The notes under the pieces: generated by a model
The model's input: the letters and a program-made list of their open reading frames with translations, nothing else
What the model was told of the DNA's origin: nothing
Database searches by the model: none
In this document: piece after piece, positions 1 through 64,000 of the stretch
How positions within the stretch are numbered: the first letter of the stretch is position 1
How the letters are laid out: each line of letters begins with the position of its first letter
NCBI GenBank assembly: GCA_964016885.1
Contig: OZ024742.1
Coordinates: forward strand, 316,696,001-316,760,000
Reading direction: 5' to 3'
Origin: Eledone cirrhosa
Lineage: Eukaryota
DNA length: 64,000 nucleotides
Made by a program: the position numbers and the translations under genes

Positions 1-3000
1 GAATCGTAAAAGCACATATCGTTATATGCTTTTTCTATGAAAATTAGTAGTGGGCAGACTAATTTGCATAGAGTGTGAGTAAGTACCGGTTCAACGGAGA
101 CGATAAAAACAAATAACGAAACGAAATTAAATTTCGTTTCGTTTGTAACTCACTTTTGTATGACTGACGCTTAAACAATTAAGTTAAAGATGTACATCCA
201 TATATGTATACTGAAATACTAGTATGTATATGAATACACACACGTATACATATGTAGATGTACCAAGTTTTTTCACTGGTCACTTTACTGTGAGTGGCCA
301 GCTATTCTGTATGTAAACACACAGACAAACCGGTTTTTAGAGTCATACTGGTTTTTGAGGAAACACCTTTCCTCTATTCTCCAGAAAGCCAGACAAGGAA
401 TATTGAACTAGTTTCGTTGTTGTTACAACTCATCAGCAATATTTACCTATCTTCCGGCCTCTCTAGAGAATCGTAAAAGCACATATCGTTATATGCTTTT
501 TCTATGAAAATTAGTAGTGGGCAGACTAATTTGCATAGAGTGTGAGTAAGTACCGGTTCAACGGAGACGATAAAAACAAATAACGAAACGAAATTAAATT
601 TCGTTTCGTTTGTAACTCACTTTTGTATGACTGACGCTTAAACAATTAAGTTAAAGATGTACATCCATATATGTATACTGAAATACTAGTATGTATATGA
701 ATACACACACGTATACATATGTAGATGTACCAAGTTTTTTCACTGGTCACTTTACTGTGAGTGGCCAGCTATTCTGTATGTAAACACACAGACAAACCGG
801 TTTTTAGAGTCATACTGGTTTTTGAGGAAACACCTTTCCTCTATTCTCCAGAAAGCCAGACAAGGAATATTGAACTAGTTTCGTTGTTGTTACAACTCAT
901 CAGCAATATTTACCTATCTTCCGGCCTCTCTAGAGAATCGTAAAAGCACATATCGTTATATGCTTTTTCTATGAAAATTAGTAGTGGGCAGACTAATTTG
1001 CATAGAGTGTGAGTAAGTACCGGTTCAACGGAGACGATAAAAACAAATAACGAAACGAAATTAAATTTCGTTTCGTTTGTAACTCACTTTTGTATGACTG
1101 ACGCTTAAACAATTAAGTTAAAGATGTACATCCATATATGTATACTGAAATACTAGTATGTATATGAATACACACACGTATACATATGTAGATGTACCAA
1201 GTTTTTTCACTGGTCACTTTACTGTGAGTGGCCAGCTATTCTGTATGTAAACACACAGACAAACCGGTTTTTAGAGTCATACTGGTTTTTGAGGAAACAC
1301 CTTTCCTCTATTCTCCAGAAAGCCAGACAAGGAATATTGAACTAGTTTCGTATTTCAGTATACATATATGGATGTACATCTTTAACTTAATTGTTTAAGC
1401 GTCAGTCATACAAAAGTGAGTTACAAACGAAACGAAATTTAATTTCGTTTCGTTATTTGTTTTTATCGTCTCCGTTGAACCGGTACTTACTCACACTCTA
1501 TGCAAATTAGTCTGCCCACTACTAATTTTCATAGAAAAAGCATATAACGATATGTGCTTTTACGATTCTCTAGAGAGGCCGGAAGATAGGTAAATATTGC
1601 TGATGAGTTGTAACAACAACGAAACTAGTTCAATATTTCTTGTCTGGCTTTCTGGAGAATAGAGGAAAGGTGTTTCCTCAAAAACCAGTATGACTCTAAA
1701 AACCGGTTTGTCTGTGTGTTTACATACAGAATAGCTGGCCACTCACAGTAAAGTGACCAGTGAAAAAACTTGGTACATCTACATATGTATACGTGTGTGT
1801 ATTCATATACATACTAGTATTTCAGTATACATATATGGATGTACATCTTTAACTTAATTGTTTAAGCGTCAGTCATACAAAAGTGAGTTACAAACGAAAC
1901 GAAATTTAATTTCGTTTCGTTATTTGTTTTTATCGTCTCCGTTGAACCGGTACTTACTCACACTCTATGCAAATTAGTCTGCCCACTACTAATTTTCATA
2001 GAAAAAGCATATAACGATATGTGCTTTTACGATTCTCTAGAGAGGCCGGAAGATAGGTAAATATTGCTGATGAGTTGTAACAACAACGAAACTAGTTCAA
2101 TATTCCTTGTCTGGCTTTCTGGAGAATAGAGGAAAGGTGTTTCCTCAAAAACCAGTATGACTCTAAAAACCGGTTTGTCTGTGTGTTTACATACAGAATA
2201 GCTGGCCACTCACAGTAAAGTGACCAGTGAAAAAACTTGGTACATCTACATATGTATACGTGTGTGTATTCATATACATACTAGTATTTCAGTATACATA
2301 TATGGATGTACATCTTTAACTTAATTGTTTAAGCGTCAGTCATACAAAAGTGAGTTACAAACGAAACGAAATTTAATTTCGTTTCGTTATTTGTTTTTAT
2401 CGTCTCCGTTGAACCGGTACTTACTCACACTCTATGCAAATTAGTCTGCCCACTACTAATTTTCATAGAAAAAGCATATAACGATATGTGCTTTTACGAT
2501 TCTCTAGAGAGGCCGGCAGATAGGTAAATATTGCTGATGAGTTGTAACAACAACGAAACTAGTTTAATATTCCTTGTCTGGCTTTCTGGAGAATAGAGGA
2601 AAGGTGTTTCCTCAAAAACCAGTATGACTCTAAAAACCGGTTTGTCTGTGTGTTTACATACAGAATAGCTGGCCACTCACAGTAAAGTGACCAGTGAAAA
2701 AACTTGGTACATCTACATATGTATACGTGTGTGTATTCATATACATACTAGTATTTCAGTATACATATATGGATGTACATCTTTAACTTAATTGTTTAAG
2801 CGTCAGTCATACAAAAGTGAGTTACAAACGAAACGAAATTTAATTTCGTTTCGTTATTTGTTTTTATCGTCTCCGTTGAACCGGTACTTACTCACACTCT
2901 ATGCAAATTAGTCTGCCCACTACTAATTTTCATAGAAAAAGCATATAACGATATGTGCTTTTACGATTCTCTAGAGAGGCCGGAAGATAGGTAAATATTG

Positions 3001-6000
3001 CTGATGAGTTGTAACAACAACGAAACTAGTTCAATATTCCTTGTCTGGCTTTCTGGAGAATAGAGGAAAGGTGTTTCCTCAAAAACCAGTATGACTCTAA
3101 AAACCGGTTTGTCTGTGTGTTTACATACAGAATAGCTGGCCACTCACAGTAAAGTGACCAGTGAAAAAACTTGGTACATCTACATATGTATACGTGTGTG
3201 TATTCATATACATACTAGTATTTCAGTATACATATATGGATGTACATCTTTAACTTAATTGTTTAAGCGTCAGTCATACAAAAGTGAGTTACAAACGAAA
3301 CGAAATTTAATTTCGTTTCGTTATTTGTTTTTATCGTCTCCGTTGAACCGGTACTTACTCACACTCCTCGCAAATTAGTCTGCCCACTACTAATTTTCAT
3401 AGAAAAAGCATATAACGATATGTGCTTTTACGATTCTCTAGAGAGGCCGGAAGATAGGTAAATATTGCTGATGAGTTGTAACAACAACGAAACTAGTTCA
3501 ATATTCCTTGTCTGGCTTTCTGGAGAATAGAGGAAAGGTGTTTCCTCAAAAACCAGTATGACTCTAAAAACCGGTTTGTCTGTGTGTTTACATACAGAAT
3601 AGCTGGCCACTCACAGTAAAGTGACCAGTGAAAAAACTTGGTACATCTAGATATGTATACGTGTGTGTATTCATATACATACTAGTATTTCAGTATACAT
3701 ATATGGATGTACATCTTTAACTTAATTGTTTAAGCGTCAGTCATACAAAAGTGAGTTACAAACGAAACGAAATTTAATTTCGTTTCGTTATTTGTTTTTA
3801 TCGTCTCCGTTGAACCGGTACTTACTCACACTCTATGCAAATTAGTCTGCCCACTACTAATTTTCATAGAAAAAGCATATAACGATATGTGCTTTTACGA
3901 TTCTCTAGAGAGGCCGGAAGATAGGTAAATATTGCTGATGAGTTGTAACAACAACGAAACTAGTTCAATATTCCTTGTCTGGCTTTCTGGAGAATAGAGA
4001 AAAGGTGTTTCCTCAAAAACCAGTATGACTCTAAAAACCGGTTTGTCTGTGTGTTTACATACAGAATAGCTGGCCACTCACAGTAAAGTGACCAGTGAAA
4101 AAACTTGGTACATCTACATATGTATACGTGTGTGTATTCATATACATACTAGTATTTCAGTATACATATATGGATGTACATCTTTAACTTAATTGTTTAA
4201 GCGTCAGTCATACAAAAGTGAGTTACAAACGAAACGAAATTTAATTTCGTTTCGTTATTTGTTTTTATCGTCTCCGTTGAACCGGTACTTACTCACACTC
4301 TATGCAAATTAGTCTGCCCACTACTAATTTTCATAGAAAAAGCATATAACGATATGTGCTTTTACGATTCTCTAGAGAGGCCGGAAGATAGGTAAATATT
4401 GCTGATGAGTTGTAACAACAACGAAACTAGTTCAATATTCCTTGTCTGGCTTTCTGGAGAATAGAGGAAAGGTGTTTCCTCAAAAACCAGTATGACTCTA
4501 AAAACCGGTTTGTCTGTGTGTTTACATACAGAATAGCTGGCCACTCACAGTAAAGTGACCAGTGAAAAAACTTGGTACATCTACATATGTATACGTGTGT
4601 GTATTCATATACATACTAGTATTTCAGTATACATATATGGATGTACATCTTTAACTTAATTGTTTAAGCGTCAGTCATACAAAAGTGAGTTACAAACGAA
4701 ACGAAATTTAATTTCGTTTCGTTATTTGTTTTTATCGTCTCCGTTGAACCGGTACTTACTCACACTCTATGCAAATTAGTCTGCCCACTACTAATTTTCA
4801 TAGAAAAAGCATATAACGATATGTGCTTTTACGATTCTCTAGAGAGGCCGGAAGATAGGTAAATATTGCTGATGAGTTGTAACAACAACGAAACTAGTTC
4901 AATATTCCTTGTCTGGCTTTCTGGAGAATAGAGGAAAGGTGTTTCCTCAAAAACCAGTATGACTCTAAAAACCGGTTTGTCTGTGTGTTTACATACAGAA
5001 TAGCTGGCCACTCACAGTAAAGTGACCAGTGAAAAAACTTGGTACATCTACATATGTATACGTGTGTGTATTCATATACATACTAGTATTTCAGTATACA
5101 TATATGGATGTACATCTTTAACTTAATTGTTTAAGCGTCAGTCATACAAAAGTGAGTTACAAACGAAACGAAATTTAATTTCGTTTCGTTATTTGTTTTT
5201 ATCGTCTCCGTTGAACCGGTACTTACTCACACTCTATGCAAATTAGTCTGCCCACTACTAATTTTCATAGAAAAAGCATATAACGATATGTGCTTTTACG
5301 ATTCTCTAGAGAGGCCGGAAGATAGGTAAATATTGCTGATGAGTTGTAACAACAACGAAACTAGTTCAATATTCCTTGTCTGGCTTTCTGGAGAATAGAG
5401 GAAAGGTGTTTCCTCAAAAACCAGTATGACTCTAAAAACCGGTTTGTCTGTGTGTTTACATACAGAATAGCTGGCCACTCACAGTAAAGTGACCAGTGAA
5501 AAAACTTGGTACATCTACATATGTATACGTGTGTGTATTCATATACATACTAGTATTTCAGTATACATATATGGATGTACATCTTTAACTTAATTGTTTA
5601 AGCGTCAGTCATACAAAAGTGAGTTACAAACGAAACGAAATTTAATTTCGTTTCGTTATTTGTTTTTATCGTCTCCGTTGAACCGGTACTTACTCACACT
5701 CTATGCAAATTAGTCTGCCCACTACTAATTTTCATAGAAAAAGCATATAACGATATGTGCTTTTACGATTCTCTAGAGAGGCCGGAAGATAGGTAAATAT
5801 TGCTGATGAGTTGTAACAACAACGAAACTAGTTCAATATTCCTTGTCTGGCTTTCTGGAGAATAGAGGAAAGGTGTTTCCTCAAAAACCAGTATGACTCT
5901 AAAAACCGGTTTGTCTGTGTGTTTACATACAGAATAGCTGGCCACTCACAGTAAAGTGACCAGTGAAAAAACTTGGTACATCTACATATGTATACGTGTG

Positions 6001-6526
6001 TGTATTCATATACATACTAGTATTTCAGTATACATATATGGATGTACATCTTTAACTTAATTGTTTAAGCGTCAGTCATACAAAAGTGAGTTACAAACGA
6101 AACGAAATTTAATTTCGTTTCGTTATTTGTTTTTATCGTCTCCGTTGAACCGGTACTTACTCACACTCTATGCAAATTAGTCTGCCCACTACTAATTTTC
6201 ATAGAAAAAGCATATAACGATATGTGCTTTTACGATTCTCTAGAGAGGCCGGAAGATAGGTAAATATTGCTGATGAGTTGTAACAACAACGAAACTAGTT
6301 CAATATTCCTTGTCTGGCTTTCTGGAGAATAGAGGAAAGGTGTTTCCTCAAAAACCAGTATGACTCTAAAAACCGGTTTGTCTGTGTGTTTACATACAGA
6401 ATAGCTGGCCACTCACAGTAAAGTGACCAGTGAAAAAACTTGGTACATCTACATATGTATACGTGTGTGTATTCATATACATACTAGTATTTCAGTATAC
6501 ATATATGGATGTACATCTTTAACTTA

Positions 6527-6530
<4 letters not shown>
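1..6530. mobile_element. 467-bp tandem array of a hammerhead-bearing non-autonomous PLE-type element (retrozyme-like), head-to-head inversion at 1350-1351
   Basis: Exact 467-bp period. Left arm 1-1351 (HHR on minus, cut by window start); right arm 1350-6530 (11 units + 44 nt, HHR on plus) ends AACTTAATTG then (TA)n. GT microhomology at the junction. Only a handful of substitutions between units. Confidence 0.9.
1593..1637 (+). ncRNA. Minimal type I hammerhead ribozyme (first of 11 plus-strand copies every 467 bp to 6263-6307; minus copies at 399-443, 866-910)
   Basis: AATATTG-CTGATGA-GTTG taacaa CAAC-GAAA-CTAG-TT^CAATATT: 7-bp stem I, canonical core, palindromic stem III (AACTAGTT), GUU triplet. 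Confidence 0.9.
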
Positions 6531-6611
<81 letters not shown>

Positions 6612-6618
<7 letters not shown>

Positions 6619-8926
6619 CACATGAAGGCGAACTACCCAGTTTTAGAATTCCCTTTTTCGGATTATATTACTGTGAGAGCCCTGGTTTTCTGTTGAGCTC
6701 TGCTGATGATTGAAATTCCAACCGTGACCATCTCCACTGAAAGTTTTCATGAAATAGTCTTTTAAGACTATACAGAGCATTTGATGTTATTCCAAATTGA
6801 AGGATAAGTGTTTCAAACTTTATTTTATCATGAGTTAAAGGTCTATAGATTTTCCATGGATTTTACTAAATTCTGTGGATGAATTTATATCCTGATTCTC
6901 TTTTGAGATGAGTTTGAATTATTTTTCCTAAATCTTTCGTTAACTACTTTTCCCATCTTGACGTTATAGTCGCATATATGTTATAGAATGCCGTTAGCTT
7001 CTTGCTAAAACAATCTCTATACCTCTCATTTATATTTATACTCGGATTCTTTTCCTAGAGTGCTTAAACTATCTGTGACTAATCCCGGTTTTTTTTTCAT
7101 AAAAACTGTGATAATTATTGCTATTTTGCTGAACTCCTTTGTAGAGTTTTTTTTTCAGAATGTATTTGACTGCTATTTCTTGTAAATAAACATTCACTTC
7201 CATCCTGACGTCACTAGCCCCGTTTTTTCCTCATGTGCTTTTTCATAAATACACATGAAGGCGAACTAGCCAGTTTTAGAATTCCCTTTTTCGGATTATA
7301 TTACTGTGAGAGCCCTGGTTTTCTGTTGAGCTCTGCTGATGATTGAAATTCCAACCGTGACCATCTCCATTGAAAGTTTTCATGAAATAGTCTTTTAAGT
7401 CTATACAGAGCATTTGATGTTATTCCAAATTGAAGGATAAGTGTTTCAAACTTTATTTTATCATGAGTTAAAGGTCTATAGATTTTCCATGGATTTTACT
7501 AAATTCTGTGGATGAATTTATATCCTGATTCTCTTTTGAGATGAGTTTGAGTTATTTTTCCTAAATCTTTCGTTAACTACTTTTCCCATCTTGACGTTAT
7601 AGTCGCATATATGTTATAGAATGCCGTTAGCTTCTTGCTAAAACAATCTCTATACCTCTCATTTATATTTATACTCTGATTCTTTTCCTAGAGTGCTTAA
7701 ACTATCTGTGACTAATCCCGGTTTTTTTTTTTTCATAAAAACTGTGATAATTATTGCTATTTTGCTGAACTCCTTTGTAGAGTTTTTTTTCAGAATGTAT
7801 TTGACTGCTATTTCTTGTTAATAAACATTCACTTCCATCCTGACGTCACTAGCCCCGTTTTTTCCTCATGTGCTTTTTCATAAATACACATGAAGGCGAA
7901 CTAGCCAGTTTTAGAATTCCCTTTTTCGGATTATATTACTGTGAGAGCCCTGGTTTTCTGTTGAGCTCTGCTGATGATTGAAATTCCAACCGTGACCATC
8001 TCCACTGAAAGTTTTCATGAAATAGTCTTTTAAGACTATACAGAGCATTTGATGTTATTCCAAATTGAAGGATAAGTGTTTCAAACTTTATTTTATCATG
8101 AGTTAAAGGTCTATAGATTTTCCATGGATTTTACTAAATTCTGTGGATGAATTTATATCCTGATTCTCTTTTGAGATGAGTTTGAATTATTTTTCCTAAA
8201 TCTTTCGTTAACTACTTTTCCCATCTTGACGTTATAGTCGCATATATGTTATAGAATGCCGTTAGCTTCTTGCTAAAACAATCTCTATACCTCTCATTTA
8301 TATGTATACTCGGATTCTTTTCCTAGAGTGCTTAAACTATCTGTGACTAATCCCGGTTTTTTTTCATAAAAACTGTGATAATTATTGCTATTTTGCTGAA
8401 CTCCTTTGTAGAGTTTTTTTTCAGAATGTATTTGACTGCTATTTCTTGTAAATAAACATTCACTTCCATCCTGACGTCACTAGCCCCGTTTTTTCCTCAT
8501 GTGCTTTTTCATAAATACACATGAAGGTGAACTAGCCAGTTTTAGAATTCCCTTTTTCGGATTATATTACTGTGAGAGCCCTGGTTTTCTGTTGAGCTCT
8601 GCTGATGATTGAAATTCCAACCGTGACCATCTCCACTGAAAGTTTTCATGAAATAGTCTTTTAAGACTATACAGAGCATTTGATGTTATTCCAAATTGAA
8701 GGATAAGTGTTTCAAACTTTATTTTATCATGAGTTAAAGGTCTATAGATTTTCCATGGATTTTACTAAATTCTGTGGATGAATTTATATCCTGATTCTCT
8801 TTTGAGATGAGTTTGAGTTATTTTTCCTAAATCTTTCGTTAACTACTTTTCCCATCTTGACGTTATAGTCGCATATATGTTATAGAATGCCGTTAGCTTC
8901 TTGCTAAAACAATCTCTATACCTCTC

Positions 8927-8930
<4 letters not shown>
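6612..8930 (+). mobile_element. ~632-bp tandem array (about 3.65 units) with one hammerhead per unit, flanked by (TA)n
   Basis: CATGAAG anchor at 6621, 7254, 7889, 8520; length differences lie in T runs; (TA)n on both sides. Confidence 0.88.
6697..6778 (+). ncRNA. Type I hammerhead ribozyme with extended stem II (repeated in each ~632-bp unit)
   Basis: GCTCTG-CTGATGA-TTGAAA...TTTCAT-GAAA-TAGTC ttttaa GACTA-TA^CAGAGC: perfect stems I and III, AUA triplet. Confidence 0.85.
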
Positions 8931-8998
<68 letters not shown>

Positions 8999-9001
8999 AT
9001 G

Positions 9002-9035
<34 letters not shown>

Positions 9036-9101
9036 TATGAGGGTGTTAAAGTTTGCTTGAAGCATTGTGAAATGTGTAAAATACGTAGAATTTGTATAGA
9101 A

Positions 9102-9245
<144 letters not shown>

Positions 9246-9248
9246 GTG

Positions 9249-9331
<83 letters not shown>

Positions 9332-9415
9332 AAAAATTGAACAGGGACAGAACAGAGAGGCAGTACGACAAATGTTTATTAGCTTCACGCTCAGGAGAGT
9401 GGGGGGTAGGTGGAG

Positions 9416-9449
9416 GACGACGTTTCGGGCATAAGCCCTTCTTCGGGTA
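9416..9449 (-). ncRNA. Hammerhead-like motif of the Neptune 3' UTR (CCGAAGA core, stem I unclear)
   Basis: Minus strand CCGAAGA-A-GGGC ttat GCCC-GAAA-CG-TC; resembles the intact HHR at 58915-58950. Confidence 0.55.
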
Positions 9450-10275
9450 AGAGTTCAAAAGGTGTGTAGGGGAGTGGTGGAGAGACATATAGCGAAAGGA
9501 AACGGTGCGAATAAAAAATTAACAAATAAAGACAAAATTATAATAAATAATAAATAAAAATAAAGCATGATCAAAATACAAGGAATGAGAACATTTAAAA
9601 ATAAAGGCATGATCAAAATAAACTGAAATTAAAAGGGGGGTAAACAGGTGGTGGAAGGGTGTGGGGTGAGTAGAGGTGGAGGCGGGTGGAGTGGGGAGAG
9701 GGAGACGGGGTGTCCGAGCGGGGAGGGCTGAAGGTGGTGTGTGTGGTTAGGTGTGTGTGTGTGTGTGTGTATGTGAAAGTGAGGGTTGGGGGAAGAACGG
9801 GGTTGCATGTTCAGGAAGGTGTGTGTGGGGGGTGTTTTTGTGTGTCGGAGGGTCTGTGCGTGTGTGGATAGGGGGTGGGGGGAGAGGAATCAGGGGGCTG
9901 AGGGTGTAAATATGTGGTGGGAAGCACGTGTGTGTAGTTTAAGCGTGTTGTGGGTGTGGGTGGCGTGTGGATAAACAAATTTGTTTTGGGATGTGTGTGT
10001 GGGTGAGTTATATAGGTGATGGTGTTAGAGGATGGTTGAAAAGTGGTAAGTTACACGGATGTATGGAGATTTTGGTTGGAAGTCAAAACGCGTGTGGGTA
10101 ATCCAAGAAGCGGTGGTCGGAAGAGGAGAGATGTGGGGTGCGCGCGCAACAGGAAGTGGTCAGCAGTGGAAGTGCTGTGGTCAGTGGGTGCTGAGACAGT
10201 GGTCGGAAGGGCATAGCAGCAGTCAGCGGAATGGTAGGGAGGCGAGGATGGGTAGGTGTGAGAGTTGGAGTGAGG

Positions 10276-10314
<39 letters not shown>

Positions 10315-10811
10315 TAGTAGGGGTGTTAGTGGGATGAGTGAGTGTGGAGTGGGGAGAGAAGGGTGTGTGTGGTTCTGTGGAGGGAGTGTGGTGTACTGGT
10401 GTGTGTGTAGTTTGGTGAGGAGGTGTTAGTGGGTGTTAGTAGACGGGAGGTGGGGAGGGGTGGAATGCAGGTGTGAGTGGGGGTTAGTGGGGGTAGGGTG
10501 TGTAGAGTGGTGGTGTACGAGGGTGTGTGGGTACGTGTGCGTGGGGTTGGAGGGTGTTAGTGATGTTAGTTGCGTGTGGGGTGGGTGGTGTAAGTGTGTG
10601 CGTGTGATAAGGAGGGGGGAGGAGGAGAAGAGGGGAGGGAAGGGATGTTAGTATGTTAGTTGGGGAAGGGTGGTTAGATGAGGGGTGGAGTGGGGGTGTT
10701 AGTATTGTTAGTGTGGGGTGGGCGGTGAAAAGGAGGGGTGTGTTAGTGGTGTTAGTGGGGGATAAGGGGGGAGGGGGGCGGTCGAACGCTAAAGGAATAA
10801 GGGTGGGGAGT

Positions 10812-12864
10812 TCAGGCCGGGGGGGGGGGGGTCTGTAAGATGAAGATAGTACGTTGTTCGACCGTGAGGCGATGGGCGGGTGTTCCGTGGCACTGGAGTA
10901 GGCCACAGACTGTGAGATGGTGTGCGGAGTGTCCAGGGCCACCAAAGTGGCGGGCGATGGGGGAACTGCCCCCGAGGCGAATGTCCCGGAGGTGCTCCGT
11001 GACTCGGTCCGCCAGGCGGCGTCCCGTCTGTCCGACATAAGTCGCGCTGCACCTCGTGCAACGAAGTCCGTAGACTAGGTTGGAGGAGGTGCAGCGGAAG
11101 GCATGCCGGACCGAGAGAGGGTGGCCGTTGGGACCCTGGAAGGTGGTGGTGTTGGTGATGTGGGGACAGGTGTTGCAGCGGGGCCTAGAACAGGGGAAGG
11201 AACCGGGGGGGGAAACGGAGCGTGGGTTGGGGGGTAGGGAGCTGTGGACGAGGAGGGTGCGGAGATTGCGTGCGCGTATGAAGGAGGGGAGTGGTGGGGT
11301 TGGGAAGATGTGGGAGGTGGAGGGGTCGGACTGGAGGTGTCGGAAGAGGCGGCGGATGGTGCGGTGGAGGGGTGCGGTGGAGGGGTGGTAGGTGATGGGG
11401 AAGGGGAGACGGTGGGTGGGTGTGCGGTGGCGTGGGGTGAGGGTGGTAGAGCGGGGGATAGCACGGGCGCGGGTGAGAGCGGTGTGGACGAGAGAGGGGG
11501 GGTAACCTCTGCGGATGAAATGGCTGACTAGGGAAAGGGCTTGGGACTCGAAGTCAGCATCTCGGCTACAGAGGCGGCGGATCCTGAGAAGTTGGGAGTA
11601 GGGAATGGAGAGTTTAGTGTGGGTGGGGTGGGAAGAGGTGAAGTCGAGGTAAGAGTGGGAGTCGGTGGGTTTGAAGAAGGCGGAGGTGACGAGGGAGTGG
11701 TGGGAGGGGTCGAAGGCGAGGGAGATGTCCAAGAAGTGGACGTGGGTGGTGGAGATAGAGGTGGTGAAGTGGAGGGAGGGGTGGAAGGAGCAGAAGAAGG
11801 AGAGAAAGGAGTCGAGCTGTACTCGGGTGAGGGTCGTGGCTCCGATACAGTCGTCAATGTAACGACCGTACAGTTCGGGCGTGGGGCCAGTGTACTGGGC
11901 AAAGATTTGGGCCTCAACATGGCCAACAAAAAGGTTGGCATAGTTCGGGCCCATTCTTGTGCCCATGGCTACCCCCGTGACCTGTTGGTAAAACTCACCC
12001 GAGAAGGAGAAACAATTTAGGGTGAGGACCAGCTCGGCGAGGCGAAGGAGGGTGGGGGTGGAGGGAATGGGGGAGGGGCGAAGGTCGAGGTAGTGTTTGA
12101 GGGCGCGAAGGCCGTCGGCGTGGGGGATGACGGTATAGAGGGACTTGATGTCTAGGGTGAAGAGGAATGGCTGAGGGCCGGGTAGGTAGGTGAAGGAGTC
12201 GAAAAGGCGCAGGGCGTGGTTGGTGTCAGAGATGTGGGAGGGGAGGGTGGTGACAAGGGGGGCGAGGAGGGAGTCGAGAAAGGCGGAGATGAGTTCGGTG
12301 GGGCAGTTGCAAGCGGAGACGATGGGACGGCCGGGGTTGTCGGGTTTGTGGAGTTTGGGGAGGAAGTAGATGGTGGGGGTGCGGGGTGTGCGGACGATGA
12401 GGTGGGAAGCGGTGGGGGGGAGGAGGGAGGAGGCGATAAGGTCTTTGATGGTGGAGGAGACTTGTTGTTGGTAGAGGGGGGTGGGATCGGAGGGTAGAGG
12501 GCGGTAAAAGAGGGGGTTACAGAACTGCCTGAGGGCTTCGGCCTTGTAGAGGTCCGCGCGCCATACCACCACGGCGCCTCCCTTGTCCGCCGGTTTGATG
12601 ACGATGTCATCTCGGCTACGGAGGGAGCGGAGAGCGAGGAGTTCGCCCCGTGAGATGTTGTGCCGTTTGGAACGGTGGCGGAAGTCGAAACGATTTACTG
12701 CGCTACGGCTGGCATCGACGAAGGCGTCCAGGGTGCTAAATTGCCCTGGGGCCGGCGTCCAAGAAGATGGTCGTCGGCCCAGGGCGGGAAACGGGTCTGG
12801 GGCGTCCGGAGCCGGTGGCGTTTGACCGAAATGTGCCTGTAGCTTAGTGCGTCGCACGAATCGC

Positions 12865-12868
<4 letters not shown>
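10812..12868 (-). CDS. PLE reverse transcriptase + Cys-rich linker + GIY-YIG endonuclease (N-terminally truncated)
   Basis: [74 protein letters not shown]. The listed YIYI N-terminus is microsatellite. The usual PxGLN end is in another frame after a 13-nt homopolymer at 10819-10831. Confidence 0.9.
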
Positions 12869-12955
<87 letters not shown>

Positions 12956-12983
12956 ATATATATATATATATGTATGTATATAT

Positions 12984-13444
12984 AATTAAGTTAAAAATGT
13001 ACATCCACATATGTATACTGAAATACTAGTATGCATATGAATACACACACGTATACATATGTAGATGTACCGATTTTTTCACTGGTCAGTTTACTGTGAG
13101 TGTCCAGCTATTCCGTATGTAAACACACAGACAAACCGGTTTTTAGAGTCATACTGGTTTTTGAGGAAACACTTTTCCTCTATTCTCCAGAAAGCCAGAC
13201 AAGGAATATTGAACTAGTTTCGATGTTGTTACATCTCATCAGCAATATTTACCTATCTTCCGGCCTTTCTAGAGAATCGTAAAAGCAGATATCGTTATAT
13301 GCTTTTTCTATGAAAATTAGTAGTGGGCAGACTAATGTGCATAGAGCGTGAGTACGTACCGGTTCAACGGTGACGATAAAAACAAATAACGAAACGAATT
13401 ACAAACGAAACGAAATTTAATTTCGTTTCGTTATTTGTTTTTAT
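12984..13444 (-). mobile_element. Diverged single copy of the 467-bp element with a short inverted arm (13399-13444)
   Basis: Aligns with the 467 unit with scattered substitutions; same 3' end (AACTTAATT) fused to (TA)n; HHR at 13205-13249. Confidence 0.88.
13205..13249 (-). ncRNA. Minimal hammerhead ribozyme with compensatory stem II change
   Basis: Stem II GATG/CATC versus GTTG/CAAC in the main array; rest of the motif identical. Confidence 0.88.
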
Positions 13445-13477
13445 GTATATATATATATATATATATGTATGTATATA

Positions 13478-13533
13478 TATGTAAGTATGTATGTATACGT
13501 ACATACATATATGTATACAGACGTACAGTAGCA

Positions 13534-13589
<56 letters not shown>

Positions 13590-14026
13590 CACGCAGGTAC
13601 ACATACATATATGCACGCCTCAGTATAGCGGACGTTTATTATAACGCCGCTTTGTTCGTTCGTTTGTCAACAAACCGAACAGCCTGAATTTATGCCATAC
13701 GGTGTTAAGGCAACCACGTCACCTTTTTGTTCAACACTGACACAGGAACGATGTACTAGTTTCAAGCTTGTTAGCTATCATCAGCACCGTTTACCCATCT
13801 GCCAGTTAGTTGAACGTTCGAAAGTATATACTTTCCTTATGAAAATTAACGGCTGAGCAGCCTAATTTGCATATTGAGTGAGTTAAATCGGTCAGGCATA
13901 CCGAAAACGATAAGTTGAAAAAAAATGAAAACGAAATTTCATTTCTCACTCTTAGTATGGCACTTACTTAAATGTAAGTATGTATGTATACGTACATACA
14001 TATATGTATACAGACGTACAGTAGCA

Positions 14027-14076
<50 letters not shown>

Positions 14077-14513
14077 CACGCAGGTACACATACATATATG
14101 CACGCCTCAGTTTAGCGGACGTTTATTATAACGCCGCTTTGTTCGTTTGTTTGTCAACAAACCGAACAGCCTGAATTTATGCCATACGGTGTTAAGGCAA
14201 CCACGTCACCTTTTTGTTCAACACTGACACAGGAACGATGTACTAGTTTCAAGCTTGTTAGCTATCATCAGCACCGTTTACCCATCTGCCAGATAGTTGA
14301 ACGTTCGAAAGTATATACTTTCCTTATGAAAATTAACGGCTGAGCAGCCTAATTTGCATATTGAGTGAGTTAAATCGGTCAGGCATACCGAAAACGATAA
14401 GTTGAAAAAAAATGAAAACGAAATTTCATTTCTCACTCTTAGTATGGCACTTACTTAAATGTAAGTATGTATGTATACGTACATACATATATGTATACAG
14501 ACGTACAGTAGCA

Positions 14514-14583
<70 letters not shown>

Positions 14584-14844
14584 CACGCAGGTACACATAC
14601 ATATATGCACGCCTCAGTTTAGCGGACGTTTATTATAACGCCGCTTTGTTCGTTTGTTTGTCAACAAACCGAACAGCCTGAATCGTTCCTGTGTCAGTGT
14701 TGAACAAAAAGGTGACGTGGTTGCCTTAACACCGTATGGCATAAATTCAGGCTGTTCGGTTTGTTGACAAACAAACGAACAAAGCGGCGTTATAATAAAC
14801 GTCCGCTAAACTGAGGCGTGCATATATGTATGTGTACCTGCGTG

Positions 14845-14896
<52 letters not shown>

Positions 14897-15011
14897 TGCT
14901 ACTGTACGTCTGTATACATATATGTATGTACGTATACATACATACTTACATTTAAGTAAGTGCCATACTAAGAGTGAGAAATGAAATTTCGTTTTCATTT
15001 TTTTTTCAACT

Positions 15012-15014
<3 letters not shown>
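13478..15014. mobile_element. ~487-bp tandem hammerhead element (relative of the 467 family) with internal (TA)n and head-to-head inversion at 14682-14683
   Basis: About 2.5 units left and 0.7 unit right. Shares ATGAAAATTA..GCAG.CTAATTTGCATA and AACGAAATT motifs with the 467 unit; both ends in (TA)n. Confidence 0.85.
13747..13791 (-). ncRNA. Minimal hammerhead ribozyme (second copy 14234-14278)
   Basis: AACGGTG-CTGATGA-TAGCT aaca AGCTT-GAAA-CTAG-TA^CATCGTT. Confidence 0.88.
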
Positions 15015-15501
<487 letters not shown>

Positions 15502-16607
15502 GTGTGTGTGGGTCCTTATGTATGTCTATTTATGTGTAAGTTAAATATTTCCGAGTCGTTTTGTTCAACCGACCCTTTGGACAATTTGCCACATCTGTAG
15601 GAATTGAAAAATCATGACTTCAATTCAGATCAATCGAACGAAATTGTGGTCCGGCTTTATTATCACATTTTCTACATAATAAACTATAGAACGAACTCCA
15701 AGTACCTCTAAAACAAAGTCGTATCAAGCTCATGTCTGTGTGAGTGTGTACATGTCGATATGTGCATTTATGTATGTGGGTGCGTGTATATGTGTTTATG
15801 CTGGTGAAAATTCTCTCTTTCTCTTTCCCTCTGTCTCTCTCCCTCTCCCTGTCTTCTTGCCATCTCCTGTAGTGTCGCTATCTTTCTATAAACATTATAT
15901 AAAATTGTTTTTGTAAACGTTTCTGTTTCGGTACGATTTATTTTCCAAATTCCTATCTGCCACCTCTCACTTCTTTATTAGCTGTCAATAGCCTTCATTG
16001 TTTTACTAAACTTGACAATATTTTGTCACGTATTTATCTGTTTATTCATTTGTTTCATAAATATTTATATATTTTTACATTAAATATTCACAGAAAGTAA
16101 ACTTTTATCCTTTACATTTTTCATTTGACTATATTTAGCGCTGTTTATTAAATGCTTGTTTCAGTCAATTCAATAAATTGTATTTAAATATTGTTTCTCC
16201 TCAGAAATATAATTCCGTTCTGCACAATGTGTATTGTATAAAGTGTTATTATTTCGAATATTATATTATTCGATGAAAGGGAAATTTTATAGAAATAAAA
16301 TAAATTAAATATTCTTCTGTTGTTCCTATTTCACACAATATTTAGTTGCGACAACTATAATCTGAGAGGTAAATTTGAAGGATGTAGTCATATAATAATG
16401 CACTAAATCTGAGATCGAACTGAAGCATTTAAACACTGAATCACATATATGGTCAATGTGTTATGAACATATTTACAATATGCAATATGGGTATAGAAAA
16501 AATGTGTAATGTTCCAATTTAAATTCTGTATTAAGCTACTATACAGTTAGAGGTTAAATCCCCTTAAGGTGCTTACAAATGTTAACAATAAACATGTTCG
16601 CAATATA

Positions 16608-16817
16608 CAGGGTGAGCATAAAGTCTTTTTACATTGAGCTTCTTGTTTCATAGATGCTATTTTGTTACTGGAAATTACAACTACTTCCTTTAGAAGAGAA
16701 AATGTAAAACATTTTCTGAAAAACTTTAAACTTGAAATTTATAAATTAAAACAATAAAAATTACAGTATCCAAGATATGGTATTTTATAAACAGGAAAAG
16801 ACATTATACTCACTCTG
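16608..16817. mobile_element. Tc1/mariner-type MITE, 210 bp
   Basis: TIRs CAGGGTGAGCATAAAGTCTTTT versus CAGAGTGAGTATAATGTCTTTT (19/22), TA duplication on both sides. Confidence 0.75.
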
Positions 16818-17418
16818 TATATTGATGTGTACGCATAAACGTACATGCAGAAATAAACGCATAAACACAAGTACAAAGAAATACAATACTAATTATATAA
16901 ACGTAATTCCAGCCCCAAACTAATAAAAGGTTTCAGAAAATGTACAGTTTCCTGGGAAACTCCTTCTCCATTCTGTCCGCCGGGGCTATGGGGCGGCTAG
17001 CAAGTGGAACCCCATTTGCTCACTATACAGAGAGATGGGGAGGGCGAGAGTGATGGGGGTGATGACGGTGGGAGTTCGGTTCTTCCGTGTTCGAACATTT
17101 TGCACCTGTCAAGAGTGTATTTTCATACTTGTGACGAACATTGTAAATTCCTATTTATAGTTTGAATCCTCTCTACCTCTCTCTCAGTGATAAAGAGCTT
17201 TATTTTCACCGTTTTACATATCACATACTCGTCATGTCGTACAAATATACTCCACCTATATATAAATACATTTTTCTATAATTCACTAGTCCGTTGTTTC
17301 GATATCACACTACCCTGTGCCGCTGCTAATCGCTTGAATCTCGCCGCTCACTGATTCGATAGATGATATCGGGAAAATGATATGAATCAGAGCGGACCCA
17401 TTATATGTAATATCAATA

Positions 17419-17654
17419 GGGCGGTGGGTTAGCATATCGCAGAGCGTCGGACCATATGTTTGCGGTATTTAGTTAGTTCCCTTTACGTCTGAGTTCAAAT
17501 CCCGCCGAGCTTAGCTTTGTCTTTAAACGTTACGGTGTCTATAAAATAATGGGGGGTCTATAAAATAATGCACCATTAACGCACTGGAGTCGACTTAATC
17601 GACTTTCCCCTTCTCCCAAGATTGTTGGAGTCGTGCTTAAATCAGAATCCATTA
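17419..17654 (+). mobile_element. Degenerate tRNA-derived SINE
   Basis: B-box-like GAGTTCAAATCCC; similarity to the SINE copies at 40078 and 61800. Confidence 0.75.
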
Positions 17655-17982
17655 TATATAATGGGGAGACGACGGTATATAAACATATACAATAGGATTT
17701 ATCAACAAAATTAACAAATTAAGAATCTCTTCGTCTGTCCACCGAATATTCATTCATTCTTTCTCTATATTCTCTCTCACTGCTCCATATCTTTCCTCCT
17801 CTTACTCCCACTGTTACCTTCTTCCTTCCCCTCTCTCCCTTCTACAGGCCAGCTCTACTAATGCCAACGCCCTTCCTTTCTCGCGACGACTTGGGGTCCA
17901 TCAGACGCACTTCATCTTTCTCTCCCGCTCTCTGACCTGTCCCCACACAAACAATAAATGAACGAAGATATCTCATTCTCCG

Positions 17983-18811
<829 letters not shown>

Positions 18812-18901
18812 TATATAATATATATATATATATATAATATATATATATATATAATATATATATATATAATATATATATATGTGTATATATATATATATTT
18901 A

Positions 18902-18976
<75 letters not shown>

Positions 18977-19948
18977 CAAGTAGGACCCCGACGGCTGAGC
19001 TCAAGGCATTTCGACAGCTAATTCTGGACTAAATGAATATTTTTAGCCTGGTAAATGAATAGCCGAAATTCTCAGGGGCTAATTCCATATATGGTAAAAG
19101 TGATTGTCACAAGGATTGGTCAAAAGTTTGTTGTTAAGACACATGATTCTATCATGGCATTTTGTGGAAGGTAGGGGTAGCTGAACTGGCTAGTAGAAGA
19201 AAGAGGGAGAGCGTGTGGAGGAAACAAATGCTGTTTTCGACGGACCAACTCCTAAATAAGAAAGACGAACTGGTAACTGCAATCAAACACAGATTGAGTA
19301 GGACTTACCTCGCCCTCAAACTCCATAATGACCCGGGGGTAGACAAGGGCTGAAACACTCCACTTGCCGACTTTGTAAGGGGTAACCCCTGCTTACAAAG
19401 GTAGACGTAACTTTTTTTATATATTCTTTTTATATATTTTTTATCGTTTCCTCTATATTTCCTTCTTGCCTCCATCCCTTCCTAGTCCTTCCACCCCAGA
19501 TCTCCTTCTTTGTCGTCGTTATTTTCACCTTCTCGCCCACTCCGATGCAGCCCTTCGGTCCTCTGTAGCTTCAGTACCTCCACCCCACTTATTTTATGAT
19601 AGAATTGGCCGACTCCGCTTTTTATAGCAGATGTGATAGACCCCAGATACTTGCTTTCTTATCCGATTGCTGCCCCATTTCCGTGATTTCTAGATTTCTT
19701 AGTGGTATTTCTGCTTTAGTTTCTCGTATATCAGTATTATTTTTTGGGGATTCTGAATTAATTTTTCGTATTAGTTTTTCATATATATTGTACGAGTATT
19801 TATGTAGATTGTATTAGAATGTATGTATTTTAGTAGTATTTATATATATTGTATTAGTTTTTTTATATATATTGTATGAGTATTTATGTAGATTGTATTA
19901 GAATTTATGTATTGTAGCAGTACATATATATATTGTATTAGTATTCAT

Positions 19949-20042
19949 GTTTCGGGATTCTGAATTAATATTTGGTATTAGTTTCGGGATTCTGAATTAA
20001 TATTTGGTATTAGTTTCGGGATTCTGAATTAATATTTCGTAT
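19949..20042. repeat. Three tandem ~32-bp repeats inside the PLE 3' UTR
   Basis: GTTTCGGGATTCTGAATTAATATTTGGTATTA repeated. Confidence 0.85.
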
Positions 20043-20610
20043 AAGTTTTTTTAGTATGTTGGTCCTCAACTTGTTGACCTGTCATTGTAAGATAGCTTTG
20101 GCCGATTACTACTAACTATTGTAGTGGTGGTAGACCCCCTGTAATGATGACCTCATAAAATTCTTTCACTACAATCTCGTATTTAGTATTCCTTCCCACC
20201 TATTAAACTTTTCTATAGCTTAGCAGTACCAGTGAGAGATTTGATGATTGTGGAAGGGGACTAGTAACCAGAAATTGTTTTTGTTTTTTTTAAATATTTT
20301 TTATATATTTTATATTATATATTTTATATTTTTTATATATTTATTCCATTTAGATTTACTTATTGTTTCAACTTCCCCCCCCTCCCCTTCTCTAGTATAC
20401 TTTTTCAACCTACTATACACTATCCTTAGAATCTGCTCTAGTTTTCACTTTCAACGCTTGACTGGGTTTCCTCCAATCCCTCTCCCTCTTGCTTCTACTG
20501 GCAAGTTCAGCTACCCCTACCTTCCTCAAAATGCCATGATAGAATCTTGTGTCTTAACAACAAACCTTTGACCAATCCTTGTGAGAATCATTTTTACCAT
20601 ATATGGAATT

Positions 20611-20706
20611 ACCCCCTGAGAAGTTCGGCTATTCATTTACCAGGCTAAAAATGTAAATTTAGTCCAGAATTAGCCGGCCAAACGGCTTGAGCTCAGCCGT
20701 CGGAGT
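20611..20706 (+). ncRNA. Decayed long-stem-II hammerhead of the Naiad family 3' terminus
   Basis: Composite of copies: ACCCC-CTGAGAA-GTTCGGCTA...TAGCCGTC-GAAA-CGGCT tgagctc AGCCG-TC^GGGGT. The core deviates (A8) in all copies seen, and GAAA is mutated in this copy. Confidence 0.55.
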
Positions 20707-20849
20707 CCTACTTGTTCCTATTACCCACTCTACTACCCTAAGTATTGAGTACTTTGGTGCCATACCTATGTGTATGTGTATGTATATTTATGTGTATATA
20801 TATATATATATATGTGTATATATATATATTTGTGTGTGTATATGTATGT

Positions 20850-21030
20850 ATTTTTTCATTCTGAAGATTGAAGGAAATATGTTTTGCTTTTAAGAAACCA
20901 CTGGTGAATGGAATAATTGCCTTATGTTGCTTATTACTTTATTACTTTACTACTATATATATGTATATGTAAGGTTCATATGAATTATCTGAGACTGAGT
21001 TTTACACACACACACATGTATATGTGTATG

Positions 21031-21075
<45 letters not shown>

Positions 21076-21927
21076 TTGTATTTGGTTGTGCGTGTTTATG
21101 ATATGTACGTATTTGTATGTGTATAATTGTATAGCTATGTATGTATATGTGTGTGTGTATGTATACATATATGTGTGTGTCTATTTTTATATTTATGTAT
21201 ATATATATATGTATGTGTATATATATACATATACATATGTGTGTGTATATGTGTGTGTATAATTGTATACGTGTGCGTGTGCGTGTTTGTGCATGTATTT
21301 GTGTATGTGTATGTATGTGTTTATGTATTTGTATATGTATATTTATGTATGAGAGTGTGTGTATGTATTTACTATTTTGTACGTATGTATACGTGCATTT
21401 GTGTGTATTACTTACCACGTCTGTCTGTCCAGCTACACGCCGGTTGTATCGCAGTCAAAATTTTTATATATATTTTTCTTATATTTATTTGCGTGTGTGA
21501 ATATGTAGAGGAGTGCATTTATGTATGTGTATGTATGTAAGTGTGTATATATGTATGATTGTGTGCATGTATGTATGTATGTATGTATATGTATGTGTGT
21601 ATGGCTATGTGTGTGTATGTGTATGCTTCTACACACATATATATATATGTGTATATGTATATATATGTGTGTATATATATATATATATGAATGGGTATGT
21701 CTGTATATATGTATGTGTGGTTGTATATATGTGTGTGCATGTGTATGCTTGTACACATATATATATGTGTATATGTATATATATATATATATGGTTATGT
21801 GTGTATATATGTGTGTGTGGTTGTATATATATGTATGTGTATGTGTGTATTTATATACACATATATGTGTGTATATATGTGTGTATGTATGAGTGTATGT
21901 ATATGTATATATATATGTATATATATG

Positions 21928-21963
<36 letters not shown>

Positions 21964-22222
21964 GGTGTGTGTGTATGCATGCTTTTGTGTGTGCGTGTTT
22001 TTGTGTGTGTGTTTGCATGTGTAGTTTTATTTTATTTTTCCTTTCCTTCTTCCCTTTCCAGCCTCACTTTCATATAGATTGCATTTTTGTTTTTAAAATC
22101 CAAATTCAATAAACAGACCAGGATTTTTCATTCTGAGGATTGAATGCAAAATCTTTTACTTTTAAGAAACTACTGGTAAATGGAATAATAAATGGAATAA
22201 TTGCCTTATGTTGTTTATTACA
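20850..22222 (+). mobile_element. Two related hammerhead modules (20854-20913, 22126-22185) separated by ~1.2 kb of mostly TG/TA low-complexity DNA
   Basis: TTTCATT-CTGAAGA/CTGAGGA-TTGAA...TTTAA-GAAA-C(C/T)ACTGG-T(G/A)^AATGGAA; both followed by TTGCCTTATGTTG. Confidence 0.7.
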
Positions 22223-22224
22223 TA

Positions 22225-23336
<1,112 letters not shown>

Positions 23337-23398
23337 TCGTTTCTGAATTTGGCAACATCACCCTCCCAAAGTATAACAATATATATATATATATATAT

Positions 23399-23531
23399 TA
23401 GAATTAGCCGTCGAAACGGCTTGAGCTCAGCTGTCGGGGTCTTACTGGTTCCTATTACCCACTCTACTACCTCAAGTATTGAGTACTTTGGTGCGTTATG
23501 GTCCACCTGGTTCCTTACCACATTTCCCTCG

Positions 23532-23534
<3 letters not shown>
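23399..23534 (+). mobile_element. Naiad 3'-terminal fragment in (TA)n
   Basis: AGAATTAGCCGTCGAAACGG...CATTTCCCTCGT-(TA)n. Confidence 0.82.
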
Positions 23535-23606
<72 letters not shown>

Positions 23607-23799
23607 TATAGAGAAAAATACTGCAGGTAGCACATGGATAACATGTAATAAAATAAGTCCCTCATCAGTGATTTGCCGAAGATCATATATATTTCATTGC
23701 ATTAAAAATCATATATCTCACGTCGGTGCAATAATAACCAAAATAAGTTATTAGGACAATTAAAACGCGTAAAGCGAGTGAGACAGGAGAACATATATA

Positions 23800-23844
<45 letters not shown>

Positions 23845-23847
<3 letters not shown>

Positions 23848-26800
23848 CAAAGGAAATGTGGCAAAGAACCAGGTGGACCATAACGCACCAAAGTACTAAA
23901 TAGTTAGGGTAGTAGAGTGGGTAATAGGAACAAGTAAGACCCCGACGGCTGAGCTCAAGCCGTTTCGACGGCTAATTCTGGACTGAATGAAAATTTATTC
24001 TGGTATCTAAATAGTCGAGCTTATCATGGGAGTAATTCCATATATGGTCAAAGAGATAATCACCAGGATTGGTCACATCCCAAGTTAGTAGTAAATCTGT
24101 GATGGCAAATTGGTGGGGAAGGGGTAGCTGAACCTGCCGGTAGGAGAAAAAGGGAGAGGGGGTGGAGTAGATCCATCCATGCGTTGGTAGTGCCGGCTAC
24201 AGCTGGGTGTGACGTCAAAGAGGATACTGGGGAGGGGGAAGGGGAGGAAGTCGAAACGGTAAGTAGAACAATGAAGGATAAAACTATAAAAAGTACTCAG
24301 AGAGAAAAAAAAAAAAATAAGCAAAGTCTCGTTACTAAGACTTAAGTCTCTCGCTATTGCTAGGCTAAAGAAATACATAAATAAATAAATAAACAAATAA
24401 GTGAATAAAAGAATAGATAAATAAATAAAACAAAATATATATATAATGAAGAATAAAAAAATAAATAAAAATAAACTAGGTGGGACGGAAATAAAGGGAC
24501 CCTTATACGAGGTATAAGTGCGTGTATCGTACGTTGACGGGTCAACAAAGGGGGGGGGGGGGCAAAATACTAAAGAGACTACCACGAAAATAATAAAGGT
24601 TTCTACCCCAATCACTGGGCCTGCAACCAGCCAGAGCAAGAAAGTAAACTAGTACGAGAATATAATTCAGGGTCCCGCAAAAAAATACTCGTGCTAACTC
24701 TAAGGGTACCGCCACGAAACAAATCAGGACTTCGGTACCAAGGAGGGATTCGGATTTATTACCTACAATTCTCCCCCCCCCCCCCCGAACCCTTTGCTCT
24801 CACCCTTCGAGAATGACCTCTTCCAACTGGTCAAGAACCTTAAATTCAAACCCAGACACAACCGATTCCTACAAAAACTCCGTAGCAACTTAACAGAGTA
24901 TGATAACACCAATGACATCATGGTGCATTCGGATAAAACTGGGAACCTATACTTTGTCAACCCCGACAGATACCACACACTGATCAGGAGCAGCCTAAAC
25001 TCCACCTATAAAAAGGCTAACCACTCATGCATCGAGGACATTAATCGAGATGGACAACAAATTACCTCCAGCCTCGGGGTCGCCGACCGCACCGAACCCC
25101 TAGACCCACGGACACCCTACTTCACACTGAAGGACCACAAATCCGATTTCGACCGTAAACCATCTATCAGGCTTATAAACCCAACGAAGTCCGACATAGG
25201 GAGAATCAGCAAAAAAAACCTAGACCGCGTGATACCAAAAGTCAAGCAACACGCCAGACTTCGCCTATGGATCAACACCCAGGAAGTTATCTCATGGTTC
25301 AGCAATATGGAGGATAAACGAGACACTAAATTTATCCAGTTCGACATAGAGAGCTACTATGCTTCTATCACCTTACCGCTACTTACTGCCGCCTTGGACT
25401 TCGCCGAAGCACTCGTGCCCATCACCGACCAGGAAAGAAAAATCATCCTCCACGCCAGGAAGACAGTCTTACTCTTTGACAACTCCAAATGGATAAAAAG
25501 AGCTCCCGACTCACCCTTCGACGTCAGCATGGGCGCTACGGATTCGGCGGAGGTCACAGATCTTATAGGATTATTCCTTATAGCCAAACTCACCGATGTT
25601 TCCTGCTTTCGGTGGTGGATTGTACCGTGATGATGGGCTCCTTACCCTTAAAGGGTACAACCCCAGTAGTACAGATCGGGTCCGTAAACAATTAATCAGC
25701 TTCTTCCGCGACTGGGGATTTAAAATAACCCTACAAACGTCCCTGACCCGAGTTAATTTCCTGGACGTTACCCTCGATCTCAATAATGACCTGTACTACC
25801 GATACAGGAAACCCAATGACAACCTGCACTACATCCACCGCCGATCTAACCATCCTAGGAACATCACCAACAACCTGGTCAAAAACATCTCCCTCCGCAT
25901 ATCCCGTTTGTCAGCTAATGAGAAGATATTCGATGAACATGCGCCTTACTACAACCAGGCCCTCAAGCGGAGTGGCTTCCGGGAGGAAATAGCCTACTGT
26001 CCAGCTCCCATTAGCAGAACCAGCAGGCGACACCGCCGCTCACGCAATGTAACATGGTTCAATCCTCCCCACAACGCCGAGGTGAACTCCCATCGGGAAA
26101 ATTTTCTTTAGGCTCATTGAAAAACACTTCCCACCACAACGCCGCTACCACAACATAATTAACAAAAATACCATCAAACTCTCTTACAGCACTACACCTA
26201 ACTTCGCACAAAACATCGTCTCCTCCAACAACAAAAAACTCAACCCCGATGGAAGAAACAACCTAAATAGCAGTGTAGAGCCGACCAGGAGGTGCAACTG
26301 TCCTGATAGATCCAGTTGCCCCCTCGACAACAGATGCAGAGACCTTAATGTGATCTACCAGTGCAACGTGAGCACGGACACCTCCAACAAAGCTTATATA
26401 GGATTAACCGCATGTGACTTCAAGACCCGGCTATACCAACACAGACATACCTTCCGAAACCCGGCCCGGCGTCACGCCACTACACTTTCGGGCCACATAT
26501 GGGACCTCAAGGACAACAACATCAACTATGATCTCACTTAGAAATTACTGTCCAGAGCCAACTCTTACACGGGAGGACGCCGTCCGTGAAATTTATGCTC
26601 GGAGGAAACTTTACAAATGCTGTTTTCGACGGACCAACTCCTAAACAAGAAAGATGAATTGGTTACTGCATGTAAACACCGATTACGTAGGACTTACCTC
26701 GCCCTCAAACCCCATAATGAGCCGGGGGGGGGGGGGGGGGGGTAAAACACCCGACTTGCCTATTTTGTAAGGGGTAACCCCTGCTTGCCAATGGAGACGT

Positions 26801-27943
26801 AAGACATTCTTTTACATTCTTTTATCGCTTCCTCTATATTTCCTCCTTCCCCCATCCCTCCATAGTCCTTCTACCCCAGTTCCCTTTCTTTGTCGTCGTC
26901 TTTTTCTCGCCCACCCGAGATAGCCCCTCGGTCCCTTGTAGCCTCAGCACCACCACCCCCTCCCCTATTCTATGATAGATTTGGCTGACTCCGCTATTTA
27001 TAGCAGGGATCGGTCTTAGACTTCGGATACTTGCCCCCTTCTTCGACCGCTGTCCATTTTTTCCGTGCCTTCTATATTTCTTAGTGGCATCTTTGCTTTA
27101 ATTTCTCGTTTATCCAGTATTTCTTTCCTCTTTTTCTCTTTTTTTTGAGGGGGGTGGGGTGTTTCTGTATTAATTTTCCGTTCTTTACTTTTACTTCGTA
27201 CGATCTTTCATGTAGCTTGTATAAGACTTTTTGATTCGTGGCGGTACCCTTAGAGTTAGCACGAGTATTTTTTTGCGGGACGCTGAATTATATTCTCGTA
27301 CTAGTTTACTTTCTGGCTCTGGCTGGTTGCTGGCCCTGTGATTGGGGTAGAAACCTTTATTATTTTCGTGGTAGTCTCTTTAGTATTTTGGCACCCCCTT
27401 TGTTGACCCGTCACCGTACGATACACGCACTTATACCTCGTATAAGGGTCCCTTTATTTCCGTCCCACCTAGTTTATTTTTATTTATTTTTTTATTCTTC
27501 ATTATATATATATTTTTTTAAAATTTATTTATCTATTCTTTTATTCACTTATTTGTTTATTTATTTAATTATGTATTTCTTTAGCCTAGCAATAGCGAGA
27601 GACTTAAGTCTTAGTAACCAGACTTTGCTTATTATTTTTTTTCTCTCTCTCAGTACTTTTTATAGTTTTACCCTCATTGTTCTACTTACCGTTTTGACTT
27701 CCTCCCCCCTCACCCTCCCTAGTATCCTCTTTGACCCCACACCCAGCTGTAGCCGGCACTACCAACGCATGAATGGGTCTACTCCACCCCTCTCCCTTTT
27801 TCTCCTACCGGCAGGTTCAGCTACCCCTTCCCCCACCAATTTGCCATCACAGATTTACTACTAACTTGAGATGTGACCAATCCTGGTGATTATCTCTTTG
27901 ACCATATATGGAATTACTCCCATGATAAGCTCGGCTATTTAGA
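23845..27943 (+). mobile_element. Naiad-type Penelope-like element with ~875-bp inverted copy of its 3' end at the 5' side (23845-24720)
   Basis: The left arm is the reverse complement of 27236-27943 plus the terminal module, and ends in (TA)n; the right arm carries RT/EN. Confidence 0.88.
24722..26720 (+). pseudogene. Naiad-type RT + GIY-YIG, two frameshifts (~25600, ~26090), TAG at 26539, TGA at 26587
   Basis: [91 protein letters not shown]. Confidence 0.88.
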
Positions 27944-28182
27944 TCTTTGAAGTGTGCGGACTGCTGGAAAGCTTCCATTACTCATACTTCTCGCCTCCTT
28001 CACCACCTCTTTTACGGCTTCGATATAAATACCCCCTCCGCCTCCGTGGTATTTTCTTCGGGGTTATAAGAGGCTTAGCTCTGTTTCTCGACCGTTATAT
28101 CGCGTGACTATCTCCCCCTCCGCCTTTTGGGATTCTTTCTCACGTCGTATAGACGCGTTCTTGAGACTAGTAAAATGAGGTA

Positions 28183-28272
28183 TCCTCTTGATAAGTCGGC
28201 AGACCTCGCAAGGACTCTATATCTTTATGATGTATTGTTTTTGTTTATGCCACGAAACTACGTAGTCGAGGA
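28183..28272 (+). ncRNA. Hammerhead ribozyme with U3-A8 covariant core and long stem II, in a separate 3'-end fragment (27944-28340)
   Basis: TCCTC-TTGATAA-GTCGGCA...TGCCAC-GAAA-CTACGTAG-TC^GAGGA; palindromic stem III. Confidence 0.72.
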
Positions 28273-28388
28273 ATCTAGGAGCAGTTTAGGTATGATACAT
28301 TTTATTACTAATTATATCTAAATGTTTCTTCTCTCTTCATAATATATATAATATATATTTATATATATATATATATATATATATAATG

Positions 28389-28424
<36 letters not shown>

Positions 28425-28481
28425 ATATATATATATGTATATATAATGTATATATATATATAATGTATATATATATATAAA

Positions 28482-29167
28482 ATCCAGGTCCAGCAAATGG
28501 AGAAAAAGTTTTAGAATAAATTTTAAATAATTCGCTGTACTTACTATATGTGCCTTTACCGCGGTTTCAAGTCCCAAAATAAACGGATAAACCAAGCGGA
28601 TTTCCATTGTGAAGGGAACTCTCTTCAGAAGGCTCTTCTCGCTCGGAGAATATAAAATTCCCGAGTTTAAATCACAAACTGACGCCATACAAAACTGTTT
28701 CCAGATGAGAGTGAATGATGAAAGAAACAATCTTGTCTAGTGCCGTTAATTGTCTGGCTTGTTAATTTATTAACCCGTCATAGAACCACATTGGCATACG
28801 GATGGATAATACTTGTATTTTTACACGTAGGAACACATACTTTATTATTATTAATCCCCCAAGTCTGAGATAACGCTTAGTCGTTTGAACTGCTGCTATT
28901 TCTAGTGGCAGGACATTGACCTGTCCACCCTGCCTTCTGTCTTTGCACACGGCACTAGACAAGATTGTTTCTTTCATCATTCACTCTCATCTGGGAACAG
29001 TTTTGTTTGGCGTCAGTTTGTGATTTAAACTCAGGAATTTTATATTCTCCGAGTGAGAAGAGCCTTCTGAAGAGAGTTCCCTTCTCAAAGGATTTCCGCT
29101 TGGGTTATCCGTTTATTTTGGGACTTGAAACCACGATAAAGGCACATATAGTAAGTACAGCGAATTT
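28482..29167. mobile_element. Head-to-head PLE 3'-end insertion with a hammerhead in each arm (28552-28633 minus, 29062-29143 plus)
   Basis: 28531-28746 is an inverted repeat of 28949-29167. GCCTT-CTGAAGA-GAGTTCC...GGGACTT-GAAA-CCGCGG-TA^AAGGC, intact in the left arm; (TA)n on both sides. Confidence 0.85.
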
Positions 29168-29168
29168 T

Positions 29169-29237
<69 letters not shown>

Positions 29238-29241
<4 letters not shown>

Positions 29242-32200
29242 GGATACTATTTATAGTTATGTATATTTTAAACTATAAACAGGGAAGGTCAGTAATTTAT
29301 TACTACCTTATTACCAATAAGATAAATAGCTCAATGTAAGAACATCAGTTGTTCTACAGAGCAGTTATATAGAATTCACAAGAATCAAAGCTATGTTCAA
29401 AACATTTATTCACTTACAATTGTTTCATCCAAACCTAGGCTTGGTTTCTTCGGAGCATTTTTTAATGCTTGTACATATAATTGACCTCCTATCCAACGCA
29501 AGAGACATACATATATATATATATATATTGATGTACAGTGGAGCGACATATATTATACTATACTATATTTGTATAGCAATTCAAATTTAAAATCAAAATT
29601 AAAATACATGCGGCAGATAACACAAATAATGCAAGAGAATAGTCCAATAATGAGATATATTAGATAGTGTATGCAAGTGTGTCTCATTTACATAAGAGTA
29701 TTGTGTGGCAAGGTATTACATGTAATACAAGCACTTTAAGCGGGTAAACAAGAGTATTATGGTGGTTGTAGTGGGAGGGTATTTTTTGTATAGATCAAAT
29801 TAGTGTGTGTGCAGAAAAAGAAAAAGAAAGTTATAGTTTTCACATCCATCACATATGTTACGATGTATTCGTATTGAATGTTTGATGTAGTAAAGAATTG
29901 TAACGTATTGAGGCTCAGTGTTATTTAATCCATATTTATAGAATAGGTTCTTTCTGCTGCGAAAATTTACAGCGGTTTATTATCCGGAACTAAGTATGCA
30001 ATTAAGGGGACTTAATGCCTAAGGGGAGGTAACTAGCTGATTCTCATAACTAAATTCATTGTTCTAACATACATTATATGGTGCCTCAATTGAGTCCCTT
30101 ATATAAAAGGTTATATATTTGTATTTAATTTTAAATACAGTCTACTCTAACATAATGTATTAAAGGTATGTATAGGAAGTTTATTACTCCTTGTTATGAA
30201 GCGCTATAATTGAATTTCCCACGCAAAGTGCTATATCTTTATATCAAATTCACTTTAAATACAGTCTACTCTCAAAACATATCGAAGGTCCAATTAGATT
30301 TTTGTCTACATAACCTTTGGTAAGCTATGGAGCAGCGTACGGCTGCTTGCATGATAAAATTAGATACATCTCTTGGGTAAACAAACTCATCCCCCATATA
30401 CAATGTCATTAATCTACCCATTAAGTTATAAATGCATATATAATTCATATATAATTCTTTGCACCACACTACATATAAGTTAGTCAAATCCCTTATGTTA
30501 ATAAATTAATCCTATATATATCCAATGTTATTACTTTATACATTTAATTACAAATGCATATATAATTCATTGTTGTGTCCAGTATTTAAAGTTTATATAA
30601 ACTGTATTATATTTCAATCCCTATATAATTATAAGAAATAAAAAGTAATTATATTAAAAGTTGGTGTTTATGGGGATATTTCTAGGGTATAAAGTTATAG
30701 ATAGATAGAATGTTTTGTGTCGAGGAAAGGGTGGATCAGAGAGTGTTGTGTAGTGGTGGAAGGCAAGCCCTTGAGGTGCAGTGTTAAAAGTGGTGATGAG
30801 TTCAAATCTGACATTGTTATATACTAGGTTTAAAGCTTTGGAAGGAGTGTCGGAAGCTGGCACGACGCAAACACTTCCGATTTTTTATTAAGGAGGTTAA
30901 GGTTCGAAAAGATTATAGTATGGGTCTCTAGTAGACAGAGGTTACAGAATTTATTAGGTGGTTTGTACGATGCCGCCCTACCTATCACTTCCCATTGAAG
31001 TGTATATAATCTATTCCTAGTTTTCAGATAGTGTATGTAGCTAGATAGTGAAGTGGAGTTGGCTAGATTGTGTTTTTTGAAAGAATGGAGATAAGAGTTG
31101 TATCTCGTTTTGAAGCAGTTCGAAGTAGAGCCTATATAAGTTTCAGAAGATTTGCTAGTTCTGACCGTGCACGAGTAAATGATGTCCTTGATTAAGCAGT
31201 TTTTACCTAAAGGGCAGGTTCTATTAGATCTACAGTTACATTTATTTTCGATGTTAACCTGTCGGTTGCTAGGTATTGCATTATGGCTATGAAGGTTGTC
31301 GCTCCTAAGGCTATTGATTTCATTAGTGTTATTACGATTATTACTATTGATATCAGGGTTTTTAGTTATTATGTTGTTTTGAAAGTTTTCCCCCAGCTGT
31401 GTTTTAGTTTGTTGAAAGTAAGTATTGATCTTTCTTTTATTGCTACTAGCTATGTGGTATGCTATGTTAGGCGTGGTAGAGTAGGATATTTTAACGGTGT
31501 TTTTATTTATAAGACTATGGTACTTGTGGCCAGATGGGAAGTTTTTATCCAGGATTGAGAAGAAAGCCTTAGATAGGTTGGTAGAGACGTTTAGATTGAA
31601 AAGGGTGGGGGGGGGGTTGAAAAATGTATTAGTTCTTCTTCTATTTTTGTTTTTTATATCTGTTGAGGTGTTTCCGTTTATAGTATTTTGGTGTCTTCTC
31701 TGGTGCGAGTTACGTTTGATGTTACCCTTCGTATTAGTGTGTGTGTGGTTATTACTCTTATTACTATTTTTCCTCATGGACATATTGTGAGAAATAATGT
31801 TGTAACTATGTGTTTTTATGGGTAGGAACTCAATCTCATTATTATGGCCTGATCTAGCTAATGCCTGATTATAGTATTGTGAATTTTTGCTAAATATGGT
31901 TTCGTCATAAGATAGATTAGAGATTCTATTGGATATTCCTTTTGTGATAGAGTTTAATATTGATCTAGGTTGGTTAGACTTGGTATCTACATAAATTAGT
32001 TTTTCGTTAGGTTTATGAAATGGTGTATATATTTTAGAGTCTAGGTAAAGGGTGGCATCAAAGAAGTTAACGTTTATAGTGTTTTTGTCTATGGTGATAC
32101 TTAGGTTATAGTTTTTGAAAGTTTTATGCAATAGTTTCCTAGTTCTTTCTATATTAAATTTGTTATAGTCTATAAGGAGTAGTGCATCATCGCGGTACAA

Positions 32201-32268
32201 ACCACCGTTGAGGTATGGTAGGTCCTTATAGATTTCATTTAGTAGGTATAGGCCCACCAAATCAGTGA

Positions 32269-32270
<2 letters not shown>
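29238..32270 (-). mobile_element. 5'-truncated Naiad-type PLE in (TA)n
   Basis: RT C-terminal half + EN, ~1.6-kb 3' UTR with HHR-like motif at 29411-29457 (GCT-CCGAAGA...GAAA-CAATTG-TA^AGT). Confidence 0.85.
30830..32270 (-). CDS. Partial Naiad-type RT + GIY-YIG endonuclease
   Basis: VTDLVG, GGLYRDDAL, FFNPP, KISYSTTPN, CNCRSNRTCPL, IIYSC..YIGST, FCNLCLLE, LLNKKSE. Confidence 0.85.
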
Positions 32271-32313
<43 letters not shown>

Positions 32314-32893
32314 GGAGAAAAGCTGAAGCTGCAAATAGCACGGAAAATATATTTAAGGGCCTGTTTTTCTTTTTTTAGCCTTTCTTTGATTCGTCAAAGT
32401 GACATCATTTAAAAGATAACGTTATTGGTAAAATGAGAGGGACAATTCTTTTTAAAAAAATGTTTTATAATATATATAGAGTATATAAAGTATTACTGGT
32501 TTCGATGTATTATCAAAATTCATCTTATCAAATGTTGAGTATTGAAATAAAAAATTAAAAAGAATTAATAGGAGTTAAAAACTAAAAATTAAAGATTTAA
32601 AATTAAAATCAAACGTTGGAGTAAATTTGTTTCCATCCTTCTGGCTTCAAATTTGACTGGAGAATGAATTCTTGTTAATAGAGAGGTGGTAGTGAAGATA
32701 GCATCAGCTGTGTTTCTTCACAGAACAAAGTTGTTTTTTGGAAACATCCTGTAAATGTGTGTGTGTATATCTGATTGGGTTAATTGACGGGTCAAGAGTT
32801 CAAAAGGCGATGGGGAAGTGTAAGCTAGAGGTAAGTTCTGTGGCAGCAGCAGGAGTGTAAGAGAAATTCTATTATTGGAATATGATTTTAGGG

Positions 32894-32927
<34 letters not shown>

Positions 32928-33039
32928 GTGTGAGGGTGTATATATAACAATACAAATACGTGTGTGTGTGTGTTTTTCAGCCTGTCTGTCACAGTCCCTT
33001 CAGCAATATAATAGTGTGTGTGTGGGGGGGGGGATATTA

Positions 33040-33880
33040 TGAGAGAGTAGACTGTATTTAAAATTAAATATCAATATTTAACATTTTGTATAAGGGATTC
33101 AATTGTGGCACTATAGAGCAACGAATTTTAATATTATAATGAGCTAGTTACCTCCCCTTACGCATTAGCTCCCCTTAATTCCATATCCACTTCCGGATAT
33201 TAAACCATTGAAAAATCTCGCTGTAGAACAACTCTAATCCATGAATATGAATACAGTAAGACCAAGTTACAATCCATTACTATAACTAACTAAAAACATT
33301 CAATACAAACATTAACTAAAATATAACATATGTAATGGATGGGAAATCTGTAACTTTCACATTCTACACATATACATATTTAAACTATAAAGAAACTGTC
33401 ATCGCATTACATCCTCCATAATACACTAACATATTCGCTTAAAGTACTTGTATTTTATGTAATACCTTGCCATACAGTACTCATATATGCCTAATACATT
33501 TGCTTGTTTCCTTCCCATATATATGACTAACGCATGTACAATCTCTACATGCTTCCTCAATGCTTCTTTAATTATTAGACTATTCTCGTGTATTATCTGT
33601 CGCATGTATTCCACTCTGTGCTTTTAATTTTAATTTTAATTTTAATCTTAATTTGAATTATTGTACAATTCTCGTATAATATATGCCGCATCCATTATAC
33701 CCTGTAAATACTAAACTGTTGTTCACAACATCAATATATATGTATCTATACCATTCTTCAGTTGAATAGGCGGTTAATTATATGTTCAAACATTGATAAT
33801 GTTCCGATGATTCCAAACTAAAGTTTGGAAGAAGCAATTGTAAGCGATTAAATGATTTAAACATAACTTTGGTACTTGTG

Positions 33881-33888
<8 letters not shown>
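33040..33888 (+). mobile_element. Diverged 3' UTR of a relative of the 29238-32270 element; decayed hammerhead at 33799-33846
   Basis: Colinear similarity to the reverse complement of ~29380-30150; CCGATGA-TTCCAAAC/GTTTGGAA-GAAG-CAATTG-TA; ends in (TA)n. Confidence 0.7.
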
Positions 33889-33935
<47 letters not shown>

Positions 33936-33952
33936 TGTGTGTGTTTGTGTGC

Positions 33953-34013
<61 letters not shown>

Positions 34014-34254
34014 TATATATGCGTGTGTGTATGTATGTGTGTGTGTATGTAGGTGTGTCCCCATGCTGATGTCTATGTTTGTTTATATGTGTCTGTTTTT
34101 CCCGTAGCCAAGTATGGCCCCTATCTAATAATTGAAACCAGAGAGGAATACAAAAGGATATGGGCAAGTCATGAAACTAGATGAAAATGTATATTCGGTT
34201 AATTTGGTATTTATTTCTATATGTTCTATAAACTCATGAAATTAATGTGAAAGT

Positions 34255-34485
34255 GATTGAGCAGCCACAGACACGTGTATCCCCAACGTAAATGTCAGAG
34301 AGTTCAGTTTGTCACAGAATGTGACAAGGCTGGCCCTCTGAACTACAGGAACAACTCATTTTGGAGATTTGGAGACCGAATTGAAGAATTTCAAACACTC
34401 AATCACAGGACTGGAGCAACGTGAAATAAAATGTTTTGCTCACGATTGTAAGCCGAATACGCTTACCACAAAGTCATGCGCCTTA
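34255..34485 (-). mobile_element. Degenerate second SINE family (possibly CORE-like); weaker relic at ~38220-38345
   Basis: GGACTGGAGCAACGTGAAATAAAATGTTTTGCTCA resembles the reverse of a TGAGCAAGACAC CORE-like segment; recognised from memory only. Confidence 0.45.
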
Positions 34486-34786
34486 TAACTAATATCAAGG
34501 TAATCGACATTTACACCGGAATTACGTCTCCCGCACACACCTTTTTAACATCATAGCCATCATTATCACGATTATTGTATGATTGGCAATAGCTGCTGTA
34601 ACAACATAGTTACAATTAACAATAACGATTCTAATTCGTGATTACTGAAATAAATTTGCAACGATGATAACATGACTACAATTTTGAAGCCAGTATTACC
34701 AAATAAGATTATATTAAAACTTTCATTTAAGCAATTCTTATCCATCTATCTATCTATCTACGTACACGCACGCACATATACACACA

Positions 34787-34948
<162 letters not shown>

Positions 34949-36581
34949 CACATGCAGACACATGCAAGTATTTAGGTACTGAAATCTTTAAATAACGAGG
35001 TATTTAAAATTATTACTTTGTAATAATTTGGAATAAGATAAAGATAAAGTAGGAGAAACTTTCGAGAGAAACTTTGTGATAAAACAAAATAAACAAAATT
35101 TAATATAATCATTGCATCATTTAAATCTTGATTATCCATTATTAATTGGAAAGAAAGCTTTTTATGAACGAATTTATAACGTGGTTCTAATAAAAGATCA
35201 ATATGATTATAGTGATTGGTATTGTAAGCTCTAAAATCTACAAAATCAACAAAACAAATATTTATATCAATAATTATTTCTGTAATGGTGGTAGATTATG
35301 GAAACCATATCGTGCTGTATGAAATATTTCGAATGACTTGCTCTGTCTCTTTGTGAGTGCACAAAATCACCAGATATGTACATAGTGCCAATATCTTGGC
35401 TAAGAAAATATTTTATATGAATTTATTGACCAAATGAAAAGATACTTCAATGAAAGGTCTCTGGGAGGATTATTATTTGAAGTGCGCAAATATAGCAAAG
35501 TTCATATAATACTTCAGTGAACGAATTCATTTAAACGAGTTCAATTACGGTTGTGTTAATTTGACCTCAGTAACAACTATAATACACCACAGTAAAATAT
35601 AAAACATGACATAGGATGTTTTCTCTGCTAACGTTAGAAAATTTATTAGAAAACATTCCAGTGTCTACATCTCGTGGAAAATTCATGAACGGAAGGCAAT
35701 TATGCTTAAAATATGCTAAATGACAGGAAACATTTAAAATCCAATGTAAAAATATTGAGATAGTCTTCTAGGAAATATAAATTACATAAATAGCTTAACG
35801 TAAATATAAAAAAGTTGTTTTAGGAAGCAGAAACTCGTAACAAACTATCTAAATAGAATATTTACACACTGCTGCTAGACGCTTCCTTATTCAGGAATAG
35901 AAATTTCATTTACTTCGGAAAATTTACTACACAGACTAAATGGGTTTCATATTTTATTTTGGTGTTATTACAATTATATTAGCCGGTAGAATTTTCTATA
36001 GAAGTAATCAATTCCGTGTGTTGTGAATTTGAATGATATTGCTAAAGATAGTGAATACATAAAGCAAGGCTTCAATTTCCAAAAATATGTCCGATTGCCT
36101 TTGTATATCATTCAGTCTATTTCTTACAATATGTTATTTTCTTTCTCGTCAGTTTCTTGTCCGTCTGTTAATATACTTTTCTTTCCATTTTTCGTTCTTT
36201 AGCTTATCTTTATGTAAGTCAATGATAAGCTATTTAGTTCATTCACAAGTAAAATATATAAAATCAGACAAGACATCATGGTACTTTTTTTTTTATCTCG
36301 ATTATTCCTGACCAGCAATGTCAATCTAAGAATGGTAACTTAACCTTCTTGATAGTAAATATGTAGAAATGTGAATTGTACATTGTTCCAATGTTAAATT
36401 ATAAAAAGCGCATAATTGAAGTGGAGAATCTAAAGCGAGATGAACCTCTATTCTCTACGAAGGATATATAAGTACATGGACATACATACAAAAGCATATA
36501 TATACATTTAGTTGTATAGACTATAGAATATCATTTCGAATATTTTTCTCTTTTCTCTCTCTACTAGCAAGTGAGACATAT

Positions 36582-36728
<147 letters not shown>

Positions 36729-36844
36729 TATGTATATATATACACATATATGTATACATATATGTGTGTGTGTGTACTAGATGTGCAAGGGTAATCGATG
36801 ATAAGAACGTCAGCCATATAAACATTTTCCAATCCCAAGAAGGA

Positions 36845-37330
36845 TCCATAGAAGTAGAAATGTTTGATAGATGCTACTACCTAGTTGACCTACTTAGCAG
36901 CGGGGAAGAGTGCTCCGAGAGAATAATAGCTAGGAGTATAGGATGGAAGAAGTTTAGAGAGTTACTCCAATTGTTGACTACAAAACGTTTCCCTCTACGT
37001 AGAAAAGGACGGTTGTATGACGCATGTGTACGAAGTGCTATGCTCATAATAGTGAAACATAGGCAGTCACTGCAGAAGACTTGCGTAGACCGGAGAGAAA
37101 TGAAGCAACCATGATTCGTTGGATGTGTAATTTAAATGTGATAGAACGGCAGAACTTGGATGATCTTGGGGAAAAACTAATTTTAATAGGAATCCGAATT
37201 GGTGTGAAAGAGAGAAGTCTGCGTTGGTATGGACTTGTGATGCGCATGGGTGATGACCGCTAGGTGAAGAAGTACCAGAAGTTCTCATCGGAAAGAAGCC
37301 GCAGTAGAGGTAAACCATGGAAGACCTGGG
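36845..37330 (+). pseudogene. RTE-like LINE ORF2 C-terminal relic
   Basis: YYLVDLLSSG..IGWKKFRELL..KGRLYDACVRSAML, then frameshifted ERNEATMIRWMCN..LRWYGLVMRM. Confidence 0.75.
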
Positions 37331-37461
37331 CGCTGGGTTGGCGAGGGTGTTTCCGAAATTGCTGAGACTCATTGAGGAGATGAAAATGTGTTCCAGCCGC
37401 AACAATCCCGTTTTTTTCACTTGTCAGAAACCTCAACTTCTAATATGTCTTTTATTTTAAT

Positions 37462-37646
37462 TGTTTCTACTTTAGGCACAAGGCCAGCAATTACCCAATG
37501 CATTACTGGTACTTTATTTTATCGACCCCGTAAGGATGAAAGGCAAAGTCAACCTCGGCGGGATTTGAACTCAGATCGTAAAGGGACGTAACTATGCTGG
37601 AAAGCATGGAGTCCGACCCTCTACCGATACTGCCAATCCACCGCCC
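37462..37646 (-). mobile_element. tRNA-derived SINE (short subtype) with TSD TTTTATTTTAAT
   Basis: A/B-box-like head, GCCTTTCATCCTTACGGGGTCGATAAAAT central (Meta-like) domain, 12-bp flanking duplication. Confidence 0.88.
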
Positions 37647-39031
37647 TTTTATTTTAATGATGGTAGTTTGTCATTTGTGATATATATTGCTAAGGTGTCA
37701 AGTAGCTAGAAAAACACCACATATGCTCCCTCATTGAATCCAATGCAGGTGAGTAGTGTTAAGAAAATTGTAATGTTTAAGTGATATGCTGTTTTCTGTT
37801 GGGTGCAATATGGTCACCAATTAGAGGGTCCTTCCTTTAAAGACGTGACGAATAACAAACAGAAACATTCTAAATATAAGAGATTACATACAAGACGATG
37901 TGATTGGTAAAGAAAATATTAGCTAATTTCATTTTTATTTTATTGTCTTACAACTAATTCAAGATTTTTCTTATTCAGTAACAAGGATTCAGGTAAGCTT
38001 TGATAAGGTTGCTTAACCTAGGGAAGGATATATTGAAAAAATAGTCTCATGTATACTAAAGGTCGATATAGTAATAACTCGAAGCATTATATTCATAGGT
38101 AGGATCATACCAAGATGGAACGGCAACTTCGAAAGTTAAAGTTTAGAGTTATAATTATTTTAAGTCCGAAGCTTATTCGGGTTTCAGGGACGTTAAGCAA
38201 ATTATATTAGAAGACTCCCTTCTAGACGAGACTCCAATCTGTTGCAGGGCTAACCAGCACTGATACTCATGTTTAGCTGAGTGAACTGGAAAAATGTAAA
38301 ACAAACTATGATCATAAGACCAACACCCTAACATTTATGTCATGCGCTTTCATAAAGCTTTGAATATTGCCTTATACTAATGTCTGCCGTCCTTTTTATT
38401 CCGATTAGATAGATAAAGCTTTGTGTTATTCCTAAACTCGATTGTGAATTTATATTAATCAAATATACATTGTATCTACTATAGGTTACCATATATTCCT
38501 GCTTTATTCCTCTTAGTGGAAGCAGATGTTATTAATAGTTATGGGTATCTATTTTTCTCTTATACTCTTTGAAGTGTCATTCTTCTTCTATATAATTTTC
38601 TTTTATTTGATTCATTAATTTGACTGCTCAGTAAAGGGCTTTACTGGTGCTTATTCTATCAAGATCAGATGAGCTAAATGCAAAGCCGACCTCAAAAGAC
38701 CGAACCAAATTGTGTAACGGAACTATTACCATTATATCTTATAGAAATGGTGTATGAATATAAAAAGAATCCTTCAGAATTGCGTTCTTGAAACAATATA
38801 TAAATATATCCGATTATAAGAGGATCTTTGTCAAATTAAAACCATAATAGAACTCATCAGAAAATAATATATATATATATATATATATATAATCAGATTA
38901 ATACATTAATGAGGTAAATATCACTATCGCAACGTCTATGAAGATATACTGTTTTAGCATTGTCAATGAAATCTCAATCGATTGGGAAACTGATCCGAAA
39001 GAGAAAGTGTATGTCATTTAATAGTAATCAT

Positions 39032-39220
39032 AATTTTTCTACTTTTGGCACAAAGCCAGCAAATTACCCAGTGTATTACTGGTACTTTATTTTATCGACC
39101 CCGTTAGGATGAAAGGCAAAGTTGACCTCGGCGGGATTTGAACTCAGAATGGAAAGGGCCGTAACTCTATGCGTCAAAGCATGACGTCCGACATCTACCG
39201 ATACTGCCAATCCACCGCCC
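39032..39220 (-). mobile_element. tRNA-derived SINE (short subtype)
   Basis: Same family; TTTAATAGTAAT duplicated on the flanks. Confidence 0.88.
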
Positions 39221-40077
39221 TTTAATAGTAATAGTAATCATAATGAGGTTATTTAACTAAGCTTGGAATAATACTGTGATAGGAATATTTGCACGAGGCA
39301 TTGTAGAGTGTGAAATTAAATTGCTTCAACAGCTGATAGAAACTGGTTGGTGTTTCTGACGTTCCGAGATATTGCGGTTAAACTTTAGATGTAATACAGC
39401 AATAATACATTATTTATAACCATTACTAATGATATCAAATTAATGATACCCATGTTTGCGTAAGCACGACACTAGTTTCATCATCGAGACGGATGATTGA
39501 TAATATTCAGATAAAACATTTCAAAAAACATTTAATCTTCCCATGATTTAACTAATTTTAATATTTTATCAATATTTCATATTCAATTGCACTAAGAAGT
39601 GAGAAGTAATGATCTCAACAACCCAAATCATTTAGTTTGATTTGTTACTATCGATACCCGAATTTATCGATGCCCGAATTTATTATAAAAACACTTTCAT
39701 AAACATTAAAGAATTAAAAAAATATATGAAGCTAATTAGATTTTTGTTGAATGAATGATTTTGAAAATTATACTGAAAAAACCCCCCCAAAAAACTAATA
39801 AATAAATAAAATCGATTCATGAGAATTATTTTCAATTAATTACTAACTTGGCTTTCTCTCACGTGATGAAATATTTATTTTCACACAAATAGTGAACAAA
39901 TTATACACTTCTATACCAACACCACGGAAACAAATTATGGTTTAACGGATTCTTTGTGATACTGATAAATGTGATATTGAGATCGAGAAGGAGAGGCAGT
40001 CGAAATGCTTATGAGGGGTGCTGAAGATAAAGTTGTGCGTGTGAATATGATAGTGATGGCTGCATATTGTCTTTCTA

Positions 40078-40296
40078 AGGGCGGCGGATTCGCAGTATCG
40101 GTAGAGTGTTGGACGCCATACTTTGCAGCATAGAGTTACGACCCTTTATTATCTGAGTTCAAATCCCGCCGAGGTTAACTTTGCCTTTCATCCTTACGAG
40201 GTCGATAAAATAAAGTACCAGTCACGAACTGGGTCGATTTAATCGACTTTCCCCTCCCCCAAAATTGCTGGCCTTGTGCCTATATAAGAAACCATT
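40078..40296 (+). mobile_element. tRNA-derived SINE (long subtype); a partial copy follows at 40317-40432
   Basis: Same family; ATATTGTCTTT flanking duplication. Confidence 0.88.
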
Positions 40297-42438
40297 ATAT
40301 TGTCTTTGTATTTGTTAGGGTGGTGAACATTTGATAGAACGTTGGACACCTTGCTTTGTGGCATAGAGTTACATCCCTTTACGTTCTGATTTCAAATCCT
40401 AACGCAGAGGTTAGTTTTGCCTTTCATTCTTACCATATTGATATTGTGTGCTAATGGTAATTTGGAAGTTGTAGAGGTATTGGATGATTGTTGCAGCGTT
40501 AATGTTTGTTATGTTTGTAGTATTAGGAATAATTTCATAGTTTTAACGCATCAGTTAATTGCTATCGCTGGTGATCACGTGGAATTCTTTCATGGTCCAG
40601 TGCTTCTGCTAGAAAAATACTATCGGGAAATAAGCAAAGAAATAGAATTCAAAAGTAACCAAAAAAATACAAAAAACAATATATAATTCAAAGGCGGCAA
40701 ACACAAACAAATTAGCAATTTGCAAAATACTATTCATTGGAACTTTATTTCAGATGAATTTCCTATTTAGTAATTTTATCAGTTGCAATTTCCTCATTAT
40801 AATTCCCATCATCATAACCATCAACATTTCTAGTTCAATTATCATTGGTAAGAGCCAACAGACTCATATTTAAGACATTCTTTCTCCTCATCACTACCAC
40901 ACCCGTTCACGTTCTCATGCGTGTAAACAAGGAAACCTCTACATGGTTATACAATCTGCTGACACAAAGAACCAAAACTCTCTCACGCAACATTGTAATG
41001 ACTTATAATAGATAGTATACTCCCGGGTATACAAGAATATGACATTGAAAAAGGACTGCTCTATATCTAGTGCTATACAACAAAAACAAACTCGTCACCA
41101 TTTTTATCCACAACATGCAGGCGTTTTTATTGCTCATTGTTCCTTCCCCTGCCTTTTGTTCCATCTCTCTCTTTCTCTCTCTCTCCCCTCTCCCTCTCTC
41201 ACTCTCTCTCTCTGAACATTATCAAACAACATCTTATTAGCTGTCTTTGAAGAACTTCACCAATTAACATATTGATATTTTTGTAATATAAGCAGTTCAG
41301 GCTTTTGTAGTTAAACTATACCAACGCTTGAGAGAATTATGCCTTTACATGTATTATTGAAATGGATTTAAAGAAGTGGATAATATGTTAATAAGCTGAC
41401 AGCTTTATCTTCCCTATACATTCTTCGATAACGTTTTGCATCCCACAATATCGCGGAGGGGCAATTTTCAATAATTTAGCCTCAGATCGGTATTGCCGCC
41501 ATGACGGTTTCCTATTTTTTCCAAGCAGTTGATTAAAGTGTCTAATATTTTCTTCTTTCATTGAAACAACCACGTAGATAATCTCTAGTTGACTCGAAAA
41601 TTGTGTTATTGAACGTTATCGACGTCTCAAAACAAAATTGTATTTCTCAGTCGCTCAAATGCAAATTTGAGATTGTGGTTAATATTTCTCCCCTTGCTGT
41701 ACCCTTTCTCCCTAACAGTAAACATCTCTTCCGTCTTTATTGTGTATTGATTAAAATGAGATTCACAGAAGACAAGCCAATTTCTTTTTTAATCCAACGG
41801 ACACTTCGCAGTGCATTGAATTGATGAACTCACTCAGAAATTTAAATTTTACGAAAGGGTTTCTTTCTCAGGCAAAACACTGCTGTTGAGGCAAAATAAA
41901 AAAAAACTCTATATCTAAGTAGAGTTAAACATATTTTATGTTGAGCCTAAAATTCTCAAAATACTTATGCACGGAGGTGAATGGAATATTAGGTGAATGT
42001 CTCATATTATTTTAAGAATTTCGTTGGTATATGAGACACCAATTTCCGTGTTATTGAACTTACTCAACGCTATATAAATATCACTGTACTTGCCAAATTA
42101 AAAATAGTGGCTGGAAATACAAAATAATTTTTGTGTTTGTAAGCAGTATAGCTAGTAGATTATGTCTGATAGAATTATAATATTATTGACGTAGATTGAT
42201 AATCTTATTACTTCAGGTCTAACCGATATAGACTGTTTAAGATACAACCAACTGTTTTCTCCGACAGATTACGTTAGTTTGCGATCATTCTCTAACATTG
42301 TTTCTAGAACTTTTCAAGAATTACTCCTCATTTGGCAATTAGTTGACGTGTTGTGTCTCACGCAGTTTCAATACAAAATCTATAACATACTGTATATATA
42401 TATATATATGTATATACATATATACACACAAACACATA

Positions 42439-42521
<83 letters not shown>

Positions 42522-42729
42522 TTAATATAGATGAGATTCTACAGGACTAGAACTGTTTCATTCTTTAGAAATCATCAGGAATCTGGGTATCAAAAAATAA
42601 ATATGGTATTTATAGGTCTCTACAAGTGGTAGGAGAGGGTGGGGAGTGGGATGGGTATAGGTCATTGGTTGATAGAAAAGGGAATTCATTAAAAGCTAAT
42701 TCTACAAAGCTATAGTTTATTTTTAAATA

Positions 42730-43176
42730 TGTAATTGCCTAAATAAGGAAGCATGCCCACTTGAAAACAAATGCCTGACAAATGATATCGTATACAAATG
42801 CGATGTCATCTCAGGCACCGAGGATTGCAAAAAAACTTACATCGGCATGACCTCCAACAACTTTAAGACCCGTTGGTATGCCCATACCCACTCCTTCAAA
42901 AGACCGGACAAATCAAATCAGACAACACTCGCCTCCTACGTTTGGGACCTCAAAAGGAACTCCACCCCCTTCATGCTTAAATGGAAAATACTCCAGAAAG
43001 CGCGCTCTTACAACGGAGGACACAAGGGCTGCGACCTTTGTATTTCAGAGAGCTACGAAATTTTATTCGCCAAGGATCCGCTACTGAACAAACTCTCTGA
43101 ACACTGCCCGAACTGCATGCACAAGAACTTTGCAACTTTCAAACACTTTAAGCCAGTGTTAAAGCCCGATGGCTAA
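42730..43176 (+). pseudogene. GIY-YIG endonuclease fragment of a Naiad-type PLE
   Basis: CNCLNKEACPL, IVYKC..TYIGMTSNNFKTRWYAH, GCDLCISE, LLNK..CMH. Confidence 0.85.
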
Positions 43177-43519
43177 AAACGACCTCCCCCTATTGGCCCC
43201 TATACCTCCTTCCCACCCTATCCACACCCCTCCTCAACCTGGAATACGGCCACTATGATTATGTGAGTACCTCTTTCCTATCTACATTTTCTGCCTGTAG
43301 AGGTGTTTTTATGTGCCTGCGTATATGCGTATATTTATTGAGTACTTATTTATTTGTATGTGTATATATTTGTGTGTATGTGTGTATATGTATGTGTATG
43401 TATGTGTATATATATATGTATGTGTATATATGTATGTATTTGTGTATATATATATATATATATATATGTGTATATATGTGTATGTATGTGTATGTGTATG
43501 TATGTATATGTGTATATGT

Positions 43520-43553
<34 letters not shown>

Positions 43554-43580
43554 ATGTGTGTGTGTGTGTGTATATATATA

Positions 43581-43662
<82 letters not shown>

Positions 43663-43856
43663 CGTGAGAGAGAGTGTGTGTATATATATTTGTGTGTGTA
43701 TGTGTGTATGCGAGTATATATATGTATATATGTGTGTATATATGCGTATATATGTTTGTATATATGTGTATATTTATGTATATGTCTGTGTATGTATGTG
43801 TATATATGTATATATATAGATATAGATATATATATATTTATATATATGCATGTGTA

Positions 43857-43889
<33 letters not shown>

Positions 43890-43938
43890 GTATATGTGTG
43901 TGTGTGTATATATGTGTGTGTATATGTATGTATGTATA

Positions 43939-44005
<67 letters not shown>

Positions 44006-44030
44006 ATATGTATATATGTATATATATTTG

Positions 44031-44062
<32 letters not shown>

Positions 44063-44167
44063 TGTGTGTATGTGTGTATGTATATGTGTGTGTGTGTATA
44101 TCTATATATTTGTGTATATATATTGTGTGTGTGTGTATGTGTATATATATGTGTATATGTATATTTG

Positions 44168-58950: not shown

Positions 58951-59257
58951 AAGAATGAGAAATAAGATAGATTGAGGGTACGGGCGGGACGGTATTGGAA
59001 AACATGTCTTTAGATGAAAATAACAGGTCCATTCATGTTGACATCTCTTGCAAAACTGTTGGTGCTGGCGAATGTGTGTGGTGTATATGTGAAACGCTGC
59101 TATAATGTTTCAGATATTATTCAACCACTATATAAGTCATGGCTAAAATGACTGGATCAGCGAAACCTGGAGCTAAACAACAATATTATCTGCATTTTAA
59201 TAAATGGTACTTAATTCCTTGTTTGCAATATCTTATATATATATCGACGGCTATTTT

Positions 59258-59394
59258 TGTCCAGAAATAGCCGTCGAAACGGGTTGAGCTCTGCCGTCGG
59301 GGTCATACTTTTTCCTATTTCCCACTCTACTACCCTAAGTATTGAGTACTCTGGTGCGTTGTGGTCCATCTGGTTCCTTACCACAATTCCTTTG

Positions 59395-59396
<2 letters not shown>
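59258..59396 (+). mobile_element. Naiad 3'-terminal fragment in (TA)n
   Basis: Same module as 23399 and 48565. Confidence 0.8.
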
Positions 59397-59448
<52 letters not shown>

Positions 59449-60183
59449 TTATATATTTAAAAAAATACGGATATAGCAATCATTAAGTTGATAGGCTCTT
59501 ATTCCAATAGCCAATGTAAAATTAATAAATTTCTTCGGTTTTTGTTATCAAATGTACCTATGGAAACATAAGCAGTCACCCCAGAATTTTAACCTTAACA
59601 GCGTCCCAAAAAGTGTTCGAGAAGTGAAGAAAATAGTGATGAAACTTAGATTCAATTGGCCAAGTACTAAAATGTTTATGTATTCAAATTTCCACAACAT
59701 TGTAATATGGTTCTTATATCTAAATATATCTCCACAAGTTATATATTCCCCTACTACCCTTATATAGTGAAATAAACGAATAGAAAATGTATTTCTTCTA
59801 TGGGTCTAAGTGCATTTCTGTCTTAGATGTTTACTACACAATAGTGTAGTAAACATCTAAGACAGTAAACATCACAATAGTGTAGTAAACATCTTCTGAA
59901 ATGGGAATTTCTCTTTTATTGAATCAATAAAATTTTCTTTTTCGTTTTCATAATTTGAATATCAATATTTCATTGTACTGAACATTAAACTTTGAAATAA
60001 TTGAATCTGAACTTTTAAACTGGCACTGTTCTGCTTTAATACTTTACTGTAAAAGCCATAGTGAAGTTTATCGTTTATCCCCTGGTTTATGATACAACTC
60101 GTCCAAACGATTGTAATACATGATTTAAGAATATGACAATACTTACCATCATTCAGATTATTATTATTATTACTATTAATATC

Positions 60184-60372
60184 AGGGCGGTGGATTGGCA
60201 GTATCGGTAGAGGGTCGGACGCCATGCTTTGACGCATAGAGTTAGGGCCTTTGCCATTCTGAGTTCAAATCCCGTCGAGGTTAACTTTGCCTTTCATCCT
60301 TACGGGGTCGATAAAATAAATCACCAGTAATGCACTGGGTAATTGCTGGCCTTGTGCCAAAAGTAGAAACAA
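60184..60372 (+). mobile_element. tRNA-derived SINE (short subtype) followed by (ATT)n
   Basis: Same family as 37462. Confidence 0.88.
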
Positions 60373-60389
60373 TTATTATTATTATTATT

Positions 60390-60860
60390 GGAGTTCCAGT
60401 CATTGATGTTATTTAACTGAAAAGTTTGTTCAAATGAACATCAAGCCGCTACCTGCAGCCTCAGATATTCAAGGCGTATCGAAGGGTTCTTGCTGTTCCC
60501 AGCAAGCATGCCTTTTGAAGTGTTCCAAAAAGGGAGCTGGACAAATATTCTTTAACCATCCTTGGAAACTCTTTCTAGTGTTCCTATGACAATCGGGACA
60601 ACCTTGATCTCATGACAGGGTCAAATTCTTTTAAATCCTAGTATCGGTTAATTTTCTCCCTCCCTTTTCTTGCACTCTTCTGTCAAAGGGGCCGGCTACA
60701 TCTACAATCAAGCATGATCCTTTTCCTTGTCAAAAGCCAACAGGTCAGGCCTATTCTGTTCTAATTTCGTGTCTGTCTGTCTCCTGAAATCCCATAGCAA
60801 CTTCATTTGATCGTTTTCTATCACCGACTCTGGCTTATGCTCATACCACTTCTCATACAT
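60390..60860 (-). pseudogene. Restriction-like-endonuclease non-LTR retrotransposon relic (R4/Dong-like)
   Basis: Manual translation KWYEHKPESVIENDQMKLLWDF..TD..NRPDLL / CLIVDVAGPFD..EK / KVVPIVIG, with frameshifts. Confidence 0.7.
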
Positions 60861-61799
60861 ACTTATCATCTTATATTATTGGCGAAACCGTCATAAAATC
60901 CATCTATTATCTAAAGCTGATATTTACCCTCTTTATTATAACAATGCCATGGCCTAAGAGTTAACACATTTGCAATGTTTGGTACCATTTTATATTTAGA
61001 TGGGCTTTATATGAATGTCTGTCACCCGCTCCTATTAAACATATTGGTAACATTTCTAGTAGACAAGTAATAATCACAAAATACCCAGAAAAATCTGGGT
61101 TACGGGAATTGCTGACACATACTAAGGAGAAATCATATAATCCGGCTCTCTGAACTTTGTTAAGCTCTAAATAGATTACATTGGGGAAATAATGGAATAA
61201 AAGCTGAATACATAAAACTTTTAGCTTCGACATTTGAACGATTTTATCTAAACTATAATAAAGGACGATTTGCGGGACTACGTATGGTTTTTTTTTTTAT
61301 CCCGTTAGTAAAATAAGTTGGATTACTTTGAATAAATAATGAATGAATATTACATAATTTATTTACTAAATTTCGTAAACAAAAATAATTTCGTAAAAAT
61401 AAATAATTTAAAATTGACTTCTTTTCAAAGTTGCACTTCCGGTGTATCGTTGCCACCACCACCACTTCAACTACCATATATATAGAAGGAGAGAGTGTGA
61501 TGTCAACACTACCTGTAGCGATCACTTAAATAAACATACTAATTTTCTGTCACTAATTTTCTCCTAATGCAGTTTATATATAATATCGTCTTTTGTTAAT
61601 GTATCATGGATTGCGTTACTGATTACTTAATACGGTGTAACAACATCTTGGTTCAATTTCGGTTTATATTGTCAATTACGATTTTATTTGATGTATCATA
61701 TCTACATGTATATATACTTGCGTAAAATGTCAACATACACACTACACATGCCAGCAGAAAATCACCCGAAGGGTGGTTTTTATGCTAGTTATTTCAATT

Positions 61800-62247
61800 G
61801 CCGGTGGATTGGCAGTATCGGCAGAGGGTCGGACACCATGCTTTGCAGCATAGAGTTACGGACCTTTATGATCTGAGTTCAAATCCCGCCGAGGTTAACT
61901 TTGCCTTTCATCCTTACGGGGGTGGATAAAATAAAGTACAGGTGACGCATTGTGGTCAATTTAATTGACTTTCCCCTCCCCCAAATTGCTGGCCTTGTGC
62001 CTATATAAGAAATCATTATTTTAATTGGCGGTGGATTAGCAGTATCGGTAGAGGGTCGGACGACTTGCTTTGCAGCATAGAGTTACGGGCCTTTATGATC
62101 TGGGTTCAAATACCGCTGAGGTTAACTTTGCCTTTCATCCTTACGGTGGTCGATAAAATAAAGCACCAGTCACGCACTGGCATCGATTTAATCTACTTTC
62201 CCCTCCCCCAAAATTGCTGGCCTTGTGTCTATATAGGAAAACATTAT
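61800..62247 (+). mobile_element. Two tandem tRNA-derived SINEs (long subtype), 61800-62017 and 62026-62247
   Basis: Two full head-to-tail copies. Confidence 0.88.
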
Positions 62248-62519
62248 TTTAATTAGCAGAACATCTCAGGTAAAACATTCTGCCAACTTTGCTACATGAT
62301 ATACACTCAGATATCTAATGTAATAACTAATTAATTTCATAATGTGTAGAATAAACATTATCTTAATGACAATTTCTATTTAAATAACCGAGAAATATAA
62401 TATCGACATTTTAATTTAAATGGCACCAGCCCAATATTTGTCAGAACGATATAAACACGTTTTTTGGTTTCTTTAAACCTTTATCGTGGCATATGATATG
62501 CTTTACCGGTAGTCATCTC

Positions 62520-62650
<131 letters not shown>

Positions 62651-62825
62651 TATATATATATATACTATATATATATATTATATATATGTATATATACACA
62701 CACACACATATATATATATATGCGCACGCACACACTCACACACGCATACACACGCGCATACATACACACGCACATATATATATATACATGTGTGTATGTA
62801 TGGATGTGTGTTTGTATGTATGCTA

Positions 62826-63800
62826 TCTAGGTCATTTAGCGGCATTTCCGTATTGCCTGTTGTCAGTACAGTTCTACCACATGTCCTTTTAGGACGTCTT
62901 AATTCGTTCATAGTGCCAGGAGTTATATCAAAGTTACAATGGGACTTTTGTGTGAAAAGAGGCCCTATGGATATGATCTTGACAATCAGGCAAATCCAGG
63001 AAAAATGTATTGAACAGAAACTCGCTCTGTACCATTGTTTTATTGATCTCAGTAAGGCATTGAATACTGTCAATAGGAATGTCATATGGTTGGTTTTGTC
63101 TAAATTTGGATACCCTCAAAAGTTTGTAAATATATTGAAACTCTTCATAAACACATGAAGCCAGAGCCAAATTTGGGGGCGCACTCTCCCAGCCTTTTGC
63201 GGTGAAAATGGTGTGAAACAGCGAGACCTTGAAGAACCTACTCTTTTTGCAATATATGTGCCACTATGTTCTATCATGATTTCCAAAAGGACAATAAATG
63301 TAAAATATCGTACCACAGGAAACATCATTAATTTAGGTGGATTGTCAGTATCGGTAGAGGGTCGGACGCCATGCTTTGACGCATAGAGTTACGGCACTTG
63401 CCATTCTGAGTTCAAATCCCGCCGAGGTTAACTTTGCCTTTCATCCTTACGGGATCGATCAAATAAAGTACCAGTAATGTACTGGGTAATTGCAGGCCTT
63501 GTGCCAAAAGTAGAAACAATTAATTTAGCAAGGATGGACTTATAGAACAAATTGTTTAGCTCCTTCACTTTGAGCATAGATTGCAGTTGGTAAATTCTGC
63601 ATTTTATTCGTCATGTGATATTTTTGACTTGGCTATAAATTTAAGTATTATATCAACCTGCACCCGGTCAATTTGTGCAACAACCTAAAATATATGTGAA
63701 AGGTAATCTTAAGGTTCTTTAATCTATCATATACCTTGGGAGTGTAGTGAATAAAGATGGAATATTGAATTTAGAAATATCTCTAAGGCAGCAAACAATT
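62826..63800 (+). pseudogene. RTE-clade LINE reverse transcriptase relic interrupted by a SINE
   Basis: GISVL, RGPMDMILTIRQIQEKCIEQ..CFIDLSKALNTVNR..LSKFGYPQKFV, GVKQ, YRTTGNIINL, YLGS. Confidence 0.82.
63337..63518 (+). mobile_element. tRNA-derived SINE inserted in the RTE relic
   Basis: TSD ATTAATTTAG at 63327-63336 and 63519-63528. Confidence 0.88.
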
Positions 63801-64000
63801 TGGTAGTTTAGACTCTTGGCTTTGGTCAGAAAGATATATCAAGAATAAAACTAAAATACATAGTTTAGAATCACTAAGGAACATATGTCACTGCTATATA
63901 TTATTGAATAAAGGGTCACTCGAGTATGGAAAGGTTCATCTAGTGTGAATGTTACTATATGAAATCGAATCTTAAGTAGCAACATAACATTACTTTTTGG

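Follow-up and report, generated by a model that had tools for sequence, protein, structure and literature searches.

Metazoan non-LTR retrozymes are described as tandem units that do not code for protein, are low in GC, and carry one type I hammerhead ribozyme apiece; they are dispersed as dimers to multimers, and both a circular RNA intermediate and mobilization by Penelope-like elements (PLEs) have been proposed for them (PMC7229834; 10.64898/2026.07.22.740005). In the available portions of these sources, PLEs are only "a strong candidate" for the mover of animal retrozymes (PMC7229834), and the mobilization mechanism "remains to be elucidated" (10.64898/2026.07.22.740005). EN+ PLEs, as presented in the accessible text of PMC8557442, PMC3846280, and PMC11167929, carry an inverted 5'-truncated copy at their 5' end and a tail at one end, lie in microsatellite or AT-rich targets, and have a hammerhead with a palindromic stem III and two internal reverse transcriptase (RT) start sites. 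The tail lies between these sites, and both strands are cut and extended by the protein; when assayed in vitro, the anole PLE starts alike on the two strands and does not need ribozyme cleavage (PMC11167929, in part). The origin of the tandem, inverted, and tail structures of PLEs was posed as an open question (PMC8557442, in part).

Here, we analyzed a window of 64,000 nt from the genome of Eledone cirrhosa (contig OZ024742.1, positions 316,696,001 to 316,760,000) that opens within an array of 467-nt units. This focal element shares the retrozyme features listed above and is a non-LTR retrozyme, with a unit longer than the 170 to 400 nt given in PMC7229834 and within the 51 to 972 bp given in 10.64898/2026.07.22.740005. 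It also shares the EN+ PLE features, but it lacks an ORF and a detectable pLTR match, both of its arms are long multimers, and its tail measures 74 nt versus the 30 to 40 nt described for PLEs. The pairing of its end types is nearly obligate in this genome, whereas the tail is "optional" or "often at one end" in the available text of the PLE papers. MRC1 and similar Chlamys PLEs are likewise non-autonomous, multicopy head-to-tail, and PLE driven, although their 3' end resembles that of the autonomous partner and their clade is without canonical hammerheads (PMC8557442, in part). The parts (retrozymes, tails, and inverted copies) are not new. A head-to-head insertion of two arms, of which one stops at a short and the other at a long fixed end, is undescribed in the accessible text of PMC7229834 and 10.64898/2026.07.22.740005 (the word "inverted" has 0 occurrences in the former), and a literature search of incomplete coverage returned no description of two-armed retrozyme insertions.

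Architecture of the insertion

Tandem repeat analysis (TRF) placed the 467-bp repeats in two arrays, 1 to 1351 (2.9 copies) and 1350 to 6531 (11.1 copies), which are the head-to-head arms, of 6.7 and 11.1 units, of one insertion flanked by two (TA)n tracts. Unit phases are counted from the predicted ribozyme cut, GUU^C between positions 1630 and 1631 (phase 1 = 1631). The left arm (1 to 1351, minus strand), with the ribozyme sense on the minus strand, has its 5' end at phase 456 and extends 1,766 nt to the left of the window, for a total of 6.67 units; its terminus is the long site (phase 303), abutting a (TA)n tract of ~235 nt. The right arm (1350 to 6531, plus strand) runs for 11.1 units from a 5' end at phase 187 to the short site (phase 229 to 231), where a second (TA)n tract (6531 to 6618), the target site, marks the right end of the insertion. 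The arms meet at 1350 to 1351 over a 2-nt microhomology (GT). Between the two fixed 3' ends, at phases 230 to 303, is the "tail," which lies at 1393 to 1466 (plus strand) in the first plus copy and recurs every 467 nt; it contains a 14+1+14 inverted repeat (1426 to 1454 in the same copy, plus strand). Loose (TA)n ends were found at 1466, 1106, and 1037 in public contigs. Because both ends lie in (TA)n, any target-site duplication is masked, and since the arms differ in ends and phases, the structure is not a mirror chimera. The unit is non-coding (no ATG ORF of ≥40 amino acids within the array), its GC content of about 0.35 is below the 45 to 50% limit for non-LTR retrozymes, no RT and GIY-YIG ORF of its own was found in the element, and the element is non-autonomous.

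Hammerhead ribozyme and predicted RNA structure

The first plus copy of the hammerhead (1593 to 1637, plus strand) consists of a 7-bp stem I, CUGAUGA, a 5-bp stem II, GAAA, and a palindromic ACUAGU stem III, with the type I core order CUGANGA / GAAA / UH. A motif scan counted 11 cores on the plus strand (CTGATGA at 1600 + n × 467) and 2 on the minus strand (903 and 436), which agrees with the at least 13 copies of the preliminary description, and the few substitutions reported there were all recovered against the array majority (1638, 2517, 2565, 3367 to 3369, 3650, and 4000). The minus arm within the window carries zero variants against that majority. For the focal sequence, no Rfam family reached its gathering score, the best match being Hammerhead_HH9 (38.1 bits, E value of 4e-8, versus a gathering score of 52). 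In 24 aligned units, the core columns are invariant except for U17/C17 and one stem III change; U17 gives a weaker cleavage triplet than C17. Stems I and II are formed, with the G10.1-C11.1 pair present. Stem II shows a compensatory U-A to A-U change in 4 of the 24 units, seven base pairs are altered on both sides, and in a related 487-nt family stems I and II have been wholly replaced with pairing kept.

Folded as a circle, the unit reached −151.1 kcal/mol (z = −11.7 versus 60 dinucleotide shuffles), and its antisense strand gave z = −6.1 in the same test. The longer helix that the preliminary description saw as extending stem I appeared in both the circular minimum free energy fold and the 24-sequence consensus fold. 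As for the perfect 14-bp hairpin claimed for each unit, the inverted repeat is real, but the fold is predicted to have 13 bp with a 3-nt loop. The suggestion that stem III suits a dimeric ribozyme fits the predictions (ACUAGU self-duplex of −4.8 kcal/mol; unfavorable stem III in the monomer), and a short palindromic stem III that permits a dimeric fold is a known hammerhead feature (PMC4209133, in part). A viroid-like RNA bearing a ribozyme in each polarity was rejected, as the antisense strand of the unit gave no hammerhead in the motif scan.

Genome-wide copies and a shared rule of insertion ends

The 44-nt ribozyme core has 4,863 exact copies in the genome, with 0 matches to a reversed control pattern, and matches are spread over 9 contigs. 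The family is not restricted to a single locus, which the preliminary description had named as an outcome that would refute its reading if it were so restricted; comparison of arrays revealed many dispersed insertions, each with a homogeneous, locus-specific array. There are at least three retrozyme families, with over 19,000 exact ribozyme cores, and 23,488 matches to the ACUAGU-type ribozyme pattern in total, known families included. We sampled ~55 loci out of probably well over a thousand.

The window itself holds three more insertions. An older one of the 467 family (12985 to 13445) has a minus arm of 0.89 unit at the short site, a plus arm of 0.1 unit at the long site, and the compensatory U-A to A-U change in stem II. 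It is followed by a two-armed copy of the 487-nt family (13475 to 15013), with short and long ends about 64 nt apart. The 310-nt hammerhead family, with a GUA cut, is represented at 48719 to 51880 by 7.1 and 3.2 units head-to-head, with short and long ends about 35 nt apart. This family is the youngest: once 7 end-alignment artefacts are removed, its 37.5 kb contain 10 private substitutions. It is already long in both arms.

The earlier reading overlooked the rule that governs the ends. Of the 37 two-armed 467 loci, 35 pair one short end (phase ~230) with one long end (phase 303, 74 nt further); 36 loci were scorable, so that the proportion is 35/36 (binomial p = 5e-10). Two further long arrays show the same pairing. 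Orientation was head-to-head in 35/35 two-armed 467 loci, and the joints mostly lie over 0 to 7 nt of microhomology. The same rule applies to 10/10 two-armed loci of the 310 family, to 9/11 of the 487 family, and to an autonomous hammerhead-bearing PLE (6/6, namely 5/5 head-to-head pairs plus L089), this scoring leaving out L081 and its PLE family, in which the first (TA)n run is apparently inside the element. By alignment, 16 of 52 loci were one-armed; a clear opposite-end micro-arm was detected in 4 of them, and none was callable in 12. Targets at the sampled loci are AT-rich or (TA)n. Arm lengths are correlated in the 467 family (rho = 0.61) but not in the 310 family (rho = 0.12).

The autonomous element combines a hammerhead, an RT, and a GIY-YIG endonuclease, and many intact 775-amino-acid frames are present. 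In a search for an autonomous partner of the 467-nt unit (150 of 10,596 GIY-YIG candidates scored), no sequence shared between the 467-nt unit and an autonomous PLE was found in 40 GIY-YIG loci or in a 4.2-kb element (best E value of 0.11), the sole match among the 40 loci being an insertion of the 467/487 families. The PLE tail also matches the antisense strand of the 467-nt unit over 14 nt, which we attribute, by our own estimate, to chance.

Proposed mechanism and alternatives

We propose, with a probability of roughly two in three, that the retrozyme entered (TA)n in the form of two multimer arms set head-to-head, likely through the RT of an endonuclease-bearing PLE that primed on both strands with one 467-nt RNA as template; that this RNA was a circle is itself probable. 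Array transcripts would be cut by the hammerhead, probably in dimeric form via the ACUAGU palindrome, and the monomer would be circularized, or the long stem I helix would hold its ends together. Both (TA)n strands would then be cut by a PLE protein that is probably dimeric. The (TA)n target and the fixed, paired ends are direct observations; cDNA synthesis would accordingly start at phase 303 on one strand end and at ~230 on the other, the two sides of the tail. Each cDNA may go round the template as many as ~13 times, and it often halts no more than 30 nt from the ribozyme cut, where stops are seen. The two cDNA 3' ends would then be joined, mostly over 0 to 7 nt, into the head-to-head joint. 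Some older arrays would later lengthen or shorten by local recombination, as their variant patterns suggest. Several observations count against this proposal: the failure to find an autonomous relative of the unit in the loci searched, the unusual length of the tail, the behavior of the anole PLE in vitro, the one-armed loci, the weaker U17 triplet, secondary expansion of some arrays, the lack of a significant relation between array length and divergence, and the differences between the 467 and 310 families in 5'-end enrichment and arm-length correlation. In LINE-1 twin priming, both target strands also prime and the cDNAs are joined head-to-head by microhomology, but there the second primer is opportunistic and the first is the poly(A) end. 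Here, in contrast, each arm starts from a fixed internal site, and the same template sequence is covered many times over by both. The rolling-circle arm of the preliminary description stands in part: a structured ribozyme RNA was reverse transcribed in one recent event, but as a two-ended insertion with two fixed starts, which is a Penelope signature. A 467-periodic circular contig (run X4, kind unrecorded) was discarded as evidence for a circle, since a tandem DNA array assembles alike.

The same double priming by a PLE might instead have used a linear multimer RNA, transcribed from a source array and cut only in part, but we regard this as unlikely. The 5' ends of the 467 family gather just past the cut site (15/74 at phases 1 to 30, p = 6e-5), as such a template would allow; the 310 family has no such enrichment (2/21). 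At these stops in the 467 family, however, the partner arm reaches past the same point in 6 of 14 cases, an outcome that a single linear template with its end there could not give. Only 1 indel within 5 nt was seen in 207 crossings of the cut site. Multimeric retrozyme RNAs occur in axolotl (PMC7229834, in part) and unprocessed RNA is used by the anole PLE in vitro (PMC11167929, in part), both in favor of a linear template, and with some 55 loci sampled, source arrays may be unseen. The focal array and L040 have a common haplotype, again in favor of such a template, but the 18 multi-unit loci yielded 17 distinct haplotypes, and new variants are found in every unit of both arms (20/20 units at M27, for example). 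Frequent single-unit bottlenecks follow from these haplotypes, and a linear multimer would need them repeatedly. The arms of one locus share a locus-private haplotype, with a median arm-to-arm divergence of 0.5% versus 3.5% between loci.

Quite improbable, in our view, is a two-armed PLE-type insertion that was short at first and that slippage or unequal crossover later expanded into a satellite. Local amplification was proposed in a preprint (10.64898/2026.07.22.740005, in part), and all 6 variant events of the focal array are confined to six consecutive units, the other ~12 being identical. Nevertheless, the higher-order variant sharing that the preliminary description had named as the mark of unequal crossover is absent from these ~18 units, long arms of identical consensus are present at the focal locus, M27, M30, and L029, and most of the consecutive near-mutation-free 310 loci have two long arms. 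Such sharing was observed at M30, L042, L004, L005, and C1:5.74 Mb. Because variants are shared with period 2 and period 3 at M30, L042, L004, L005, and a 31-unit array, later local expansion by unequal crossover also contributes in some older 467-family arrays. Array length was not significantly related to within-locus divergence (rho = 0.03; ≥5 versus <5 units, p = 0.12). Within-array variants cluster at the non-CpG phases 8, 25, and 26 (6 to 8 events each versus 0.3 expected), with three different bases at phase 25. We rejected RT error at each lap as their source because the clustering scales with locus age (2/288 in young versus 23/371 in older arrays, p = 1e-4).

We give very little credence to a route in which only one arm came from RNA, while the other was made by self-priming or fold-back, with the first cDNA or an antisense strand as its template, and was then resolved by the endonuclease. 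The palindromic joints of rotifer PLEs have been interpreted as self-priming (PMC3846280, in part), joints are near symmetric at L029 (in the 14-bp hairpin), L026, L112, and L115, and the span is compatible in 27 of 35 loci of the 467 family. In the remaining 8/35, however, fold-back is impossible for either arm, as it is also excluded in 2/10 loci of the 487 family; the longer arm bears either end type (22 versus 13 among 35 loci), and fold-back alone leaves the strict short-plus-long pairing unexplained. An assembly artefact (read fold-back or expanded repeat) is scarcely credible: the focal joint is bridged by none of the public contigs listed, a gap that by itself proves nothing, and the exact copy number of so near-perfect an array depends on the assembly alone, but the arms are unlike in phase, length, and end type, each enters its own flank, 12 further head-to-head joints, as well as both (TA)n ends, are present in public contigs, and the end rule is common to four families.

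Implications for retrozymes and Penelope-like elements

At least three retrozyme families and a young, intact PLE leave one common footprint, two-armed with a short and a long end, so that the anatomy of the insertion, and not mere co-occurrence, links retrozymes to PLE chemistry. An extension of the two-ended reading, on which we place even odds, is that PLE retrotransposition is obligately two-ended, with a dimeric enzyme occupying both tail-flanking start sites of one RNA circle, so that each DNA strand is served by its own site, and two RTs circling in pursuit of each other. A circle of 310 or 467 nt, together with the 775-amino-acid RT-endonuclease and (TA)n as the target, would make a minimal in vitro substrate. 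If this extension is true, it would explain the inverted copy and the tail at one end only of PLE insertions, the arrays would record double rolling-circle reverse transcription directly in the genome, and animal retrozymes would be shown to ride on PLE machinery.

Structure of the home insertion

The window begins within an array of 467-bp units made of two parts, one (positions 1 to 1351; TRF, 2.9 copies with 100% matches) being the reverse complement of the other (1350 to 6531, plus strand; 11.1 copies with 99% matches). A motif scan found 11 type I hammerhead cores on the plus strand and 2 on the minus strand, and the array departs from its majority sequence only at 1638, 2517, 2565, 3367 to 3369, 3650 and 4000, in agreement with the preliminary description, which had reported at least 13 hammerhead copies with few substitutions and the same six variant sites. 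The ribozyme reads AAUAUUG-CUGAUGA-GUUGU(AACA)ACAAC-GAAA-CUAG-UU^CAAUAUU, where ^ is the predicted cut from which phases in the unit are counted. No Rfam family reached its gathering score on the array, the best score being that of Hammerhead_HH9 (38.1 bits, E value of 4e-8, below its cut-off of 52). Folded as a circle, the ribozyme strand of the unit gave z = -11.7 and the opposite strand -6.1 (60 shuffles), as expected of the structured RNA proposed earlier. Across 24 loci, each represented by one unit, 99.0% of cells are paired in the consensus, and both-sided changes occurred in 7 of 150 base pairs (23 cells), a figure matched by none of 500 shuffles in a control that ignores the relatedness of the loci. 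Stem III is predicted to be unfavourable as a monomer and self-pairing of ACUAGU to yield -4.8 kcal/mol, which agrees with the dimeric folding of metazoan hammerheads that PMC4209133 describes. No ATG-initiated ORF of at least 40 aa was found within the array. The array with its hammerhead cores is a real feature.

In the 3.0-Gb genome the window lies at G000:C3:316696001-316760000. The left arm continues for 1,766 nt outside it, totals 6.67 units and terminates in (TA)n, as the right arm does at 6531. With the predicted cut as origin, phase 303 is where the left arm stops (the long end), and about 230 is where the right arm does (the short end). At the joint, phase 456 of the left arm abuts phase 187 of the right arm, 5' to 5', with GT common to both.

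Several other features were seen in the window. A tandem repeat of ~633 bp (6612 to 8930, about 3.7 copies) adjoins the insertion between two (TA)n tracts; elsewhere in the genome it forms dispersed multimers in which one end is fixed (at query position 429) and the other varies, and the matches listed for each locus are all on one strand. The motif scan showed no hammerhead in it and Rfam matched nothing at E 0.05; it may be a family of one-armed retro-multimers that has another ribozyme or none. Single hammerhead-like motifs outside arrays were found by a relaxed scan at 22133 (plus) and 55770 (minus), and more in loci L081, L086 and L093. The region from 9000 to 13000 has 55 to 62% GC and a strong G skew, compared to 30 to 35% GC in the rest of the window.

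Pairing of short and long ends

The 44-nt ribozyme core has 4,863 exact occurrences in the genome (the reversed control pattern has 0), confirming the anticipated dispersal beyond one genomic locus. The best DNA matches, together with clusters among the first 100 core-pattern matches, provided 52 aligned loci, three of which overran their retrieved DNA and were extended; a second copy inside the window (12985 to 13445) raised the sample to 53. Two arms were present in 37 of these, and 35 of the 37 combined one short with one long end, the others being a short-short locus (L055) and L051, where a truncated arm accompanies a long end; long-long pairs were absent from the 37. Independent choice of ends is rejected (p = 5e-10, n = 36), and two additional long arrays outside the 53 were also short-long. 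On inspection, 4 of the 16 one-armed loci (L040, L044, L045 and L052) carry a micro-arm whose end is of the other type, and 12 have no callable one. All 35 two-armed loci compared were head-to-head, and 29 of the 35 joints ranged from 1 extra to 7 shared letters. Independently of the assembly, public contigs (run X1) contained (TA)n loose ends at both the short and the long sites and 12 head-to-head joints besides the home joint. The earlier proposal of rolling-circle reverse transcription in one recent event stands as to the structured ribozyme RNA and the many loci but is incomplete as to a single arm, the insertion being two-armed with two fixed ends.

Two more hammerhead families in the window, a 487-nt relative alignable to the 467 unit (13475 to 15013; 10,198 exact cores in the genome) and a 310-nt family (48719 to 51880; 4,033 cores), are built like the 467 insertions. 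The first 10 clusters among the 310 matches listed, plus the window copy, comprised 10 two-armed loci, all short-long, and one one-armed locus. Among 10 hand-picked mixed-strand 487 clusters plus the window copy, nine were short-long, L113 had two short-type ends and L115 an early short end. The 487 family also carries an internal (TA)n stretch of variable length among units and loci, with unit spacings of ~460 to 540 nt (window 13479 to 14683 and G000:C1 clusters).

Array length and later remodelling

The six variant events at the home locus are all private, with none common to several units, so the higher-order sharing that would speak against a single recent event is missing there; all six sit in six consecutive plus-arm units. 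Variants common to units were found in M30 (period 3), L042 (period 2), L004, L005 and one 31-unit array, patterns typical of later block duplication. The 310 loci are nearly mutation-free, yet mostly long in both arms; against this stand the variants common to units and the lack of correlation between array length and within-locus divergence. Arrays were probably born long and sometimes remodelled afterwards.

The 31-unit array, at L142-L143 (G000:C1:5737000-5754500), is a 467-family arm (about 14 kb) with period-3 variant sharing that faces an opposite arm of less than one unit; this is a retrozyme insertion on its way to becoming a satellite. Phases 8, 22, 25 and 26 (first copy at window 1638, 1652, 1655 and 1656) are non-CpG positions within the 3' strand of the stem I helix. 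Within arrays they mutate at ~20 times the background, to several different bases and tracking locus age. The change at phase 8 perfects an inverted repeat, and those at 25 and 26 break it.

Template of the two arms

Arms differed by a median of 0.5% within a locus versus 3.5% from arms elsewhere (35 loci), and their consensuses were identical across 467 positions at the home locus, M27, M30 and L029, with 17 haplotypes among 18 loci of at least three units. Both arms of a locus probably come from one template. We infer that this was a circular RNA; the 207 cut-site crossings showed one indel within 5 nt. The 5' ends were concentrated at phases 1 to 30 (15 of 74, p = 6e-5; some after 11 laps), also in the consecutively listed subset (6 of 34, p = 0.02), and this clustering was missing in the 310 family (2 of 21). 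The partner arm passes the stop point in 6 of 14 scorable cases. The end of a linear RNA common to both arms fits this less well than pausing on a circular or end-held monomer, either where it is ligated or at its long stem I helix. At 8 of 35 loci neither arm is contained in the template span of its partner, so fold-back copying of the first arm does not by itself account for the second; near-symmetric joints numbered 2 of 35.

A candidate autonomous partner

A genome search for GIY-YIG domains gave 10,596 candidates, of which 150 were scored, and several of these had RVT_1 with a C-terminal GIY-YIG, the layout of endonuclease-bearing Penelope-like elements (PLEs). In one PLE family, with a tandem period of 4.2 kb, the hammerhead has AGUACU as its palindromic stem III, and dozens of 775-aa frames are intact and 98 to 99% alike. 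A CxxxxCxxC motif precedes its endonuclease and, by comparison with the types described in PMC8557442, points to the Neptune/Nematis type. One short and one long end, ~55 nt apart and each in (TA)n, were present in all five head-to-head pairs listed and in L089. No sequence common to this PLE and the 467 unit was detected, and for that reason it is only a candidate driver of the 467 family. In L141 (G000:C1:147236500-147244000), a young autonomous PLE with the 4.2-kb tandem unit, an open frame of 476 codons precedes the 775-codon RT-GIY-YIG frame; among the dozens of intact copies of its type (98 to 99% identity), some are tandem and some head-to-head.

Published work (PMC7229834 and the preprint 10.64898/2026.07.22.740005) already covers non-LTR retrozymes and their circRNAs and proposes mobilisation by PLEs. 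According to PMC11167929, an anole PLE protein, a predicted dimer, cuts and extends both strands and uses two internal start sites that bound the tail, and no difference between the strands was seen. In a literature search of main texts, no description turned up of retrozyme insertions with two arms, nor of the two start sites being paired almost obligately. Very probably, the home element is a non-LTR retrozyme that inserted recently and left a PLE footprint. Overall, we consider double priming, with a single circular or end-held monomer as template, the likeliest route, with a probability of roughly two in three.
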